Shown here piece by piece: positions 1-64,000 of a DNA stretch of 64,000 nt (the first letter of the stretch is position 1; each line of letters starts with the position of its first letter). The stretch lies in NCBI GenBank assembly GCA_964291295.2, contig OZ219754.1, positions 2,464,001 through 2,528,000 on the forward strand, given 5' to 3'. The DNA comes from an uncultured Candidatus Binatia bacterium (GTDB lineage Bacteria; Desulfobacterota; Binatia; UBA9968; JAJDTQ01). The position numbers and the translations under genes were made by a program. The notes beneath the pieces were generated by a model. The model was not told the DNA's origin. It did no database searches and saw only the letters and a program-made list of their open reading frames with translations.

Positions 1-56
1 AGCTCATCGGTCATCAGTTCATCAAGCATCTGAGGGATGTGGGGAGACTGTCCTGA
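1..56 (+). CDS. 3' end of upstream gene, probably a DNA (cytosine-5)-methyltransferase (partial)
   Basis: Frame from base 3 reads LIGHQFIKHLRDVGRLS*. TGA at 54-56 overlaps the next ATG (TGATG). The peptide resembles the helix after motif X (GNAVP) of C5-MTases, and MTases are typical neighbours of the downstream gene. Only 17 codons are visible. Confidence 0.4.
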   Translation, partial: LIGHQFIKHLRDVGRLS

Positions 57-3013
57 TGGCTACGTTCAAGACGCGTGCTCGCACACTGGACATGCTCGGT
101 CGGCAACAGATTGCCGGCATTCCGACTGCGATCAGCGAGCTGTTCAAGAACGCGCACGATGCCTATGCTGATCATGTCGAGATCGACTATTACCGCTCGG
201 ATGGCCTGTTCGTCTTGCGAGACGACGGAATCGGTATGAGTCGTGACGATTTCGTGACGCGGTGGCTTACAATCGGAACGGAAAGCAAGTTCGACCCGAA
301 TCGACCCCCACCGCAAGATCCAGACAAGAAACCGCGCCCGATGCTGGGGGAGAAGGGAATCGGAAGGCTTGCGATTGCGACCATTGGCCCGCAGCTTCTG
401 GTTCTCACTCGCCCGAAGGCTGACAACGGAGCCTCCGACCTGACGACAGCGTTCCTGAACTGGGGCATATTCGAATGGCCCGGCATAGACTTGGAGGACA
501 TTGAGATACCTCTACGGTCGTTTGCATCAGGTTCTCTGCCTTCGGCAAGAGACGTGGCGGACATGGTACAAGAATTTGGTAGGAGCGCCAAAAATATCGG
601 GCAGGATGTCGAGCATAACTTGTTGGAGAGGCTTGCAATGGAATTGGATCTCTTCGATATCGACCCGCGAGACATCGACTCCTATCTTGAAAAGCCATCA
701 CTCGGCGCGAACGGCAACGGCACGCATTTCATCATCAAGCCCGCCTGGCCGTTACTGGTTGACGACATCGACGGAGATCCTGCATCTAGCAAGGTAGCCG
801 TGCTGAAAAAGGCAACACCCTTGAAAAAGGCATTGCTGGGATTCAGCAACACCATGATGACACCCGACTCGCGATCCCTAATTCATACCTCATTTCGCGA
901 TCATAAGTCGGTCGACCTCGTCGAAGACCTGATTGCAGAGGGTGAATTCTTCACCGCAAATGAGCTTCAAAACGCAGACCACCGGATGAGCGGTACCTTT
1001 GACGCGTTCGGGCAATTCCGCGGCGAAATCTCGATCTACGGCGAAACAACCACCGATCATGTGATTCCTTGGAGAGGGGCGCGCGGTGTACCCACGCTCT
1101 GTGGTCCGTTCTCCATCGACTTCGCTGCTTTCGAAGGCGACAGCAGACACTCGACAATTCCATATGAGGAGCATGGGAGATTGACAAGCAAAACCGAACA
1201 ATTGGGTGGATTGTACATCTATAGAAACGGCATCCGGGTTCTTCCTTACGGCGACACAGATTACGATTGGCTGGACATAGAGTTTAGGCGAACAAAAAGC
1301 GCTTACTATTATTATTTTTCTCATCGAAAAATGTTCGGAGCAGTGAATCTCGATTCGGAAAGAAATTGGCAACTACAGGAAAAGGCTGGTCGAGAGGGGT
1401 TTCAGGAAAATAGAGCGTATCGTCAATTCAAATCGATTCTTCAAAATTTTTTTTTACAGATGGCGGCAGATTTTTTCCGTACAGAAGGGGCACATTCGGA
1501 GGTATTCGAGCTACGAAAGGCACAACTGTCCAAGGAGGATTATGCAAGAAAACAACGAGAAAAACAAGTTCTGGAGAGAAGAAGACAGTTTCTAGCTGAG
1601 TTGAATTCCTTTTTCGACAAACTCAAGAATGATGATCCGCAAGAAGAGATTTTGGCGTTGACGGAACACGTCGCGGCAGAATTGCAGAAGGTAAGCAGCA
1701 TACCGGACGGTCAACTCGCCGCACACAAAATCTTGGAGCTTGAGCGTCGGGCACAGATGGAGGTCAGAAACTTGGAAGCCCGCTACCGTATTTCACGACC
1801 TCGGATCGGACTGGCCAGGGCTGCAATTCGGGACTGGGAAGTGTACGTCGCAGAGTTTGCTGCGCTCCAAGACAATGTATTCAAGCCGGCACGTACCATG
1901 ATCGATGAGCTGGTCGGTGAAGAAGCAAGAAAGGCCGAATTGTCGCTTGATAGGCGTATCAGGACAGAGGCGGCATTGGACGATCTTGGGGAGGAGGCGC
2001 GGAAGATTACGGGTAAATCGGGGCAAGAAGTACGAGTGGAAGCGAACAAGGTCGCGTCAGAAGCGCGCGAGTTGGCGGGCCGATCTCTGAAGACCGTGGA
2101 ATCGGAACTACGGGAGGTGCTCAGCGAGTTCCAGCGAATGAACCTTACCGAGATGCCTGATGAGCTTTTTGTCGAAACAAGAAGCGCACTGGAGACCAGG
2201 GTATTGAGCGTAACAGAAAAACAAGGAGCATTGTTGCGTTCGGTTCTGGAGCAGCTTCAAGCTGTAGACGTGACGGGAGAAACCTCGACAACTGAGCAGT
2301 TGATGGCCATTGAGCAGCGGAACCTGTTGTTGGAGGAGGAGGCCGAGGCTGACGCGCAGCTGGCGCAGTTAGGAATGGCGATAGAAATCATAAACCACGA
2401 GTTTTCGGGAACAGTGCGGTCGATTCGGAACGGCTTGCGCAGATTGAAGGCTTGGGCTGATGTCAATGAAGAGTTGGGAGAGTTGCACGACAGTATTAGA
2501 ACCAGTTTTGATCACCTTGACGGATATCTGACGCTGTTCACGCCGTTGCAGCGGCGACTCTACAGGAAGCCCGTGGAGATCCGCGGTTCCGAGATTCGGA
2601 CTTTTTTGGAGGAACTGTTCCGTGCGCGTTTGGCACGCCATGCCGTGTCCTTCAAGGCGACAAGAGCCTTTAGAGATGCTAGAATCACTAGCTTTCCATC
2701 GAGCTTCTATCCTGTATTTGTGAATTTGGTGGACAACGCAATTTTTTGGCTGTCGCAACAGAACCCCCAAGAGGAACGAGCCATTGAGCTTGATGAGCGC
2801 GGCGGTGTGTTGCTTGTCTCTGATAACGGACCAGGAGTCGATGTGCGCGACCGGGAGGCGATTTTCGAGTTCGGCTTCAGCAGAAAGCCTGGCGGTCGAG
2901 GGATGGGTTTGCACATTGGGCGGGAAGCTCTACGCCGGGTCGGCTTCGATCTTCAGTTGCTCGAAGGCGACGGTGGCGCAACATTCGGCGTGGTCCCGGT
3001 GACAGAGCTATAG
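56..3013 (+). CDS. GHKL (paraMORC/HSP90-like) ATPase fused to HEF-type histidine kinase
   Basis: N-terminal GHKL motifs ELFKNAHDAYA, DDGIGM, GEKGIGRLA; long coiled coil; H-box IINHEF; C-terminal HATPase motifs NLVDNA, DNGPG, FxxGFS, GRGMGL. Confidence 0.9.
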   Translation: MATFKTRARTLDMLGRQQIAGIPTAISELFKNAHDAYADHVEIDYYRSDGLFVLRDDGIGMSRDDFVTRWLTIGTESKFDPNRPPPQDPDKKPRPMLGEKGIGRLAIATIGPQLLVLTRPKADNGASDLTTAFLNWGIFEWPGIDLEDIEIPLRSFASGSLPSARDVADMVQEFGRSAKNIGQDVEHNLLERLAMELDLFDIDPRDIDSYLEKPSLGANGNGTHFIIKPAWPLLVDDIDGDPASSKVAVLKKATPLKKALLGFSNTMMTPDSRSLIHTSFRDHKSVDLVEDLIAEGEFFTANELQNADHRMSGTFDAFGQFRGEISIYGETTTDHVIPWRGARGVPTLCGPFSIDFAAFEGDSRHSTIPYEEHGRLTSKTEQLGGLYIYRNGIRVLPYGDTDYDWLDIEFRRTKSAYYYYFSHRKMFGAVNLDSERNWQLQEKAGREGFQENRAYRQFKSILQNFFLQMAADFFRTEGAHSEVFELRKAQLSKEDYARKQREKQVLERRRQFLAELNSFFDKLKNDDPQEEILALTEHVAAELQKVSSIPDGQLAAHKILELERRAQMEVRNLEARYRISRPRIGLARAAIRDWEVYVAEFAALQDNVFKPARTMIDELVGEEARKAELSLDRRIRTEAALDDLGEEARKITGKSGQEVRVEANKVASEARELAGRSLKTVESELREVLSEFQRMNLTEMPDELFVETRSALETRVLSVTEKQGALLRSVLEQLQAVDVTGETSTTEQLMAIEQRNLLLEEEAEADAQLAQLGMAIEIINHEFSGTVRSIRNGLRRLKAWADVNEELGELHDSIRTSFDHLDGYLTLFTPLQRRLYRKPVEIRGSEIRTFLEELFRARLARHAVSFKATRAFRDARITSFPSSFYPVFVNLVDNAIFWLSQQNPQEERAIELDERGGVLLVSDNGPGVDVRDREAIFEFGFSRKPGGRGMGLHIGREALRRVGFDLQLLEGDGGATFGVVPVTEL

Positions 3014-3022
3014 GGGAGGGCG

Positions 3023-4582
3023 ATGGCGGACGAATCGATATCTGGCAACGACGACTTGGCGCGGCGTTTCCTTCAAACAGCGGTAGTGGTTGACGACGAG
3101 GCGCATATGCCATTCGCCGGAGATAGTCAGCCAGAGGCAGGACTGGTGGTACCGGGCCGGCGCACACGGACATTGAGCCGGGATAGCCGGGGCACAGCAG
3201 GTCGCGACTCGATTCATACCTTGGATGCAGCTTCGATCATGGATGCCTTTTCAGGCCTTGGTGTCATCTGCGGAGTGGTCGGTCCCACGGATTCAGCGAT
3301 GAAAACGATGAGAAAGGCCGACATCGTGATCCTCGACTGGCTTCTGAAGGACGGCGAGTCCCGGTATACGCTGAAGTTGATTCGGGAACTGCTGGCAGGG
3401 GAAGAAGCGGACAGGAACTCACTTCGAATCGTGGCTATATATACCGGAGAGGCCAGGTTGGAAGAAATTTCCACGGCCGTCTTCGAGGAATTGCAGCAAG
3501 CCGGACTCGATCCCGATTGGGTGGGGGAAACAAAGGTAAAAATCTCATACCGACATGGTTGCGTTGTTCTCTACGCCAAATCCAACGTAAATCTGGTGGA
3601 GCATTTGAAGAGCAGGAGTGTTGCTGAGGAAATCCTGCCGGAGAGGTTGGTAGAGGATTTTGCGTTGATGACTCGCGGTTTACTTCCTGGTATTGCGCTA
3701 ACCTCGCTGACGGCGGTTAGAGAGGGGGCGCATCAGGTCTTGGACCAATTCAGCGCTGAATTGGATCCCGCGTTTCTTGCTCACAGAGCATGTCTTTCCA
3801 GTCCAGAAAATGCAGAACAACAGATCGTAAATCATGTTGCTGAAGAGCTTCGCGGTCTGATGGACAACGCTGTTTCAGGAGTATCTCCCGCAAGCGCGAA
3901 AGCTGTCGAGAGTTGGATACGGCGCAACGGAACGGTGAACTTTGTGTTCGGCGACCGGCGTCTCGATCTGGAACAGACCATCGTGTTGGCGAACAAGGGG
4001 TTGATGGAAAGCGAGCTAAGACATAACGCATTTGAAGGACTCTCTGCCGGCTTCGCGGGCCATGATGCTGGCGGTCTTGATGAGCGGCTGGCTTGGATCA
4101 TGAGTTCCCGAACGGTATACAGAGCGCCACCGCCGATTTTGTGGTTGGGTGCCTTCATCACGATGTCCAAGTCTGATGGCGAACAGCATTTGATCTGTAT
4201 GAGGCCTCGATGTGATTGCGTAAGGTTGAATAAAGAAACTACGTTCTTTTTTCTGCCATTGGCTACCCCAAAGGAAGGAATGGAGCAAATCATCTTAAAC
4301 GTCAATGATACATTTGAGCGACTGGGCATCGAAAGTGATCCAAGCGGCTGGGTTCTTCGACAATTCAAACCATTTGAGGGTAATGGCGTCGTAACCGCAA
4401 CAAAGCGGGAATCAGATGGTGGCTTCGAGTTTGCGGATACCAATGACAATCGGTACAAGTGGCGAGGAGAACTCAAGGCCGAGTATGCTCAAAGGATCGC
4501 CCAGAAATTTGGAACGACTCTGAGTCGCGTTGCGATTGATGAGTCGGAATGGCTTAGGAGGATGGCCAGAAAAGGACGCTGA
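3023..4582 (+). CDS. Atypical response-regulator receiver-domain protein (Response_reg_2-like)
   Basis: VVVDDE acidic pair, IVILDW phosphoacceptor strand, IYTG. SD GGGGAGG upstream. Starts 9 nt after the kinase gene. The C-terminal region with RPRCDCVR is unassigned. Confidence 0.8.
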   Translation: MADESISGNDDLARRFLQTAVVVDDEAHMPFAGDSQPEAGLVVPGRRTRTLSRDSRGTAGRDSIHTLDAASIMDAFSGLGVICGVVGPTDSAMKTMRKADIVILDWLLKDGESRYTLKLIRELLAGEEADRNSLRIVAIYTGEARLEEISTAVFEELQQAGLDPDWVGETKVKISYRHGCVVLYAKSNVNLVEHLKSRSVAEEILPERLVEDFALMTRGLLPGIALTSLTAVREGAHQVLDQFSAELDPAFLAHRACLSSPENAEQQIVNHVAEELRGLMDNAVSGVSPASAKAVESWIRRNGTVNFVFGDRRLDLEQTIVLANKGLMESELRHNAFEGLSAGFAGHDAGGLDERLAWIMSSRTVYRAPPPILWLGAFITMSKSDGEQHLICMRPRCDCVRLNKETTFFFLPLATPKEGMEQIILNVNDTFERLGIESDPSGWVLRQFKPFEGNGVVTATKRESDGGFEFADTNDNRYKWRGELKAEYAQRIAQKFGTTLSRVAIDESEWLRRMARKGR

Positions 4583-6013
4583 CTATTCCAGCCTACGGCA
4601 GCGCGAAATTTGGGACAACTGATAAGGATGTGCCTGTCCGGTTACAACGAGTCCAAGCTCGGGTGCGTAGGCGGCACCCCCGCATGGCTTTCCGGCTTCG
4701 CGCCATCCGACGCCGACGGCAGGGGATCTACAGATCTGACCTCGAGGGAGGATCGCCCTTTCTCCGGCGACACCGGGCCTTGATGACACGAGCATGTCGC
4801 CCCATGCATCGCCGTGCTCCGCCTCGTCCGGCAGCGGCTGCGCCTCCGCCCTGTATCCCATGGCTCGCGCGATGACGGCCGCGGCCTGCGCGGCGGCGTC
4901 ACGCAGCGCGCCGTCGTCGAGATGGGCGTAGATCGCGGTGGTCTCCCGCTTGCGGTGTCCGAGCAGCCATCCGACCGTGGTGAGCCCGACGCCGTTCATG
5001 ACGCCCTGGGAGGCCCAGGTGTGGCGGCAGTCGTGGATGCGAAGGCCGGGAAGCCTCGCCTCGTCGCGGATACCGCACCAGAAGGTGTAGAGCCGGGACG
5101 ATGTGAGGGTCTCGGGGAACACCCGCTCCCGGCCATCCGGCCGCGGCGGTTCCACGATCAGCCGTGCCGCTTCCGGCCCCAGGCAGGTGGTGCGCGGCCC
5201 GGTTTTGGAGCCTTCGATGCGCGCGCTCGCGCCGTCTCCGGTCAGCTCTCCGATCTCGTCCCACCTGATGTTGATGACTTCGGAGAGCCGCGCCCCGGTG
5301 AGCGTCAGCAGCCGGATGGCCGCCACCGGCCAGGGGTGTTCCTCCCGGTGGCGGTCGAGCACCGCGCCGAGACGCTCCAGCTCTTCGCGGTCGAGATAAC
5401 GCGCGACGGGCTTGCGGGGGTTCTTCACGATGTTGGCGCAGGCATCGGGGACATGCTCGCCGAGGTCGCCCCACTGGCGGGCCGTCCCGAGCATGGCGCG
5501 GAGTATCTCGAAGGCGCGGTTGGCGGCGCCGGGCCTGTCCGCGCTGGCGGCGTCGAACCTCGCCGAGACCCGCGCAGGGTCGATGGCGTCGAGCCGGAGC
5601 CTGCCGAAATGCGGCATCAGGCGGTTCTTCAGGTAGATGTCGAAGGTCACGAGCGAGGACGGTTTCCAGCGGTGTTTCCGCCGCGAGCGGTAACGGGCGG
5701 CGAAGTTCCGGAACAGCGGCGCCTTCTCCTTGCGCGGCGGCGTCACGTCCTCGCCGCCCCACAGGCGGGCGAGCACGGCCGCGCCTTCCCGGCGGGCCGC
5801 GTCGAGAGGCAGTTCGGGGAAGCGCCCGAGGGTGATCTTGCGCATGCGTCCTTTCACGCGGGTCTGGACGATCCAGGACCTGACGCCGGAGGGCTGCACC
5901 CTGACCCCGAAATGCGCCAGCAGACTGTCCCACAGGGTGTATTCCCGTTCCGCCGGCTTCGCGGCGGCGACGGCCTTCACGGTGAGCCGGATACGATGCC
6001 TGCCGCCGCTCAT
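4583..6013 (-). CDS. Tyrosine recombinase/integrase 2 with N-terminal arm-binding domain
   Basis: Starts MSGGRHRIRLTVKAV..YTLWDS..FGVRVQPSG (arm-binding type). Catalytic TGAR, SKTG, HDCRH, LGH, TAIYAH. ATG at 6013 overlaps the stop of integrase 1 (ATGA), with SD GGAGGG upstream. Confidence 0.9.
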   Translation of the reverse strand: MSGGRHRIRLTVKAVAAAKPAEREYTLWDSLLAHFGVRVQPSGVRSWIVQTRVKGRMRKITLGRFPELPLDAARREGAAVLARLWGGEDVTPPRKEKAPLFRNFAARYRSRRKHRWKPSSLVTFDIYLKNRLMPHFGRLRLDAIDPARVSARFDAASADRPGAANRAFEILRAMLGTARQWGDLGEHVPDACANIVKNPRKPVARYLDREELERLGAVLDRHREEHPWPVAAIRLLTLTGARLSEVINIRWDEIGELTGDGASARIEGSKTGPRTTCLGPEAARLIVEPPRPDGRERVFPETLTSSRLYTFWCGIRDEARLPGLRIHDCRHTWASQGVMNGVGLTTVGWLLGHRKRETTAIYAHLDDGALRDAAAQAAAVIARAMGYRAEAQPLPDEAEHGDAWGDMLVSSRPGVAGERAILPRGQICRSPAVGVGWREAGKPCGGAAYAPELGLVVTGQAHPYQLSQISRCRRLE

Positions 6014-7152
6014 CGTGTGCCCTCCTTCCCGCTTCCGGTCATGGCGCCGTGTACGATGCCGGAGATGCGCCCGGCCGCCTCGCGGACATGCTCGTCGGCG
6101 AGATGGGCGTAGCGTTCGGTGGAGGCGACATCGGCATGGCCGAGCAGGCGGCCGACGGTGTAGAGGTCGAGACCGCTCATCACGGCATGGGAGGCGAAGG
6201 TATGCCGGCAGTCGTGGATGCGCACGTCGTCCAGCCCGGCGAGATTGCGCAGCTTCTGCCAGCGCAGCCCGAGGTCGGTCATCGGGCCGTCGCCCTTCCT
6301 GTTCGGGAAGACGAAGCGTCCTTCGCGCGGCAGGGTGTTGAGCACCGCCCGCGCGGGCGGGGGAAGCTGGACCGCCTTCGGCCCGGTCTTGGAGTCGGGC
6401 AACACCGCGGGTGTGTCCCGTATCCAGTCCCATTGCAGGCCGGCGATCTCGGACGACCGGGCGCCGGTGAACAGCAGCAGGCGGACGGCGGCGGCGGCCT
6501 GCCGGTCCTCCGCATGGCCGAGCACGAAACCGAGGCGCTTGAGTTCCTCCAGGGAGAGGAACCGCTCGCGCGGCGCCGTCCTGTAGCGCCGCATGTTGCG
6601 GCAGGGGTTGGAGCCCTGCGGGCGAAGGTTCCAGAGTTCCGCCTGCCGCATCATCACCGACAGCACCGGCAGGGTCCGGTTGGCGCTTCCGGGGGCGCCG
6701 CCGAGGGAATCGAACCAGCGCCGCACATCGGCGCGGTCGATCCCGGCGCCGGGCATCGCGCCGAAGAAGGGCACGAGGCGGTGCTTGATCAGGTGGGCGT
6801 TGCCCTTCCTCGTGGAGTGCTTCCAGCGCCGCCCTTGACGGCGCATGAAGTCGGCCGCGAAGTCGGCGAACAGCGGCCCGGTCTCGCGGTCGGCTTTGGC
6901 TTCGGCGATGGCGGCAAGGGCCTTCTCCCTCGCCTCGGCGGCGGTCATCTCGTCGGTCGTGCCGAGGACGATCTTCGGGGCGCCGATGGGGCGTGAGGCC
7001 CGGACGAAGAAGGTCTTGGTCCCGTTCCCGACGACGGTGAAGCCGAAGGCGGGCAGGTTCCTGTCGATGACGGTCAGACCGTATCGTCCGGGTTTCTTCT
7101 CCCTGAAGGTGCGGCGGGCCGTCCGCTCGTTGACGGGGGCATGGATGCGCAT
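6010..7152 (-). CDS. Tyrosine recombinase/integrase 1
   Basis: TGARSSEI, DSKTG, RIHDCRH, LLGH, TERYAH. Start placed at ATG 7152 (MRIHAPV) behind GGAGA. Confidence 0.9.
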   Translation of the reverse strand: MRIHAPVNERTARRTFREKKPGRYGLTVIDRNLPAFGFTVVGNGTKTFFVRASRPIGAPKIVLGTTDEMTAAEAREKALAAIAEAKADRETGPLFADFAADFMRRQGRRWKHSTRKGNAHLIKHRLVPFFGAMPGAGIDRADVRRWFDSLGGAPGSANRTLPVLSVMMRQAELWNLRPQGSNPCRNMRRYRTAPRERFLSLEELKRLGFVLGHAEDRQAAAAVRLLLFTGARSSEIAGLQWDWIRDTPAVLPDSKTGPKAVQLPPPARAVLNTLPREGRFVFPNRKGDGPMTDLGLRWQKLRNLAGLDDVRIHDCRHTFASHAVMSGLDLYTVGRLLGHADVASTERYAHLADEHVREAAGRISGIVHGAMTGSGKEGTR

Positions 7153-7426
7153 GGGCGTGTCTCCGTTGTCTGTTCCCTCGGGCGCCGTCCGTCCCGGGGG
7201 AACGGAACGACGCTCTTGAACGGACAACGCGCCCCGCGTGGGGGACCGCGGCCAGAGGCCGGATCAGGCCCAACCGTCTGTCACGCAACGGAAAACTCCC
7301 CACCGATGCAGGCCGGCCTGGCCTCGCTCTTTGCATCAAGGATGCGTGGGGTGTGCTATGGTTCGCTATGGTTGCGGTCCGCGCACCCGGCCTTCACCGG
7401 CATCGCGCGTACCGGCTTGCCTTCCC

Positions 7427-8314
7427 ATGATCGACGCCACCACCGAAGCCATCCTCTACGCCCTTGCCGCCGGCGTCATCTGGGGCGTGGCCCCGGCCCT
7501 GCTCAGGAAGGGCATGGCCGAGTCCAGCGTGAGCATGGCCACGATGCTGGCCCAGTACGGATCCCTGGCGGCCTTGGTGGCGGCGACCATGTGGCGCGGG
7601 GAGTTCGTGGCGCTGGACTGGCCTCCGCTGCTCTCCTTCATGCTCACGGGTGTTGCCGCCTGCCTGGGGAAAGTCTTTCTCAATCGGGGCATCGCCAGCG
7701 TGGGGGCGTCGAGGTCGGTGACGGTGAAGAACTCCTCGCCGCTCATCACCGTGCTGCTCGGATGGGCGCTGCTGGGCGAGCGGGTGGGTTGGGAGATCAC
7801 CGCGGGGGTGGTGGTGATGGTGGCCGGCGTGCTGTTGCTGACGGTGAGCCCGCTGAAGGGGGGGAAGGCCCCGGACCGACCGGCCGGTCTCATCTATCCG
7901 TTCCTGTCGTCGCTGGCGTTCGGGATCAATCCGATATTCAAGAAGTGGGGACTGGTGGCTGCCGCCGTGCCCGCCCTGGGAACGCTGGTCAACCACATGA
8001 CCGCCACGGTGCTCCTGTTTACCGCCGGCCCGTCGCTGGGCATCCATCCGTGGCGGCGGGAGAGGGTACCGCTCAAGAGCGCGGCGCTCTTCGGCATCTC
8101 CGGCATTGCCGAGGCCATGGCGTCGCTGTGCACGTACAAGGCGTTGCTGCTGGCGTCCGCGGTCCTGGTGGCGCCCATCTGGCGCATCTCGCCGCTCATC
8201 ACCTTTGTCCTGTCCCGTTTCACCCTCCGTGCCCTGGAGAGCGTGACCCCGCGGGACGGTCTGGCCGCGGTTCTCATTGTCGCCGGCGTGTGGGTGCTCG
8301 CCCACGGCAGCTGA
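7427..8314 (+). CDS. EamA/DMT family transporter
   Basis: About 10 hydrophobic helices in two repeats; SPLITVLLGWALLGE motif. Confidence 0.85.
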   Translation: MIDATTEAILYALAAGVIWGVAPALLRKGMAESSVSMATMLAQYGSLAALVAATMWRGEFVALDWPPLLSFMLTGVAACLGKVFLNRGIASVGASRSVTVKNSSPLITVLLGWALLGERVGWEITAGVVVMVAGVLLLTVSPLKGGKAPDRPAGLIYPFLSSLAFGINPIFKKWGLVAAAVPALGTLVNHMTATVLLFTAGPSLGIHPWRRERVPLKSAALFGISGIAEAMASLCTYKALLLASAVLVAPIWRISPLITFVLSRFTLRALESVTPRDGLAAVLIVAGVWVLAHGS

Positions 8315-8395
8315 AGGGCCGCGGTCCGCGGACGGGACGCGGCCGTGCGGCCCCGGGAGACCTGGGAGCACGGCGTTCCCGGCCAGACACCTGAA

Positions 8396-8439
8396 GACCT
8401 GACTCCGCGGCCCGGGGGACCTGACTCCGCGGCCCTGGG
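8396..8439. repeat. 22-bp tandem duplication
   Basis: GACCTGACTCCGCGGCCC core repeated with 22-bp period, upstream of TTGACA at 8471. Confidence 0.8.
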
Positions 8440-8524
8440 GCGAAGCCGGCGGAGGTCCGGTTCCGCGCCGTTGACAAACCCGGCGCGGCCCCGCACACCT
8501 TACGGACTCTCAGGGAGGTGACCG

Positions 8525-9697
8525 ATGGCGGTTTCAGCATTCGAGTACAGCAATCCGCGTGTGGAGCGCATCGTTTTCGGCCGCGGGGTGGTCAGGCGGC
8601 TGGCGGACGAGGTCCGGCGCCTGGAGGCGCGGCGCGTATTCGTGGTGACGTCTCCGTCCATCGCCCGGACGTACCTGCTGGACGCGGTGAGGTCGGCGTT
8701 GGGAGACCTGTGCGCGGGGGTTTTCGACACGGTGAAACCGCACTCGCCCACGGACTCCGTTGCGGTGGCGGCGGGGCAGGCCGCGGCGGTGGCAGCGGAC
8801 GCATTGGTCAGCGTCGGCGGCGGCAGCTCCATCGACACCGCCAAGGGCGTGGCGGCATTCCTCGCCGAGGGACGCCCCCTGAAGGAGCTGGCCACCCGGT
8901 TCATTCCGCCGGATCAGAAGCAAGTGCCGCCCATGCCGGCCCCCAAGTTGCCGCACCTGGCCGTTCCGACGACGTTCTCCGGCGGCGAGTACAGCTATTC
9001 CGCGGGTCTGGCGGAAGCGGGCCGCAAGCTCATCCTGGCCGATTCCAAGTTGTCGCCGCGAACGGTCATGCTGGATCCGGAGGCGGCCCGGACCGCTCCG
9101 CCCAGGCTGCTGGCGGCGTCGGGCATGAACGCCCTGGCCCACTGCGTGGAAGCCGTCTACTCGACCCAGACCCAGACTCTGAGCCAGGCCTGGTGCCTGG
9201 CCGCAATCGGGCCCATTACCACTTTTCTGCCGCGGCTGGTGGCGGACACGAACGACCTCGAAGCCATCGGCGAGATGCAGGTTGCCGCCACACTCTCCAG
9301 CATGGGAGTCTACAGCGCCTGGACCGGCATCCACCACGGCATCGTTCACGTCATCGGCGGCCGCTTCACCGTCCCCCACGCCAATATCCACGCCCTCATG
9401 CTGCCCTACGCCATGCGCTGGAACCTGGACGGCACCACCGAGGCCATGGCCCGCATGGCCCGCGCCATGGGGGTCCGCGAAACCGACGACGCCAAGGCTG
9501 CGGCCGCGGCGCCGGAGGTGGTGTACGGCATGAACGTGGCGATGGGGCTGCCGCTGCGGCTCCGGGAGCTGGAGATTCCGCGCGACGCGCTGCCGTCCCT
9601 GGCCGAGGCGGCGCTGGAAGACATCAGCACCCACAACAACCCCAAGAAGATCCACTCGGCGTCACAGGTGCTGGAGTGCCTGGAGATGGCCTGGTAG
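8525..9697 (+). CDS. Iron-containing alcohol dehydrogenase family, maleylacetate reductase-like
   Basis: VGGGSSIDTAK, VPTT, NALAH, HHGIVH, PHA motifs; SD GGGAGG. Confidence 0.85.
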   Translation: MAVSAFEYSNPRVERIVFGRGVVRRLADEVRRLEARRVFVVTSPSIARTYLLDAVRSALGDLCAGVFDTVKPHSPTDSVAVAAGQAAAVAADALVSVGGGSSIDTAKGVAAFLAEGRPLKELATRFIPPDQKQVPPMPAPKLPHLAVPTTFSGGEYSYSAGLAEAGRKLILADSKLSPRTVMLDPEAARTAPPRLLAASGMNALAHCVEAVYSTQTQTLSQAWCLAAIGPITTFLPRLVADTNDLEAIGEMQVAATLSSMGVYSAWTGIHHGIVHVIGGRFTVPHANIHALMLPYAMRWNLDGTTEAMARMARAMGVRETDDAKAAAAAPEVVYGMNVAMGLPLRLRELEIPRDALPSLAEAALEDISTHNNPKKIHSASQVLECLEMAW

Positions 9698-9919
9698 CGG
9701 GTATTCGCCGGACGGCGCTTCGCTCATCCGGGCGGTGGCGGCGGCTGACGATCCGCCGGCGGCCGCGGGCCGCGCTTCATGGCGGTGTCGATGCGGTGTC
9801 GATGTCGTCCCGCGCCTGCCCTCGTGGAGCGGGCCAAGCCTTGGCCCACCACGGGCGGCATCCGGTCCACCTGCCCCTGGTCCGCCGGCGGGACCGCCGG
9901 CATGGATCACGGTTCCGCG

Positions 9920-10894
9920 CTATAGCTCCCGGGCGAGTTCCACGACGCGTCTTCGCTGCTCCCGGGTGCCCAGGGGCATGAGCAGGGGAAGGTCGAGGCC
10001 GCCGGCAACGAACGCGTCCAGACGCCGCCGGCATTGTTCCGGGGTTCCGGTGACGGAGTGGGCGTACACCACCTCGTCGCTGATGAGTTCCCTGGCCTCC
10101 TTCCATGCCCGCCGACCGATGGCGTCGGCGAGTCGGTCCTGGTCCACCGTGCCGCCGCCGAGCCGGAGATTCTCGGCGTGGTGCCGGTTGCGGAAGATGT
10201 AGGCGAGGAACGTCCTGGCGGCGTCCATGGCTTGCCGCGGGTCGTCGCCGGCCGAGGCGGCGATGAATCCCGCCACCGTCCCCCGGGCCGTCTTCCCGGC
10301 CCGGGCCGCTCCGGCCTCCACCTCCTGGACGCAGCGCCGGATATAGTCCGGCGTGCAGCCCGCCGACAACAGCACGCCGTCGCCGATTTCGCCCGCCAGC
10401 CGCAGCATCCGGGGCCGCACCGCGGTCATGTAGATGGGGATCTCGCTCGCCGGTACGAGTCCCATGCGGGCCCCGCGCATGGTGAAGACCTCGCCCTCGA
10501 ACGCGACGGTCTCGCCGGCCAGCAGCCGGCGCAGCAGCGTCACGTACTCGCGCATGGTCCGCAACATCCGGTCCGCCTCGATGCCGATCTCCCGCAGCGC
10601 CGCGGGGTTGGCCGTGCCCGCCGTGGCCGCCACCCGTCCGGGGGCGAACTCCTCCATGGTGGCCAGCGCCATGGCGGTGACCATGGGATGCCGGGAGTAG
10701 GGGCTCAGGGGCGCCGGGTTGACCTTGATACGCCCGGTTCTGGCGAGAAACGCCATGGCCGAGGCGATGGAATCCCGGAAGCAGATGTGGTCGGACATCC
10801 AGATGGAATCCATGCCGATGTCATCGGCCAGCCGCGCCAGTTCGATCATTTCCTGGATCGAATAGAAGCCGTCGAAACACAAGCCGGCGTGCAT
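9920..10894 (-). CDS. LLM-class flavin/F420-dependent oxidoreductase (Mer-like)
   Basis: WMSDH, PYSRHP, PRMLRLAGEIGDGVLL, VTGTPEQC. Confidence 0.85.
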   Translation of the reverse strand: MHAGLCFDGFYSIQEMIELARLADDIGMDSIWMSDHICFRDSIASAMAFLARTGRIKVNPAPLSPYSRHPMVTAMALATMEEFAPGRVAATAGTANPAALREIGIEADRMLRTMREYVTLLRRLLAGETVAFEGEVFTMRGARMGLVPASEIPIYMTAVRPRMLRLAGEIGDGVLLSAGCTPDYIRRCVQEVEAGAARAGKTARGTVAGFIAASAGDDPRQAMDAARTFLAYIFRNRHHAENLRLGGGTVDQDRLADAIGRRAWKEARELISDEVVYAHSVTGTPEQCRRRLDAFVAGGLDLPLLMPLGTREQRRRVVELAREL

Positions 10895-10939
10895 GCCGGC
10901 CAGACTAGAACAAGGGCGGCGCGAATGAAAGGCGGTTTC

Positions 10940-12049
10940 TCAATGGAAGCCGGTTTCCAGGATGGCCGGAAGCGCGCCGGCGTCGGCCTCCCGGAGTCCC
11001 ATGCGGGTCAGCGTAAGGCCGTGCCGGCGGTAGTCGGTGTGGTTCATTTCCGAGGCCAGGGTGATGAGTGCGTCGATCACGGGAGTCTCGATCCGCAGCA
11101 GGTCGGCCAGTGCCGCCATGGGCACGAGGCCGTAGCCCACGTCCTCGTGGACATAGCGGTGGTCGTGGGTGGCGGGCGCGACGAGGGTCTTGTTGGGCTC
11201 GCTTTCCTGTGTCGCCTGGAAGACGGACCCGCTTTCCAGTGCGGCGTCCGAGGTGAGGCCGGCGGCGTGGAATATCTCCACGAAGGAGCGCGGCGGCAGC
11301 CCCAGCGCGCGCACGATGTCCAGGCGTTCGCGGTCCACCGCCTCGATGATGCGCGCCACCGCGGGGGAGAGGGCGTGCCGGTAGAACAGCAGGTCGCCGA
11401 CGTGCCGCTCGATCCAGCCGGCGTTGCCGACCATGCCGGCGGGATGCATGATCGCGTTGATGTTGGACAGGCCGGTCTCCAGCACGTTCTCCGCGGGCGT
11501 GATGTTGGGAAACACCGCCGCCATCCCGGGCAGCAGGTCCGGACCCGAGGCAGCCGGGAAGGCCGCGCACCCGAGGTTGGCGGTACGCCGATAGATTTCC
11601 ACCCGGGCCGGACCGGTCATGCGGCAGATGCTGGTAAGGGTGACGGTTTCGCAGCACCGGATCGGGACGCGGCAGCCCGCGCGCCGCAGTGCGTGCGCGA
11701 AGTGCAGGCTGCCGCCGGTCTGGCCGGGGTTCAGATGCACGATGGGGTTTTCGTCCAGCAGCGGCGCCAGGGCGCGGGCCATGAATTCGTGGGCCAGCGC
11801 CGGGGCGGCGATGGTGACGAGGTCGGCGCCGGCCACGGCCTCCCGCAGCACCGGCGTGATCACGCGGGGGCGCCCGAAGGTTTCCCGACCGTACTCCACC
11901 AGCTCGATGCCGCCGCGCTGCCGCAACGGCGCCAAGGTCTGCTCCGAGCGCGAGTAGAGCCGGGTCTCGAAGCCCCGGGCCGCGAGGTCCGCCGCGGTGG
12001 CGCATCCACCGTTGCCGGCGCCCAGGACGGCGACTCTTTCGATGCTCAT
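10940..12049 (-). CDS. NAD/NADP-dependent opine (octopine/nopaline-type) dehydrogenase
   Basis: VAVLGAGNGG, LNPGQTGG, NINAIMHP, HRYVHEDVGYGLVP. Confidence 0.88.
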   Translation of the reverse strand: MSIERVAVLGAGNGGCATAADLAARGFETRLYSRSEQTLAPLRQRGGIELVEYGRETFGRPRVITPVLREAVAGADLVTIAAPALAHEFMARALAPLLDENPIVHLNPGQTGGSLHFAHALRRAGCRVPIRCCETVTLTSICRMTGPARVEIYRRTANLGCAAFPAASGPDLLPGMAAVFPNITPAENVLETGLSNINAIMHPAGMVGNAGWIERHVGDLLFYRHALSPAVARIIEAVDRERLDIVRALGLPPRSFVEIFHAAGLTSDAALESGSVFQATQESEPNKTLVAPATHDHRYVHEDVGYGLVPMAALADLLRIETPVIDALITLASEMNHTDYRRHGLTLTRMGLREADAGALPAILETGFH

Positions 12050-12074
12050 GGTCGAGCCGGATGCCCGGTGTCCA

Positions 12075-13232
12075 TCACCTGTCCGTCCGGTACCGCTCCA
12101 CCTTCTCCTCGTCCAGCTCCACCCCCAGGCCCGGGCGGTGCGGAACCTTCACGGCACCGCCCGCGAACTCCAACGGTTCGGTGACGATATCGTCCCTGTA
12201 ATAGATGCCGGCGATGCGTCCCGTAGCCTCGGCATCCGGCGTGGTGACGGGTATGACGCAGGCGAGGTTCGCGGCGGCGGTGGAGGCGGCCAGATGGACG
12301 TTGGCGGCGTTGCCCACGCCCATTTCCACCGAACCGTTGACATTGCACGGGAATCCCGCAGCCTCGGCGAGCGCGGCCACCTTCTTGGCCCGGAACAGGC
12401 CGCCGGGCTTGGTGGTGTAGAGGGAGATGATGTCCGCCGCCTTCTTCTCGATGATCTCCAGGATGTCCCAGGTGGTCCAGGCGCTTTCGTCGGCCATGAT
12501 CGGCGTGTCCACCCGCCGGGTGACCTCGGCCATGGCGTCGAGGCCCTCCACCGGTTGTTCCATGTAGAGGATGCCGCAGGGCTCCATGGCCCTGATGGTC
12601 CGCACCGCCTCCTTGGCGGACCTGTAGCCGTTGTTGGCGTCCACCGTGAGGTTCATGTCCGGTCCCAGCGCTTCGCGGACGCGCCGCAGCAGTTCGACAT
12701 CGCGCTTCGGCTCCACGCCGCCCTTGAGCTTGATGGTCCCGATGCCTTCCGCCTGGACCCGCCGGACCTCGGCCACCGCATCGTCCATGTCCATGAGCCC
12801 GATGCTGTGGGAGATGGGCACGGCTTCCCGGTAGAGCCCCCCCAGGAGCTGGTAGGCGGGCAGGTCCGCGGCCTTTCCCGCCACGTCGTACAAGGCCATG
12901 TCGATGGCCGCCTTGGAATACGGATGGCCCTTGACCGCCTGGTCCATGAGGGCGTGGATCCACTCGATGCGGCGCGGGTCCTCGCCGACGATGCTCGGTG
13001 CCAGGAAATCCCGGATCACCGCGGCCACCGATGCCGGCGTCTCGCCGTAGTAGCGCATGTGGTCGCCGCCCCAGTCCTTGAGCGCCGGCGCTTCGCCCAA
13101 GCCGGTCCGGCCGTCGTCGGTCTCCAGCCGCACCAGCAGATAGACGCCGATGGGGGTCTTGAGACTTGCCCACTGGTGGACCCGCCGGGTGGGAAGCCTG
13201 ACGGGAATGGTCTCGATGGATCGGATCTTCAT
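12075..13232 (-). CDS. Enolase superfamily, muconate-lactonizing-enzyme subgroup
   Basis: AAIDMALYDVAGK, KLK, VDAN, MEQP, ADES metal-ligand motifs. Confidence 0.88.
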   Translation of the reverse strand: MKIRSIETIPVRLPTRRVHQWASLKTPIGVYLLVRLETDDGRTGLGEAPALKDWGGDHMRYYGETPASVAAVIRDFLAPSIVGEDPRRIEWIHALMDQAVKGHPYSKAAIDMALYDVAGKAADLPAYQLLGGLYREAVPISHSIGLMDMDDAVAEVRRVQAEGIGTIKLKGGVEPKRDVELLRRVREALGPDMNLTVDANNGYRSAKEAVRTIRAMEPCGILYMEQPVEGLDAMAEVTRRVDTPIMADESAWTTWDILEIIEKKAADIISLYTTKPGGLFRAKKVAALAEAAGFPCNVNGSVEMGVGNAANVHLAASTAAANLACVIPVTTPDAEATGRIAGIYYRDDIVTEPLEFAGGAVKVPHRPGLGVELDEEKVERYRTDR

Positions 13233-13253
13233 CTTCGCCGTGTGCGCCGGGGG

Positions 13254-14369
13254 CTACGAACCGATCCGGATCAGCCGGTCGGTGGCGGTGGCGTCCGAAA
13301 GCAGTTCGCAACCGTCCCGGGTCACCCGCAGCATGTCCTTGTTCTGGAGCCCCATGCGGCCGGGAATGTAGACCAGCGGTTCGATGGCCACCACCATGCC
13401 CTCTTCGAGCACCTCCTCGCCGTAGCGCCCCAGATAGGGTTCCTCGTGCAGGAACACGCCGATGCCGTGGCCCACGAAACTGATGGGCGCCAGGCCCAGC
13501 TCGTCGAATTTCTCCAGGAAGCGCCGGTAGACCGTCCGGGCATGGGCGCCGGGCCGGATGAGGTCCATGACCCGGTACTTGCACTCCACCAGATTGTCCC
13601 AGATGCGCGCCTGTTCCCCGGTGGGCGCGCCCACCACCGCGGTGCGGCACACGCCGGCGTGATAGCCGTCGAGAACACCGAATATCTCCATGCGCACCAG
13701 ATCCCCCTGGCGAAGCCTCCGATGGGTGGGGCCCACGTTGGGGAACTGGCTGCGCTCGCCGGACGCGATGATCATGAGCTTGAAGTGCTGTGCTCCGCCC
13801 GAGAAGAGCCGGCCGGTGAGCTGGCCGGCCAACTCCAGCTCGGTCATGCCCGGGCGGGCGCCGGCCAGGGTCTGGCCGATGGCGCTGTCGGTGATGCGGC
13901 TCACGGTCCGGAGGAGGGTGGTCTCCCGTGCGCTCTTGACCTGCCGCAGCTTGCCGAAAATGCCGTCCGCCGCCGCCAGGACAGCCTTGGGCAGGAGCGT
14001 GCGCAGAGTGGCGCAATCCCGGGCCGGGAGATGGTCCATCTCGACGCCCACGGTGGCTTCGGCCAGCCCCATGTCCCGCAGCGCGCCGGCGACCTCCTGG
14101 ATCGGATCGTCGGTGAACTCCCGGTAGACCCGGATGGCGTCGAAGGCGGCGTGGGCCCGGACCGTGGTCTCTTCCATGTCGATGGCGATCATGGTGGTGC
14201 GGCCGGACCGGTCGACGATGCAGATGGCGTGACGCCAGCGCATGAGGAGCTGGGAGGGCACCACGAAACCGGTGGTATAAGCCAGGTTCTCCGGCGAACT
14301 GGCGACCAGGGCGTCGAGGCCGTGCTCCTCCATCGCCGTCCGCTGCTTCGCAATGATGTCCGCGTCCAT
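13254..14369 (-). CDS. M24 (pita-bread) family hydrolase with creatinase N-domain
   Basis: ENLAYTTGF, RQVKS, GHGIG..HEEP, IEP. Start trimmed to MDADIIAK. Confidence 0.85.
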   Translation of the reverse strand: MDADIIAKQRTAMEEHGLDALVASSPENLAYTTGFVVPSQLLMRWRHAICIVDRSGRTTMIAIDMEETTVRAHAAFDAIRVYREFTDDPIQEVAGALRDMGLAEATVGVEMDHLPARDCATLRTLLPKAVLAAADGIFGKLRQVKSARETTLLRTVSRITDSAIGQTLAGARPGMTELELAGQLTGRLFSGGAQHFKLMIIASGERSQFPNVGPTHRRLRQGDLVRMEIFGVLDGYHAGVCRTAVVGAPTGEQARIWDNLVECKYRVMDLIRPGAHARTVYRRFLEKFDELGLAPISFVGHGIGVFLHEEPYLGRYGEEVLEEGMVVAIEPLVYIPGRMGLQNKDMLRVTRDGCELLSDATATDRLIRIGS

Positions 14370-14577
14370 GGGTTCCGGGGGCGCCCGCGCCACTGTCGCC
14401 GCCAGCCCGTGAGCATACCGGTCGGGTCCCGGATCCTCAACCGCCTGGCGCCATCCGCCGGACCCTGAATCAAGTCCCGGAAGCGAGTGTCCGGACCGGG
14501 GCAACTCTTCCAAACGGTGGCTCCTTCAGATAGGAAACAGGGGCACGATCAATCCTTGTACCGGGGGGAATCGTTCC

Positions 14578-15666
14578 ATGCTGCTGATCAACAACCGTGA
14601 AGTGGAGGCGTTGATGGACATGAAGGCCTGTCTCGACGCGCTGGAGACAGGCTATGCGGATCTCGCCCGCAACGACGCGGTGTACCGGCCGCGCCTCGAC
14701 GTGTGGGTGCCGTGCGAACGGCCGGACGGCTATTACCGCTGGGGCACCATGGAAGGGGCCAGCCGCACCATCGGCACCTTCGCCATCCGGATGAAGTCGG
14801 ACGTGGTCTACTGGCCCGGCGGCGAAACCGAGGAGAAGTACTGCATGCGGCCCGGCAACTACTGCGGGCTGATCATGGTGTTCAGCGTGGCCAACGGCGA
14901 GCCCCTGGCCATCATCAACGACGGCGTGCTCCAGCACATGCGGGTGGGAGGCTGCGCCGGGCTGGGGGCCAGGGAACTGGCGCGGGAAGACGCCGCGGTG
15001 GTGGGCATGTTCGGCTCCGGCGGCATGGCGCGGACCTATCTCATGGCGTTCAACGAGGTGCGGAAGCTCGAAGAAGTCCGGGCCTACAGTCCCACCCGGG
15101 CGAACCGGGATGCCTACGCCGCCGAAATGAGCGAGACCCTCGGGCTGCGGGTGATCGCGGTGGACCGGCCGGAGGACGTGGTTCAGGGCGCCGACATCGT
15201 CTCCGCCTGCACCGACTCCACCCGGGTCGTGTTCGACAACCCCGAGTGGCTCAAGCGCGGCGCCCACCTCACCTGCGTGCGCGCCTGCGAAATCGGCCCG
15301 CGTGTGGTGGCGGCCTGCGACGTGTCCGTCAAGCTCGGCCGCAATACCGTGACCACCCTCGACGAGGGCATGGTGCGGCTCCACGGCAACGTCGGCTACG
15401 TGGCGGGGCAGCCCGAGGAGATCGACCGCATCCCGAACCCCACGCAGGACGTCTATACCGGCGACTATTTCAGCTACTTCGTGGACGTGAGGCTCGGCCG
15501 GAAGCCGGGCCGCACGAGCCCGGAGCAGACCACCTTCTTCATCAACGCCGGCACCCAGGGGCTCCAGTTCGCGGCCTGCGCCGGGCGGGTCTACCAGATG
15601 GCCCGGGAGAAGGGCATGGGCCGGGAGTTGCCCACCGAGTGGTTCACCCAGGACATCCGCGACTAG
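14578..15666 (+). CDS. Ornithine cyclodeaminase/mu-crystallin family protein
   Basis: GEPLAIIND..LQHMRVG, GMFGSGGMA, ADIVSACT, GRTSPEQTT, GLQFAA. Confidence 0.85.
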   Translation: MLLINNREVEALMDMKACLDALETGYADLARNDAVYRPRLDVWVPCERPDGYYRWGTMEGASRTIGTFAIRMKSDVVYWPGGETEEKYCMRPGNYCGLIMVFSVANGEPLAIINDGVLQHMRVGGCAGLGARELAREDAAVVGMFGSGGMARTYLMAFNEVRKLEEVRAYSPTRANRDAYAAEMSETLGLRVIAVDRPEDVVQGADIVSACTDSTRVVFDNPEWLKRGAHLTCVRACEIGPRVVAACDVSVKLGRNTVTTLDEGMVRLHGNVGYVAGQPEEIDRIPNPTQDVYTGDYFSYFVDVRLGRKPGRTSPEQTTFFINAGTQGLQFAACAGRVYQMAREKGMGRELPTEWFTQDIRD

Positions 15667-15686
15667 CTTTTCCACCTCCTTGACCC

Positions 15687-16856
15687 ATGCTGGTCCCGTT
15701 CCGTTCACGCGTTTCCGTCGCTCCCCGCGGGTACGCCCTCGGCTTGGCCGGCGCCGGTATCCTGGTCGCGCTCCTTGCCGGGCTGCTCGGTGGCTGCCAG
15801 CCGGCGCCGCCGCCTCGGGTGCCCGAGCCGCCCGCGGAAGTCCGCGACGACCTGGAGGTGCGGTCGCTCCGGGCGGCGGTGCGGGAGAGCCTGCGGTTTC
15901 TCGCCGGCGTGCCGGGAGACCGGCTGCTGGGCCGGTGGCCCCGGCGGGTGACGGCGGAAGAGATCCGCTCATCCCTCGCCCGCTTCCTGCAGCTGCTGGA
16001 CGAGCCGCCGGGAACGGACGGAGGCTGGACGCAGCGTGTGGCGGCGCGGTTCGACTTCTACCCGGCGCCCCGGACCGGAGCACCGGACGAGGTCCTGTTC
16101 ACCGGCTACTATCAACCGGTGATCGAAGCCAGCCCGGTGGAGACCCCCGAATACCGCTATCCCGTCTACCGGGAGCCGGACGAGTTGCGGAGGCGGGGGA
16201 GCAAGGTGGCCGGGTATTCCCGCCATGACGTGGACGTGCGGGGCCGCCTCCGGGGCAAGGGTTACGAGATCGCCTGGCTGCGGGACCCGGTGGAGCGTTT
16301 CTTCCTGCACATCCAGGGCTCGGGACTGTTGCGGCTGACCGACGGCCGCCAGGTGCCGCTCAACTTCGCCGCCACCAATGACAGGCGTTATACCAGCATC
16401 GGCAAGATCCTCGTCGAACAGGGCGAGCTTGACCGGGAGTCCATCTCGATGCAGCGGATTCGCGCCTGGCTTGTCGAATTCCCCGGTGAGCGGGAGGCGC
16501 TGTTCGCCCGGAACGAGCGTTATGTCTTCTTTCGTCTGGGAGAGGAGGGGCCGCTGGGGAGCCTCGGCGTCCGGCTCACGGCCGGACGCTCGGCCGCCAC
16601 GGACCACCGCATCTACCCCAGGGGCGCGCTGCTGTTCGTCGAGACCCGGACCCCGGTGGTGGGCCGGCAGGGCGAGTTGGCGGGTCTGCGTCCGTTCGGC
16701 CGGTTCGTCCTCAACCAGGACACCGGGGCGGCCATCCGGGGTCCGGCGCGGGTGGATCTCTATTTCGGCACCGGCGACGAGGCCGGGGCGCGGGCGGGAT
16801 ACATGAAGAGCAGAGGGAGGCTTTATCTCTTGATGGAGCGGGGCGCGGCGTCGTGA
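15687..16856 (+). CDS. mltA: Membrane-bound lytic murein transglycosylase A
   Basis: Lipobox LLGGC, FTGYYQP, FFLHIQGSG, YTSIG, QDTGAAIRG..RVDLYFG (3D domain). Confidence 0.92.
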   Translation: MLVPFRSRVSVAPRGYALGLAGAGILVALLAGLLGGCQPAPPPRVPEPPAEVRDDLEVRSLRAAVRESLRFLAGVPGDRLLGRWPRRVTAEEIRSSLARFLQLLDEPPGTDGGWTQRVAARFDFYPAPRTGAPDEVLFTGYYQPVIEASPVETPEYRYPVYREPDELRRRGSKVAGYSRHDVDVRGRLRGKGYEIAWLRDPVERFFLHIQGSGLLRLTDGRQVPLNFAATNDRRYTSIGKILVEQGELDRESISMQRIRAWLVEFPGEREALFARNERYVFFRLGEEGPLGSLGVRLTAGRSAATDHRIYPRGALLFVETRTPVVGRQGELAGLRPFGRFVLNQDTGAAIRGPARVDLYFGTGDEAGARAGYMKSRGRLYLLMERGAAS

Positions 16857-16907
16857 AGCGGGCAGCCACGCCGTCAAGGGAACATCACGGCCGAAGGAGG
16901 TTTTGCA

Positions 16908-17996
16908 ATGGCATCGGTGCTTTTGTTGGGTCCGGAAGACATGAGCGGTCTCATCACCATGAAGGAGGCGGTGGATGCCATGGAGCGGGGGTATCTCGAC
17001 TGGGCCCGGAACCGTGAACTGGGGGCGTTGCGGCGCCGGGTGCATTCGGTGGCCAACGCCCGGGTGACGGTGCACCAGGGGGCGCCTGATTCCGCCGGGG
17101 TCACGGGGATTCTGACCCACTGCGAGCACGTGATGATCCACGACAACGGCATCCAGACCTACCAGACCCGGGGCCGTCCGGTGCGGGTGATGTTCGACGG
17201 CAACAACGCCGAGCTCAAGTGCATCACGGTGGGGGAACTGCGGGTCCGGGAGTTGCCCGAGGCCAACAACGTGGTGAACGTCCAGACCGCCTGCTCCACC
17301 GCGGTGGGCATCAAGCACTTGGCACGGCAGAGCTCCAGGGTGGTGGGGGTGCTGGGCTCCCGGGCCCAGGCGGAGTGCCAGTTGCTTGCGTGCAAGGCGG
17401 TGGTTCCCGGCCTTGAGGAGGCCAGGGTCTACAGCCCGAATCCGGAAAACCGTACCCGGTTCGCCGCCAGGATGACCGAACTGATGGACATGGAGGTGCG
17501 GCCGGTGGCCACCAGCCGCGAGGCGGTCCAGGATGTGGACGTGCTGTTGTCGGTGACCAACTCCAACGTGCCCACCTTCGACGGCGACTGGCTGGCACCC
17601 GGCGTGCATCTGTGCTCGATCGTCTCCAGCAACATCGGCCTGATGCGCGGCGGCTTCATCCAGCGAAAACGGCGGGAGGTGGACGACAGGACCCTCCAGC
17701 GTTGTGACATCATTGTCTGCAACTCGAAGCGGCAGGAGATCCTGGACGAGCCCGGGGTGCTGTGGGATCCGGTGCAGCAGGGCGTCATCACCTGGGACGA
17801 CGTGTGGGATCTGGGCGAACTGCTGGCCGGACAGGTACCGGGCCGGACTTCCGAAGAGCAGATCAGCTTCTACAAGAACAACGCCTTCTGGGGCGTGGGC
17901 GATCAGGCCATCGGCGAGTTGCTGTACGAGCGCGCGGTGGAGCGGGGGCTCGGCACCGAGCTTCCCATTGACGGCGCCGAGTACCGGGAAGCATAG
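16908..17996 (+). CDS. Ornithine cyclodeaminase/mu-crystallin family protein (second, divergent)
   Basis: IKHLAR, DVLLSVTNS, WLAPGVH, DLGELLAGQVPGRTSEEQISFYKN; SD AAGGAGG. Confidence 0.85.
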   Translation: MASVLLLGPEDMSGLITMKEAVDAMERGYLDWARNRELGALRRRVHSVANARVTVHQGAPDSAGVTGILTHCEHVMIHDNGIQTYQTRGRPVRVMFDGNNAELKCITVGELRVRELPEANNVVNVQTACSTAVGIKHLARQSSRVVGVLGSRAQAECQLLACKAVVPGLEEARVYSPNPENRTRFAARMTELMDMEVRPVATSREAVQDVDVLLSVTNSNVPTFDGDWLAPGVHLCSIVSSNIGLMRGGFIQRKRREVDDRTLQRCDIIVCNSKRQEILDEPGVLWDPVQQGVITWDDVWDLGELLAGQVPGRTSEEQISFYKNNAFWGVGDQAIGELLYERAVERGLGTELPIDGAEYREA

Positions 17997-18004
17997 GCGC
18001 TCCG

Positions 18005-18031
18005 GACCCCGCTCCCGCGGGGAGCGGGGTC
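18005..18031. terminator. Strong GC hairpin after OCD-like gene
   Basis: GACCCCGCTCCC / GGGAGCGGGGTC stem; no clear U-tract. Confidence 0.5.
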
Positions 18032-18069
18032 TGCGTGTTCGAGGATCTCGACGACGAACTCGACGAACG

Positions 18070-18166
18070 AACTTCGATACGCACGTCGTCCGGGCCGTGC
18101 ACGAAGGCGATCCTGAGGCCGGGCCGCAGCGGCCGGGGCTCGGAGAGAAACGCGGCGCCCCGCCGC
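18070..18166 (-). pseudogene. Fragment of a VOC/glyoxalase family gene
   Basis: RGAAFLSEPRPLRPGLRIAFVHGPDDVRIEV resembles the C-terminal strands of VOC proteins (F.xP.G.xIE); no N-terminal half is present. Confidence 0.5.
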
Positions 18167-18388
18167 CCGGGAATATCCGAACAAGGCGGCGGCGCGACAG
18201 GGAACTGCTCGCAAGCTGTTGGCTTCATTGATTCAGCCCAAGCCAGCTCGGGGTTGTTCGGACCTTCCCTTGAGGTCCGCCGCGGCGAGCCTTGAAGTCG
18301 CGGGTCGGGCTGTTAGATTTCTTGCAGGGCATGGTTTCGTCCTCGCCGACATTGGTCTGCCGCGAGGAGAAGGCCGGCAGGTGCCGCA

Positions 18389-18754
18389 GTGATGCTATCG
18401 ATCTGGGTGGGGATATTCGGCGTGCTGGCCGGTGCGCTGGTTGCGGCGCGGCTGGGGGATCGCTCCGGCGGGCCCGAGCGGTATTGGCTCACGGGGCTGG
18501 CGGCCGTGGCGCCGGCCTGGATCATCGCACTGACGGTGCTGCTGGGGGGGCTGTCGGGGGAGAACCCGGACAAGAGCATGAAGGCCCTGCTGGCGGCCTC
18601 CACCGCCAGCGGGCTCCTGGGTGTCATCGCCACGGAGTTTTGCGTGAGGTGGGTCAAGGCGCGGCCGGCGGCGGCGCCCGGCGCCCTGTACTGGTTCCTG
18701 GGCGTGGTTGCGTTGCTCCCCTCCTGGGGGTTCATGCTGTGGAGGTTGCCATGA
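18389..18754 (+). CDS. Hypothetical membrane protein (~4 TM)
   Basis: Hydrophobic ORF whose stop overlaps the next ATG (ATGA). Confidence 0.65.
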   Translation: MMLSIWVGIFGVLAGALVAARLGDRSGGPERYWLTGLAAVAPAWIIALTVLLGGLSGENPDKSMKALLAASTASGLLGVIATEFCVRWVKARPAAAPGALYWFLGVVALLPSWGFMLWRLP

Positions 18755-19737
18755 GGAAGCGGATCCGGGCCACTGGCGTGGCGCTGGGGGCGGTATCATG
18801 GCCGCTGCCTCTTTACGCGCACGGCGGCTCGGCGCACGAGCCGTTGCCGTTCGACGCGCTGATGCTGGTGTTCGGGATGGTTCCCTGGAATTTCCGGGTG
18901 GACATTCTCCTGGCGCTGGTGCTGGCCACGGGCATCTACCTCACCGGCTGGTGCCGACTCCGCCGGCAGGCCGACGGCGCCGCCGCCTGGTCCGGCGCGG
19001 CGCTCTACCTCGGCGGCATGGCCGCGCTCCTTGTCGCCCTGGTGTCGCCGGTGGACCGGCTCGCGGCCGAGCGCCTCAGCATGCACATGGTGCAGCACAT
19101 CCTGCTGTTGATGATCGCACCGTTGGGGATTCTGCTGGCCAACCCCTTCGCGGCCGCGCTCTGGGGGCTTCCGGCCGGGCTCCGGCACCGCTTCGCGGGA
19201 CTGTTCCGCGAGGGCGCCCGGTTGCGGTCGGTCCTGTCCATGCTCACCTTCATGCCGGTGGCCTGGGCCGTCTACGTGGTGAACCTCTGGGCCTGGCACC
19301 ACCCGACACTCTACCAGGCGGCGCTCCGTCACTGGTGGCTCCATGACCTCGAACACTGGCTGTTCTTCGGCACCGCGGTGCTCTTCTGGTGGCCCATCGT
19401 CAATGCGGCGCCGCTATTCCGCCCCACCCGGCCGCTGGGGGCGAGAATCGTGTATCTGGTGGCCGCGGCGCTCCAGAACACCTTGCTGGGCATGGCCATC
19501 TCCCTGCCCGAGCGAGTCCTGTATCCGTTCTACGCCGCCGTCCCGATGGTCGAGAAATTGAGCCCGATCCAGGATCAGGCCCTCGGCGGCGGTATCATGT
19601 GGGTCAGCGGGCACATGTACCTCTTCCCGCTCCTGGTGCTGGTGGCCCGCCGGCTGATTGCGGAGGACGCCGCGGCCGGGGCCGGCGGCCCTGAGCCGGG
19701 GCCGGGCCGTCCCGCACCCTGGCGGGCAGGCACATGA
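18751..19737 (+). CDS. ctaG: Cytochrome c oxidase assembly factor, Caa3-type CtaG
   Basis: SMHMVQHILLLMIAP, WAWHHP.LY, LHDLEH, LFWWP, DQALGGGIMW. Confidence 0.88.
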   Translation: MRKRIRATGVALGAVSWPLPLYAHGGSAHEPLPFDALMLVFGMVPWNFRVDILLALVLATGIYLTGWCRLRRQADGAAAWSGAALYLGGMAALLVALVSPVDRLAAERLSMHMVQHILLLMIAPLGILLANPFAAALWGLPAGLRHRFAGLFREGARLRSVLSMLTFMPVAWAVYVVNLWAWHHPTLYQAALRHWWLHDLEHWLFFGTAVLFWWPIVNAAPLFRPTRPLGARIVYLVAAALQNTLLGMAISLPERVLYPFYAAVPMVEKLSPIQDQALGGGIMWVSGHMYLFPLLVLVARRLIAEDAAAGAGGPEPGPGRPAPWRAGT

Positions 19738-20426
19738 AACACTGTCTGTTCGCCTCCCTGTTCATGGTCTTCTGCCTGCCCGCCGCGGCCTCGGGCGCGG
19801 CCGAAGACCACCGCCTCAGGGAACTCGGCTTCATCGTCCAGGAGGGCTTCCTGGAAGCCCCCGCGTTCACGACCCGGGATGCGGCCGGGAACCCCGTGGA
19901 CTCCACCTCCTTTCGCGGCAGGCTTGTGGTGCTGAACTTCTGGGCCACCTGGTGTCCGCCCTGCCGCCTGGAAATGCCGGCCATGGAACGTCTGTACCGT
20001 GAATTCCGCGGCAAGGGGCTGGAGGTGGTGGCGGTCAACTTCATGGAATCGGCGGAACGGGTACGCGCTTTCGCGGAAGAACAGAATCTGACCTACCCGA
20101 TGTTGCTGGATGGCCGGGCCGATATCGCGGAGCGTTACGGTGTGAGGCGCCTGCCCGTTACCATGCTGATCGGGCGCGAGGGCGAGCTCCTCGCCAGATC
20201 CGTCGGATACAAGGAGTGGTACAAGGACGACATGCGCGCACTCGTGGCCGCCCTGCTGGGAGAAGGGCAGGTGGCGCAGGCGGCCACGGGCCGCAACGGT
20301 GCACCGTCGTTGCCGGGGCCGGCGGTCCTCGCCGTTCTGGCGGCGGTGGCCGGGTTCGCGGTGTGGTGCATCAGACGGAGCCGCGCCCGCCGCACGGAGC
20401 CGCTCCGCGGAGACGGCGCGTGCTGA
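19734..20426 (+). CDS. TlpA/ResA-like thiol-disulfide oxidoreductase
   Basis: LNFWATWCPPCRLEMP; signal peptide and C-terminal TM. Confidence 0.9.
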   Translation: MKHCLFASLFMVFCLPAAASGAAEDHRLRELGFIVQEGFLEAPAFTTRDAAGNPVDSTSFRGRLVVLNFWATWCPPCRLEMPAMERLYREFRGKGLEVVAVNFMESAERVRAFAEEQNLTYPMLLDGRADIAERYGVRRLPVTMLIGREGELLARSVGYKEWYKDDMRALVAALLGEGQVAQAATGRNGAPSLPGPAVLAVLAAVAGFAVWCIRRSRARRTEPLRGDGAC

Positions 20427-21238
20427 CTTTCCCCGACATCGACCCCGTCGCCCTTCAGATAGGGCCGCTGGCCGTGCGCTGGTACGGCCTCATGTACCTG
20501 TTCGGGTTCGTCGGCGGTTTTTTCGTGGCCCGGTGGCTGGCCCGCAGGAGAGGCTTCAAGGTCAGCAACGAACAACTGGCGGAACTGGTCAGCCATGTGG
20601 CCATCGGCGTCGTGCTGGGCGGTCGGCTGGGCTACGTCGTCTTCTACAACCTTCCCTACTATCTGGCCCATCCACTGCAGGTCGTTGCCTTCTGGGAAGG
20701 CGGCATGTCTTTTCACGGCGGTGTACTGGGGGCCATCCTGGCCGGAGGGTGGTACGCGCGCAGGCAGCGGTGGCCGTTCTATTCCGCGGCGGACTGCCTT
20801 TTCGCGGCGGCGCCCCTTGGCCTGGGGCTGGGCCGATTGGGCAACTTCATCAACGGGGAACTTTACGGCCGTCCGACCGATGCGCCCTGGGGCATGGTCT
20901 TCCCGGGCGCCGGTCCGTTGCCGCGCCATCCTTCCCAACTCTACGAGGCGTTTCTCGAAGGGGCGGTGCTGCTGGCGGTGCTGGCCTGGCTCGGAACGCG
21001 TACCCGGACCGGGGGCGTGGTCACCTGGACGTTCATCGGCGGCTACGGGCTGGTGCGCTTCGTGGTCGAGTTCTTTCGTGAGCCCGACGCCCACCTGGGA
21101 CTTGCGTGGGGGTTGTCCCGGGGACAGTATCTCAGCTTGGTGATGATGGCGGCGGCGGTCGCCGCCGCCATCTGGACAAGCCGTCGTCGTTCACCCGTGC
21201 CGGTCCGGCGCACCTCCGTGTCCAGGTCGCCCGGATGA
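20420..21238 (+). CDS. lgt: Prolipoprotein diacylglyceryl transferase
   Basis: GTG start (VLTFPDIDP); RWYG, GGRLGY, GGMSFHGG, GRLGNFINGELYGR, RHPSQLYE, EFFREPD. Confidence 0.97.
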   Translation: MLTFPDIDPVALQIGPLAVRWYGLMYLFGFVGGFFVARWLARRRGFKVSNEQLAELVSHVAIGVVLGGRLGYVVFYNLPYYLAHPLQVVAFWEGGMSFHGGVLGAILAGGWYARRQRWPFYSAADCLFAAAPLGLGLGRLGNFINGELYGRPTDAPWGMVFPGAGPLPRHPSQLYEAFLEGAVLLAVLAWLGTRTRTGGVVTWTFIGGYGLVRFVVEFFREPDAHLGLAWGLSRGQYLSLVMMAAAVAAAIWTSRRRSPVPVRRTSVSRSPG

Positions 21239-21346
21239 GGGCCGGCGTCCCGGGGCGGGTGCGGTTCCAGGGTCTCGGATTCCGGGGCCTTGGTCCGGGG
21301 TCTCGGGTGCGTCTCCATGGCCGCCTGGTGTATTGCCGTGGCGCGC

Positions 21347-21592
21347 CTATTCGTCCATTTCGCCGAAGTAGTCCCTGAGGATCCGCTCTTTCACGTACTC
21401 CAGGGCACCGAGGTCGTGGAGTATGTCGCCGCCGGTGTCGTAAAAGAAGATGTCACCGTTCTTGTTCCGTCCCACCGCCATCAGCCATTCGAGTTCGTCC
21501 CGGTCTTCGAGCAGGTAGTTGATGGTCTGGCTTGCGCCGTTGCTGTCGATGATGGTGACCTTTGGAGTTACCCTTTTCTTCGGCTGGGTCAT
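21347..21592 (-). CDS. Hypothetical small acidic protein (81 aa)
   Basis: Globular-looking composition, SD GGGAGG, lies downstream of rlmD on the same strand. Confidence 0.65.
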   Translation of the reverse strand: MTQPKKRVTPKVTIIDSNGASQTINYLLEDRDELEWLMAVGRNKNGDIFFYDTGGDILHDLGALEYVKERILRDYFGEMDE

Positions 21593-21685
21593 TTGTTCCT
21601 CCCGGAGGGATTCTACACCAGTTGGAATCCGCATCTCAACCCTGAGGTGGTCCGCCGGTTGCACGCGGGCCACCGGGGCCGGACA

Positions 21686-23023
21686 CTAACTTGCGGGAAA
21701 ATACGACTGATCTGTCGCTTCAACCGATGGCGCGGGAGGGTTGGCAAGAACCAGTTCGGCCAGCGTTTCGACGTGAAAGGTCTGGGGGAAGAGGTCCAGC
21801 GGGCGGATGCGCCGCGGGGTGAAGCCTTGGGCCGCGAGCTGGCGGAGATCCCGCGCCAGGGTCGCCGGATCGCAGGAGACATAGAGGACGCGCCGGGCGC
21901 CGAGGGCGGGGATCGCCGGGATCACCTCCCGGGCGCCGTGGCGCGGCGGGTTCAACACCACCGTGGTGAAGCGCCGGCCCTGTCGGGCCATCTCCGCCAC
22001 CGCCCGGGCGGCATCCCGCCGGAACCACCGGATGTTGCGAAGGCGGTTGTCGCTGGCGTTGCGGTGGCCGTTTCGGACCAGCCTCCGGTCGGCTTCCACC
22101 GCAGTCACCCGTCGCACCCGGCGGGCCATGGGCAGCGTCAGGCTGCCGGCGCCCGCGTAGAGTTCCAGAACATGATCTTGCGCGCCCAGGAACCGCCACG
22201 AGAGCAGCGCGTCCACCAGCCTCCGGTTGCCGTCCGGGTTGACCTGCCCGAAGGTGTCGGCGTCGTGCCGCAGGCGCAGGTCGCCATCCACCACGAAGGA
22301 GAGCGTGGACGCGCCCCATTGGCGGCGCCAGCCGGGACCGGCCATCACGATGCCGGCCACCCGTCCGGTCACCGACTGCGCACAGGTGCGCGTGTCGGCG
22401 GCGGCGAACCGCGCTCGGCTCGACGCCGAAAGTATCACTTGGCCGGTGGCGTCGGCGCTCACGATCTCGACCCTGGACACCGGGGTCTCAAGGCGTTGCA
22501 TCCATTCGCCGGCCGCGCTGATGCCGCGGTCGGTGTCGGGGTCCGCGATCAGGCAGCTGGTGACTTCCACGGTCTCCCGGGAGAAGGCGCGGCGGAACCC
22601 GAGTCTCCCGCGGTCATCGGGGTGGAGACCGATACGCCGGCGGTAGTGAAACTCGGCGGGGGCGGGCAGTATGGGTTGAAGCTCGAAACCGTCGAGACCG
22701 CCCACCCGGGTCAGGGCGTCCACCACGTTGCGTTGCTTGGCCTGAAGCTGTGCGTCGTACGCCACCTGCTGCCACGAACAGCCGCCGCAGGTGCCGGCGT
22801 AACGGCACGGCGCCGCCCGGCGCACCGGCGACGGCCGCAGCAGCGACACCATCCGGGCCACCGCATGACGCTTGTGTTCCTCGACGACCTGGGCCGAGAC
22901 CCGGTCTCCGGGCGTCGTCATGGGAACCATGACGACCTTGCCCTGGTGCCGCCCGAGCCCCCACGGGCCATGGGTGAGGGTGTCGATGGTGATGTCGATG
23001 GTGAGTGTGACCGGATCCGTCAT
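21686..23023 (-). CDS. rlmD: 23S rRNA m5U methyltransferase (RlmD/RumA type)
   Basis: TRAM-like N-terminus, CxxxxxCGGC Fe-S motif, FGQVN, ELYAGAG, LNPPR, YVSCDPATLARD, FPQTFHVE. Confidence 0.92.
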   Translation of the reverse strand: MTDPVTLTIDITIDTLTHGPWGLGRHQGKVVMVPMTTPGDRVSAQVVEEHKRHAVARMVSLLRPSPVRRAAPCRYAGTCGGCSWQQVAYDAQLQAKQRNVVDALTRVGGLDGFELQPILPAPAEFHYRRRIGLHPDDRGRLGFRRAFSRETVEVTSCLIADPDTDRGISAAGEWMQRLETPVSRVEIVSADATGQVILSASSRARFAAADTRTCAQSVTGRVAGIVMAGPGWRRQWGASTLSFVVDGDLRLRHDADTFGQVNPDGNRRLVDALLSWRFLGAQDHVLELYAGAGSLTLPMARRVRRVTAVEADRRLVRNGHRNASDNRLRNIRWFRRDAARAVAEMARQGRRFTTVVLNPPRHGAREVIPAIPALGARRVLYVSCDPATLARDLRQLAAQGFTPRRIRPLDLFPQTFHVETLAELVLANPPAPSVEATDQSYFPAS

Positions 23024-23160
23024 GGTTGTCGCGCCGTTGTCGCCCGGGAGTGGCCGCTGCGGGAGTGCCCCTTCTTCTGGTACCGGCCACGCGCCCTTGC
23101 TATAGGTAAAGCGCCGTGGCCGGCGGTCACGGTGCGGGCTCCTGAAAGTCAGGGAAGGTC

Positions 23161-23559
23161 ATGGAATACGATCCGCGTTTTCTCACCGCCGTCGACGAGT
23201 TCAACCGAGGGCTCTTCTACGAGGCTCATGAGACCCTCGAGCAGCTTTGGCTCGAGGACCACGGCCCGGAGCGCGATTTCCATCAGGGCATTATCCAGGT
23301 GGCAGCCGGCTACTTCAAGTGGGAGCAGGAGGTGCCCCGGGGCGCCGTCAAGCTGCTGCGCTCGGCGATACGGAAGCTGGAACCCTACCGCCCGGTCTGT
23401 CTCGGCATCGCCTTGACGGAATTCCTGTCCGACATCCAACGCGACCTGTCCGACATCGAAGCGTGGTGCGACAAGGGCGGCACCGCCCCCGAACTGCGCA
23501 TGCCCCGGCTGCCGCGGCCGGGCGAACCGGCGCCAGGCGCCGGAAGCTCCCGCCCGTAG
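23161..23559 (+). CDS. DUF309 family protein
   Basis: FNRGLFYEAHETLEQLW..QGIIQ. Confidence 0.85.
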   Translation: MEYDPRFLTAVDEFNRGLFYEAHETLEQLWLEDHGPERDFHQGIIQVAAGYFKWEQEVPRGAVKLLRSAIRKLEPYRPVCLGIALTEFLSDIQRDLSDIEAWCDKGGTAPELRMPRLPRPGEPAPGAGSSRP

Positions 23560-23593
23560 TCCGCGGGCAGGTCCGCGGGAACGAGCGCCGCGC

Positions 23594-24457
23594 ATGTCCA
23601 TCCAGCCCCAGGTGATCGCGCTCTGCGCCTCGCTCTGCTACGCGTGCGTGCTGGTGACCTCGCGCCGGGGCATGCGTTACTCGACGCCCAAGACGGTGAC
23701 GCTGGTCTCCCTGGGCGTCCACACCGTCACTACCTGGACGGCGGTCTTCCTCACCGGAGGCATCCCGCGGGTCGACGCGGTGGCCGTCGGCTTCTTCATC
23801 GTCGCGGGTGTGCTCCAGCCGATCATCCGGCTGTTCACCTATACCGGCGTGCAACGGGTCGGGGCTTCCCGCAGCGGCCCGATACGTTCGACCCACCCCA
23901 TGTTCGGAGTATGCATCGCCGTCACCGTGCTGGGCGAGCCCGCCACCGCGGGGGTGCTGGCGGGGGTGGTCTCGGTGGTGTGCGGCATCGTCCTCATTAC
24001 CTGGAGGCCGGCCTCGGAGGTACGCGCGTTTCGCTGGTGGGAGTTCCTGTTCCCGCTCACCGCCGCGCTGCTGGCGGGTATCGTCCACCCCATGCGCCGC
24101 CATGCACTGTCCATTTCCCACGAGCCGCTGTTCTTCGCCGCGCTGGTGGGGATCGTCTCTCTGGCCTGCTTTCTCGCCTACACGCCGCTCAGCCGCGAAC
24201 CGCTGGTGTGGGACCGGCGCGCCATGCTGCCGTTCCTGGCGGCCGGTGCGGCCGAGACCTGCGGCATCCTGTTCGTCATCACCGCCCTGGGCATCGGCAG
24301 CGTGGTGACGGTGTCGCCGCTGGTAGGCATCAGCCCGCTGTGGGTGCTGTTGGGGACGGTGCTTTTCCTGAGGGATCTCGAACAGGTCCGGGTCCGCACC
24401 GTCATCGGCGCCGTCTGTGTCATCGCGGGGACCGCGGCCATCTCCCTGGGTGGGTGA
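23594..24457 (+). CDS. EamA/DMT family transporter
   Basis: Two-repeat 10-TM pattern, VGASRS, SPLWV..FLRDLE. Confidence 0.85.
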   Translation: MSIQPQVIALCASLCYACVLVTSRRGMRYSTPKTVTLVSLGVHTVTTWTAVFLTGGIPRVDAVAVGFFIVAGVLQPIIRLFTYTGVQRVGASRSGPIRSTHPMFGVCIAVTVLGEPATAGVLAGVVSVVCGIVLITWRPASEVRAFRWWEFLFPLTAALLAGIVHPMRRHALSISHEPLFFAALVGIVSLACFLAYTPLSREPLVWDRRAMLPFLAAGAAETCGILFVITALGIGSVVTVSPLVGISPLWVLLGTVLFLRDLEQVRVRTVIGAVCVIAGTAAISLGG

Positions 24458-24482
24458 GGCGGGACGCGCGGCACCGCCCGGG

Positions 24483-25769
24483 TTACGAAGCCCGGCCGGC
24501 TCTCGCCCGCGCAAGCCGGGTTCTGCCCAGCAGCAGATAGAGGCCGGCCGAGATCAGGTACAGCCCCGCGATACCCAGAAGCGCGGGCTTGTAGCTCCGG
24601 GTGGCGTCGAAGATGGCGCCGTTCAGGGCGGGACCGATCAGTCCACCCCATTGGTAGAAGAAGCCCATGTTGCCGCGCACCTTGGCGAAATGGCGGCGCC
24701 CGTAAAGCTCTCCGACCAGCGCCCAGGTCACCGGAAAGACGGCTTCCACCAGCGAGAACAGGGGAAGAAAGAGCCAGATCCACAGCGTGCTCCGGCCATA
24801 CGTGAGCATCAGGAGTCCCGCCGCCGCCACCAGCATGCAGGCGGCCATGACCCGGGTCTTGTCGAAGTGGTCCGCCAGCCAGCCCACCGTGAGGTGCGTC
24901 GGCAGGGAAAGAGCCGCGAATACGCCGAGAAACCAGCTTGCCGCCAGCTCTCCCACGCCTTTCCAGACCATGATCTGCACGAACGCCTGGATGACGGTGC
25001 TGAGACCGAGGACGCGAAAGAGGGTGGAGGCGACCAGGAGCCAGAATGTGCTGCCGCGCAGGGCCTCCCAGATGCCGATGTCGCCATCGGCCGCGGCCGG
25101 CGAATCGGGACTCCGAAGGGCTCGTGGGAGCCGGTTGCCGTCCGGCATCAGCCCCATGTCCTCCGGCGAGCGGCGCACCATGGCGGCCAGCGGCGTCCCC
25201 AGCACGAGGAAGACCGCGCCCGCGGCGACCGCGCCCCAGCGCCAGCCGAAGTGGTACACCACGTACGCGAGGATCGGCGCCAGCAGCGCGCCGCCGATGC
25301 CGATGGAGCAACTCACCAGCGCCATGGCCCGGGCACGGTAGCGGGAGAACCAGTTGTTGGCCAGCACCATGGGGCAGTGCATGAAGCCGGCCCCGAAGGC
25401 CAGGGAGACCACCCCCAGGTAGATGAACAGCAGAGTCCAGAAGGACGTGACCCAATAGAGGAGTATGTAGCCCAGGCCGGTGAGCAGGACCGCCACCGTC
25501 ATGATTGGCCGCGGTCCGTAACGGTCGATGAGGTAGCCGGCCAGAGGCCCTTCGAGGGCGCCTTCGGCCCGGGCCAGGCCGAACACCAGGCCGGTGGCCG
25601 CGCGACTGATGCCCAAGTCCCTGCCCAGCGGCATGACGAAGACGGCGAAACCGTAGAAATGGAACCCCCCGCCGAGAATCCGGAAGAGGCAGCCCACCAG
25701 CACCATCCGCCAGCCGTAGAACGAAAGATGGTTCCGGCAGGTCCGAAATGCGTTCCTGAAGGGAGGCAA
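24483..25769 (-). CDS. MFS transporter
   Basis: FYGWRMV, GYLIDRYGPR motif A, GWLADHF. TTG start just after mlaD is inferred. Confidence 0.87.
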   Translation of the reverse strand: MPPFRNAFRTCRNHLSFYGWRMVLVGCLFRILGGGFHFYGFAVFVMPLGRDLGISRAATGLVFGLARAEGALEGPLAGYLIDRYGPRPIMTVAVLLTGLGYILLYWVTSFWTLLFIYLGVVSLAFGAGFMHCPMVLANNWFSRYRARAMALVSCSIGIGGALLAPILAYVVYHFGWRWGAVAAGAVFLVLGTPLAAMVRRSPEDMGLMPDGNRLPRALRSPDSPAAADGDIGIWEALRGSTFWLLVASTLFRVLGLSTVIQAFVQIMVWKGVGELAASWFLGVFAALSLPTHLTVGWLADHFDKTRVMAACMLVAAAGLLMLTYGRSTLWIWLFLPLFSLVEAVFPVTWALVGELYGRRHFAKVRGNMGFFYQWGGLIGPALNGAIFDATRSYKPALLGIAGLYLISAGLYLLLGRTRLARARAGRAS

Positions 25770-25771
25770 CG

Positions 25772-26227
25772 CTAGGGCGCGCCTTCCGTCACGTTGCCGC
25801 CGATCATCCTGCCGATGAGGTCGGTGATGTCGGGAGGCGACTCGGTCTCGCGTATCCTGCCGCCCGGTGGAACGAGCCGGTCGGATGCGCCGGGGGAGAT
25901 GGCGATGAACTTGTCGCCGATGAGCCCCCTGGCCCGGACCGAGGCGATGGCGTCCTCCTGGACGGCCACGCCGGGGTTGATGCGCAGTGTCAGGCGTGCG
26001 CGGTCGTCGACGAGGCCCAGGGAGTCCACCCGCCCCACGTTCACGCCGGCGATCTCCACCGCGTCGCCGCGGCGGAGCCCGGCCACGTTGACGAAGTCGG
26101 CGTACACCACGTACCCGGAGTTGCCGAAGGCTTCGAGCTTGCCCAGCCGCACGGCGAGATAGCCGAGGCACAGGAGGCCAGCCACGACGAAAAGGCCGAC
26201 CAGGATTTCCGTTGCCCTGTGGTTCAT
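25772..26227 (-). CDS. mlaD: MlaD/MCE substrate-binding protein
   Basis: EILVGLFV, AGLRRGDAVEIAGVNVGRV, GLIGDKFIAISPG. Confidence 0.92.
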   Translation of the reverse strand: MNHRATEILVGLFVVAGLLCLGYLAVRLGKLEAFGNSGYVVYADFVNVAGLRRGDAVEIAGVNVGRVDSLGLVDDRARLTLRINPGVAVQEDAIASVRARGLIGDKFIAISPGASDRLVPPGGRIRETESPPDITDLIGRMIGGNVTEGAP

Positions 26228-27012
26228 TCCATGTCCCGGGGCGTATCCCTGGGCGCGTCCCGGAGGGCGACTCCCTGCGCGACCCACGAAGTCCCGCCAC
26301 CCAGGAACCGCCGTACCGCGGTATTGGCCGACCGGAGGAACTCCCCGGTGGGGCCGCTGTCGGCGATCACTCCGTCGGCCAACATAGCCACGTGGTGGGA
26401 TATTGTAAAGACTTCGGGAATGTCGTGGCTGACGATGACGCCGGTGAAGCCGAGCCGCTCCTGCATGTTGGCAATGAGTTCGTGGATGCTCCTTCCCAGC
26501 AGGGGATCGAGGCCGGTGGTGGGCTCGTCGAACAGCACGATCCGCGGGTCGGTGACCAGCGCGCGGGCGAATCCGGCCCGCTTCTTCATGCCGCCGCTCA
26601 CCTCCGCGGGGTACTTGTATCCCATGTCCCCGAGCCCCACCTGATCCAGCCGCTCGCGGACCTTGGCGGCGATGGCGTCCTCTCCGAGCCGTGTCCGTTC
26701 CCGCAGCGGGAAGGCGACGTTGTCGAAGAGGGTCATGGAGTCCAGCAGGGCCGCCCCCTGAAACAGAAAGCCGAACTGTTCCCGGATCTCGTTCAGGGGT
26801 TTCTGTCCCAGCCGGGTGATGTCGGTTCCGTCCACCAGGACCTGTCCCCGGTCGGGAAGCACCAGCGCGATCATGATCTTCAGCAGCACTGTCTTGCCGG
26901 AGCCGCTGCCGCCGATGATGGTGGTGATCCTGCCGTCTTCGACGGTCAGGCTGGTGCCCCTGAGAACCTCCTGGCGGTCGAAATTCCGGTAGACGTCGAC
27001 GACCTGAATCAT
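26224..27012 (-). CDS. mlaF: MlaF ABC ATP-binding protein
   Basis: GGSGSGKT, FQGAALLDS, SGGMKKR, FDEPTTGLDP. Confidence 0.92.
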   Translation of the reverse strand: MIQVVDVYRNFDRQEVLRGTSLTVEDGRITTIIGGSGSGKTVLLKIMIALVLPDRGQVLVDGTDITRLGQKPLNEIREQFGFLFQGAALLDSMTLFDNVAFPLRERTRLGEDAIAAKVRERLDQVGLGDMGYKYPAEVSGGMKKRAGFARALVTDPRIVLFDEPTTGLDPLLGRSIHELIANMQERLGFTGVIVSHDIPEVFTISHHVAMLADGVIADSGPTGEFLRSANTAVRRFLGGGTSWVAQGVALRDAPRDTPRDME

Positions 27013-27026
27013 GAAAGGCTCCGGGC

Positions 27027-27797
27027 CTACAGCAGCACCGAGGTCAGCACGTAGTCCGACACCAGGATCAGGACGAAGGCGAGCACCACCGCTTCAGTGG
27101 TGGCCCGGCCCACGCCGGTGGCCCTGGGAAGGGCGTGGAACCCCTTGTAGCAGCACACCCAGCTGATGATCAGCCCGAATGCCGCGGACTTGAGCAGCCC
27201 CTCGCCCACGTCCCGGAGCTGTACGCTCTGCTCCATGCCGGCGATGTAGCTGCCCGAGCCCAGGTCGAGCAGGCCCACGCCGACGAGGTACGCGCCGTAG
27301 ATGCCGATGACGTTGAACATGCTGGTCAGGAGCGGCATGGCGATGACGCCGGCAACGATACGGGGCGAGACCAGGTACTTGACGGGGTTGATGGCCATGG
27401 CATGCATGGCGTCGATCTGCTCGGTGACCTTCATGGAGGCAAGCTCCGCCGCCATCGCGGACCCGGTCCTGCCGGTGACCATGAAGGCGGACAGCACCGG
27501 CCCCAGCTCCCGCAGCAGGCTCAGGGCGACCACGGCTCCCAGGAAGCTCTCGGCGTTGAACTTGCGCAGGCTGTAGTAGCCCTGAAGCCCCAGCACCATG
27601 CCGGTGAACAGCCCGGAGAGAAGCACCACGAGCAACGAGTCCACCCCGATGGCGCGGATCTGCCGCACGATGAGCCGAACCTTGGCCGGGGGCCTCAGCG
27701 CCCAGGACAAGGCCGAAGCGAAAAAGGTCACGCCCGATCCCATGGCCGCGACGACGGCGAGCGTCCGTTCGCCGATTCTTGCAAGGAGTGCCATCAT
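27027..27797 (-). CDS. mlaE: MlaE ABC permease
   Basis: RELGPVL, GSAMAAELASMKVTEQIDA, GVGRATTEAVV. Confidence 0.93.
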   Translation of the reverse strand: MMALLARIGERTLAVVAAMGSGVTFFASALSWALRPPAKVRLIVRQIRAIGVDSLLVVLLSGLFTGMVLGLQGYYSLRKFNAESFLGAVVALSLLRELGPVLSAFMVTGRTGSAMAAELASMKVTEQIDAMHAMAINPVKYLVSPRIVAGVIAMPLLTSMFNVIGIYGAYLVGVGLLDLGSGSYIAGMEQSVQLRDVGEGLLKSAAFGLIISWVCCYKGFHALPRATGVGRATTEAVVLAFVLILVSDYVLTSVLL

Positions 27798-28237
27798 GGG
27801 CGGGCTCGACACGGTTCGGGGTCGGATGGGCCGGGGCGTAGCCTTGGCGCGCCGACGTGATCAGGGAGAGCGTCCATTGGTTCCGTCAGGTGTCCGGCGA
27901 CTCACGAGAGCGGGCCGCGGCGGTGCTGCGCGCCCCACCGGCTTGACAGGAGCGTCTTCTCCGTCTGTTCCGGCGCGCGTTTCCCGGGAGCGGTGGTGAT
28001 GCTGCGGAGCGCGTGCCGTCCGCGCAACGGTATCGACAAGCGGTGCCGGCAACAAGCGGTATCGACAAGTGTGTCCCTTGACATGTGCGAGCCTTCCGGG
28101 GAAGAGAATCGGCAACGAGCCTGCAGCCCTGATCTTAGACGAGATGGCTTCGCCGGCCAAGCCGCCGCCGGACCGGCAGGTGACCGGCGTTGTCCCGGCC
28201 GCCCTGCCGGAGCCGCCTTCATGGTCCGTACCCCGAC

Positions 28238-28984
28238 ATGAATCCGCGGGAAACCATCGACCGGGTGTTCGCCGGCCGTGTCGCCGTCATACAGCCGAGC
28301 GCGGGCTTCCGCTTCGCACTGGACTCGCTGCTGTTGGCACGCTTTCCCGACCTTCGGGGAGGGGAGCGTGTCGTCGACCTGGGAGCCGGCAACGGGGTTG
28401 TCGCCCTCTCCCTCGCCGTGCTGAACGGCGGGGTGGAGGTGCTCGGGGTGGAGTTGCAGGAAGCCATGGTCGAAAGGGCTGAACGGGGCTCGGTGCTGAA
28501 CCGCGTCGAGAGCCGGATGCGCACGGTCCGTGGCGATGTGCGGGAAGTGCCGGGGAAGTTTCCCGCCGCGGGATTCGACGTCGCCGTGTGCAACCCGCCC
28601 TACCGGGCACCCGGCAGTGGCCGGGTCAACCCCGACCCTGAGCGGCTGCGGGCACGGCACGAGGTGGAAGGGAAACTGGCGGACTTCGTCCGCGCGGGAG
28701 CGCACCTGCTCCGGCACCGGGGCCGGATGTGTCTGGTGTACCCGTCGGAACGGACGGTGGACCTGTGGTCCGCCATGCGGCGACACCACCTTGAGCCCAG
28801 GCGGGCGCGGTTCGTTCATTCCTTTGCCGGTGCGGCGTCGTCGCTGGTGCTGGTGGAGGGAGTCAAGGGAGCGCGGACGGGCCTCACCGTGCAGCCGCCG
28901 CTGGTCATCTACCAGGGCGAGGACCAGTACACCGAAGAGATGGCCGGGCTGCTGGAGCCGGGCCGCCAGGGCCGGGGTGTCTAG
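28238..28984 (+). CDS. tRNA1(Val) A37 N6-methyltransferase family (TrmN6/YfiC-like)
   Basis: GFRFALDSLLLA, DLGAGNG, CNPPY, ARHE. Confidence 0.85.
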   Translation: MNPRETIDRVFAGRVAVIQPSAGFRFALDSLLLARFPDLRGGERVVDLGAGNGVVALSLAVLNGGVEVLGVELQEAMVERAERGSVLNRVESRMRTVRGDVREVPGKFPAAGFDVAVCNPPYRAPGSGRVNPDPERLRARHEVEGKLADFVRAGAHLLRHRGRMCLVYPSERTVDLWSAMRRHHLEPRRARFVHSFAGAASSLVLVEGVKGARTGLTVQPPLVIYQGEDQYTEEMAGLLEPGRQGRGV

Positions 28985-29418
28985 CGCCGTGTCCTCAGCT
29001 GGTTCAGCAGCAGTTGTCTCAGGGAGTTCCGCAGTTCGAGATCCTCAAGGTGGCTCAACTCCCGTTCCGGCAGCCGTGCCGTGTCCACCGCGGGGGGACG
29101 GCTCACGGGCGCTTCCGGCGGCGCTTCGACGTGCACTTCGCCGACCACGAAGAAGATGTTCGTGACCACCCGGCGTTCCATCCGCTGGTTCAGCTTCGCC
29201 GCCATGATCTCCTTCATGTACTGGAGCTGCTGCATCCACGTGGCCGCCCGCACCTTCACGAAAAGGGTGCCGTTGCGGATCTTCTCGGGCTGGGCGTTGC
29301 GCGCCACCGCGGCGCCCACGGTGTCGTCCCATATCTGCCAGAGGGCGTAGTCGTCGAGTCTCTGCTGGATCGGCAGCCGCCGCACGGTGCGGTCGATGAT
29401 GTCGCCGAGTCGCTTCAT
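28981..29418 (-). CDS. DUF721/DciA family protein
   Basis: WDDTVG..VA..AQP..IRNGTLFVKV..TWMQQL. Confidence 0.82.
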   Translation of the reverse strand: MKRLGDIIDRTVRRLPIQQRLDDYALWQIWDDTVGAAVARNAQPEKIRNGTLFVKVRAATWMQQLQYMKEIMAAKLNQRMERRVVTNIFFVVGEVHVEAPPEAPVSRPPAVDTARLPERELSHLEDLELRNSLRQLLLNQLRTRR

Positions 29419-29507
29419 CCTGTCATGTGGCGGCTGGGTCCGGTCTGCGGGAGACGTGGAGCCGGGCTTTCCGGCGCGCGGGCGATGGCGTGCTCGGACG
29501 GGGGCGG

Positions 29508-29560
29508 ATTCGAGATGTTGTCCCTTGCGCTTGACAGGGCACAACATGTTGTGGGATAGT
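29508..29560 (+). promoter_or_regulatory. Tandem NrdR boxes overlapping a sigma70-like promoter of nrdJ
   Basis: Palindrome CACAACATGTTGTG at 29540-29553 and degenerate TTCGAGATGTTGTC at 29509-29522 (31-bp spacing). TTGACA at 29531 and GATAGT at 29555. Confidence 0.75.
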
Positions 29561-29582
29561 GGGCTTTTTCACCGGATACGGC

Positions 29583-29648
29583 TGACTCGAGCGCTGGGTT
29601 CAAGTGCTTGGTTTGAACGTTTGGCTCGAACAACTTGGCTCGAACAAC
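29583..29648. repeat. Degenerate 12-14 bp tandem array in nrdJ leader
   Basis: TTGGCTCGAACAAC x2 (29621, 29635), preceded by three degenerate copies. Confidence 0.7.
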
Positions 29649-29741
29649 GATCGACTCCCGTACGGCTGGATCCAGCGAACACCGATGCGGGCCGGACAAG
29701 AAGGTACAAGAGAACCGTCAACGGAACAAGCAGGGGGGTAC

Positions 29742-32480
29742 ATGTCTGCCATCACCACCACGGAGTCACGCGGCCAGCATGCCGGCGGGGACAGGAGCGA
29801 GGCCCGGGGCATTGGCGTCCGGCGTCATTTTACCAGGGCCGGAATCAGTCCATACGACGAGGTCGAGTGGGAGACTCGCTCGGCCACCATCCAGAACGAG
29901 AGTGGAAAGGTGGTGTTCGAGCAGAACAATGTGGAGGTCCCCAAGGCATGGTCGCAGATGGCGACCAACGTGGTTGCCTCGAAATACTTCCGCGGCCCGC
30001 TGGGAACACCCCGGCGGGAGCGCACGGTCCGGCAGCTCGTGAGCCGGGTGGTGGACACGGTCACGGGCTGGGGCCGGGCGGACGGCTACTTCGCCAGCGA
30101 CGATGACGCCCAGGCCTTTTCCGACGAACTCACCCATATCCTGGTGCACCAGAAGGCCTGCTTCAACAGCCCGGTCTGGTTCAACTGCGGCATCGAGGAA
30201 AGGCCCCAGTGCTCGGCCTGCTTCATCCTGTCAGTGGATGATACCATGGAGTCGATCCTCGACTGGTACCGGAAGGAGGGCGTGATCTTCAAGGGTGGCT
30301 CGGGTTCGGGCGTGAACCTCTCCCGGATCCGCTCGTCCAAGGAACAGTTGGGCGGCGGCGGCACCGCCTCGGGTCCGGTTTCCTTCATGCGGGCGGCCGA
30401 CGCCTCGGCGGGGGTCATCAAGTCCGGCGGCAAGACGCGGCGTGCCGCCAAGATGGTGATCCTGGACGCGGACCACCCCGATATCGTGGAGTTCATCAAC
30501 TGCAAGGTGGAGGAGGAGAAGAAGGCGTGGACCCTGATCGAGGCGGGGTACGACGCCAGCCTCGACGGTCCGGCGTACGGCAGCGTGTTCTTCCAGAACG
30601 CCAACAACTCGGTGCGGGTGCCCGACGAATTCATGGAGCGGGTGCTGGACGACGGCGCATGGAACACCCGCTTCGTCACCGATGGTCAGGTGTCCGAGAC
30701 CTTTCGCGCCCGGGACATTCTCAGGATGATCGCCGAGGCGACCCACCTGTGCGGCGACCCCGGCATGCAGTTCGACACCACCATCAACAATTGGCACACC
30801 TGTTCGAACACCGGCCGCATCAGCGGTTCCAATCCATGTTCGGAGTACATGCACCTGGACAACTCGGCCTGCAATCTGGCCTCCCTGAACCTGCTCAAGT
30901 TCCTGCGCGACGACGGGGTGTTCGACATCGAGTCATTCCGCCACACCGTGGGCATCATGGTTACCGCCCAGGACATCCTGGTGGACAACTCCTCCTATCC
31001 CACCGGGGAGATTACGCGGAATGCGCGCGACTTCCGCGAACTGGGGCTGGGATACGCCAACCTGGGGGCGCTGCTCATGTCCCTGGGGCTGCCCTACGAC
31101 TCTGATGCCGGAAGATCCTATGCCGCGGCCGTGACCGCGCTGCTCACCGGCGAGGGGTATCTTCAGTCGGCCCGTGTCGCGGACCGGATGGGCCCCTTCG
31201 GAGGCTACGAGGTCAACCGGGAACCCATGCTCAAGGTGCTCGACATGCACCGCAGCCACGCGCACCGGATCTCTCCGGCGCACGTGCCGCTGGAACTGCT
31301 TACCGCGGTGCGGGACGTGTGGGAAAAGGTGTGCGACGCGGGCCAGTGGCATGGGGTGCGCAACTCGCAGGTCTCGGTGCTGGCACCCACCGGCACCATC
31401 GCCTTCATGATGGACTGCGACACCACCGGGGTGGAGCCCGATATCGCTCTGGTCAAGTACAAGAGGCTCGTGGGCGGCGGCATGCTCACCATCGTGAACC
31501 ATACCGTCCCCCGTTCCCTGAAGCGGCTTGGATACGACGCGAAGCAGGTGCAGGATATCGTGGAGTACATCGACGAGCAGGGTACCATCGAGGGGGCACC
31601 GCACCTGGACGAAGAAGACCTGCCGGTGTTCGACTGCGCGTTCAAGCCCGCCAACGGCAGCCGCTCCATCCACTACATGGGGCACATCCGGATGATGGGC
31701 GCCACCCAGCCGTTCATCTCCGGTGCCATTTCCAAGACCATCAACATGCCGATGGATGCATCGGTGGATGAGATCGCCCGGGCGTATGTGGAAGCGTGGA
31801 AGCTGGGGGTCAAGGCGGTGGCCATCTACCGGGACGGCTCCAAGCGTACCCAGCCCCTGAGCACCGGCGGCAAGGCGGAGGTCCGGAACGAGGCGGCGGA
31901 CTCCCGGCCGCTGCGGAACAAGCTGCCGGATGAGCGCAAGTCCATCACCCACAAGTTCGACATCGCCGGGCACGAGGGCTACATCACCGCGGGCATGTAT
32001 GAGGATGGCCAGCCGGGCGAGATCTTCATCACCATGTCCAAGGAAGGCTCCACCATCTCGGGCCTCATGGATTCCTTCGCCACAGCCGTCTCCATGGCGA
32101 TGCAGTACGGCGTGCCGCTGCGGGTGCTGGTGGACAAGTTCAGCCACATGCGCTTCGAGCCCTCGGGCTTCACCCGGAACCCCGACATCCCCATGGCCAA
32201 GTCCATCATGGACTACATCTTCCGCTGGCTCGCCACCAAGTTCCTCGACGGCAAGGCCCAGACCGAAGTGGGGGTGGTGAATCGGGATGCGGACGAACTG
32301 GCCGAAGTGCCGGCGCCGGTGCCGAAACCGCTGGAGAAGTCCGGCGACGGATACGGCATGGCCGCCAAGGGCTTCTACCAGCAGGACGCCCCCTCCTGCT
32401 CCGACTGTGGCGCCATCATGGTCCGCAGCGGTGCCTGCTACAAGTGCATGAACTGCGGTTCGGTGAGCGGGTGCTCGTAG
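29742..32480 (+). CDS. nrdJ: Class II (B12-dependent) ribonucleotide reductase with TSCPD domain and C-terminal zinc ribbon
   Basis: FNSPVWFN, QCSACF, SNPCSEY, LGLGYANLG, APTGTI, SGAISKT, YRDGSK, CSDCG..CMNCG. Confidence 0.97.
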   Translation: MSAITTTESRGQHAGGDRSEARGIGVRRHFTRAGISPYDEVEWETRSATIQNESGKVVFEQNNVEVPKAWSQMATNVVASKYFRGPLGTPRRERTVRQLVSRVVDTVTGWGRADGYFASDDDAQAFSDELTHILVHQKACFNSPVWFNCGIEERPQCSACFILSVDDTMESILDWYRKEGVIFKGGSGSGVNLSRIRSSKEQLGGGGTASGPVSFMRAADASAGVIKSGGKTRRAAKMVILDADHPDIVEFINCKVEEEKKAWTLIEAGYDASLDGPAYGSVFFQNANNSVRVPDEFMERVLDDGAWNTRFVTDGQVSETFRARDILRMIAEATHLCGDPGMQFDTTINNWHTCSNTGRISGSNPCSEYMHLDNSACNLASLNLLKFLRDDGVFDIESFRHTVGIMVTAQDILVDNSSYPTGEITRNARDFRELGLGYANLGALLMSLGLPYDSDAGRSYAAAVTALLTGEGYLQSARVADRMGPFGGYEVNREPMLKVLDMHRSHAHRISPAHVPLELLTAVRDVWEKVCDAGQWHGVRNSQVSVLAPTGTIAFMMDCDTTGVEPDIALVKYKRLVGGGMLTIVNHTVPRSLKRLGYDAKQVQDIVEYIDEQGTIEGAPHLDEEDLPVFDCAFKPANGSRSIHYMGHIRMMGATQPFISGAISKTINMPMDASVDEIARAYVEAWKLGVKAVAIYRDGSKRTQPLSTGGKAEVRNEAADSRPLRNKLPDERKSITHKFDIAGHEGYITAGMYEDGQPGEIFITMSKEGSTISGLMDSFATAVSMAMQYGVPLRVLVDKFSHMRFEPSGFTRNPDIPMAKSIMDYIFRWLATKFLDGKAQTEVGVVNRDADELAEVPAPVPKPLEKSGDGYGMAAKGFYQQDAPSCSDCGAIMVRSGACYKCMNCGSVSGCS

Positions 32481-32547
32481 TCCTGCGGCGCGTGCCCTTC
32501 CGGGTCGCGCCCCTTCATGCCGGGGCCTTCCAGTCCGTGCCCTTGCC

Positions 32548-32567
32548 GGCCGCCCCGCGGGGCGGCC
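32548..32567. terminator. Perfect palindrome between convergent genes
   Basis: GGCCGCCCCGCGGGGCGGCC. Confidence 0.45.
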
Positions 32568-32689
32568 TTGGGTGGCCCTGTCCCGGGTCCGTTCCCCGCC
32601 GCCACGCTCCCTGAAACGGATGCGCACCCCTTGAGCCGGGTGGACTGTGATCCGGGCGCGGACCGGACAGGCAGTCCTCTTGGTTTCCT

Positions 32690-35119
32690 TCAACCCTTGG
32701 CGGCGTTGGCCGTCAGGACCAGCACCGGCCAGTCCTGCATCTCTTCCTCCGAACCGGCGGACTCGATATGGCGTCCCGTAAGCCACGGCTCCACCTGGTC
32801 ACGGTAGTGCGCGGACGCCGGGTTGCCGGCTTGGCCCGGAACGATGACGAAGCGGGAGCGGATGGGGTCGCTCAGGGTCACCAGCATCCGCACCGACGCG
32901 CCAACCGCCTGGTCGTAGGGGCGGGAGTGGCGGTAGTAGGCGTTGCTGACGGTGACGCCGTCGCCGCCGGCGGGGTAGGGGCCCAGCGAGAAGAACGGTG
33001 CCAGCCACCGGTTGTGTCCGAGGGCGTGCGCCAAGGTCAGGGTATGGAGTCGGCCCCAGGACCAGTGGGCGGGGTCCGGGCCCTGCCGCCGGGCGAGTTC
33101 GGTCCGGGTTTCCCGGAGACTGGCCGCCAGCACCTCCTTGCGGGTGGTGGTGCGGAACCATGCCGACCCCGGGTCGGTGAGGATGTCGTCCAGCGGCGTC
33201 ACCGGCTGGTTCAGGATCTCGGCGTAGCTCTCGAACAGCTCGTCGCCCAGGGCGGCGCCCCAGATGTTCCGCATGAGCCGGTGATAGAGGACATGGAAGA
33301 CCGCGGCGCCGGCGGACCGCGCGTGGCAGTCGTGCTCCCATTGTTCGAGGGTTTCCACGCAAGGTTGCAGGCACGGTTCTTCCCGCGCGATCTCGCGCAG
33401 CGCCGGCAGCAGGGCGTTCAGCAGCCGCTCGGCCTGAATCGACCGGGTGTCGAGCTGGAACCGGGCCATGGTCTCCATGTCCATGCGGTGCTCGCGCGTG
33501 AGCAGATGGCGGATGCGCTCGATGCGGTAGGGGGGCTCGAGCAGGTCGGACAGGTAGTAGGGGTAGCTCGGGTCCGCGATGCGGTTGTTGGCGTTGGCCA
33601 CCATGCCCTCGGGGGGGTTGTAGAGGCGCGGCATCTTGTCGAAGGGCAAGGTGCCGATCCAGTCATGAGCGGCATTCCACCCTTCCAGGGGCAGCCACGA
33701 GGGCTCCTGCCGCGCACGCATGGGAATCCTTCCCACCAGGGCATAGCCGATGTTGCCGCGGGTGTCGGCGTAGACGCAGTTGAGCGAGGGCGTGACGTGA
33801 CCTGCCATGCCGGACAGGAAACCGCTCCAGTCGCGTGCCCGGTTGATGTGGTCCAGCAGCCCCAGTTCGTTCCCCGGCGTGTGGGCGATCCACTGGAACG
33901 ACAGCACCTCCCGATCCGGAGTGCCGGGACCGGGGGATCGCGGCGGAAGGATGTCCGACAGCACCGGCCCGTGCCGGCTGTGCCGGAGCACGATTTCCAT
34001 CGGGCGGCCGCCGCGGACCGCGATGGTCTCGGCCCGGCTCTTGAACTCCGCCCAGCCGTCGGACGTGCGGTACAGCTCCGGCTTTTGGGGATGAAGCCGC
34101 TCCCGGTAGAGGTCTCCGTCATCGCACAGGGCGGCAACGAATCCCCAGGCCACGTCCCGGTTGTGTCCGACGTAGACGAAGGGAGAGCCTGGAAGCGACA
34201 CGCCCTGCACGTTCAGGGTGGGAGCCTTGCCGGAATCGGCGACGTGGCGCAGGCGATTGAGATACCAGGTGCCGGGCAGCGTCATCCGCAGATGCATGTC
34301 ATTGCACAGCAGCGCATGGTCCTCGCGCGAGTGCTCGGGTCCCACGGCCCAGCCGTTGCTGCCCTGGCCCCGGGGGATCCACGGATTCTCCGCGAAGCTG
34401 CCGTTGACAAAGCGCAGCAGCGCGGCGCCGTGGTCGCCGAGGACACGGGTGACGGCGGCGCCCCAGGATGGATAGCGCGGCATCAGGGAGCGGAGCTTCT
34501 CGGGGTCGTTGCGCAGACGTTCGTGGATTGCCAGAAAGGTGAGCCGCGTGACCAGGGCGGACGAGAGCATCAGCGCGAAGCCCTTGGCCAGGGTGAGGCA
34601 GTCCACGGGTTGCCACGGGGCGGGCTGGTGGCGCAGCAGCCGGAACTCCAGGGGCAGGCGGCGCTGGTGCCGGTCGATGCAGGCGTTGACGCCGGCGCAG
34701 TAGGCATCCACGGCCTGGGCGGACCGCTCCGACAGCAGCGGCAGGGAAAGCGCCGCCGTGTGCCGGATGGCGAGCAGCCGCATGAAGTGATCGACGCCGG
34801 TCATGCGGCCCGACGGCAGGTGGCGCGTGAACTCGCCGCGCGGCAGCTGCCGGTCGCCGAAAAGCTCGGCCAGCCGGCCGCTGAAGAAGCGCCGGTTGAG
34901 GTCCATCTGCCACAGCCGGTCCTGGGCGTGCAGGTACCCTTGGGCGAAGAACAGGTCGGCCTCGCCCCGGGCCGAAATATACGGTATGGCGAAGGGGTCC
35001 CAGCGGATGCGGACATCCCGGGCGAGTCCGGGAAGATGAACGGAGCCCTGGCGCCGGGGCAGGTTCCTGCGCGCGGCGAAACGCAGCAGCGGTGTCAGCA
35101 GCGATGCCAGGAAGTTCAT
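32690..35119 (-). CDS. Penicillin acylase family Ntn-hydrolase (peptidase S45)
   Basis: AQGYLHAQDRLWQMD, nucleophile context GSNGWAV, NDMHL, YADTRGNIGY, ANANN, PGQAGNP..HYRDQ. Confidence 0.92.
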   Translation of the reverse strand: MNFLASLLTPLLRFAARRNLPRRQGSVHLPGLARDVRIRWDPFAIPYISARGEADLFFAQGYLHAQDRLWQMDLNRRFFSGRLAELFGDRQLPRGEFTRHLPSGRMTGVDHFMRLLAIRHTAALSLPLLSERSAQAVDAYCAGVNACIDRHQRRLPLEFRLLRHQPAPWQPVDCLTLAKGFALMLSSALVTRLTFLAIHERLRNDPEKLRSLMPRYPSWGAAVTRVLGDHGAALLRFVNGSFAENPWIPRGQGSNGWAVGPEHSREDHALLCNDMHLRMTLPGTWYLNRLRHVADSGKAPTLNVQGVSLPGSPFVYVGHNRDVAWGFVAALCDDGDLYRERLHPQKPELYRTSDGWAEFKSRAETIAVRGGRPMEIVLRHSRHGPVLSDILPPRSPGPGTPDREVLSFQWIAHTPGNELGLLDHINRARDWSGFLSGMAGHVTPSLNCVYADTRGNIGYALVGRIPMRARQEPSWLPLEGWNAAHDWIGTLPFDKMPRLYNPPEGMVANANNRIADPSYPYYLSDLLEPPYRIERIRHLLTREHRMDMETMARFQLDTRSIQAERLLNALLPALREIAREEPCLQPCVETLEQWEHDCHARSAGAAVFHVLYHRLMRNIWGAALGDELFESYAEILNQPVTPLDDILTDPGSAWFRTTTRKEVLAASLRETRTELARRQGPDPAHWSWGRLHTLTLAHALGHNRWLAPFFSLGPYPAGGDGVTVSNAYYRHSRPYDQAVGASVRMLVTLSDPIRSRFVIVPGQAGNPASAHYRDQVEPWLTGRHIESAGSEEEMQDWPVLVLTANAAKG

Positions 35120-35618
35120 GGAACGGCGTGTGAAACGGAATGCCACATGGGGAAATGCCACATGGGCCGGAGCCGTGTCCAGCGCCGGCGGCTTGGGCTT
35201 TGTCCCGCTGGCCCCGGGCACGGTGGCCAGCGCGGCGGCGGTGCTGGTCTATGGGTTGATCGGGCCGTTCCAGCAGTTCGCGGTGCTGGCGCCGGTCACC
35301 GTGGCAGCGTTCGTTCTGGGCGGGTTGAGCGTGGGCGTCGTGCTGCGGCGCGACGGTGGCGCCAAGGACCCCTCCCACGTGGTGTGCGACGAGGTGGTGG
35401 GGCAGTGGGTCGCGCTCCTGAGCCTCGGGTACGCGGGCCGATGGGAACTCATGCTGCTGGCATTTCCGCTGTTCCGTCTCTTCGACATCTGGAAGCCTCC
35501 GCCGGTGTCGTTCTTCGACCGCCGTCCCGGGCCCTGGAATGTCATGATGGATGACGTTGCCGCCGGCATCGGCGCCAACCTGGTCAGCCACCTTTGCCTC
35601 TTCCTCGTGTCGGGTTGA
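35118..35618 (+). CDS. pgpA: Phosphatidylglycerophosphatase A
   Basis: APGTVAS, KDPSHVVCDEVVG, FRLFDIWKP, MMDDVAAG. Start uncertain. Confidence 0.92.
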   Translation: MERRVKRNATWGNATWAGAVSSAGGLGFVPLAPGTVASAAAVLVYGLIGPFQQFAVLAPVTVAAFVLGGLSVGVVLRRDGGAKDPSHVVCDEVVGQWVALLSLGYAGRWELMLLAFPLFRLFDIWKPPPVSFFDRRPGPWNVMMDDVAAGIGANLVSHLCLFLVSG

Positions 35619-35666
35619 GGATGGGGTGAACCGGGACCGTGCGTCCGGTTCGCCCGGGGGCGTCGG

Positions 35667-36584
35667 TCAGGCGCCCAGTTTCAGCAGGCGTACCGCGTTG
35701 TCGCCGAGGATCTTCCGCTTGTCCGAATCCGGCAGCCGGACGTCCCGCACCGCGTCCACCGAGCGTTCGAGGGGAATCGGCACCGGCGGGAAATCGCTGC
35801 CGAACAGCACGTGGTCCGCGCCCGCGGTTTCCACGGCGCACGTCACGGCCGGAGCGTGGAGGCTCACGGTGTCGTAGTAGAGCTGCCCGATGTAGGTGCT
35901 CGGCGCGCGCGGCAGCACGTCGGGCTCCCAGGGACCGAAGCTGTCGTCCTTGCGCAACGCGTAACCGAAGTCCAGCCGTCCGGGAAGCATCGGCAGGGCC
36001 CCGCCCACGTGGGAGCTGATCATCACCAGGTCGGGGAACCGCTCGAAGCCGCCCGTGAGGATGAAGCGCGCCAGCGAGAGGGTGGTGTCGAAGGGCCGTC
36101 CCACCATCTCGGGGAGCCGGAAGATCTCCATCCGCTCCGCACCAATGGTCACCCGGGGCGGATGAACGAACAGCGGCACGTCGAGGTCGGTGACCAGTTC
36201 GAAGAAGGGCAGGGCGTTGGGCGAGTCCAGATACTCGCCGGCGACGCTCGAGTTGATCATGATTCCCTTGAGACCGTATTCGCGTACGGCACGCTCGGTC
36301 TCCTTGAGGTGGCGGTCCCGGCCAAAGGGGACCGCGCACGCCAGCCCCAGCAGATGGTCGGGATGACGTGCGGTGGTCTCCGCCGCGAAAGCGTTGAACT
36401 CCGTCACGATGTCGAAGGCGTCCTTGTCCGCGGGCGTGCGGATCCAGTTGTTGCCGAAGACCGTCAGGTCGACTCCTGCCCGTTGCTGCTCGTCCAGCAA
36501 GCGCGGAATGTCGAAGATGGCGGGCGGCGACTTGGGATGGTACCAGCCTTGGGGCACCAGATGGGCGTGGCAATCGATGATCAT
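35667..36584 (-). CDS. Amidohydrolase_2 family (ACMSD-like decarboxylase/hydratase)
   Basis: IDCHAH, FVHP, SHVGG.LP, YYDT, LFGSDFP, NAVRL. Confidence 0.88.
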   Translation of the reverse strand: MIIDCHAHLVPQGWYHPKSPPAIFDIPRLLDEQQRAGVDLTVFGNNWIRTPADKDAFDIVTEFNAFAAETTARHPDHLLGLACAVPFGRDRHLKETERAVREYGLKGIMINSSVAGEYLDSPNALPFFELVTDLDVPLFVHPPRVTIGAERMEIFRLPEMVGRPFDTTLSLARFILTGGFERFPDLVMISSHVGGALPMLPGRLDFGYALRKDDSFGPWEPDVLPRAPSTYIGQLYYDTVSLHAPAVTCAVETAGADHVLFGSDFPPVPIPLERSVDAVRDVRLPDSDKRKILGDNAVRLLKLGA

Positions 36585-36698
36585 GGCACGTGACTAATTT
36601 ATCCGTTCGGAAGTTTCAAGGCTTCGGGCAGATGACACTTGACCGCCCGGAGCGGCGCTGTTGACAAGGGCCGCCCTGGCGGCACCGGGAGACCTCCC

Positions 36699-37697
36699 AT
36701 GAAACTCGACATTGAATTCAATTCCGGCGCCCAGCTTCCCATGGGCGCCATTCCCGATTTGGCCAGGGCGGCGGAAGACAGCGGGTTCGACTGCGCCTGG
36801 GGAGGGGAGGCCAACAACAAGGATCCCACCGTGATGCTGGCGGCGGCGGCGGCGGTGACCCGTCGGCTTGAGCTGGGCACGGCGGTCTGCCATATGCTCG
36901 GGCGGACTCCGGTGAGCATGGCGCTTCATGCGGCCGGGCTCGATGAACTGTCGGGCGGGCGCTTCCGGTTCGGCCTCGGCATCTCCAATCCCACCATCGC
37001 GGGTTGGCACGGGGTGGCGTTCGATCATCCGCTGGAGCGCATCCGGGAGTATCTGGAGATCGTCGAGAGCGCTCTCCGGGGTGACAAGCTGGACTTCGAG
37101 GGCAGGTTCTACCATGCTCGGGGTTTCAAGCTGGCGTTCAAGCCCTCGGAGCATCGCATCCCGGTCTACCTGGCGGCCTTCGGGCCGCGGATGAGCCGTC
37201 TGGCCGGCCGTTCCAGCGGCGGCGTACTGATCAACATGGCCAATCCGGGGGAGATTCGCCGGATCGTCGAGAACGTCCGGGAGGGGGCCCGCTCGGCCGG
37301 CAAGGATCCCGACGCGCTGGAGATCATATGCAAGCTGCGGTGCTGCGTGGCCCGGGACAGAGCGGCGGCGCGCCAGGCGTTGGGGCGCGTCCTGACCTAC
37401 TACGCCCTGGCCGACTACTATCGCGATCTGCTGGGCCGCATGGGGTTCGGCGAGGAGGTGGCGGCGATCCGTGACGCCTGGCGTGCGGCGGGTTTCCGCG
37501 CCGCCGCCGGGCGGGTCACGGACCGGCTGCTGGACGGGTTGCCGCTGGTGGCAGGCGAGTCGGTGGCGGAAGTCCTCGAGCAGGTGAAGGCCTACGGCGA
37601 TGCCGGCGCCACCCGCGTGATCCTGCCGTATGTCCCGTGCACGGAAGACGTGGCGGCGGAGGTCCGGGAGTTCATCCGCGCTTTCGGGCGCCGCTGA
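36699..37697 (+). CDS. LLM-class flavin/F420-dependent oxidoreductase
   Basis: AEDSGFD, LDELSGGRFRFGLG, PVYLAAFGPRM. Confidence 0.87.
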   Translation: MKLDIEFNSGAQLPMGAIPDLARAAEDSGFDCAWGGEANNKDPTVMLAAAAAVTRRLELGTAVCHMLGRTPVSMALHAAGLDELSGGRFRFGLGISNPTIAGWHGVAFDHPLERIREYLEIVESALRGDKLDFEGRFYHARGFKLAFKPSEHRIPVYLAAFGPRMSRLAGRSSGGVLINMANPGEIRRIVENVREGARSAGKDPDALEIICKLRCCVARDRAAARQALGRVLTYYALADYYRDLLGRMGFGEEVAAIRDAWRAAGFRAAAGRVTDRLLDGLPLVAGESVAEVLEQVKAYGDAGATRVILPYVPCTEDVAAEVREFIRAFGRR

Positions 37698-37782
37698 GGC
37701 CAAGGACCGGAAGAGGGACGCGGGCGTATTGACTGTCCCTCCTGGTCTGTTTCAATGTATTCGAGACGAAGCTTGAGGGAGT

Positions 37783-37822
37783 CCTTGATGGACCTTGATG
37801 GACTTCGATGAACCTTGAGAGT
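37783..37822. repeat. Four 10-bp phased direct repeats
   Basis: CCTTGATGGA CCTTGATGGA CTTCGATGAA CCTTGAGAGT. Confidence 0.7.
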
Positions 37823-37867
37823 TCCTCAACCTCGAACGAACCGGACCATGCGACAAGGAGAAGCTTC

Positions 37868-38269
37868 ATCGCATTCGAACTGATCAATCCGGGCGGGCTG
37901 GAGAGGCCCGTCGGTTATTCGCACGTGGCGAAAATCTCTTCCGGCCGGCTGGTGCTCGTGGCCGGACAGGCCCCGTTCAACGCCGACGGCGCAGTGGTCG
38001 GCAAGGGAGACTTGCCGGCGCAGTTCCGGCAGGTGTGGGAGAATCTGCGGACGGCCATCGAGGGGGCCGGGGGGCGTACCCGGGACTACGCGACCCTGAC
38101 GATGTATGTCACCGACGTCGACGCGTATCACGTGAACCGCAAGGAGATCGGTGCTTCCTATCGCACGGTCTTCGGAAAGCACTTTCCCGCCATTACCATG
38201 GTTCAGGTAACGGGACTCTACAACCCGGACTGCATGGTGGAGGTGTCCGGGTTGGCCTGTATCGACTGA
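37868..38269 (+). CDS. RidA/YjgF/UK114 family protein
   Basis: INP..LERPVGYSHV, VAGQ, FPAITMVQVTGL, MVEV. Start likely ATC at 37868 behind AAGGAG; alternative ATG at 37808. Confidence 0.88.
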   Translation: MAFELINPGGLERPVGYSHVAKISSGRLVLVAGQAPFNADGAVVGKGDLPAQFRQVWENLRTAIEGAGGRTRDYATLTMYVTDVDAYHVNRKEIGASYRTVFGKHFPAITMVQVTGLYNPDCMVEVSGLACID

Positions 38270-38391
38270 TGGCTGGTGCGGCGGCGGGACGGGATGGGGC
38301 GTTACGTCGCTGGGGCGTTACGTCGCTTCCGCTCCCGCGGCCTTTTCCACCGCCACGGTCATGGGAGGCGCATTCGGCTGTCCCCGCACGG

Positions 38392-38574
38392 ATGAACGGT
38401 GACGATACCCTGGATTCCCTTGATTCCCCCACCGAGAGGGAGATCGTCAGCCTCTGGCATTCCTTTCGCTCGGCGGGTTTGTCGGAGAAGCAGGCGTGGG
38501 ACGCCATCATCGCCGGTATCGCCCTTGATGTCGCGTTCTCCGGCGGACGCTGCCGTCCGCGTCTGGTGCAGTGA
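38392..38574 (+). CDS. Hypothetical 60-aa protein
   Basis: MNGDDTLDSLDSPTEREIVSLWHSFRSAGLSEKQAWDAIIAGIALD..; helical-looking and fills the gap. Confidence 0.4.
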   Translation: MNGDDTLDSLDSPTEREIVSLWHSFRSAGLSEKQAWDAIIAGIALDVAFSGGRCRPRLVQ

Positions 38575-38607
38575 TCGGTCGGCGGTGAAGGGTGGCCTGG
38601 CCATCGT

Positions 38608-39087
38608 TCAGGTCTGTTCGGCCTGAGGGTCGGCGCGGGCAAGCAGGTCCAGCAGCGTCGCCCGGTGACGGCGTTCGACCTCCAGGAGACGCCGCAGCAG
38701 TTGGCTGTGGTCCGGCGCTTCGAGAGCCAGGCGGGAGACCTCGTCCGTGAGCCTGGCTTCAACGCGTTTCTGATCTTCCACGTCCTGGAGCATCCGTTCC
38801 CAGTGATTTCGCCCGGAGGGGATGCTTGAATCGAATTTGGCGACCCGCCCGCCGAGTTGCTCGATGCCGTCGAAAAGAAGCGCCGTGCTTTTCTCCTTTT
38901 CAGCGGCCATGCGTCGCAGCCGCTCGCCCACGAACGGGTAGGGGGCCTTTTCCGCGTGAAGTTTCAACTGGTTGGCGAGCCGGGCTAGTTCCCGGTAGGC
39001 GTCGGCCAGCACCGAACGTGTCGTGCGCTCTTCCCGCTTTGCCCGGTTGCGTTCGAACCAGCCGGTGAGGATCTCGGTCAGTGCCAT
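38608..39087 (-). CDS. Ferritin-like four-helix-bundle protein
   Basis: All-helical; HAEKAPYP..LRRMA, IEQLGG, EVERRH; clear promoter upstream. Confidence 0.65.
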   Translation of the reverse strand: MALTEILTGWFERNRAKREERTTRSVLADAYRELARLANQLKLHAEKAPYPFVGERLRRMAAEKEKSTALLFDGIEQLGGRVAKFDSSIPSGRNHWERMLQDVEDQKRVEARLTDEVSRLALEAPDHSQLLRRLLEVERRHRATLLDLLARADPQAEQT

Positions 39088-39095
39088 GGATCATC

Positions 39096-39124
39096 AGGAT
39101 AGGATTCGCCGTGCGTCATGTCAA
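39096..39124 (-). promoter_or_regulatory. Sigma70-type promoter, near-leaderless transcript
   Basis: Minus strand TTGACA-17 nt-TATCCT-8 nt-ATG. Confidence 0.65.
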
Positions 39125-39272
39125 GGTCGTGTACAGGCTTGCCGGACGGCAGGCGAAGCTGGTCCCGCCGCACACTCGGACAGTCAGGACTTGCCTTCTC
39201 ACACCCCTGTCATCCGAACCCGCACGGTTTCTTGAAAACTCCCCGCAGGAACGGTACATTCAACGTTGTGAC

Positions 39273-40274
39273 ATGGCACAGTACCCGCCCATTGAAGTAG
39301 TTCGGGAGAACGACGCCGCGGCCGGGGAAGTGACCCCCGAAGCGGTCCTGCTGGACGAGGTCGAGGACGACGCCGACCAGGCGGAGGAGTCTTCCGGTGC
39401 GCCGGCTGAATCCGATGCGCTGGTTCCCTTCGACGCACTGCAAAGCTATCTCTCGGAGATACGGCGCTACCCGCTGCTCACGCGTGAGGAAGAACACGAG
39501 CTGGCCGTTCAGTACAAGCAGTATGGCGACATCGAGGCCGCCTACAAGCTGGTGCGGTCGAATCTGCGCCTGGTGGTGATGATCGCCCGGGAATACGAGC
39601 GCGCCTTCCGCAACCTCCTGGATCTGATCCAGGAAGGCAATGTCGGGCTCATGGAGAGCCTCAGGAACTTCGATCCCTACCGCGGCGTCCGGTTCCCGTC
39701 CTACGCCGTGTGGTGGGTCCGCGCCTACATCATCCGCTACCTCATGAACAACTGGCGCATGGTCAAGCTGGGGACCACCCAGGCCCAGCGCCGGCTGTTC
39801 TTCAACTTGCGGAAGGAGAAGGAGAAACTTGAAGCCGAGGGCTTCGTGCCAGGCGCCAGGCTGATAGCGCAGCGGCTCGACGTGAAGGAGTCCGAGGTGA
39901 TCGAGATGGATCAGCGGCTTTCCGGCCGCGATCTCTCCACCGATGCACCCTTGAGCGAAGGCGAGGCCGCCACGCTGCTGAACAAGCTGACCGACGACAG
40001 TCCCACCCCGGAAGAGCATCTGGCCGAATACGAGTACCGCCAGGCCATCAAGGAGCGGCTCAAGACCTTCGGAGAGGGGCTCAAGGACAAGGAACTCGTG
40101 GTCTTTCGGGAGCGGCTGATGGCGGAGCAGCCGCTGACACTGCGCGAGATCGGCATGCGCCATGGCGTCAGCCGGGAGCGGGTTCGTCAGATCGAGCATC
40201 GGGTCAAGAAGAAGCTCAAGAACTACCTGTCGCGGGAGTTCGAGGTGCTTGAGGGCTTCAACGAGCACGGTTGA
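39273..40274 (+). CDS. rpoH: RNA polymerase sigma factor, sigma32 family
   Basis: NLRLVV, DLIQEGNVGL, YAVWW, RpoH box QRRLFFNLRK, region 4 TLREIG..VSRERVRQIE. Confidence 0.9.
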   Translation: MAQYPPIEVVRENDAAAGEVTPEAVLLDEVEDDADQAEESSGAPAESDALVPFDALQSYLSEIRRYPLLTREEEHELAVQYKQYGDIEAAYKLVRSNLRLVVMIAREYERAFRNLLDLIQEGNVGLMESLRNFDPYRGVRFPSYAVWWVRAYIIRYLMNNWRMVKLGTTQAQRRLFFNLRKEKEKLEAEGFVPGARLIAQRLDVKESEVIEMDQRLSGRDLSTDAPLSEGEAATLLNKLTDDSPTPEEHLAEYEYRQAIKERLKTFGEGLKDKELVVFRERLMAEQPLTLREIGMRHGVSRERVRQIEHRVKKKLKNYLSREFEVLEGFNEHG

Positions 40275-40306
40275 AGTCGCCGGCGGAGTTCTGCTAAGAA
40301 TCCGTT

Positions 40307-40759
40307 ATGATTTTCGAGAACAGTATCGAGATCGGAGTGTCGCGAGACACGGCTTGGGATTTCCTCTGGGACGTGGATCGGCTGATTGCCTGCGTCCCGG
40401 GCTGCGAAGAGGCGTCCACCGTCGAGGCCGGCAAGCGTTACAACGCCAGGATGGTGGCCCGGGTGGGTCCCTTCAAGGTCACCTTCCCCATCGGGATCGA
40501 GGTTCTGGAGAACGAGCCGAAGGCCCGGATCAAGGCCCGTGCTTCCGGCAGCGACAACAAGATCGGGAGCCACCTGAAGGTGGACATCGACGTTTCGCTG
40601 GAGGATCGGGGCGAAGCGACGCTTGTCCGTATCGTCGCCTCCGTGGATATCCTCGGCAAGTTGGCGACCCTGGGCCACAGCATCATCAAGCGCAAGGCCG
40701 ACAACGACATGGCCAGATTCGCCCAGGCCGTCAAAGAGGAACTCGAGGGAGGAGCCTGA
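40307..40759 (+). CDS. CoxG/SRPBCC family protein
   Basis: AWDFLWD..IACVPG, VGPFK, GKLATLG. Confidence 0.85.
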   Translation: MIFENSIEIGVSRDTAWDFLWDVDRLIACVPGCEEASTVEAGKRYNARMVARVGPFKVTFPIGIEVLENEPKARIKARASGSDNKIGSHLKVDIDVSLEDRGEATLVRIVASVDILGKLATLGHSIIKRKADNDMARFAQAVKEELEGGA

Positions 40760-40762
40760 TCC

Positions 40763-41632
40763 ATGCTGCATCCGTTCCGCCTGGAAGAGCCGGAGAGCGT
40801 CAAGGAAGCGTCCGAGTCTCTTGCCCGGTACGGCGATTCCGCCAAGGTCTACGCCGGCGGTACCGAGTTGCTGCTGGCCATGAAGGAAGGACTCGTCCAT
40901 TTCGACTGCCTGGTCAACGTCAAGAAGATCCCCGGCCTGGACCGGATTGCCCGAAACAACGGCAGCGTGAGGCTGGGAGCCTTGAGCACGCACCGGCAGC
41001 TTGAACAGTCCGAAACGCTGCAGCAAGAGTTGCCGGTGCTGGTGGAGATGGAGCGGAACGTGGCGAACCTGCGGGTGCGCGAGGTGGGGACCATCGGTGG
41101 CAACCTGACCTTTGCCGAGCCTCATGCGGACCCCGGCACCCTGCTGCTGGCCCTGGACGCCACGGTGGTGGCGCGGAAGGCCGGCGGCGAGCGGCAGATC
41201 CCCATGACCGACTTCTTCGTGGATGCCTACGAGGCGGCGCTCGAAGAGGACGAGTTGCTGACCGAGATCGTGGTCCCGTTGCCGGATGCCAGGGCCGCGG
41301 TGCGCTACCGCAAGTTCGGCTATCTGGAACGGCCGAGCGCCGGCGTGGCGTTGCACGTGATGGCGGACGAGGCGCGGGAGTCGGTGACAGACGCGCGCGT
41401 CGCCGTGGGCTGCGTCGGCCCGAAGCCGATGCGGGTGGAGGAGGCGGAGGCGCGGTTGAGGGGCAGGAGTCTTGATGAGGCGGCGAGCCTGATGGCCGAG
41501 GCCGGCGACATCGCCGGACGGGCGGCGGATGCCATCACCGACCTGCACGGCTCCGCCGAGTACAAGGAACACATCGTCAAGGTCCTGTTGACCCGGGCCT
41601 TCAACGACATTCGCGCCGAACTGGCCGGTTGA
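40763..41632 (+). CDS. Xanthine/CO dehydrogenase family FAD-binding (M) subunit
   Basis: AGGTELL, VREVGTIGGNL..AEPHAD, DLHGSAEYK. Confidence 0.92.
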   Translation: MLHPFRLEEPESVKEASESLARYGDSAKVYAGGTELLLAMKEGLVHFDCLVNVKKIPGLDRIARNNGSVRLGALSTHRQLEQSETLQQELPVLVEMERNVANLRVREVGTIGGNLTFAEPHADPGTLLLALDATVVARKAGGERQIPMTDFFVDAYEAALEEDELLTEIVVPLPDARAAVRYRKFGYLERPSAGVALHVMADEARESVTDARVAVGCVGPKPMRVEEAEARLRGRSLDEAASLMAEAGDIAGRAADAITDLHGSAEYKEHIVKVLLTRAFNDIRAELAG

Positions 41633-41673
41633 TCGGCCGGCGGGACACTGGAATCGAGCGGAGGCCAGCGGTT

Positions 41674-42165
41674 ATGGCGGACAGGCAACGGCAGACCATC
41701 CCGTTATCGTTTGATGTCAACGGGAGTCGCTACGACATCGAGGTGGAACCGCACGAACTTCTCCTGGACGTGATCCGCAAGCGGCTGGGCCTCACCGGCA
41801 CCAAGCGCTCCTGCGACGTGCAGGTGTGCGGCGCATGCACGGTGTTGCTGGACGGGCGCCCGGTGAGTTCGTGTACCTTGCCGGCCTTCGAGGCCAGGGA
41901 CAAGGATGTGCTCACCATCGAGGGAATGGCCCGGGACGGCAAGCTGCATCCGATTCAGGAGGCGTTCATCAAGTATGGCGGCTTCCAGTGCGGGTTCTGC
42001 ACGCCCGGCATGATCCTTACCGCGAAGACCCTGCTCGATGAGAACCCGCACCCTTCCGAAGAAGAGGTCATCGAGTACATGAACGGCAACATCTGCCGTT
42101 GCACCGGCTACAAGAAGATCGTCGAGTCCATCATGGGGGTGGGCAAGGACGGCGAGCCTGCCTGA
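41674..42165 (+). CDS. Xanthine/CO dehydrogenase family 2Fe-2S (S) subunit
   Basis: C..CGACTV..SC, QCGFCTPG, NICRCTGY. Confidence 0.93.
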   Translation: MADRQRQTIPLSFDVNGSRYDIEVEPHELLLDVIRKRLGLTGTKRSCDVQVCGACTVLLDGRPVSSCTLPAFEARDKDVLTIEGMARDGKLHPIQEAFIKYGGFQCGFCTPGMILTAKTLLDENPHPSEEEVIEYMNGNICRCTGYKKIVESIMGVGKDGEPA

Positions 42166-42323
42166 GACTTCCCTTTACGCCACTCCTCCCTGCGTCATTG
42201 TCGCGCAGTCCCGCATCCCGCCAGGGTGAGGCCGCGACCACTCCGCCGGTCATACATCTCCGCCCTCGAGAGTCCCGCTTTCGCGGTCGCGAGGGCTGTG
42301 CGGGAGCCTCGGCTTGTCCGGTA

Positions 42324-43247
42324 TCAGGCACGAATCTCGGTGCGCATGAACTTGATGTAGGCAATGCCGAAGCACAGCGCCACCAGCGCCACCAGGGTCA
42401 GGAACATCGGCCAGATGAGCCGCAGGCTCTGATCCAGGCTGAGCGGGGTGATGAGCAGGGCCTCGAGTTGGCCGAGCTGTTCCGGCAGGACCGGAACGAG
42501 GCTCCGCGCCACCGGATTCAACAGCAGGCGCACCGATTCGCTGTACAGCAGGCTCGGGGACAGGCGTCCCAGGACGGTCTCGATGGTCGCGAGCCGGGTC
42601 ATTTCCTCGGCCGTTCCGGGATTGGGTACGACAAGCCCGGCCACGAAGCTCGCGAGGACACCGATGAAGATGCCCAGGAAGAGCCACAGGGCGATGGCGG
42701 CCAGCGCCGCGGTGACGGTCTTCCGGAGCAGCATGGACAGCAGCATGGCGAGGGCCAGCCAGAAGCCCGTGTAGGCGATGCCGATGATGCCGAAGAAGAG
42801 CATGCGCCAGAGCTCCTCGGCATTGGGCAGGAAGCCGATCAGGGTGATGCCCAGGCCGACCACCACCAGCAGGATCGATGCCCACAGGATGGCGAGGGTG
42901 GTCAGCCCCGCCAGGAATTTCCCGTTGATCAGACTGTCCCGGTAGATGGGTTGCGAGAGCACCCGACTCAGCGTTCCCCGTCCGTATTCGCCGCTGATGC
43001 TGTCGAAGCCCAGCGTAATGCCCACCAACGGACCGAAGAACCCCAGGAACGTGGCCAGGGAAAAGAACAGGGACTCGGTGGTGAGGAGGCTCAGGAAGGC
43101 GTGATCCGTGCTTTGCACCACCTGCTGTATCGACTGCCCCGTGATGTAGACCGCCAGGATCCCCGGCAGCATGATCAGCGCCAGGAGGATCATGAAGCGC
43201 AGGCTGCTGAAATGGTCGGAAAGCTCTTTCCAATAGACGACGGTCAT
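42324..43247 (-). CDS. ABC-2 type transporter permease
   Basis: KELSDH, GFDSISGEYGRGTL..LSQPIYRD..GKF. Confidence 0.88.
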   Translation of the reverse strand: MTVVYWKELSDHFSSLRFMILLALIMLPGILAVYITGQSIQQVVQSTDHAFLSLLTTESLFFSLATFLGFFGPLVGITLGFDSISGEYGRGTLSRVLSQPIYRDSLINGKFLAGLTTLAILWASILLVVVGLGITLIGFLPNAEELWRMLFFGIIGIAYTGFWLALAMLLSMLLRKTVTAALAAIALWLFLGIFIGVLASFVAGLVVPNPGTAEEMTRLATIETVLGRLSPSLLYSESVRLLLNPVARSLVPVLPEQLGQLEALLITPLSLDQSLRLIWPMFLTLVALVALCFGIAYIKFMRTEIRA

Positions 43248-43251
43248 GGCG

Positions 43252-44187
43252 CTACTCCGTCTCCCTGAAATATTTCAGGTAGATCTCTTCCAGCGTGGGA
43301 TCCTCGACGCGGAGCTGCATCAGGTCAAGGCTCCGGTCCCGGATCAGGCCCATGAGTTCCGGTCTCACGTCGCGGGTACAGCGGATGAACCATCCGGCGC
43401 CCCGGCGTTCGCACTGGTCCACCCCCGGCAGCGTGTTGAGGGCATCCTCCAGGGGCGGGTCGTCGCCAACCTCCACCAGGAAGTTCCACTGGTGCTCTTT
43501 GAGGATGGCCCTGCCGAGTTCGTCGGGACTGCCCTGCACGATCATCCGGCCTTGCACGATGATGCCGATGCGCTGACACACCTGTTGCACCTGGTGCAGA
43601 AGGTGTGAGCAGAGCAGGACGGTGAGGCCGCGCTCGCGCTGGAGTTCGGTGATGAGGTCGAGAAGCCGTGTCACTCCGTCGGGATCGATCCCCAGGGTGG
43701 GCTCGTCCAGAATGATGACCTCCGGCTCCTTCACCAGCACTTCGCCGATTCCCAGCCGCTGCTTCATGCCGCGGGAGAATTCCCGCACCGGCCGGTTGGC
43801 GTCGTCGGTCAGGCCCACCTGGTCCAGCACCCGGTGCAGTTGCCCGTCGATTCGCTGCTCGTCGATCCGGTTGAGCCGGGCGATGTAGGCCAGATTCTCC
43901 CGCGCTGTCAGATCCTCGTAGAAACCGGGGTTCTCCGGCAGGTAGCCGACGCGGCGCTTGACCTCCAGCGGCCGGGTGCCGGGGTTGAACCCGCACACCG
44001 ACGCCGCGCCCTGGGTGGGTTCGGTGAGCCCCAGCAGCATCAGGATGGTCGTGGTCTTGCCGGCGCCATTGGGGCCGAGAAAACCGAACACTTCGCCCCG
44101 GGGGATCTCCAGGTCCAGATCGCTCACCGCGATCTTGTCCCGGTAGCGCTTCGTCAACCCCTCGGTCCGGATGATGTGGCCGCTCAT
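43252..44187 (-). CDS. ABC transporter ATP-binding protein
   Basis: GPNGAGKTT, FSRGMKQR, ILDEPT. Confidence 0.92.
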   Translation of the reverse strand: MSGHIIRTEGLTKRYRDKIAVSDLDLEIPRGEVFGFLGPNGAGKTTTILMLLGLTEPTQGAASVCGFNPGTRPLEVKRRVGYLPENPGFYEDLTARENLAYIARLNRIDEQRIDGQLHRVLDQVGLTDDANRPVREFSRGMKQRLGIGEVLVKEPEVIILDEPTLGIDPDGVTRLLDLITELQRERGLTVLLCSHLLHQVQQVCQRIGIIVQGRMIVQGSPDELGRAILKEHQWNFLVEVGDDPPLEDALNTLPGVDQCERRGAGWFIRCTRDVRPELMGLIRDRSLDLMQLRVEDPTLEEIYLKYFRETE

Positions 44188-45413
44188 CGCCGTCCAAGCC
44201 GAATGAAGACCGCCACCAGGCCGAGCACCACCAAGGCCACGATGAATGCGCCGATCCAGCCCCAGATGGTGGGCGTCGACACGGTGACCCGGAAGTCGAT
44301 GGACTTGTTGGTGTCCGGGCTGTTGGTGGAGACGTTGAGCATGTAGTCGCCCGCCAGTGCCCGGTCCGGAGCGGCGATCTCCATCTTCACCTCGCGGATC
44401 TCTCCGGGGTTCAGGGAGTCGACCTTGTCGGGGCGGAACCCGACCTCCCACTGGTCGGGTTTCGATGAGATGAAGGAGAGATTGGTGAGGGGGGCCGTAC
44501 CCGCGTTCTGCACCAGAAAGTCCACCTGCGACTTCTCGCCGGCGGTCACCGAGGCGTTGAGGCGGCCGGTGGCGGTACCCATGTTCAATTGCTGCGTTCC
44601 GGCCAGCGAGATCTTGAGGTCTGCCTGTGCGGAAAGGCTGCCCGAGCGTGCCTTGACCACAACCGGATAGTCACCGGGCTCACCCTGCAGCGGAGGCTGA
44701 ATCTCGACGCTCAGGGTCTCGGTGGAGTCCTTCTTGAGCGCGATGGAGGAGATCTGCGTTTCCTCGAACTGGGGCTTGATCCGCACCACCCAACCCGGCG
44801 GGGCCTGCGCGGCCAGCGCGGTGGTCAGCGGGTTGTCGGTTTCGTTCTTGAGGTCGATGCTGAACTTGAAAGTCTGGCTGGTGTTGCCGCTCAGCACCGG
44901 ATACTGGCTCTCCATCTTTATGCCGCCGGTGTCCACCTTCTTGGCGGAGACACGAAAGGCGACCTTGGCGTTTTCGATCTTTTCGCCTTTGTCGTCCCTT
45001 GCCGTCACCGCCACCTCGTAGTCGCCCGGCTCCACCTTGTCGGGCAGCTTGACCTTGAGTTCCAGGGTGGCGGACTTGCCGCCCTGGACCATGATGCCGC
45101 CCACCGGATAGCTCGGGTATCTGGAATGGAATGCGGCGGTCCACCCTTCAGGCAGCGAGGCGGTCTCCAGCGCGACGCGCACCGATGCCTTTCTCGGATT
45201 GACGACCTCGGCGTCCATCTCGAACTCCTGGCCGGGCCCGACGGTGATGTCGGTGTAGGCCATGATCAATTCGAACGGTTCCTTTTCCTCGTCCGGGATG
45301 TCCGATTGCGCGGTCGCCTGTTCCGGGGTTTCGTGTGACGTACCCGACAGCGGCCAGAAGGCCACCAGAGCGGTGAGCAACAGCCAGACAAGATGAGCCC
45401 TGCGAATCCTCAT
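44184..45413 (-). CDS. Exported Ig-like (NEW3/NPCBM-associated) repeat protein with C-terminal TM, ABC-associated
   Basis: Signal peptide, three repeats with P.GW and PGDY.V patterns, C-terminal hydrophobic helix ending GRR. Confidence 0.75.
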   Translation of the reverse strand: MRIRRAHLVWLLLTALVAFWPLSGTSHETPEQATAQSDIPDEEKEPFELIMAYTDITVGPGQEFEMDAEVVNPRKASVRVALETASLPEGWTAAFHSRYPSYPVGGIMVQGGKSATLELKVKLPDKVEPGDYEVAVTARDDKGEKIENAKVAFRVSAKKVDTGGIKMESQYPVLSGNTSQTFKFSIDLKNETDNPLTTALAAQAPPGWVVRIKPQFEETQISSIALKKDSTETLSVEIQPPLQGEPGDYPVVVKARSGSLSAQADLKISLAGTQQLNMGTATGRLNASVTAGEKSQVDFLVQNAGTAPLTNLSFISSKPDQWEVGFRPDKVDSLNPGEIREVKMEIAAPDRALAGDYMLNVSTNSPDTNKSIDFRVTVSTPTIWGWIGAFIVALVVLGLVAVFIRLGRR

Positions 45414-45497
45414 AAACCGACCTCCAGGATTTGGTTCCCGTACAGTTAAGCATGTCGAACACTTGAGTCAATCCCGGCGGCGGTCGAAGGCGGCCGT

Positions 45498-45950
45498 CTA
45501 CACCTTCCCGAGCTGTCGGAGACTCTCGTAGAGAACGATGGAGACGGCATTGGCCAGGTTCAGGCTCCTTACCTCGAGGTTCATCATGGGAATGACATAG
45601 CTGTCGGCTTCGTTGGCGTCGAGGAGGCTCTGGGGCAGACCCCGGGTCTCGGGTCCGAATACGAGGAAATCATCCTCTCGGAACCGGGCGGAAGCATACG
45701 ATTTCACGGCTTTCTTCGTGAAATAGTGCCGTTGTCCGCGGCCCTGGGTGTCGACGAACTCCCGCCACGATCCGTGCACCCGGAGGTCCACATGGGGCCA
45801 GTAGTCGAGGCCGGCGCGCTTGAGGTGTCTGTCGTCGAGCTGGAAGCCCAGCGGCTCGATCAGGTGCAGCGGGCTCCGGGTGGCGGCGCACAGTCGCGCC
45901 ACCGAGCCCGTGTTGGGCGGGATCTCGGGTTCGAAAAGCACGACGTTCAT
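45498..45950 (-). CDS. trmL: tRNA (cytidine/uridine-34 2'-O)-methyltransferase
   Basis: EPEIPPNTG, LKRAGLDYW, FGPETRGLP, RSLNLAN. Confidence 0.95.
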   Translation of the reverse strand: MNVVLFEPEIPPNTGSVARLCAATRSPLHLIEPLGFQLDDRHLKRAGLDYWPHVDLRVHGSWREFVDTQGRGQRHYFTKKAVKSYASARFREDDFLVFGPETRGLPQSLLDANEADSYVIPMMNLEVRSLNLANAVSIVLYESLRQLGKV

Positions 45951-45978
45951 GGCTGCCTGGCTCCGGTGCGGACGGGGC

Positions 45979-46434
45979 TCAATCCTTTCTTCGTGCGCTG
46001 TCGATGAGGAAGGTTGCCGGGCCGTCGTTTACCAAGGACACCTTCATGGCGGCCTGGAAATTCCCGGTACACACCCGCGGGCCATCCGGGACGCGAAGCC
46101 GGTCCACGAAGTTCCGGTACAGCCGGCCCGCTTCCTCCGGGGCGGCGGCGTCCGTCAGCGAGGGGCGGCGGCTCTTGCGCGTGTCGCCGTACAGGGTGAA
46201 CTGGGAAACCACCAGGATCTCGCCCCGGGTGTCCCTCACGGACCGGTGGAATCTGCCGGCGTCGTCGGGGAAGACCCGCAGGTTCAGGAGCTTGTCCGCC
46301 AGGTAGGCGCCGTCCTCTTCGGTATCCTCCCTGCCGACGCCCAGGAACACGCAGAGGCCGGGGCCGATGGCCGAAACCGTCCTGTCGTCGACCTTCACGT
46401 CCGCGCGTTCGACTCTCTGGAGCAAAGCTCTCAT
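45979..46434 (-). CDS. dtd: D-aminoacyl-tRNA deacylase
   Basis: MRALLQRV, LRVF, SQFTL, NDGP. Confidence 0.95.
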   Translation of the reverse strand: MRALLQRVERADVKVDDRTVSAIGPGLCVFLGVGREDTEEDGAYLADKLLNLRVFPDDAGRFHRSVRDTRGEILVVSQFTLYGDTRKSRRPSLTDAAAPEEAGRLYRNFVDRLRVPDGPRVCTGNFQAAMKVSLVNDGPATFLIDSARRKD

Positions 46435-46688
46435 GATGGACAGTGACTGCCGGCCATGGACGCCGACAAGAAGGCGAACCCGGAATGCTGCCAGGTTCTC
46501 TGGTCCGATTCCTTGATTTCTCGAACTCGTTCCGACTAACAATAGTTCCACGATTATTCAAGCGGGCCTCTTCCCGCCACGCCGGCGTCCCGCCACTGCG
46601 GACATCCCGGGCCGCTGGTATTCCAGGTTCCCGTACCGTTCCCGTACCACTTGATGCGCACCCATCCGCAACCCCGGTGTCCGACCCC

Positions 46689-47687
46689 ATGAGCATCATC
46701 CTCGTTACCGGGGTCTGCGGCTTCATCGGCTGGAAGGTCTGCGAGAAGTTGCTGGCCGAAGGCCGGTCCGTCGTCGGGCTGGACAACCTGAACGACGCCT
46801 ACGACGTGCGCCTCAAGGAGTGGCGCCTGACCCGGCTCCGGCGTGCGCCCGGATTCGCGTTCCACCGCGTCGACATCGGCGACCGTGACGCCGTGGCGTC
46901 GTTCGGGCAGTCGGCGGCGGGGTTGGCGGCGAAAAACGGCCGGATCGACGCGGCGATCCATCTCGCCGCCAGGGCCGGAGTGCGCGCGTCGGTCGCCGAC
47001 CCGTGGGCATACGTGTCCACCAACGTGGCGGGAACCCTGAACGTGCTGGAGCTTTGCCGGAACCTGGAGATCCCCAGATTCGTGCTGGCCTCCACATCGA
47101 GCCTCTACGGCGCGGACACCCCGGCGCCCTTCCGGGAGGACGCCGGCACCAGCCGGCCGCTCTCCCCGTACGCCGCCTCGAAGAAGGCCGCCGAGGCCAT
47201 GACCCACAGCTACCACGCTCTCCACGGCATTGATGCCACGGTGCTCCGGTTCTTTACCGTCTACGGCCCGGCTGGCCGCCCCGACTCGAGCCTCTTCCGG
47301 TTCGTCCAGTGGATCAGCGAGGGCCGGGAAGTGGTGGTCTTTGGCGACGGCACTCAGCGGCGCGACTTCACCTGCGTCGAAGACATCGCCCGCGGAGTCC
47401 TGGCGGCCTTGGCCGCACCGCCGGGCTACGAGGTCGTCAACCTGGGTTCGGACAGCCCCATCGTCCTGAACGACGCCATCCGCCTCATCGCCGACACGCT
47501 GGGCCGGGAGGCCGTGATACGCCGTGAGGCGCGCCACCCGGCCGACGTGGCGTCCACCTGGGCCGACATCTCCAAGGCCCGGCGGCTCCTGGGCTGGGAA
47601 CCGGCAACCGACTTCGCCTCCGGCGTCCGCGCACTGGTGGACTGGTACCGCCGGAACCGCGACTGGGCGAAGGATATCGCGACCTGA
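46689..47687 (+). CDS. NAD-dependent epimerase (UDP-glucuronate 4-epimerase-like)
   Basis: TGVCGFIG, HLAARAGVR, YAASK, RFFTVYGP.GRPD, RDFT. Confidence 0.9.
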   Translation: MSIILVTGVCGFIGWKVCEKLLAEGRSVVGLDNLNDAYDVRLKEWRLTRLRRAPGFAFHRVDIGDRDAVASFGQSAAGLAAKNGRIDAAIHLAARAGVRASVADPWAYVSTNVAGTLNVLELCRNLEIPRFVLASTSSLYGADTPAPFREDAGTSRPLSPYAASKKAAEAMTHSYHALHGIDATVLRFFTVYGPAGRPDSSLFRFVQWISEGREVVVFGDGTQRRDFTCVEDIARGVLAALAAPPGYEVVNLGSDSPIVLNDAIRLIADTLGREAVIRREARHPADVASTWADISKARRLLGWEPATDFASGVRALVDWYRRNRDWAKDIAT

Positions 47688-47842
47688 CGGAGGTGGACGG
47701 GCCTGGCCGACACCCGCTCCCGCCAAGGCTGGCCGCAAGAGTCGCCAATTCTTTCCGGTAGTGCTAAAAACCTGAGGCAGGCTCGTCTTTCGGCCGAGCC
47801 GTTCCCGCCGGGACGGGCGGCGGACCCATCCCGCCACGCTCC

Positions 47843-47935
47843 GGAGAGGTGACCGAGTCTGGCTTAAGGTGCACGACTGGAAATCGTGTGTACCTCAAAA
47901 GGGTACCAGGGGTTCGAATCCCCTCCTCTCCGCCA
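47843..47935 (+). tRNA. tRNA-Ser(GGA)
   Basis: GGAGAGG/CCTCTCC acceptor stem, anticodon arm CACGA-CTGGAAA-TCGTG, long variable arm, GGTTCGAATCC, encoded CCA. Confidence 0.97.
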
Positions 47936-47954
47936 TCCAATCAAGGGAGTCATC

Positions 47955-48839
47955 ATTTCCACCCCTGCGAAGCGTCACGGCCTTGGCGCCACGGGCGAGC
48001 CGTTCCGGGACGGCGACGCGGTCATATTCTTCGACCGGAAAGACCGGGAGTACCTGAAGACGCTTCGGGCCGGGGAGACCATCTCCATCCGGGGCGGAAC
48101 CATCCCGGTGGACCATCTGCTGGGAAAGCCCGACGGTGCCATCGTCCGGTCTTCGTTGAAGGAGCGGTTCGTGGTGCTGCGGCCTACCCTGGAGCGCCTG
48201 ATTCCCAACCTGCCGCGCAAGGCGCAGGTGATCTATCCCAAGGATCTGGCACTCATCCTGATGTGGGGCGACGTCTTTCCGGGGGCCACGGTGGTGGAGG
48301 CCGGAGTCGGTCCCGGCGCCCTCACGCTGGCGTTGCTGCGGGCGGTGGGACCCGAGGGCCGGGTCATCTCCTTCGAGATACGGGAAGAGCACGCCCGGGC
48401 CGCGGAAAGGAACGTCGCCCGGTACTACGGGGCGGCACCGCAGTGGACGCTGGATGTCGGCGACGTCTCCGAGGGACTTCGAAACCTCAGCGTCGATCGT
48501 GTCTTTCTGGATCTGCCGGAGCCTTGGAGGCAGACCGCCATCTCCTGGCACGCATTGCGGCCAGGAGGGGTGTTCCTGGGCTACCTGCCGACGGTGCTGC
48601 AGGTCAAGGGGTTCGTGGATTCACTGAAGGAGCACCGTGGGTTCGCCTGCATCGACACCATGGAGACCCTGGTGCGCTACTGGCACGTCAAGGAGATGAG
48701 CGTCCGACCGCAGCACCGGATGGTGGCGCACACCGGCTTCGTGGTCACGGCGCGGCGGATCGAATGGGAATCTTCGGGCGCGCCGGAGCCGCCTCGGCCG
48801 ATTCCGGGGGGACCGGACCGGCAAGGCGGCGACGGTTAG
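47955..48839 (+). CDS. trmI: tRNA (adenine-58-N1)-methyltransferase
   Basis: RPTL..PRKAQVIYPKD, EAGVGPGALT, FLDLPEPW, VRPQHRMVAHTGF. Start uncertain (ATT proposed). Confidence 0.92.
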   Translation: MSTPAKRHGLGATGEPFRDGDAVIFFDRKDREYLKTLRAGETISIRGGTIPVDHLLGKPDGAIVRSSLKERFVVLRPTLERLIPNLPRKAQVIYPKDLALILMWGDVFPGATVVEAGVGPGALTLALLRAVGPEGRVISFEIREEHARAAERNVARYYGAAPQWTLDVGDVSEGLRNLSVDRVFLDLPEPWRQTAISWHALRPGGVFLGYLPTVLQVKGFVDSLKEHRGFACIDTMETLVRYWHVKEMSVRPQHRMVAHTGFVVTARRIEWESSGAPEPPRPIPGGPDRQGGDG

Positions 48840-48854
48840 AGGAACCGCCGGCGT

Positions 48855-49211
48855 TCACTTTTTCCTGCGGCAGTTCTCGCAGTAGCAGACGTGGGATTCG
48901 GGGTCCTGGATCAGCCCCTCGTCGAGGTTGTGGCAGATCTTCTTGCACTCGATGCAGATGTAGTAGATGCCCTCGATGGTCTTGTTGATCTTCTCGCGGT
49001 TGAGCACCCGCCCCTTGAGCTTCTCCACACGGATCCCCAGGAGCTCCTCGTATTGCCGCTTGATCTTCAGCCGTCCGGATGCGTCGCCCGGCAGGTCCCG
49101 TTCGTCCACCTCTTCCGGGATGCCCGGGCCCTTCGGCACCGCCTTGGCCGAGCGAGCCGCCTTGCCGGTCCGGGTGGCGGACTTCCCCATGCTGTTGTTG
49201 ACTGGAGTCAT
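48855..49211 (-). CDS. Small C4 zinc-finger protein, possibly DksA/TraR-like
   Basis: Helical segment, then EGIYYICIEC..(C)YCENC at the C-terminus. Confidence 0.6.
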   Translation of the reverse strand: MTPVNNSMGKSATRTGKAARSAKAVPKGPGIPEEVDERDLPGDASGRLKIKRQYEELLGIRVEKLKGRVLNREKINKTIEGIYYICIECKKICHNLDEGLIQDPESHVCYCENCRRKK

Positions 49212-49300
49212 GTCCCGATGCCCTTCAGCAGTAACTGTTCGGCCTGCGGTTGTCAAACCGCCGGCCGCGGGGGCAATGACGCCGCGCGGGGCGTTGTCCC

Positions 49301-49795
49301 CTACATGGAGAGGCCGGCCCAGACCGTGGCCGCCAGGAAGACAAGCATCATCACGGACGAGCGGCCCAGCTTTCGCAGCACGGCCTCGGTCCCCTCGGCG
49401 GTGACGCCGTCCGGGGATTCGTGGAGCCGGACGAAGCGATGGGCGATCCCCATGCACTGCCAGGTGCCCAGCATGATGACGAAGAAGGCCAGCAGCAGCT
49501 TGGTGGCCAGGTCGGCGCCGAATTCCTGGGCGTAGGATGCGCGGTGGAGCGACTTGAGGTCCGTGATCCGGGACGCCCCGGTGAGGGTGATGACGCCCAG
49601 CAGTCCGATCTGCACCGGATTGTAGACGCGCAGCGCGCGCACCAGCAGGTCGCTCCGGTGCTCGTGCCGGGATACCCGCCGGAGAGCCGGCAGCAGGATC
49701 CGCCACAGGGCGACCACCAGGCCGATATGAAGGGTCAGGGAGACTATATGGAAATCGGCGGCCAAGACCCTCAGCCGCCGGCCCTGGAGCGCCAA
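49301..49795 (-). CDS. Hypothetical 4-TM membrane protein (CopD/DUF4149-like)
   Basis: Four hydrophobic helices, LATKL motif. Start uncertain. Confidence 0.6.
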   Translation of the reverse strand: MALQGRRLRVLAADFHIVSLTLHIGLVVALWRILLPALRRVSRHEHRSDLLVRALRVYNPVQIGLLGVITLTGASRITDLKSLHRASYAQEFGADLATKLLLAFFVIMLGTWQCMGIAHRFVRLHESPDGVTAEGTEAVLRKLGRSSVMMLVFLAATVWAGLSM

Positions 49796-50595
49796 CTCAG
49801 CAACGCCCGCCTGGCGATCCGCTTGCCCGGAGCCTGGTAGCCCTCCGAGAGCCTGTTCAGGCGCTTGCCGAACTCCTCCAGCCGCTTCCGCTGGTTCCTC
49901 TCGAAGGCGCGCAACTCTCTCTGACGCCGCTCCTGGAACTGCTCCAGTTCCTGCCGCCGGCGTTCCTCAAACTCCGACAGGTCCCGGTCCCACTCGTCGT
50001 GGAAGCGTTGCACGGTGGTGCGGACGAGGTAGTTCAGGTCGTCCTTGACCACCGTCGACTTGTAGCAGTAGGGGCAGAAGAGCACGTTGCCGATGGTCAG
50101 CAGGCCGGTCTCGACTTCGAACACGGCACCGCAGGCAAAGCAGCGGATCGACACGGGCCACTGATCCGGTGGCGGCACGGAAACCGCAGGCCGGGAGTCG
50201 TCCACGGGCATCGGGGCTGCGGCGGCCCGCACCGGCGCGGCAGCCGGTACCGCGGCGGCTGCGTCGGCACCGGCTGTTGCCTCGGCCGCACTGGCGCCGG
50301 TACCCGCGCCCTCGCGAAACCGGGATTCGAAGTTGTCGCCGAAGTCCGTGTCGGTATGGATCGCCTGCGCCCGGCCGATGAGGGCCTCCTCGGTCTCGAC
50401 GTTGTTGGGATCGGTCACGCAGCAGTCCACGGGACACACCGCCGCGCATGCCTCGTAGTCGTGAAAACCCACGCACTCGGTGCAAAGCAACGGATCGATG
50501 ACATATATCTCGTCGGCCTGCGTGATGGCGTTGTTGGGGCATTCCGGCTCGCACGCGCCGCAGTTGATGCACTCGCTGGTAATCATGGTAGCCAT
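49771..50595 (-). CDS. YfhL-type 2[4Fe-4S] ferredoxin with C-terminal zinc-ribbon/coiled-coil extension
   Basis: CINCGACEPECPN, CTECVGFHDYEACAAVCPVDCC; later CFAC..CPYC; SD GGGAGG. Confidence 0.85.
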   Translation of the reverse strand: MATMITSECINCGACEPECPNNAITQADEIYVIDPLLCTECVGFHDYEACAAVCPVDCCVTDPNNVETEEALIGRAQAIHTDTDFGDNFESRFREGAGTGASAAEATAGADAAAAVPAAAPVRAAAAPMPVDDSRPAVSVPPPDQWPVSIRCFACGAVFEVETGLLTIGNVLFCPYCYKSTVVKDDLNYLVRTTVQRFHDEWDRDLSEFEERRRQELEQFQERRQRELRAFERNQRKRLEEFGKRLNRLSEGYQAPGKRIARRALLSWRSRAGG

Positions 50596-50911
50596 GGACT
50601 CAAAGCCCTCCCGGGTTTCGACCCGCGTTCATGACCTCTTCTCCGGCCGGTCCGCATCGTCGTGTCCCGAGCTTGTGGATGGAAGTTGCAAACCGCCCGC
50701 GTTTCTCCTGAGATAACAGTGCCCCAAGGGTCGCGTCAAGGTTGCGCCCGGCATCGGCCGCAGGAGGTCCGCTCCGGCGGCGCGCAGGTTCTTGACACCG
50801 AAAGTCCGCTTTGGTAGGCGTCCTACAGCCGAACCGGCAGCGCGGGATGGACGGCTACCGGCCGGACCCCGCAGTGCAAGCGAGATGACAGGCTGGACAA
50901 TAACGGAGATG

Positions 50912-50972
50912 AACCAGCCGCCACTTGGTGACGCCGAACTTGGTGACGCCGAGAGGGCGCGCTGGTTTTTTT
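50912..50972 (+). terminator. Intrinsic terminator/attenuator in a long leader
   Basis: AACCAGC-CGCC..GGCG-C-GCTGGTT followed by a T run (7 T, 50966-50972), 65 nt before the next ATG. Confidence 0.6.
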
Positions 50973-51037
50973 GTCTGGCGGCATGGCTGCCGCATGGAAG
51001 GCTCCGCGCGGAAGGATATCGGGCGACGTGACGCCTC

Positions 51038-51751
51038 ATGGAGGACTTGATGAAGACTCTGGGTCTGATCTCTCCCAATCTGGATGATCCGACCGTTCAG
51101 GAATATTACGGCATTCTGCCGGAAGGCATCGACATCCGGGGGCGCCCTCTCGAGGTCGACACCTTCGCGGACGAGACCTTCGCCAAGGTGGAGGAAGCAT
51201 TCGCCGGCGTCGTCCGCGACCTGGCCAGGGAGCCGCTGGATTTCCTCATGATTACCGGTGAACTGTTCCTCTCCTACCGCGGCCCGGGCTCGGACCGGCT
51301 GGTGCTCGACTCCGTGCGCGAGATCACGCCGGTGAAGGCCTCGACGGTGCTGACGGCGGTGGTGCGGGCGCTGAAGTCCCTGGACGTCTACCGCGTGGTG
51401 ATGGCGTCGCCGTTTCCTCACGCCCAGAACGAAAACCTGATCCGGTTTCTTGACCACTACAACATCGAAGTGGCCGCCAACCGCGGCCTGGGCTACGACA
51501 ACACCCGGGAGATCTGGGAGTTGCCGGCCGAAACCGGCTATGATCTCGCCGCCGCGGTTCTGGAAGAGTGCCCCAACGTGGACGGCATCTACATGCCCTG
51601 CAACAAGTGGCGGGTCTCTTCGGTCATCGAGCGGCTGGAGGCGGACCTGGGAAAGCCGGTCATCACGAACACCCAGGCGTGGATCTGGGAGGCGTTGACG
51701 GGACTGGGCCTGACGCCCGCTCGCCCCGGATACGGAAAACTGCTCAAGTAA
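51038..51751 (+). CDS. Asp/Glu racemase superfamily (arylmalonate decarboxylase/maleate isomerase-like)
   Basis: LGLISP, TAVVRALKSL..VVMASPF, GIYMPC, LEADLGKPVITN, GYGKLL. Confidence 0.85.
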   Translation: MEDLMKTLGLISPNLDDPTVQEYYGILPEGIDIRGRPLEVDTFADETFAKVEEAFAGVVRDLAREPLDFLMITGELFLSYRGPGSDRLVLDSVREITPVKASTVLTAVVRALKSLDVYRVVMASPFPHAQNENLIRFLDHYNIEVAANRGLGYDNTREIWELPAETGYDLAAAVLEECPNVDGIYMPCNKWRVSSVIERLEADLGKPVITNTQAWIWEALTGLGLTPARPGYGKLLK

Positions 51752-51810
51752 CCTGATCCACAAACTCCACCCGAAGTCTCCGCGGCGGGAAGAGCAAGGG
51801 GTGCCATCCG

Positions 51811-52695
51811 CTACAACGCGGTGAGCACGATCCCGCCCAGGCAGATGGACGCCGCCCCGACCAGAACCTTCAGTGTCACCCGCTCGAAGGAACGGAGGAA
51901 GATGGTGCTCAGGATCACCGTGAAAAGCGGCGTGGTGGCGACGAGGGGGGACACCAGGACGACGTTGCCCATTTCCAGGGCGGTCATGCTGAGGGACACG
52001 GCGATGCTGTTGAGCACCCCCGACAGCCCGAACCAGATGAGCGTCTCCCGCCTGAAGAGCAGTTCACGGTACTTGCCGGTCGCCAGCAGATAGATCACCA
52101 GGGCCATGAAGGCGCCTCCCTGTACCATGCAGATGGCCAGCGGTACGGAATCGACCATGCTGTAGCCGAGCTTGCGCATGGGGCTCGAGAAGCCGCCCAG
52201 AAATGCCGCCAGCACCGGCAGCAGCAGGTAGACGGGCTGGTACGGGACGGCCTGTTCGGAATCGCGCATGCCCAGCAGGCTGGCGCCGGTGATGATGAGC
52301 ACCGTGCCGGCGGCGATGGCCGCGGTCATGGTTTCTCCCAGCCACACCACCGCCACCACCCCGGCAAAGAGCGGGGTGGTGTTGCGCAGCGGCGAGGCCC
52401 GGGAGATGCCGACCTTGTTGGCCGAGACGAACAACAGGATCTGGGAGCAGAAGGGGGACAGCACGCCCGCGCCGGCGAACAGCAGCAGCCCGGCCGGGGG
52501 CGTGGCGTGCCAGGATGCCAGCGGCCCCAGGAGCAGCAGCAGGACGACAGTGGAGACAAGGAGCGAGAAGGAGATGGCGCTGGTGGGAGTACCGTGGTTG
52601 AGGCCCAGCCGAGAGCAGATCTGGCCCGAGGAAAAACAGAGGGCCGCTCCCAAGGCCAGCAGTGGGATGTGAAGGTTGTCCAGAAGACTGTCCAC
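51811..52695 (-). CDS. EamA/DMT family transporter
   Basis: VGISRASPL..TTPLFA..WLGE; VSPLVATTPLF..FLRSFE. Confidence 0.85.
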   Translation of the reverse strand: MDSLLDNLHIPLLALGAALCFSSGQICSRLGLNHGTPTSAISFSLLVSTVVLLLLLGPLASWHATPPAGLLLFAGAGVLSPFCSQILLFVSANKVGISRASPLRNTTPLFAGVVAVVWLGETMTAAIAAGTVLIITGASLLGMRDSEQAVPYQPVYLLLPVLAAFLGGFSSPMRKLGYSMVDSVPLAICMVQGGAFMALVIYLLATGKYRELLFRRETLIWFGLSGVLNSIAVSLSMTALEMGNVVLVSPLVATTPLFTVILSTIFLRSFERVTLKVLVGAASICLGGIVLTAL

Positions 52696-53021
52696 GGGTG
52701 AGGTCGGACCGCTCCGGCGGGCAAGCGCGTTTCTTGGTACTCTGCCAGCGGCAGCCTTGTCAACGGACGCGCCGGAACAGCCGGGTTCGTGTCCGGCCAG
52801 GGGTGCCACCGGCAGGTCCGGTGCTCCAGGCGCGTGGTCGGTGTGGCGCTTCCGGCCTCCAGGAGGCGCCACCCGGTTCAAGCACGTCAATTCCCTGGCG
52901 GTGGCCAGCCGGCGGTGGCGACCGGAAGTCGTTGCCGGCCGGAACGGCGTAAAAGTTGAAAAACCCCGGCGCTTCGGATAGCGTCCCGAGGATACGATTC
53001 CCCCAAGCGAAGGAGCCGCGA

Positions 53022-53747
53022 ATGGCCTACACGAGTTGGCGCGGAACCGTCGGCGTGATCAAGCCCACCATGCGCCCCGGTTCCCTGGAGGAGTTCATCC
53101 GCATGATGCCCGAGGGTATCGGCATCATACCGCTCTTCATCGGTTTCCAGCGCGGCACCGCTGACGAGTTCCAGCAGGCCATGGCGGCCTACGAGGAGCG
53201 GGTGGCGCAGCTGGCCGGTTACGGCGTGGACCTGATCCACCCCGAGGGCGCACCGCCGTTCATGTTCCAGGGAGTCAAGGGCGAGCGGCGCATCCTGCGC
53301 GCCTGGGAACGCAAGTACAAGGTCCCGATGGTCACCGCCGGCATGACCCAGATCGAGGCGCTGAAGGCGCTCAAGGCCAGGAAGATCCTCGGGGTCACCT
53401 ATTTCACCGGCAAGATCAACGACACCTTCGCGCGCTACTTCGTGGATGCGGGCTTCGAGGTCCTGGCGATGGAAGGGATCCCGGTGGACTTCGAGGACGT
53501 GGGCCGGCTCGCCGGACAGGAAGTCTACGCGCATGCGCGTTCGCTGTTCCTCAAGCACCGGGGCGCGGACGCCATCTACATGCTGGGCTCCGGCTGGCGC
53601 ACGCTGGACATCATCGAGTTGCTGGAGCAGGACCTTCAGGTACCGGTGGTCCATCCGGTGCCGGCCCGGGTGTGGGCCATCCAGAAGCGTCTCCATGTGA
53701 ACGAGTCCATGGCGGGATACGGACGCCTGCTGGAGGACATGGCGTAG
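53022..53747 (+). CDS. Asp/Glu racemase superfamily protein, cysteine-free
   Basis: VGVIKPT, IEALKALKARKI, ADAIYMLG, LEQDLQVPVV, GYGRLL; SD AAGGAG. Confidence 0.8.
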   Translation: MAYTSWRGTVGVIKPTMRPGSLEEFIRMMPEGIGIIPLFIGFQRGTADEFQQAMAAYEERVAQLAGYGVDLIHPEGAPPFMFQGVKGERRILRAWERKYKVPMVTAGMTQIEALKALKARKILGVTYFTGKINDTFARYFVDAGFEVLAMEGIPVDFEDVGRLAGQEVYAHARSLFLKHRGADAIYMLGSGWRTLDIIELLEQDLQVPVVHPVPARVWAIQKRLHVNESMAGYGRLLEDMA

Positions 53748-53763
53748 GTCGCACGGTTCGGCC

Positions 53764-54897
53764 TCAGGCCGCGTTCATCAGCGGTGACACGTTCAGTTTG
53801 TAGAGTCGGGTCACGTTGGCGTTGAGCAGCTTCGTCCGGTCGCCCGCGTCCAACCCGCCCAGGTCCCGGGCGATGACCTCCCGGGAACGGGGCCAGGTCG
53901 AGTTTTGATGCGGGTAGTCGTTGGACCACATGCAGTTGTCCACACCCCACCAGGAGAACAGCCGGCCGCCGATGGGGTCGTTGAAGAAGGTGGCGTAGAC
54001 TTGGCGGTTGAAGTACTCGCTGGGCGGCTTGTGGATGGGCAGGGGCTGCGCGTGGCGGTGGCGCCGGAAGTTCTTGTCGCACTGGCCGAGCCAGAAGGGG
54101 ATCCAGCCGATCTCGTTTTCCACCGAGACGATCCTGAGCCCGGGGTAGCGCTCGAGTACGCCGGAGAAGATGATGTCGAAGAGCGCCGCTTCGATTTCCC
54201 GGGTCTGCTCGACGCCGATGCGGTAGCGCTTCATGCCGGTGGCGGTCTGGCGGTGCACACTGTCGCCGAATCCCGTGAGGATGTGCAGGTGCACCGGCAT
54301 GTCGAGATCCTGGGATGCTGCCCAGTAACGCTCGTAGTGCGCGGAGGTGAAGGGCAGGTCCTTGTGGGGCACCTGCCAGATCAGCGTCCCGACCATTCCC
54401 CGCTTCCTGCACCGTTCCATCTCCGCCACGGCGTGGTCGATGTCGAAGGCCGAGATCAGGGCGACGCCGAACAGCCGGTCCGGTGCTCCCTGGCAGTACT
54501 CGATGAGCCAGTCGTTGTAGGTGCGGAACAGGCCTTCCTGAAACGCCGCGTCCTCGGCGCAGAAGAATCCGAGTCCCAGGCTCGGGTACAGGACCTCACC
54601 GGACACGCCGTCCGTGGCCATGTCCTTGATGCGCTCCAGTGGGTCCCATCCTCCGGGACGCGCCACCGAAAAGCCGGCCCGGCGGTAGTCCTCCACGTGT
54701 TCCGGCCGTTGCCCGGCCATGAAGAGCCCGCCCACGGCCTGCGGCACCACATCCGGTGATCCAAACATCCAGGCGTCGCGCCCCTCGTCGAAATAGGCCT
54801 TGGGCGCCCGCTCCCTCAGGGATGACGGCAACCCTTTCTCCCACAGGTCGGGGACCTCGATGACATGCGAGTCTGCCGAGATGATCGCTTGCGCCAT
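53764..54897 (-). CDS. Amidohydrolase_2 family protein
   Basis: ISADSHVIE, DGVSGEVLYPS, YNDWL, VHLHI, WSNDYPH; SD AAGGAGG. Confidence 0.9.
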   Translation of the reverse strand: MAQAIISADSHVIEVPDLWEKGLPSSLRERAPKAYFDEGRDAWMFGSPDVVPQAVGGLFMAGQRPEHVEDYRRAGFSVARPGGWDPLERIKDMATDGVSGEVLYPSLGLGFFCAEDAAFQEGLFRTYNDWLIEYCQGAPDRLFGVALISAFDIDHAVAEMERCRKRGMVGTLIWQVPHKDLPFTSAHYERYWAASQDLDMPVHLHILTGFGDSVHRQTATGMKRYRIGVEQTREIEAALFDIIFSGVLERYPGLRIVSVENEIGWIPFWLGQCDKNFRRHRHAQPLPIHKPPSEYFNRQVYATFFNDPIGGRLFSWWGVDNCMWSNDYPHQNSTWPRSREVIARDLGGLDAGDRTKLLNANVTRLYKLNVSPLMNAA

Positions 54898-55035
54898 GGC
54901 GGTTCCTCCTTGCCGGCCCTTGTCCCTCGGTCGGGTGCACCTGCAAAGGGGCGTCTGTCGGGCCGTCTGTCCGTCTGTCGGATCGTCTGTCAAAGGAGTG
55001 CGCCAGCCAGGACGGAAGCGTCCCGCTGGCGGACG

Positions 55036-56841
55036 TCACTCCGCCGCCGCCTCCCTCCCCGCAATATGGCCCTGCACCGTGCAGCGGCCCATGCCGTGCT
55101 GGTTGAAGCCGCCGGCGGACTCGCCGCCGCAGTAGAGGCCGGGGATGATGCGGCCGTTCATGTCCAGCACCTGGCACTTCTCGTTGATGCGCAGCCCGGC
55201 CCGGCTGTCGTGCACCAGCGGGGTGCCCCAGGCGGCGTGGAACGGCGGCGTCCGGATCCGGTAGCGGGGGGACGGCTTGCCGAAGTCCTCGTCCGTGCCG
55301 GAGTCCACGAAGCTGTTGTAGCGGTGCACCGTGGCCTCCAGGACGCCGCCGCTCATGGGCACGGCCTGCCAGGGATTCTCGATGGCCGCGGCGAGGCCGG
55401 CCAGGGTGTCGGCGGTGAAGAAATAGTCGTCCGGGTCGACGTGGGGCGGCGTGACCTTCCAGCCCTCCCGTGCCACCGCGTCGGAGTCGAAGATGGCCCA
55501 TATCGGCCCGCCCGAGTAGTCGGGAGCCCGGGAGCCGGCGTTCATGGCCACCGCGGCATTGAAGAAATTGGAGTGGTGGGGGTCATAGTCGATGTGGGTG
55601 TTGCGGTGGTCTCCGGGCGTGTAGGGGTCGATGTCATTGCATTTGTTGCCTTCAGGGTAGTCTCCCTGGGTCTCGTCGTAGAACCGCTCGCCCATCTGGT
55701 TCACCAGGATCAGGTCGTGCCAGTCCTTGACGGCCAGGCCCGTCGCGCGTACCAGCGGGAAGATGGGACACTCCGGTTCCCAGGGGAAATAGTTGTAACG
55801 AGTGCCCAGGGTGCGCTGCACCCGGATGTTGTCGCCGTTCTCCAGGGTCTGGTTGGCCAGACCCCAGAGCGACGCGCCGACGGCCATGGCGGCGAGTTCG
55901 CCGCTGGCGTCCTGGAACGTGTAGGGCTCGCCAGCCACCTGGTAGACCTCGGTGAGGCGCGGATCGAACATGCGCCGGAAGTGGACGTTGCTGGTGCTGC
56001 CGCCGGTGGCGATGAGGACCGCCTTGTGGGCGCGGATGGTCAGGGTGGCCGCGGTGCGCTCGATGTTGCCGTCGGAACGGTAGCTTCGGAGCGGGGTCGT
56101 GGTTCCGGGCAGCACCGTGGGAGTGTATGCGGCCGTGATCCCGCGGACCCGCCCGGACGGTTGTCCCGGGGTGCCCTCGCGAATGAGGCGGGTCATCCTG
56201 TAGTTCAACAGGAACTTCACGCCCTTGCCCCGGGCGCTGGCCTCCAGCGGCCGCACCAGCCCGGTGCCGGGCCTGCCGTTGGGGCTGGCCAGCCCTGCGC
56301 CCTGTTCCCAGTAAGTATGGTTCTCCCGGTGCGCCGAGTTGCCGGTCGAGTGAGCACCGCGGCTGTCCGGCGGTGTCTCCCTGAATTTCACGCCGTTGGC
56401 CACCAGGAATTCATAGGTTTCCGCACAATGGTCGGCAAACGCGCGGATCACCGCGCGGTCGCTGTAGCGGTAGTCCGGAAAGCCGTTGACCTGCACCACC
56501 GACCAGTCCGTGAGGTCGGCGAAGACGGTGTCGGGCGAGTCGGCGATGCCGTACTTGCGCTGGGCACTGGTGCCGCCACCCAGCGGTACGTTGCCGCCGC
56601 TCAGGATCGCATGCCCGCCGACGTCATAGTTCGTTTCCACGACCAGCACCGACGCACCCGCATCCGCCGCCGCGATGGCGGCGGGCAACCCCGTGGCGCC
56701 CGATCCGACAATGACCACGTCCGCCGCAAGGTCCGGGCGCTCCGGCAGTCCCGTTGATTCATGCGCCACGGCTTGCATCCCCCGCGGTTGATCGACGGCG
56801 TCGCTCCCGGAGTCTCTTCCGGCATGAGACGGCCGATTCAT
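55036..56841 (-). CDS. FAD-dependent oxidoreductase (FAD_binding_2; fumarate reductase/ketosteroid dehydrogenase-like)
   Basis: VVIVGSGATG, LIATGG, LVNQMGERFYDE, GLRIN..IPGLYCGGESAGG. Start uncertain. Confidence 0.87.
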   Translation of the reverse strand: MNRPSHAGRDSGSDAVDQPRGMQAVAHESTGLPERPDLAADVVIVGSGATGLPAAIAAADAGASVLVVETNYDVGGHAILSGGNVPLGGGTSAQRKYGIADSPDTVFADLTDWSVVQVNGFPDYRYSDRAVIRAFADHCAETYEFLVANGVKFRETPPDSRGAHSTGNSAHRENHTYWEQGAGLASPNGRPGTGLVRPLEASARGKGVKFLLNYRMTRLIREGTPGQPSGRVRGITAAYTPTVLPGTTTPLRSYRSDGNIERTAATLTIRAHKAVLIATGGSTSNVHFRRMFDPRLTEVYQVAGEPYTFQDASGELAAMAVGASLWGLANQTLENGDNIRVQRTLGTRYNYFPWEPECPIFPLVRATGLAVKDWHDLILVNQMGERFYDETQGDYPEGNKCNDIDPYTPGDHRNTHIDYDPHHSNFFNAAVAMNAGSRAPDYSGGPIWAIFDSDAVAREGWKVTPPHVDPDDYFFTADTLAGLAAAIENPWQAVPMSGGVLEATVHRYNSFVDSGTDEDFGKPSPRYRIRTPPFHAAWGTPLVHDSRAGLRINEKCQVLDMNGRIIPGLYCGGESAGGFNQHGMGRCTVQGHIAGREAAAE

Positions 56842-56856
56842 GGGCCATGGCCGGAT

Positions 56857-57591
56857 TCAGGGTTCGGGCGCCCACTGAAGTTCGCGTTCCATGAAATCCA
56901 CCACCTGGGGCCAGGCGAGTTCGGCGGCATGAGCGTGATAGCCTTCCGCGCCCGGATCCACGAATCCGTGGCCGCCGAACGGGTAAAAGTGCCATTCCAG
57001 CGGTTGGCCGTTCTGCCGGAACGCGTGCATCATCTTGTCCTGGACGGGAATCGGCGTGACGGAATCGTCCGCACCGTAGAGGATGATGGAAGGACAGCGG
57101 ATGCGCGCCGCCTTGTCCCAGGGCGAGATGGGCCTCATGTCGGTTGGAGGTTGGTCCCGCACGGTGGGGTAGTAGCCGACGAAGGCGCGTACCTCGAGCG
57201 TGGCCTCGACGAAGTTGATGGCGATGCGTCCGCCCATGCAGTAGCCGCACACGGCCACTCGCTCCCGGTTCACGTGGGGCTGGGAGAGCAGGAAGTGCCA
57301 GCTTTCGGTGAGCACCCGGGTGAAGGCGTCGTCGGACGTTCGGGCCTGAATCCGGGAGCCGGTCTCGATGTGGGTCGCGGCGGGATAGCCGAGTTGCTCG
57401 AAGACGTTGGCGGCGAAGGTGCTGTAGCCCAGCGCGGCGAACTTCCGCGCCTCGATCTTCATGTAGTCCGTCATTCCACCCTTCGGGTGGATGAGCAGCA
57501 GGGCCGGCCCGGGATCCTTCCGTTCGGGATGGACCAGCAAACCGGCGATGCCGTGGTCCTGCTTGTTGAGTCTGTTCTCGATGAGTTGCAT
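56857..57591 (-). CDS. Dienelactone hydrolase family protein
   Basis: Nucleophile GYCMGG, YGADD, GHGF; SD GGAGGAG. Confidence 0.9.
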   Translation of the reverse strand: MQLIENRLNKQDHGIAGLLVHPERKDPGPALLLIHPKGGMTDYMKIEARKFAALGYSTFAANVFEQLGYPAATHIETGSRIQARTSDDAFTRVLTESWHFLLSQPHVNRERVAVCGYCMGGRIAINFVEATLEVRAFVGYYPTVRDQPPTDMRPISPWDKAARIRCPSIILYGADDSVTPIPVQDKMMHAFRQNGQPLEWHFYPFGGHGFVDPGAEGYHAHAAELAWPQVVDFMERELQWAPEP

Positions 57592-57709
57592 GGCTCCTCC
57601 GGGTCGGTGATGATGGGCCGGAGCGTAACACGACGGAACCACCCCGGAAAGAGCCTGCGCCGCCACCGTCACGGCGTGCCGGCGCCGGCTTGACTTGAAG
57701 AAACCGGCA

Positions 57710-57874
57710 ATGGGTACGCGAGTCATGGATGCGGACGGCCATGTCAACGAGTGTCCGGCCACCGTCGAGCATGAGTACGATGATGACGCGCCGGACCCGG
57801 CATTCCGGTCCTGGCGCCCCCCTCAGGGTCGGGCGGGCGGCCTTTTCTGCAGGATGAATTTTGCCGCCGGATGA
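57710..57874 (+). pseudogene. 5' fragment of an amidohydrolase_2 gene
   Basis: MGTRVMDADGHVNE matches the D.D.H..E first-strand motif of its neighbours, but the ORF stops after 54 codons. Confidence 0.5.
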
Positions 57875-57982
57875 CCGACGATCCGGTGGTGCCGCGGGGC
57901 CGTCGGGCCTCGGCTGCAAAAACTTCGGCACGCCGGCCAGGGTCGCAGGCCGTGCGCACCGATCCGGATTCGGAGGAGAACG

Positions 57983-58387
57983 ATGGCAGAGGAGACGCTG
58001 CGGGGAAGTTGTCTTTGCGAGGCCGTGCGCTACGAGATTCGTGGTCCGTTCATCCGGTTCGCTCACTGCTACTGCATGCGATGCCGGAAGGCCACGGGCG
58101 GCGTGAAGCCCAGCAACATCTCGGTGCCGCCGGAACAGTTTCGCTGGCTCTCCGGCGAGGAGGTCGTCTCCCGGTGGGACATGCCCGAGGCCCGCGCCTT
58201 TGCCATCGCCATCTGCTTCAGGTGCAACTGTCCGGTGCCGCGTCCCACCCGGGATCGCTCGCGCATGACGGTTCCCGCGGGCAGCCTTGATGACGATCCC
58301 GGCGAGCCGCCGACCGTGCACCGATACTGGGACAGCCGCGCCGGCTGGGCCTCGGTCGACGAGTCCCACCTGCCGTACGAGGACTGA
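57983..58387 (+). CDS. GFA/CENP-V family protein
   Basis: GSCLCEAVRY, HCYCMRCRKATG, CFRC, VPAGSLDD; SD GGAGGAG. Confidence 0.9.
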   Translation: MAEETLRGSCLCEAVRYEIRGPFIRFAHCYCMRCRKATGGVKPSNISVPPEQFRWLSGEEVVSRWDMPEARAFAIAICFRCNCPVPRPTRDRSRMTVPAGSLDDDPGEPPTVHRYWDSRAGWASVDESHLPYED

Positions 58388-58692
58388 CCGGACGGGGCGC
58401 GGCCGGGACCGGCGCTTCCTGGAAGGGTCGGTCCCGCCCACCATCAGTCCTTCCGCCGTCGCTCGGGTGCCGGGTCTCCCCGCCTGCCGAGTCCGGCCTG
58501 GAAGGTGCGCAACGTCATCGAGGACATCGCGAACAGTCCGGAGGCTGCGGTGGTTTGTTCCTGCGGTCGATCCTCTCCCCGCCCGAATCCGGCCACGTGG
58601 AACCCGGCTGCGGCCGGGCTTCCGCCAGCCCATGGCCGTCTCCTGCCCGGGATGCCGGCCCCGGGTCCCCCCGGCCGGCGCCGCGGTGCGCC

Positions 58693-60015
58693 TCAGGACA
58701 CGAACCGCGGCATGGTTACGGGGACGTAGTCGTCCGGTGCCCGGGTGACCACCAGTTCCGGCTCGATGCCGTAGAGGCGGCGGGCGTTGCCGCCCAGCAT
58801 CTTCTCCTGGACGGGTTTCGGGACGTTGTGCCGGTTCATGGCGTCCATGGCATCCCATACGTCTGCGGCGTCGAGATGGGGCATGTCGGACGACCACAGG
58901 CCGATGTCCTCGTACAGATCCCAGAGCCGGAAGGTGATCGTTTCGTCGCCCTCGAAGGCGATGAAGCAGCTCTTGTAGAAGACCTCCCTGGGGTCGCCGA
59001 TGTTTTCGTTGGTGTGCCGGTAGAGGTCGAGGTAACCCTCGGCCTTCTCCAGCACCAGCGGCAGCCAGCTCGAGTTGGACTCCAGAATCGCTACCCTGAG
59101 GCGCGGAAACTTCTCCAGCCAACCCGTCATCAGCACGACGCCGGTCCATGTCATGGCCTCGGCGATGAAGCCGTAGGCGGCGTCGCCGGCCTGCTTCGAT
59201 CCCATGGCCTGCATGATGTTGGCGACGAACTGACCGGGCGAGTAGACGAGGATGTCCTCGTCGCCGAAGAGCCGCTTTCGGCCGGCGCCCATGCGCTCCG
59301 CCAACCCGGGGGACAAGGCTTCGCCCCGGGACGGGAAGGTGTGCATGCCGAGCACCATGCCGAGTTCCTCGAACTCCTTCCACAGCGGATCGAACTCGGG
59401 GAAGGTGGGATAGCGGTTGAGGGCGATGATGGGGCGCACCAGCGCCGATCGAAAGCCTCGCCGGGCCACCCGCCGCAATTCGTCAATGGCCCGGTCCACG
59501 TCCTGCAGGGGCAGTACCGCGGCGGGGTAAAGGCGTTTTCGGTCGGCGCCGCAGTAGTCGTAGACCCAGTCGTTGTAGGCGCGGGCGCACAGGTGGGCGG
59601 CCTCGGCGTTCTCCACCAGCGGCAGGTAGACGAACGTGGAAGGGAAGATCATCACCTGGTCGATGCCGGACGCGTCCATGTCCTTGAGCCGTACGTGCGG
59701 GTCGCGGGCGCTGGCGTTGCGGCCGATCCTGTCGTCCCACTCCCTGGTGCCTGGCGGGGTGTTGCCGATCTCCTCCTTGGTCAGCCCCGGGTGCCACGTC
59801 TCCGCCGGGTACTTGAAGTCGTTGGGGTTCCGGAAGCTGATGCGCGAGTTCCGCACCAGCATGAGCCGGTCCGCGTCCCGGTAGAAATGCGTCTTGGCGA
59901 AAGTTCGATGGCGCTCGGGAATGTACGAGTCCCAGACCTCCGTGGGCTCGTAGATGTGGCTGTCACAGTCGAAAACGGGAAAGTCCTTGGTGCGTCCCCT
60001 GGCACTGTAAGCCAT
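58693..60015 (-). CDS. Amidohydrolase_2 family protein
   Basis: FDCDSHIYEP, DMDASGID, AYNDW, GMH, WSSDMPH, NARRLY; SD AGGAGG. Confidence 0.9.
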   Translation of the reverse strand: MAYSARGRTKDFPVFDCDSHIYEPTEVWDSYIPERHRTFAKTHFYRDADRLMLVRNSRISFRNPNDFKYPAETWHPGLTKEEIGNTPPGTREWDDRIGRNASARDPHVRLKDMDASGIDQVMIFPSTFVYLPLVENAEAAHLCARAYNDWVYDYCGADRKRLYPAAVLPLQDVDRAIDELRRVARRGFRSALVRPIIALNRYPTFPEFDPLWKEFEELGMVLGMHTFPSRGEALSPGLAERMGAGRKRLFGDEDILVYSPGQFVANIMQAMGSKQAGDAAYGFIAEAMTWTGVVLMTGWLEKFPRLRVAILESNSSWLPLVLEKAEGYLDLYRHTNENIGDPREVFYKSCFIAFEGDETITFRLWDLYEDIGLWSSDMPHLDAADVWDAMDAMNRHNVPKPVQEKMLGGNARRLYGIEPELVVTRAPDDYVPVTMPRFVS

Positions 60016-60112
60016 GATGACCTCCTGTGTACGGGCGGACGACCCGAACCCGGAAAATGGACGAATCCGTCCGGGATTGTCAAACGGGGAGCAGGTGGGT
60101 GCGGGCGGACGG

Positions 60113-60961
60113 CTACTTCCGGTCGGGCCAGACGGCCCGGGAACCCGGGTCCTGCCAGGCTGCCGGGCGGCAGCTGTCCCTGGCGGCTTCATCGGGCTCC
60201 AGGGCGGTATCCCAGTCGTTGCCCACGAAGCGGCAGCCGGTAATGTTCCGGGAAGCGTCCGATACCAGCCAGCGGATGGGCGCCGCCATCACCTGGGGCT
60301 GCACCAGCGTGCTGCGGTCGAACGGTGCGCTGTCCGGGATGAAGCTCGTATTGGTGGGGCCGCCGGGCACCAGCACGTTGACGGTCACGCCGGTGTCCTC
60401 GAGGTCTCGCGCCCAGCTCGCCGAGGCGGCCTCCAGGGCGGCCTTGGACATGCCGTACGGGGTGTAGGCGGTGCGGAACATGGTGTCGAGGCTGGTGGTG
60501 ACGTTGACGATGCGACCCGACCGCTGCCTTACCAGGTGGGGCGTCACCGCGCGGGCCATCAGGAAGGCGCCCTTCCAGTTGACGTCCATGACGGCCTGCC
60601 ATCGGTCGGGCTCCACTTCCCAGAAACGCACGGGATCGCTCATGTAGTTGACGCGCACGGTCTGCATGCCGATACCGGCGGCGTTGACCAGCGCGTCCAC
60701 GCGTCCGAACCGCCCCAGCACCGCTTCCACGACCCGCTCGCACTCGTCCGCCCTGGTGATGTCGGCCGTGAGGGTAAGGAGGGCGCCCTCCTCCGCCACG
60801 CCCGCGGCGCTGCGGACCATGGCTTGGCATCGCTCCTCCCTGTTGTCCACCACCGCCACCCGGGCGCCCTCCTCCAGCAGCGCCACGGTCATGATGGTGC
60901 CCATGCCGCCGGCGCCCCCGGTGATGATCACGATCTTGTCGTTCAATGCCTTTTCAGACAT
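60113..60961 (-). CDS. Short-chain dehydrogenase/reductase
   Basis: TGGAGGMG, VNAAG, YGMSK. Confidence 0.92.
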   Translation of the reverse strand: MSEKALNDKIVIITGGAGGMGTIMTVALLEEGARVAVVDNREERCQAMVRSAAGVAEEGALLTLTADITRADECERVVEAVLGRFGRVDALVNAAGIGMQTVRVNYMSDPVRFWEVEPDRWQAVMDVNWKGAFLMARAVTPHLVRQRSGRIVNVTTSLDTMFRTAYTPYGMSKAALEAASASWARDLEDTGVTVNVLVPGGPTNTSFIPDSAPFDRSTLVQPQVMAAPIRWLVSDASRNITGCRFVGNDWDTALEPDEAARDSCRPAAWQDPGSRAVWPDRK

Positions 60962-61052
60962 CTGCACGTCCTTTCTTGAGGAGCCTTCCATCGCGGTCCA
61001 CACGCCGGCAACAGGGGTTCTTCAGGGGGTTCCGCACCCGGAGCAGTCTGAA

Positions 61053-61862
61053 TCACGCCTCCTGCCGGTTGGCCTTGTACTGCTGGTGGTTGCGGTCGAG
61101 GGCGGCGAGGCAGTCCGGGTCGAAGTCCCGCGTCGCCACGGGCTCGGGCTCCCAGTGGCCGTGGGTGTCCGTGCCGCGCAGCAGCGCCGCGCTGGCGTGG
61201 TCGAACAGCGTCTGGTGCACGTGCGGTGCAATGAAATGGATCGAGTAGCCCAGCCGCCGGCCGTCGGATCCATTGGGGTTGGAGCCGTGGAGGACGGTTT
61301 CGCTGTGGAACGAGATCTCGCCGGCCTCGAGCTCCACGTCCACCGCCTGCGATTCGTCCACCCCTTCGACGGTCTGACCCCGGGACAGGAGGTTGTCCTC
61401 GGCGAAGGTCTCCACATGGCGGCGGGCTCCCTCCGTGTGGGAGCCCGGAATCACCCGCATGCAGCCGCTCTCGACCTTGCTGTCGGTGAAGGCGAACCAC
61501 GCGGTCAGGGTCTCACGCGGCTGCAGGCCGTAGTAGGTGGTGTCCTGGTGCCAGGACACGAACCGCGGGTCACGGGCATTCTTGGTGAAGAAGCTGGAGC
61601 CCCAGCACAGGATGTTCGGGCCGATGATGTCCTCCACCGCATCAAGCATCACCGGGTTGCGGATCAGCGCGTTGAGCCAGGGGAAGGGGAGGTGGGCCTT
61701 GATGCGGTAGCGGTCCTGGATTTCTCCGCCGATGGCCTTTTCCAGGTCTTCTAGTTTCTGTCGCAGCGGTCCCGCGGCCTCGCGGTCCATGATGCGCACC
61801 GGGAAGAGATATCCATCCCGATGATAGGCGGCCACCTGGGCTTGTGTCAGTACCTTGGGCAT
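61053..61862 (-). CDS. PhyH-family Fe(II)/2-oxoglutarate dioxygenase
   Basis: YHRDGY, WHQD, GCMRVIPGSH, LHGS..N..RR. Confidence 0.9.
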   Translation of the reverse strand: MPKVLTQAQVAAYHRDGYLFPVRIMDREAAGPLRQKLEDLEKAIGGEIQDRYRIKAHLPFPWLNALIRNPVMLDAVEDIIGPNILCWGSSFFTKNARDPRFVSWHQDTTYYGLQPRETLTAWFAFTDSKVESGCMRVIPGSHTEGARRHVETFAEDNLLSRGQTVEGVDESQAVDVELEAGEISFHSETVLHGSNPNGSDGRRLGYSIHFIAPHVHQTLFDHASAALLRGTDTHGHWEPEPVATRDFDPDCLAALDRNHQQYKANRQEA

Positions 61863-62060
61863 TCCGGTCTCCGTTGAAGGGGCCTTCCGTGGCATGGGCC
61901 TTTGTTGGCGCCGACGGGAACCCGCGCCGGGACAGAGGACAATCTGGCCCCGGCAGCCCGGTCTGTCAAGCACCGGCCGGGTCGGGCCATCGGCCCGGAT
62001 TCCTGCTTCGGCGGGAAGGACGGGTTCGGGGCGCTGCCTCCGCCACGACCTGGCGGCCCG

Positions 62061-63251
62061 TTACAACTCGGCGGCCTGTCTCAGGCTGGCGATCATCGAG
62101 ATTCGCAACAGGTACTCGTAGGACTTCCCGGGGTCGGCGGCGGTCTCCCGCATGATGCGGCGGAACTCCCGCTGCTGCTTGGAGTCGCGGCTTTCCAGGT
62201 TGAGCTTGTTGCGGGTGGAGTGGACATTGGCGTACTCCAGGGCGATGGGCCGGCGCTGCCGCTCGTAGCCGTCGAGTTCCGAGTCCGGCGCTTCTTCGTG
62301 CCACACGCGGACGAGCCTTGCGGCGAGGTTGTAGCCGTCGTGGATGCCGCCGTTCATGCCCATGCCGCCCAGCGGGTTGTTGATGTGGGCCGCGTCGCCG
62401 GCGAGGAACGCTCGCCCCTGGCGGTAGCGCGCCGCCACCCGCTGGTGGACCGGGTAGAGAGTCCGATGGCGTACGGGGAAGGGGCGTCCCGTGGGCAGCA
62501 CCCGCTGGAGCCGCCGCTCCACGCTGGCGTCGCTCAACACCTCATCGTCGCTCTCGTCCGGCCGCGTGGGGAACATCACGCGCCACAGTCCCGGCACCCG
62601 CAGCAGGAAGAACCACTCTTCCGGGTCCGCGAAATAGCTTACCGGCGCGAGCCGGTCGAAGTGGCGGTCCAGGGGGAAGGGGGTGCTCACCACCAGAAAA
62701 CGCTCCGGCCAGGTGAAGCCGTCGAAGGGGATGCCCAGGGACTTGCGGACATTGCTCCGGGCGCCGTCGGCGCCCACCAGGAAACGGCCCTCGAAGCGCC
62801 GGGCGGCGCTGCCCTGTCCAACCACCGCGGTAACCGATGTCCCGGCGTTCTCCACCCCGGTCACTTCGCTGGCGAAGCGCACTTCGGCCCCGGGCAGGGT
62901 CACGAGCTTCTCGTACAGCAGCCGGTTGAGCTTGAACTGCTCGCACTGGAGCCGGTAGGGGTGCGCCGTGGCGTCGGCGATCTGTCCGAAGTCGAACTCC
63001 GCGATGCAGCCGGCCCGATCGCGGTACTGGAGCGTGGGTGCCTTGAGCCCCAGGGCGAGAAAGGCATCCAGTACCCCGGTGGACTCGAGCATGTCCAGGG
63101 TGGGAGGATGAAAGGTGGAGGCCCGCAACGTTTCCGGCAGTTCCGGCGCCCCCTCGAACACGGTCACGGGCACGTCGTGCCGGGCCAGATGCAGGGCCAC
63201 CACCAACCCCACGGGACCGGCTCCCGCCACCAGCACGCGGTCCGCGTTCAT
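62061..63251 (-). CDS. FAD-dependent monooxygenase (MhpA/PheA-like)
   Basis: GAGPVGL, GADGARS.VRK, LAGDAAHINNPLGGMGMNGGIHD. Confidence 0.92.
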   Translation of the reverse strand: MNADRVLVAGAGPVGLVVALHLARHDVPVTVFEGAPELPETLRASTFHPPTLDMLESTGVLDAFLALGLKAPTLQYRDRAGCIAEFDFGQIADATAHPYRLQCEQFKLNRLLYEKLVTLPGAEVRFASEVTGVENAGTSVTAVVGQGSAARRFEGRFLVGADGARSNVRKSLGIPFDGFTWPERFLVVSTPFPLDRHFDRLAPVSYFADPEEWFFLLRVPGLWRVMFPTRPDESDDEVLSDASVERRLQRVLPTGRPFPVRHRTLYPVHQRVAARYRQGRAFLAGDAAHINNPLGGMGMNGGIHDGYNLAARLVRVWHEEAPDSELDGYERQRRPIALEYANVHSTRNKLNLESRDSKQQREFRRIMRETAADPGKSYEYLLRISMIASLRQAAEL

Positions 63252-63281
63252 GTCATCGGCCCGCCCGTGCCGTCGCCGTTG

Positions 63282-64000
63282 CTACCGGAAATGCGGCATC
63301 ACGTGGGTGGTGCATACGTCCAGGTGCTGGAACGGATCCTTGGCGGCGAAGCGGACGATGAATGTCTGGATCCCGGCTTCGGCATAAGCGTTGATGAAGT
63401 CCACCACCTCGTTGGTCCCGCCGGCCTTGACCACGAGTTGCGCCGCCACCTGCTCGTAGGTCTTGTGGTAGTAGGCCTCCAGGAACGCGGCCCCCTCCCG
63501 GCGCGCCTTGTCGCCGTCCGGGTCCATATGAATGGTGAGATAGAGACAGCGGCGGATGTCGCCGGGATTGCGTCCGGCGTCGCTGGCGAAGTCTTCCATC
63601 TTCTTCTGCGACTCCCGGAACACCGTGAGCGACGGAATGTTGGTGATCCACGCATCGCCGTACAGGGCGGCGCGCCTCAGACCGGTATCCACATCGTTGC
63701 TGGACACCCACACGGGGACGCCGGGCCGCTGCACCGGCTTGGGCAGGAGCGAGAGGTTCTCGATGGTGTAGTACTTGTTGGGATGGGTCACGTTGTCCCC
63801 GGCCCACAGGAGCTTCATGATCCTGAGCACCTGGCTCAGGCGGCCGGCCTTCTGGTTGAAGGGGACGCCGCAGGCCGTGTACTCCTCCTCGAACATCTTG
63901 TCGTTGCGGGATACACCCACGCCGCAGATCAACCGCCCGCCGCACAACACGTCGACACTGGCCAGGGCCTGGGCCAGCACCACCGGGTTGCGCATGGCCG
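63282..64000 (-). CDS. LLM-class flavin-dependent oxidoreductase (5' truncated by window)
   Basis: RNPVVLAQALASVDVLCGGRLICGVG, PKPVQRPGVPVWV, RRAALYGDAW. Confidence 0.88.
   Translation of the reverse strand, partial: AMRNPVVLAQALASVDVLCGGRLICGVGVSRNDKMFEEEYTACGVPFNQKAGRLSQVLRIMKLLWAGDNVTHPNKYYTIENLSLLPKPVQRPGVPVWVSSNDVDTGLRRAALYGDAWITNIPSLTVFRESQKKMEDFASDAGRNPGDIRRCLYLTIHMDPDGDKARREGAAFLEAYYHKTYEQVAAQLVVKAGGTNEVVDFINAYAEAGIQTFIVRFAAKDPFQHLDVCTTHVMPHFR

Follow-up and report, generated by a model that had tools for sequence, protein, structure and literature searches.

The window analysed here, a stretch of 64,000 nucleotides from the genome of an uncultured Candidatus Binatia bacterium (contig OZ219754.1), opens with the 3' end of a gene for a C5 cytosine DNA methyltransferase, and this is followed on the same strand by the genes for a histidine kinase-like protein of 985 residues and a receiver-like protein of 519 residues (Table 1). 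The TGA of the methylase gene (positions 54-56) and the ATG of the kinase gene (56-58) form the sequence TGATG, and the TAG of the kinase gene (3011-3013) is separated from the ATG of the receiver gene (3023) by the 9 nucleotides gggagggcg, which resemble a Shine-Dalgarno sequence. For the receiver reading frame the long start is accepted as genuine, since with it the acidic pair D24/D25 is retained.

Table 1. Features of the cassette and its neighbours. Positions are those of the window, except for the four genes with L002 positions, which lie upstream of it.
Feature	Position	Strand	Basis or remark
hsdR	L002 13312..15681	+	
hsdM	L002 15614..17317	+	
hsdS	L002 ~17311..18480	+	
Vsr	L002 18477..18977	+	PF03852, 1.4e-27
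C5 cytosine DNA methyltransferase, 3' end (gene of 360 aa)	1..56	+	TGA overlaps kinase ATG
HK-like protein of 985 aa: GHKL ATPase of paraMORC type, middle domain (conserved), linker resembling a coiled coil, DHp (HEF_HK) and CA domains	56..3013	+	
N-terminal Bergerat-fold ATPase, residues 1-230	56..745	+	HATPase_c_3, homologue alignment
Middle domain (conserved; presumed transducer), residues 231-480	746..1495	+	homologue alignment
Variable linker rich in E/K/R/Q/L/A, residues 481-760	1496..2335	+	
HEF_HK dimerisation/phosphotransfer domain, residues 771-837, H781-E782 (INHEF)	2366..2566	+	Pfam
Kinase catalytic ATP-binding domain, residues 884-978	2705..2989	+	Pfam HATPase_c
Receiver-like protein, 519 aa, three domains	3023..4582	+	
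REC domain, residues 16-199	3068..3619	+	Response_reg_2, VIA fold match, conservation
Helical domain, residues 200-364	3620..4114	+	model pLDDT 93.7
MazF/Kid/CcdB-fold beta-barrel domain (modelled), residues ~365-505	4115..4537	+	VIA fold matches
C-terminal acidic-Trp helix, DESEWLRR	4538..4579	+	conservation
Tyrosine integrase 1	4583..5950 (start approximate)	-	Phage_integrase 8.6e-15, Arm-DNA-bind_3 (Pfam)
Tyrosine integrase 2	6010..7227	-	Phage_integrase 4.2e-18 (Pfam)

The methylase gene begins upstream of the window at contig position 2462974 (474..1556 of piece L001) and its product matches the DNA_methylase family of Pfam (PF00145, 4.6e-51) and the PADLOC model MTase_II (3.7e-85). The ends of hsdR, hsdM, hsdS and vsr overlap, as do those of the methylase and kinase genes, and the cassette is translationally coupled to a type I restriction-modification (RM) operon. 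At the other end, the receiver gene is the last of the operon with no nuclease gene after it; its stop codon adjoins that of the convergent first integrase gene, the GC content of which is 0.69 as compared with 0.53 in the cassette, and the low-GC block that carries the cassette ends at the two integrases. The ends of the island show no tRNA, and its left flank shares no direct repeat of more than 15 bp with the integrase side. The surroundings bear out the sequence-only reading of this DNA, which had predicted an upstream C5 methyltransferase, possibly with Vsr, and linkage to a defence island. PADLOC, which that reading had proposed to run, recognises the methylase but yields for the cassette proteins only weak REase_II matches (4.8e-9) and no other model.

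Pfam finds HATPase_c_3 at residues 24-130 of the kinase (54.4 bits, cut-off 25), HEF_HK at residues 771-837 (99.4 bits, cut-off 24.1, 1.6e-28) and HATPase_c at residues 884-978 (58.4 bits, cut-off 26.4, 1.1e-15). No transmembrane segment was detected, the highest Kyte-Doolittle mean over 19 residues being 1.07. Full-length relatives number in the hundreds for the kinase and likewise for the receiver protein, homologues 74-85% identical to the kinase lie on scores of unrelated contigs, and the features described here are far above chance.

Conservation in the kinase was read from an alignment of 12 homologues with identities down to 27%. The motifs of the N-terminal Bergerat fold are intact in it, with E28, N32, D56xG58xG60, G98xK100-G101xG103 and T223 all invariant, and the N-terminus gives weak profile matches to the N-domains of GRP94/Hsp90 (1e-4) and MutL (5e-4). 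The middle domain (residues 231-480) has no sequence match in Pfam or the PDB and none to a nuclease family or motif; many positions in its residues 384-452 are invariant, including D404, E409, R412 and K414. GHKL transducer domains, such as those of MutL and GyrB, would carry an invariant lysine at a position like that of K414, and the middle domain is a candidate for the S5-fold transducer that follows the ATPase in paraMORC proteins. A search of the ESM Atlas with kinase residues 225-480 and residues 366-519 of the receiver protein returned unnamed clusters only, except for one tagged Response_reg_2 (score 0.78). The linker is conserved less than any other part of the kinase; E, K, R, Q, L and A make up 60% of it, a composition by which it probably forms a coiled coil. 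The kinase core (residues 757-982) matches ThkA (3a0r) at 2e-17 in a profile search, and H781 and E782, the N box (N890/N894), the G1 box (D923-G925-P926-G927), F937 and the G2 box (G947-R948-G949-G951) are invariant in 12 of 12 kinases.

In the receiver protein, Response_reg_2 covers residues 16-159 (99.7 bits, cut-off 27). A transmembrane segment was not found here either, and the Kyte-Doolittle peak (1.65 at residue 69) lies within the confidently folded receiver core. At 50% identity the protein is represented by 1,556 clusters, with the same architecture throughout the homologues listed, and 76 homologues were aligned. The structure models have a pLDDT of 90.0 for the whole protein and 93.7 for residues 200-519; the latter were folded apart, since in VIA searches with the full-length model the receiver domain filled the match lists (all of the best 50 rows cover the REC domain and nearly all are receiver domains). 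The REC fold aligns with KdpE over 119 residues (Z 12.4, rmsd 2.5 A) and contains an insert at residues 28-66 that is poorly conserved and modelled with low confidence. D24, the acceptor D105 and K186 are invariant among the 76 proteins, with D25 and T141 conserved in at least 95%. By these residues, the kinase and the receiver protein appear to hold everything that His-to-Asp transfer needs, and we infer the phosphotransfer chemistry itself from them. On all these points the sequence-only reading proved accurate: it had described the two reading frames with their TGATG coupling and 9-nt gap and a soluble kinase with two GHKL folds and an INHEF H-box, had named both families, HEF_HK as well as Response_reg_2, correctly, and had singled out the H-box histidine (H781), the Glu and Asn of ELFKN (E28 and N32) and the Asp of ILDW (D105), all of which are invariant. 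It left the output domain of the receiver protein unconsidered, and the mechanistic question sits there.

The part of the protein behind the receiver domain is modelled as a helical domain and a C-terminal beta-barrel domain. The helical domain, in which R233, D248, H254, R255 and E275 are conserved, finds only generic helical folds (VIA Z of at most 6.0). The C-terminal domain is basic (pI 8.85) where each other domain is acidic, and it conserves C392, C397, D398 and R401. In VIA its top 11 of 48,161 chains are all MazF, Kid or CcdB (Z 9.2-6.3), and MazF/Kid-type toxins also take the first 40 places among PDB entries (Z 9.2-6.9), after which Z drops to 4.7. The toxin fold stands well clear of the background, and a Z of 8-9 is in the range that VIA terms 'middling'. 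Over residues ~371-504 the domain aligns with MazF-mt3 at Z 9.2 (rmsd 2.5 A, 97 of 105 residues), with CcdB at Z 8.1 (rmsd 2.5 A, 87 of 95) and with Kid at Z 7.5, and the match includes the C-terminal helix which together with an SH3-like barrel makes up the fold of this superfamily. Foldseek gives the toxin-fold match an E-value of 3.5e-3 at best, and the viral fold library BFVD contains weak PemK-like rows only (E of at least 8.8e-3). Comparison by hhalign of the profile of the C-terminal domain with 20 PemK toxins gave a probability of 0.10 over 3 aligned columns, that is, no similarity, and the profile of the helical domain showed none to the same toxins; PemK and CcdB are also absent from the Pfam matches (E of at most 1) listed for the 76 homologues, a list that comprises 25 families and omits 11 further ones with a single member each. 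By the model, the C-terminal domain has the MazF/Kid/CcdB fold; the sequence profiles show nothing, and the likeness is one of fold only.

No stand-alone protein of this kind was found among 32 short matches to the C-terminal domain; these have lengths of 51-282 aa, 31 are 50-80% identical to the present protein and one is 35% identical, and we read them as probable fragments or broken genes. Toxins of the MazF/Kid(PemK)/CcdB type, as described for type II toxin-antitoxin systems, have a separate antitoxin, whereas here the domain is fused behind the receiver and helical domains and the operon, which consists of the hsdRMS, vsr, dcm, kinase and receiver genes and is then followed by the integrase, contains no antitoxin gene. 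The REC, helical and C-terminal domains are conserved to an equal degree (33-36% mean identity), and the best-conserved stretch of the protein is the terminal DESEWLRR helix (59%), in which E509 is invariant and W510 and R512 are also conserved.

The context of the cassette was counted at 10 loci with upstream sequence, namely the window, L003, L004, L012-L015, L037, L041 and L043. L036 (truncated at the receiver gene), G285/L011 (below cut-off) and L044 (decayed) were left out, as were L038-L040, the match statistics of which equal those of L037, and L042, which has the same ORF layout as L037; a single-sequence scan of genome contigs gave 3 loci only, and L005, a fragment of 1,089 bp, was dropped. 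The order methylase, kinase, receiver protein is kept at all 10 loci, each with its own methylase; Vsr adjoins the cassette at six, HNH_2 at two, and an HTH_3 gene lies upstream at one (L037). At L003, as in this genome, translational fusion joins the cassette to a type I hsdRMS operon; other relatives either occupy a P2-like prophage region or have AbiE and TumE genes, or else integrases and transposases, as neighbours. In eight of the 10 cassettes, this one included, Pfam recognises no stand-alone nuclease, which for the relatives is weak evidence because restriction nucleases often escape Pfam; the middle domain of the kinase could also hide one. Matches were found in 2 of 72,556 plasmid records, one of them (H2, P. 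syringae) a decayed copy, and in 0 of 50,697 phage genomes.

The class to which this locus belongs is already known. Elements with HEF_HK (PF19191) and Response_reg_2 (PF19192) were described in silico in 2021 (Bellieny-Rabelo, Pretorius & Moleleki, PMC8011034), and the arrangement HATPase_c_3, HEF_HK, HATPase_c corresponds to their 'group 1', which comprised 174 of 222 sequences; the Response_reg_2 proteins were reported without any other known domain, and that paper names no effector. The present locus has the same architecture, an adjacent receiver gene, an upstream C5 methylase, Vsr nearby and soluble proteins. It does not differ in kind from the published family and is an ordinary member of a widespread cassette; the novelty that the sequence-only reading had attached to the module was therefore overstated, also in view of the analogous Ambrosia system discussed below, while its family names, upstream genes and defence linkage stood; its core idea, that a MORC clamp would sense unmethylated DNA and pass on a signal, enters the scheme below as a hypothesis. 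What is new here is that the ~320 remaining residues of the receiver protein, previously an unexplained tail, are resolved in our models as helical and MazF/Kid/CcdB-fold domains. Among the openly accessible papers searched, none links the family to MazF, PemK or CcdB or reports an experimental test of it.

Two further groups of systems share parts of this design. In Detocs (DtcA-DtcB-DtcC; Rousset et al., bioRxiv 10.1101/2023.01.24.525353) two-component phosphotransfer is the immune system itself: mutation of the kinase histidine or the receiver aspartate is reported to have abolished defence, and the regulator carries swappable cell-arresting effector domains in place of a DNA-binding domain. 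Detocs is further described with a TPR sensor kinase, a receiver-only buffer protein (DtcB), an effector that is mostly a PNP ATP-nucleosidase, and no methylase, whereas the present cassette combines a MORC/MutL-type ATPase as the likely sensor, a methylase with Vsr and a predicted MazF-type-fold output and has no buffer protein; among its ORFs and Pfam matches there is no TPR sensor kinase, no DtcB-like gene and no PNP effector. The paraMORC/MORC ATPases of RM systems resemble the 985-residue protein in their N-terminal Bergerat ATPase and, as described, in sharing an operon with cytosine methylase and Vsr genes. In these proteins and in the restriction enzymes of the BbrUII/HgiDII family the C-terminal partner is a nuclease or helicase, in contrast to the histidine-kinase core found here. 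The text of Iyer, Abhiman & Aravind 2008 (PMC2292703) does not contain the word 'receiver', and 'histidine kinase' occurs in it only within the expansion of GHKL.

Combining the domain assignments with the context of the cassette, we propose a module for defence or addiction that is linked to methylation and whose toxin-like output is set free by His-to-Asp transfer, a reading to which we give an even chance of being correct. In this scheme (i) the methylase supplies the mark on host DNA and Vsr corrects the T:G mismatches left by deamination of 5-methylcytosine, as is established for these families, (ii) the N-terminal MutL/MORC-type ATPase and the middle domain would act as the sensor, probably of DNA or its methylation state, (iii) ATP-driven changes would pass through the putative coiled coil to the DHp domain, where H781 would be autophosphorylated and the phosphate handed to D105, as the conserved catalytic residues suggest, (iv) phosphorylation would release or assemble the output of the receiver protein, i.e. 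the helical domain and the basic domain modelled with the MazF/Kid/CcdB fold, and (v) the toxin-like output would act on nucleic acid or another essential target and stop the invader or the infected cell. In this scheme a separate restriction nuclease would not be needed.

In a more specific form, which we put forward tentatively and regard as possible but doubtful, the receiver protein would be a toxin of the MazF/CcdB fold that is gated by phosphorylation and carries its own inhibitor, namely the helical domain or else the invariant acidic-Trp helix at the C-terminus, and the cassette would be a restriction-free, methylation-guarded abortive infection system: the MORC-like ATPase would read the state of the DNA or its methylation and the His-to-Asp relay would lead to toxin release, with no nuclease that restricts DNA. 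It would then be the first member of the MazF/CcdB toxin fold under two-component control. Seen merely as one more copy of the 2021 family the locus is ordinary; the cassette, however, is one of the most widespread RM-associated modules without a known mechanism, and an output in the form of a phosphorylation-released toxin fold would explain why most cassettes have a methylase without a restriction enzyme and would tie MORC-type ATPases to the output of a phosphorelay. In eukaryotes, MORC-type ATPases have roles in immunity and epigenetics as well.

Alternatively, the receiver protein may be a regulator and not an effector: the kinase would sense infection and the phosphorylated receiver would bind DNA and switch on the methylase or other genes. 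This is the arrangement suggested by Ambrosia (AbrR-AbrA-AbrB-AbrC-AbrD; van den Berg et al., bioRxiv 10.1101/2025.09.30.679545), which blocks phages experimentally and in which, according to the preprint, the D60A substitution in the receiver abolishes defence, reporters within the cluster are induced on infection, a wHTH is reported in AbrC and the authors favour a transcriptional role for the receiver protein. Like the present operon, Ambrosia unites a methylase, a HATPase/histidine-kinase protein and a REC protein, AbrB and AbrC being set beside our kinase and receiver here by their published description. The matches of our REC domain come mostly from transcription factors (KdpE, PhoB and OmpR-family proteins), and a speculation of 2021 on RM control (PMC8011034) agrees with this model. 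Yet Ambrosia is described with an N6-adenine methylase, an XRE regulator, an essential HNH nuclease and a wHTH REC protein that acts via transcription, whereas this operon has a C5 methylase with Vsr and a predicted MazF-fold output and neither an XRE nor an HNH gene. Moreover, no DNA-binding family was found in the 519-residue protein or in the 25 families that the Pfam list for its homologues shows, residues 200-519 match no HTH or winged-helix fold, their sole specific match being MazF/Kid/CcdB, and the receiver gene ends the operon, which leaves no nuclease gene there to induce. We therefore consider transcriptional control rather unlikely.

It is improbable, in our view, that the cassette serves no defence at all and is a selfish addiction module, or else an epigenetic or housekeeping regulator watching the cell's own methylation or nucleotide pool, with growth halted once the element disappears. 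RM modules often act as addiction elements, as the discussion of PMC8011034 states, each of the 10 cassettes has its own methylase, and the same paper found the HEF_HK genes through their induction in planta and suggested that they sense NTP. Against this, cassettes lie next to type I RM and AbiE and TumE genes, in a prophage hotspot and beside integrases, and the analogous Ambrosia and Detocs systems are reported to defend against phages. Because addiction and defence can coexist, the addiction model is a variant of the module proposed above and not its opposite.

In the least probable explanation, the 985-residue protein would do the restricting, as an ATP-dependent paraMORC nuclease like HgiDII/BbrUII. 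Its middle domain could then conceal the active site in the extremely conserved block 384-452, and the kinase-receiver pair would be no more than an accessory brake or timer. Nuclease-fused paraMORCs have been described (PMC2292703; VcSduA, PMC12137116), and the kinase N-terminus matches the BbrUII/HgiDII REase family (NCBIfam NF050001, 1.1e-18) as well as the REase_II model of PADLOC. But the former match, with 67.1 bits where the cut-off is 550, is limited to residues 9-126 and so to the ATPase fold, the middle domain shows no nuclease signature and an invariant K414 of the kind that a GHKL transducer domain would have, and this model leaves the conserved 350-residue, three-domain output of the receiver protein unexplained.

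Membership of the cassette in the published HEF_HK/Response_reg_2 family is secure. The gene ends were taken from an ORF listing and direct reading of the sequence, the window beginning inside the operon, and both bear out what the sequence-only reading had described, i.e. a 985-aa ORF coupled through TGATG to the gene before it and followed after a 9-nt gap by a 519-aa ORF. The family names given there, HEF_HK as well as Response_reg_2, proved right in Pfam, and neither the kinase nor the receiver protein has a transmembrane segment, as had been claimed for the kinase. According to the available text of a 2021 in silico study, the same cassette occurs in 644 regions with 91.6% kinase-receiver linkage, with a C5-MTase lying upstream, Vsr and HNH_2 close by and paraMORCs as ancestors (PMC8011034); paraMORCs in restriction-modification (R-M) operons with methylases and Vsr were defined earlier, as far as the accessible part of that source goes (PMC2292703). 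Our literature search found no experiments on the family and no link between it and MazF, PemK or CcdB; two papers citing the 2021 study turned up in it, and neither deals with the cassette in its title or abstract.

The protein-collection gene call for the receiver protein (P0001) has 491 aa (95% coverage) and starts later than the 519-aa ORF (window 3023..3109). Receiver homologues align from residue 1 of the 519-aa form and, because the conserved F16, L17, D24 and D25 lie upstream of the P0001 start, the short call loses strand beta-1 and the acidic pair.

Features of the cassette, its upstream operon (L002, the 20 kb before the window) and the adjoining integrases; positions are in the window unless marked
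Feature	Position	Strand	Remarks
hsdR	L002 13312..15681	+	Pfam, PADLOC
hsdM	L002 15614..17317	+	Pfam, PADLOC
hsdS	L002 ~17311..18480	+	Pfam, PADLOC
vsr	L002 18477..18977	+	Pfam, PADLOC
C5 cytosine methylase (dcm), 360 aa	L002 18974 to window 56	+	Pfam, PADLOC
Kinase ORF, 985 aa	56..3013	+	ATG overlaps TGA of upstream gene (TGATG); own stop TAG
HATPase_c_3	kinase residues 24-130		Pfam, above gathering cut-off
HEF_HK	kinase residues 771-837		Pfam, above gathering cut-off
HATPase_c	kinase residues 884-978		Pfam, above gathering cut-off
Receiver ORF, 519 aa	3023..4582	+	9 nt after kinase TAG; GGAGG-like site in front
Response_reg_2	receiver protein residues 16-159		Pfam, above gathering cut-off
Tyrosine integrase 1	~4583..5950	-	convergent with cassette; GC 0.69
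Tyrosine integrase 2	6010..7227	-	convergent with cassette; GC 0.69

A C5-MTase, and possibly Vsr, had been predicted upstream, and Pfam and PADLOC place both there: in the 20 kb before the window, hsdR-hsdM-hsdS-vsr-dcm form one plus-strand operon in which stops overlap starts, and the C5 methylase carries the motifs FAGCGG, PCQ, ENVPGL and QSRRR. The GC content falls from ~0.69 in hsdR and hsdM to 0.53-0.61 over hsdS, vsr, dcm and the kinase and receiver genes and returns to 0.69 in the integrases; the host-like GC of hsdR/hsdM and the low GC from hsdS onward suggest a mosaic whose junction lies in or close to hsdS. This fusion of hsdRMS to the cassette presumably recalls the RM-embedded anticodon nuclease PrrC. 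Housekeeping genes resume to the left of ~L002 8150 and to the right of window 7230, and neither a tRNA nor a flanking repeat was found at the island ends. The integrase 1 ORF extends ~110 residues beyond the catalytic-Tyr region (window 4583..4900, minus strand), and its stop codon (4583-4585) abuts that of the receiver gene (4580-4582) exactly at the step in GC content (0.53 before, 0.69 after); the 3' end of the integrase 1 gene may be where the low-GC cassette inserted or recombined. The stretch between the housekeeping genes and hsdR (L002 8637..13300) encodes a YAcAr/YspA-type SLOG-domain protein (3.8e-23) and includes ~3.5 kb that is very rich in GC (up to 0.75), whose ORFs, among them an 816-aa minus-strand ORF, match no Pfam or PADLOC family and could be either additional cargo of the island or spurious.

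Across 12 kinases with identities down to 27%, the Bergerat motifs (E28, N32, D56xGxG, G98xKGxG, T223), H781-E782 and the N, G1, F and G2 boxes are invariant. The kinase-family profile matches solved kinase cores over residues 757-982 (ThkA, 2e-17; ZraS; HK853) and, weakly, the Hsp90/GRP94 and MutL N-domains over residues ~26-124. Among 76 receiver homologues with identities down to 26%, D24, D105 and K186 never vary, and conservation is at least 95% at D25 and T141. The AlphaFold model of the receiver protein (pLDDT 90.0, pTM 0.86) qualifies the description of the receiver as atypical: the description fits a low-confidence, poorly conserved insert (residues 28-66), whereas the fold of the model matches that of canonical receivers (KdpE at Z 12.4, with rmsd 2.5 A over 119 residues).

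The available text of PMC8011034 reports no other known domain in Response_reg_2 proteins. Because the receiver domain swamped fold searches with the full model, residues 200-519 were folded separately (pLDDT 93.7, pTM 0.84). When VIA was run exhaustively against 48,161 representative chains, places 1-11 were all taken by toxins of the MazF/Kid/CcdB superfamily (for example MazF-mt3 at Z 9.2, rmsd 2.5 A, 97/105 residues; CcdB at Z 8.1, rmsd 2.5 A, 87/95 residues; Kid at Z 7.5), matching model residues ~172-305, i.e. residues ~371-504 of the receiver protein. Only five chains of this library reached Z 8, and the type III toxin CptN came next after these toxins at Z 5.7. Re-examination of Foldseek's top 1,000 chains gave 40 MazF/Kid-type entries at Z 9.2-6.9, followed by a drop to 4.7; Foldseek itself gave MazF chains a probability of 1.00 and target-normalised TM of 0.54-0.64, with E-values no better than 3.5e-3. 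No sequence signal accompanied the fold, neither when hhalign compared the domain profile with 20 genuine PemK toxins (probability 0.10) nor in Pfam at E<=1 for 76 members, where PemK and CcdB are absent from the 25 families listed. To our knowledge, CcdB and MazF themselves have no detectable sequence similarity, and the lack of signal is therefore compatible with common ancestry. The modelled likeness to toxins is one of fold and says nothing firm on function.

The helical domain (residues 200-364) gave generic fold matches only, and the search for stand-alone homologues of the MazF-fold domain yielded fragments only. Conservation is equal across the receiver, helical and MazF-fold domains (mean identity to the query 33-36%) and peaks in the last helix of the protein (DESEWLRR, 59%); in the two proteins, no part but the MazF-fold domain is basic (pI 8.85). 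The conserved acidic-Trp tail is a putative mimic of an antitoxin peptide, an idea based on the MazE-MazF complex. Two polar clusters are near-invariant, one in the helical domain (R233, D248, H254, R255, E275; residues 233-275; window 3719..3847) and one that follows strand 2 in the MazF-fold domain (C392, C397, D398, R401; window 4196..4225); the two might jointly make up a metal or active site where the domains meet.

At E<=1e-3 the relatives of the receiver protein amount to 1,556 clusters (50% identity), of which 697 reach <=1e-30 and the 150 listed are mostly full length, and the best 120 kinase homologues (74-100% identical, 978-1000 aa) all have the same three domains. In a phylum-wide sample, PF19192 (Response_reg_2) is above cut-off in 5 of 401 genomes, the one analysed here included. 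Ten annotated loci have enough upstream sequence for context counts (the window, L003, L004, L012-L015, L037, L041, L043), and all keep the order C5-MTase, kinase, receiver; Vsr adjoins the cassette in six, an HNH_2 nuclease occurs in two, and type I hsdRMS is fused upstream in the window and L003 (L002 13312..18480; L003 90..3934), which share 79% identity in HsdR, 84% in HsdM, 51% in HsdS and 73% in the C5-MTase. TumE and AbiEi/AbiEii neighbour the cassette in L014; other neighbours are integrases in the window and L043, transposases in L015 and L037, and, in L041, a P2-like prophage region that holds an AAA_15/AAA_21 ATPase. Sequenced plasmids rarely carry the cassette (2 of 72,556 records matched, the one examined being IS-disrupted), and it is found in 0 of 50,697 phage genomes but on 8 IMG/VR contigs.

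By context and by analogy with the published anti-phage systems Ambrosia and Detocs, the cassette likely functions in defence or addiction. As described in the available parts of the two preprints, an Ambrosia operon of XRE, N6-MTase, HATPase-kinase, REC and HNH blocks phages (bioRxiv 10.1101/2025.09.30.679545), a likeness drawn from the described gene content, and in Detocs the two-component architecture itself is the abortive-infection system, with the effector fused to the receiver (bioRxiv 10.1101/2023.01.24.525353). Given the conserved catalytic residues, the constant three-domain receiver protein, the toxin-restricted fold and the lack of a nuclease gene in the window operon, we suggest that (i) the MORC-type ATPase of the kinase would sense DNA or methylation state, (ii) H781 would hand phosphate to D105 and (iii) the MazF/CcdB-fold effector would then be released. 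We hold the chances of this mechanism as a whole to be evenly balanced; its strict version, a phospho-gated toxin with no restriction, is less likely than not. Alternatively, the receiver protein could control transcription, as the Ambrosia authors favour for their system in the available text (bioRxiv 10.1101/2025.09.30.679545); set against the toxin-restricted fold, we consider this doubtful. A purely selfish or regulatory role is unlikely. A nuclease hidden in the kinase middle domain, where block 384-452 is strongly conserved across the 12 kinases and K414 invariant, is slightly less probable still. The proposal in the available text of PMC8011034 is limited to possible regulation of R-M systems.

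Decayed cassettes were seen on an IMG/VR contig (L042, 7917..9538), with the receiver gene broken into 150-aa and 391-aa ORFs, and on a Pseudomonas syringae plasmid (L044, 6715..8238), where the kinase survives as an 83-aa remnant beside an IS5 transposase and no more than 268 aa of the receiver gene is left. In L004 (9966..12413), a related MAG, a second C5 methylase (451 aa) directly follows the cassette and precedes 220-aa and 128-aa ORFs without a family; together these might constitute a separate type II R-M system whose nuclease goes unrecognised.

Follow-up and report, generated by a model that had tools for sequence, protein, structure and literature searches.

The window, a stretch of 64,000 nucleotides from an uncultured Candidatus Binatia bacterium (contig OZ219754.1), carries two adjacent tyrosine recombinase genes, intA and intB (Table 1). 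The first-pass annotation had described these as paralogous integrases joined by an ATGA overlap, and both reading frames were recovered on the minus strand at that place, their products sharing 37% identity over 345 aa. Both proteins match the Pfam family Phage_integrase and, as had also been proposed, combine an arm-type N-terminus with the full R-K-H-R-H-Y set. Against Arm-DNA-bind_3 (DUF4102), intB reaches 49.2 bits and intA, with 25.1 bits (E 1.9e-5), stays just below the Pfam cut-off of 27; every catalytic residue was located (R232, K255, H313, R316, H339 and Y348 in intA; R242, K270, H327, R330, H353 and Y362 in intB). The predicted fold of intB, taken from a structure model, best matches lambda integrase. 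Identity between the two proteins is 24% in the arm, 35% in the core-binding domain and 42% in the catalytic domain; divergence is thus greatest in the arms, in line with the first reading. The core-binding helix contains conserved residues that are specific to each subunit (NRTLPVLS in A, the first protein, and NRAFEILR in B, the second). The last 60–70 residues of intB form a non-conserved tail that reaches the stop of the convergent neighbouring gene, and across the family the tail of the second integrase ranges from 0 to 160 aa.

Table 1 Features of the intA/intB element and its flank (window coordinates unless stated).
Feature	Position	Strand	Remarks
intA, first tyrosine recombinase	6010..7152	-	380 aa; arm 1-90, core-binding ~91-190, catalytic ~191-375
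intB, second tyrosine recombinase	4583..6013	-	476 aa; homology to family stops near residue 400-416
ATGA stop/start overlap of intA/intB	6010..6013	-	AAGGAGG just upstream
Conserved leader, left end to intA start	7153..7322	-	by sequence comparison
GAGCGAG block, candidate arm-type site	7323..7329	-	at +27; inferred
D palindrome GCATC-CTT-GATGC	7333..7345	-	core positions +11 to +23; co-varies across family
attL core CACACCCCACGCA, left end of element	7343..7355	-	direct repeat at far end
EamA transporter gene	7427..8314	+	host flank outside element
Response-receiver-like protein (Response_reg_2)	3023..4582	+	cargo; convergent with intB
HATPase/HEF_HK protein	56..3013	+	cargo; Pfam
C5 methyltransferase, 3' end	1..56	+	cargo; gene starts upstream of window
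Vsr, type I R-M S/M/R, PIN gene	upstream of window		cargo
108-aa unknown, CxxC-repeat protein, ssb fragment, 75-aa unknown, YAcAr/SLOG gene	beyond PIN gene		backbone
U palindrome, then attR	after backbone, at far end
attR core CACACCCCCCGCA	G000:C1:2451824-2451836, beyond window		direct-repeat partner of attL

Comparison of copies with unrelated flanks placed a sharp left boundary 203 bp before intA. The 13-bp core of the element, CACACCNNACGCA, is repeated directly, and 19.5 kb lie between the two copies, which enclose the island. The expected mobile element with definable ends was thus borne out. Of 72 left ends that were mapped, 61 carry the core, which also lies before distant pairs on three Sphingomonadales plasmids and before three of five metagenome or viral pairs, and the strict motif precedes none of 91 single integrases; the clade-I pair L307 lacks a core in the 450 bp upstream. 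Among 33 near-identical D arms, the two NN positions vary in 42% and 18%, other core positions in 0–6%. Terminal inverted repeats were rejected, as the repeats are direct here and in most elements, with cores in inverted orientation at a few loci (L146, L149, L150, L157 and L168). Nor is there support for a 6-bp coupling sequence of the Tn916 or SE type carried on the 5' side of the core, because identical U arms mostly keep identical last bases; over the seven bases on that side, the excess of differences among near-identical arms is modest (12% vs 6%). A tRNA target was likewise dismissed, since no tRNA is found at the present element or at L047, L109 and L205, and the flanks are pyc-like and eamA genes. 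In five out of 19 relatives these two flank genes are no more than about 230 bp apart, and in 13 they lie within 1.5 kb.

A search for empty sites, which the first-pass annotation had suggested, succeeded for one of seven other elements tested. In three relatives of this sister-subfamily element (L047), a 13-nt near-match to the core lies between both flanks; the empty site has a single core and the occupied one has two, around the element, indicating duplication of a pre-existing core. For the present copy no empty site was obtained at letter level, the intergenic DNA of its relatives being too diverged. Three sequencing runs from a single study contain the stretch, with no RNA run listed among them. 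Among the matches listed for their contigs, at likeness levels of 90% and 99%, neither a circle nor an empty-site junction was seen.

The element contains restriction-modification genes, in agreement with the defence cargo that had been proposed, and the genes downstream of intB are variable cargo with no conserved third gene. The absence of an adjoining excisionase, third recombinase or tRNA also held. Queries of 380 and 395 aa retrieved no third recombinase from the element, no excisionase family matched among the scanned element ORFs, and no tRNA or Rfam RNA was found in the 20 kb containing the whole element; the tRNAs of the window lie at 20281 and 47843. Two proteins of the backbone, the 108-aa one and the CxxC one, were considered as excisionase candidates but have no Pfam match above cut-off and no excisionase PHROG; in an Atlas search the former gave no usable match and the latter an unnamed cluster. 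The element ORFs include no relaxase or conjugation gene of the kind that defines an ICE or IME, and a genome-wide relaxase search with PF03389 and PF03432 returned no match for the former and one, on another contig, for the latter. At columns that are 90% conserved in the family, intA has four changes and intB seven (e.g. W152R, D268G and L289P in intB), and the ssb and CxxC genes look truncated, so this copy looks partly decayed and may be inactive. One genome has ten copies that are 96–99.9% identical. Several copies in one genome are in units starting with an IS5-like element, so part of the copy number may stem from IS transposition.

We compared the pair across its relatives. Among 79 loci with close relatives of intA, 73 have intB beside it, and at the other six intA is truncated or frameshifted. 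Homologues at 58% identity or above are paired practically always. The two genes overlap by 4 or 11 nt in 44 of 47 subfamily pairs; the ATGA junction reported for the present pair is therefore genuine but not universal (28/47, with 11 nt in 16/47). In all 47 intact subfamily pairs both partners join the same two clades, and A and B co-diverge (Mantel rho of 0.92, 0/999 permutations as high, for loci that are related and not independent), giving a positive answer to the co-evolution check that had been advised. Both genes are under purifying selection (dN/dS of about 0.28 for A and 0.24 for B). Of 101 first genes, 100 have a complete catalytic set, as do at least 101 of the 104 second genes. 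These comparisons support intA and intB as a conserved, co-evolving module. They effectively refute a chance neighbourhood of a recent duplicate, or of two single-integrase elements that landed together: these genomes are rich in related integrases, which are mostly single at greater distance, and tandem accretion occurs, but the fixed order, the overlap, the partner fidelity, the co-divergence, the purifying selection and the pair-only clade leave such an origin scarcely any probability.

Phylogenetic trees, which contained no P4/SXT reference integrases, place the paired integrases on one branch (22 rows, UFBoot 100 / SH-aLRT 99) with none of 73 single relatives inside it, and separate A and B clades are compatible with the data (p-AU 0.30 and 0.37). 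The first-pass annotation had named usually single homologues as a refutation of its two-subunit reading. This does not apply to the close homologues, described above, and does apply at ~35–40% identity, where single loci make up 46 of 50 in an Alphaproteobacteria draw and 91 of 96 testable metagenome or viral homologues. Thus, the pair is a derived clade within an ordinary single-integrase family. A search of representative proteins returned 1843 matches at E<=1e-30, without gene context. A single origin of all paired integrases was rejected (p-AU 0.0014, for groups named after earlier trees and trees without an outgroup root). A second paired lineage appears to have arisen separately, and pairing would have evolved from single ancestors at least twice, as judged from unrooted trees with groups named post hoc. 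A phage origin of the pair was also discarded, the best phage matches being ~30% identical and limited to one place per record.

XerC and XerD are two paralogous recombinases of similar divergence that act on one asymmetric site, dif. Xer proteins have no arm domains; their genes are unlinked and have a housekeeping role, the resolution of chromosome dimers. We took XerC/XerD as the working model for the pair, from which intA and intB differ by their arm domains and linkage; their scores of 41–57 bits lie far below the XerC/XerD equivalog cut-offs of ~330. The two-gene module sits at the left end of the 19.5-kb island, and on balance we lean towards its two proteins acting as one mixed XerC/XerD-like recombinase that would integrate and excise the island at the core. 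Overlap-coupled translation would supply the two subunits in roughly equal quantity. The two sides of the site differ, U being T-rich and D consisting of ACGCA plus a palindrome; this asymmetry suggests one half-site per subunit and would fit the subunit-specific residues of the core-binding helix. Strand exchange would occur across about CACACCNN, with mismatches at NN tolerated. The diverged arms may read different distal sites, GAGCG at +27 and CGCTCA at about -108 (GAGCGAG is at +26/+27 in 51 of 85 D arms), and could set direction without an excisionase. Every element end would itself be a good target, so elements may accumulate in tandem and exchange heads and tails at the core.

Sequence comparison provides the pair, its coupling, co-divergence and purifying selection, the ends, the core duplication of the sister element and the defence cargo; from these we infer that both proteins would be required. 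However, a direction-split or accessory role would account for the pairing and co-evolution just as well. The closest relatives outside the paired clade act singly, so the fold needs no partner, and a sister subfamily includes one near-complete solo first gene (L048). The core-less pair L307 noted above also counts against the mixed recombinase.

Division of labour by direction would have one protein integrate and the other excise, or resolve tandem arrays, as homotetramers on the same core, with the arms replacing an excisionase. The divergence of the arms, the lack of an excisionase family in the element and the full catalytic set of both proteins are consistent with this. We consider it unlikely, as tight translational coupling makes separate control hard and the core-binding helices differ conservedly between A and B, yet both proteins would read both half-sites. 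Cleavage by one subunit in vivo, with the partner in a DNA-binding or architectural role and its catalytic residues kept for folding or DNA binding, would agree with the asymmetric site, of which a single side is conserved in host targets. It appears very unlikely given that the nucleophile Tyr is retained in 101/101 first genes and 103/104 second genes of a clade whose members are <45% identical.

The palindromes around the core point to a further route. The D palindrome co-varies across the family, with 112 of 126 cells paired versus 87 in permutations (0/5000, in a test that ignores relatedness), and new compensatory pairs occur in distant metagenome pairs. A U hairpin is found in 37 of 55 distinct upstream arms, versus 6% by chance, with six different stems among them, and the palindromes lie on either side of the left edge of the core at roughly the same distance (~16–17 nt). 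Transfer could thus be strand-biased and structure-guided, with mainly one strand exchanged, the two small hairpins acting as guides on extruded or single-stranded DNA, and replication completing the process (copy-out, as for SE or integron cassettes), which would leave no empty donor site. The non-conserved host side of attB, the SSB and SLOG protein of the backbone and the ten near-identical copies in one genome would also suit this route. We judge it quite unlikely, however, as the 13-bp core is duplicated as with ordinary integration, no carried 6-bp footprint is seen, no conserved Tfp/Srap- or TnpC-like gene lies beside the pair, and the covariation has the relatedness caveat above.

Comparison of the mixed-recombinase candidate with known systems indicates what is shared and what differs. 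IntSXT/P4-type integrases, which serve genomic islands, ICEs and satellites, in the available text of their description have the same Arm-DNA-bind_3, core-binding and catalytic architecture and lambda-integrase fold, and their islands likewise have an integrase beside attL, direct-repeat ends, defence cargo and tandem accretion (PMC8138268). Those islands carry one integrase and target tRNA, guaA or prfC (PMC8138268), whereas here two integrases are coupled, the target is a dispersed 13-bp motif common to several integrase subfamilies, and no excisionase was found. The pair shares the DUF4102 arm of IntSXT, with intA just below the cut-off, but shows neither insertion at a conserved gene flank nor a single integrase. 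Strand-biased circularizing integrative elements (SE) and GInts resemble the present element in that their left end carries two tyrosine recombinases, both catalytically complete, in lacking mobilisation genes, in having several selected targets and in size; they depend on four genes (IntA, Tfp/GinC, IntB and Srap/GinD, with Tfp/GinC between the recombinases or beside them), one of their recombinases is large, their terminal repeats are inverted, the footprint is 6 bp and, in the portion of the source available, they were not found in Alphaproteobacteria (PMC10214605). Here, the recombinases are same-sized arm-type paralogues that abut with no gene between them, the repeats are direct, and hosts are in Alphaproteobacteria and other groups. 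Tn554 (TnpA, TnpB, TnpC) has two adjacent tyrosine recombinases, both required, and its family, as far as the source excerpt goes, has one abnormally long enzyme, usually TnpC, and no target duplication (PMC3414803). In contrast, both enzymes here are ~380–400 aa with DUF4102 arms (380 and 476 aa in this copy, none >600 aa), there is no TnpC-like third gene, and the core is duplicated, as seen for the sister element.

RIT elements have recombinase genes that overlap by 4–8 bp, all with catalytic motifs, but these are three genes of distinct families (RitA/B/C) between terminal inverted repeats, according to the same excerpt (PMC3414803). Our pair has two genes and ends in a 13-bp direct repeat; one 'middle' case among 232 distinct integrases came from an adjoining fragment of another element. 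The Prevotella mobilizable transposons MTnPi1-3 have tandem integrase genes, a short duplicated att and multiple copies, and the authors suggested, citing Tn1806 alongside, that both enzymes may be needed (PMC4755523, in part). Their integrases have no significant mutual homology and a relaxase is present (PMC4755523), whereas here the proteins are 37%-identical paralogues with no relaxase. Elements with two integrases that are not coupled paralogues appear in the available parts of PMC5587801 and, for pipolins, of bioRxiv 2024.05.22.595293. Two-recombinase elements are known (Tn554, SE and the Bacteroidetes MTnPi1), which speaks against the earlier reading. The pair-bearing element is distinct from RIT, Tn554, SE and XerCD. 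No description of the paired-integrase family was found in full-text literature (a corpus with few subscription journals and no supplements), nor one of a paired mixed-recombinase design for DUF4102-type integrases.

Tentatively, and as a rather doubtful extension, the elements might form a distinct class defined by an obligate two-subunit arm-type integrase. The 13-bp core with two structure-read, sequence-variable hairpins would then be a universal dock for at least five pair subfamilies (<45% identical) and for integrase-less modules, with defence cassettes, backbones and integrase heads shuffled among Alphaproteobacteria, Gammaproteobacteria, Binatia, Acidobacteria and Rhodothermales, and with pairing having arisen at least twice from single ancestors.

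Arm-type (lambda/P4/SXT-like) integrases are homotetramers whose direction depends on an excisionase. How a homomeric recombinase turns into a heteromeric one could be tested directly in this natural clade, with its paired paralogues and asymmetric site, and the clade bears on why Tn554, SE, RIT and MTnPi1 carry more than one recombinase. Since close counterparts are on plasmids of cultured Sphingomonadales, such as NZ_CP015441.1, a test of the heteromer is feasible now, and genome engineering could profit from a heteromeric integrase whose target is short and tolerates mismatches. The paired lineage is widespread, and its family carries many anti-phage systems across phyla.

The recombinase genes intA and intB overlap by ATGA, and sequence and domain checks upheld the first-pass annotation in assigning both of them arm domains and the catalytic residues. 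The proteins are 37% identical overall, and the arm, described earlier as strongly diverged, is indeed their least similar part (24%). An AlphaFold model of IntB residues 1–395 (mean pLDDT 85.6) finds its best structural match in lambda integrase. GC content is ~70% in the pair versus 49–57% in the genes on its 3′ side. The leader before intA contains conserved inverted blocks (TTGTC/GACAA, GTTCCC/GGGAAC and CGCCGTT/AACGGCG-like) adjoining the ribosome-binding site, a possible candidate for a regulatory RNA structure.

We scanned one genome per species for IntA relatives and kept the best 79 of 112 loci (63–92% identical), in genomes titled Alphaproteobacteria, Gammaproteobacteria, Binatia, Bryobacterales and Rhodothermales. 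One genome contributed about a dozen of the loci, so they are not independent. The gene after intA is an intB relative at 73 of these 79 loci, and at the remaining six intA is truncated or frameshifted. Among 47 intact pairs of the window's subfamily, first genes always partner with members of one and the same second-gene clade, first- and second-gene distances are correlated (Mantel rho 0.92, 0/999 permutations), and dN/dS is ~0.28 and ~0.24, respectively, in a one-in-five sample of comparisons. Their junctions are overlaps of 4 nt (n=28) or 11 nt (n=16) or a 3-nt spacing (n=2), with one unresolved. On plasmids of cultured Aurantiacibacter, Polymorphobacter and Sphingorhabdus, too, there are pairs that overlap by 4 nt. 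A split of direction between the two integrases, the earlier alternative to a heteromeric enzyme, appears improbable to us. Across all subfamilies gathered, the six catalytic residues are complete in 100 of 101 first genes; for second genes the figure is at least 101 of 104. We regard a structural second subunit as unlikely. A second copy in the window's genome combines a broken intA with an intB of 87% identity, and fragments are present as well. The window's own copy has 4 (IntA) and 7 (IntB) changes at strongly conserved columns, several of them radical yet within the family range, and its backbone genes are truncated; by these sequence signs it may be decaying.

Homologues that stand alone, which would have counted against a two-subunit system, are not the rule among these close relatives but are in the wider family. 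Of 401 genomes sampled evenly across the class Alphaproteobacteria, 100 gave matches to a profile of the pair proteins, and 50 loci (the best match of the 30 top genomes plus 20 down the score range) comprised 3 pairs, 46 singles (4 near a contig end) and one split gene; a tRNA adjoins one single-integrase locus. Metagenome and viral loci (n=160) gave 5 pairs and 91 singles, the other 64 being too close to an end to judge. The pairs akin to the window's group on one branch (22 rows, support 100/99) holding none of 73 singles, and an earlier tree placed one solo gene, at locus L048, inside the paired branch. A tree test does not reject placing first genes and second genes in clades of their own. 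A second group of pairs, with partners 50–57% identical, is common in the window's genus; it has no CACACC core upstream and nests among singles. Given this nesting, and since a single clade for all pairs was rejected (p-AU 0.0014, with groups named after earlier trees and trees without an outgroup), pairing probably arose at least twice.

Sixteen single integrases of the window's genus form one clade with a common left boundary, AAGTACACCGACATAC, which precedes the integrase match by ~150–165 bp. In about nine, a shared coding-like sequence lies before this boundary, and we take it to resemble the YAcAr backbone gene; this suggests elements targeting the backbone of other islands.

Flank comparison bore out the proposal of a mobile element with definable ends. 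Going outward from intA, copies stay alike up to an abrupt break 203 bp before its start. There the core motif CACACCNNACGCA, fixed in position relative to intA, is present at 61 of 72 mapped left ends, and its direct repeat, mismatched at one base, is found 19.5 kb off. By itself the core is too common in the window's genome to reach significance; one high-copy genome has 22 cores versus 2 for a reversed control. The element is flanked by a pyc-like (HMGL/PYC_OADA) gene and eamA, which lie ≤1.5 kb apart in 13 of 19 relatives and within ~230 bp in 5 of 19. Empty sites were recovered for L047, a sister element from a different pair subfamily that shares the core: in three relatives exactly 13 nt, a near core match, separate the flanks. 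Six other elements tested yielded none. Matches listed from contigs of three sequencing runs included no circle or empty-site junction of the window's element. Some related loci have inverted cores a few kb apart, which could permit inversion of the segment between them.

At left ends, a palindrome (5 bp, 3-nt centre) lies downstream of the core's first ten bases, with covariation at its inner pairs (paired in 112 of 126 cells versus 87 expected, 0/5000 permutations, 42 distinct sequences, in a test that ignores relatedness). At right ends, a palindrome of 4–5 bp lies 9–10 nt before the core; among the distinct arms that abut left ends on their upstream side, 37 of 55 have it, versus 6% by chance. 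A strand-biased, hairpin-guided route is a doubtful reading of the system. A further right-end motif at about −108, read off the same arms in which it was counted, occurs in 61 of 82 versus 0/20000 random windows. Left ends have no conserved host sequence on their 5′ side. The two NN positions of the core differ among near-identical arms on both sides, from which we infer that they would lie inside the exchanged stretch, where mismatches would be tolerated. The core, usually with its palindrome, precedes the pairs on the three named plasmids and 3 of 5 metagenome/viral pairs, where new compensatory pairs appear; of the two without it, one consists of two unrelated integrases and the other, L307, is a clade member. 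No core was found at a fourth, unannotated plasmid locus (Paracoccus), and the strict motif occurs in 0 of 91 metagenome/viral singles.

XerCD offers a comparison for an enzyme mixed from two recombinases. We propose, with a modest lean in its favour, that a XerCD-like mixed enzyme is the best reading of the pair, in which IntA and IntB would act together on an asymmetric site. We prefer it because of the asymmetry of the site, the presumed equal-dose coupling, the two retained nucleophiles and the conserved subunit-specific residues of the core-binding helix, whose signatures are also visible in the plasmid pairs.

From the left, the element comprises intA, intB, a receiver-domain gene, a HATPase/HEF_HK gene, a C5 methyltransferase, Vsr, type I R-M and a PIN gene, followed by a small-gene backbone in which ssb and a YAcAr/SLOG gene come last. 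Defence cargo, as anticipated, is evident in these R-M genes and in 22 of 60 related loci matching PADLOC models at E≤1e-55 (one long ORF downstream of intB each, no control set; R-M types I, IIG and III, Dsr, SspC, Hma, DrmD, IetS, Cas7e, PDC). The low-GC cluster of Vsr, C5 methyltransferase, HATPase/HEF_HK and Response_reg_2 is likely a defence-associated system; no PADLOC model matched the latter two genes at 1e-10. Two conserved backbone proteins, one arginine-rich with CxxC repeats and one of 108 aa, are candidate accessory or directionality factors.

Right-end and left-end arms meet at 63 of 115 distinct sites, thus elements build up in tandem arrays, and the same tails adjoin, variously, integrase heads, other pair subfamilies or integrase-less modules. 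Ten copies in one genome are 96.2–99.9% identical over the pair; since some stand in units starting with an IS5-like element, IS transposition may have helped copy number. Integrase-less modules opening with the same core and palindrome are possible non-autonomous or mobilisable cassettes, and the small ORF after the core in four (L206, L208, L210, L215) is presumably MobC/ribbon-helix-helix-like. Five near-identical tails closing with the same right-end arm are headed by a different arm-type recombinase (422 aa, ~30% identical, HALRNCF replacing HxxRH), itself preceded by an IS5-like element.

Coordinates of element features in the window, its genome contig (G000:C1) and loci of relatives (L numbers)
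Feature	Window	G000:C1	Relatives
Inverted blocks in the leader before intA	7153-7240		
Left-end core	7343-7355		
Direct repeat of core		2451824-2451836	
Low-GC cluster	56-4582	2462477-2464056	
CxxC-repeat and 108-aa backbone proteins		2455234-2456079 and ~2456284-2456610	L133:3376-4386, L114:3280-3612
Further decayed family members or ends		507737-513446, 872702-876458, 1778867-1784190, 3173058-3178778	
Second tandem-pair group (window's genus, many sites in each genome)			L013, L014, L021, L025, L029, L035, L037, L039, L040, L059, L133 and others
Singles with AAGTACACCGACATAC boundary			L017, L019, L023, L024, L026, L038, L043, L060, L063
Inverted cores			L146:7801/14758, L149, L150:1574/7797, L157:6649/7797, L168:5463/7800
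Integrase-less modules			L206, L208, L210, L212-L216, L220
422-aa recombinase			L440-L444 ~17100-19700; L107, L114, L115

Integrases of the IntSXT subgroup resemble the pair proteins by domain, but the single integrase and conserved target described for them in the portion of PMC8138268 consulted have no match in the window's element. Nor does it have the defining features of RIT or Tn554 elements, as outlined in sections of PMC3414803, or of SE/GInt elements, as outlined in part of PMC10214605; the tandem integrases of Prevotella MTnPi1-3 are, in an excerpt of PMC4755523, unrelated to each other in sequence. No published description of a paired arm-integrase family was found in the full-text articles searched, and supplements may list members. 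Judged from sequence, the two-integrase island family is real and conserved; among tyrosine-recombinase integrative elements it stands as a new variant, marked by an unusual, shared core with flanking palindromes and by pairing that probably arose repeatedly.
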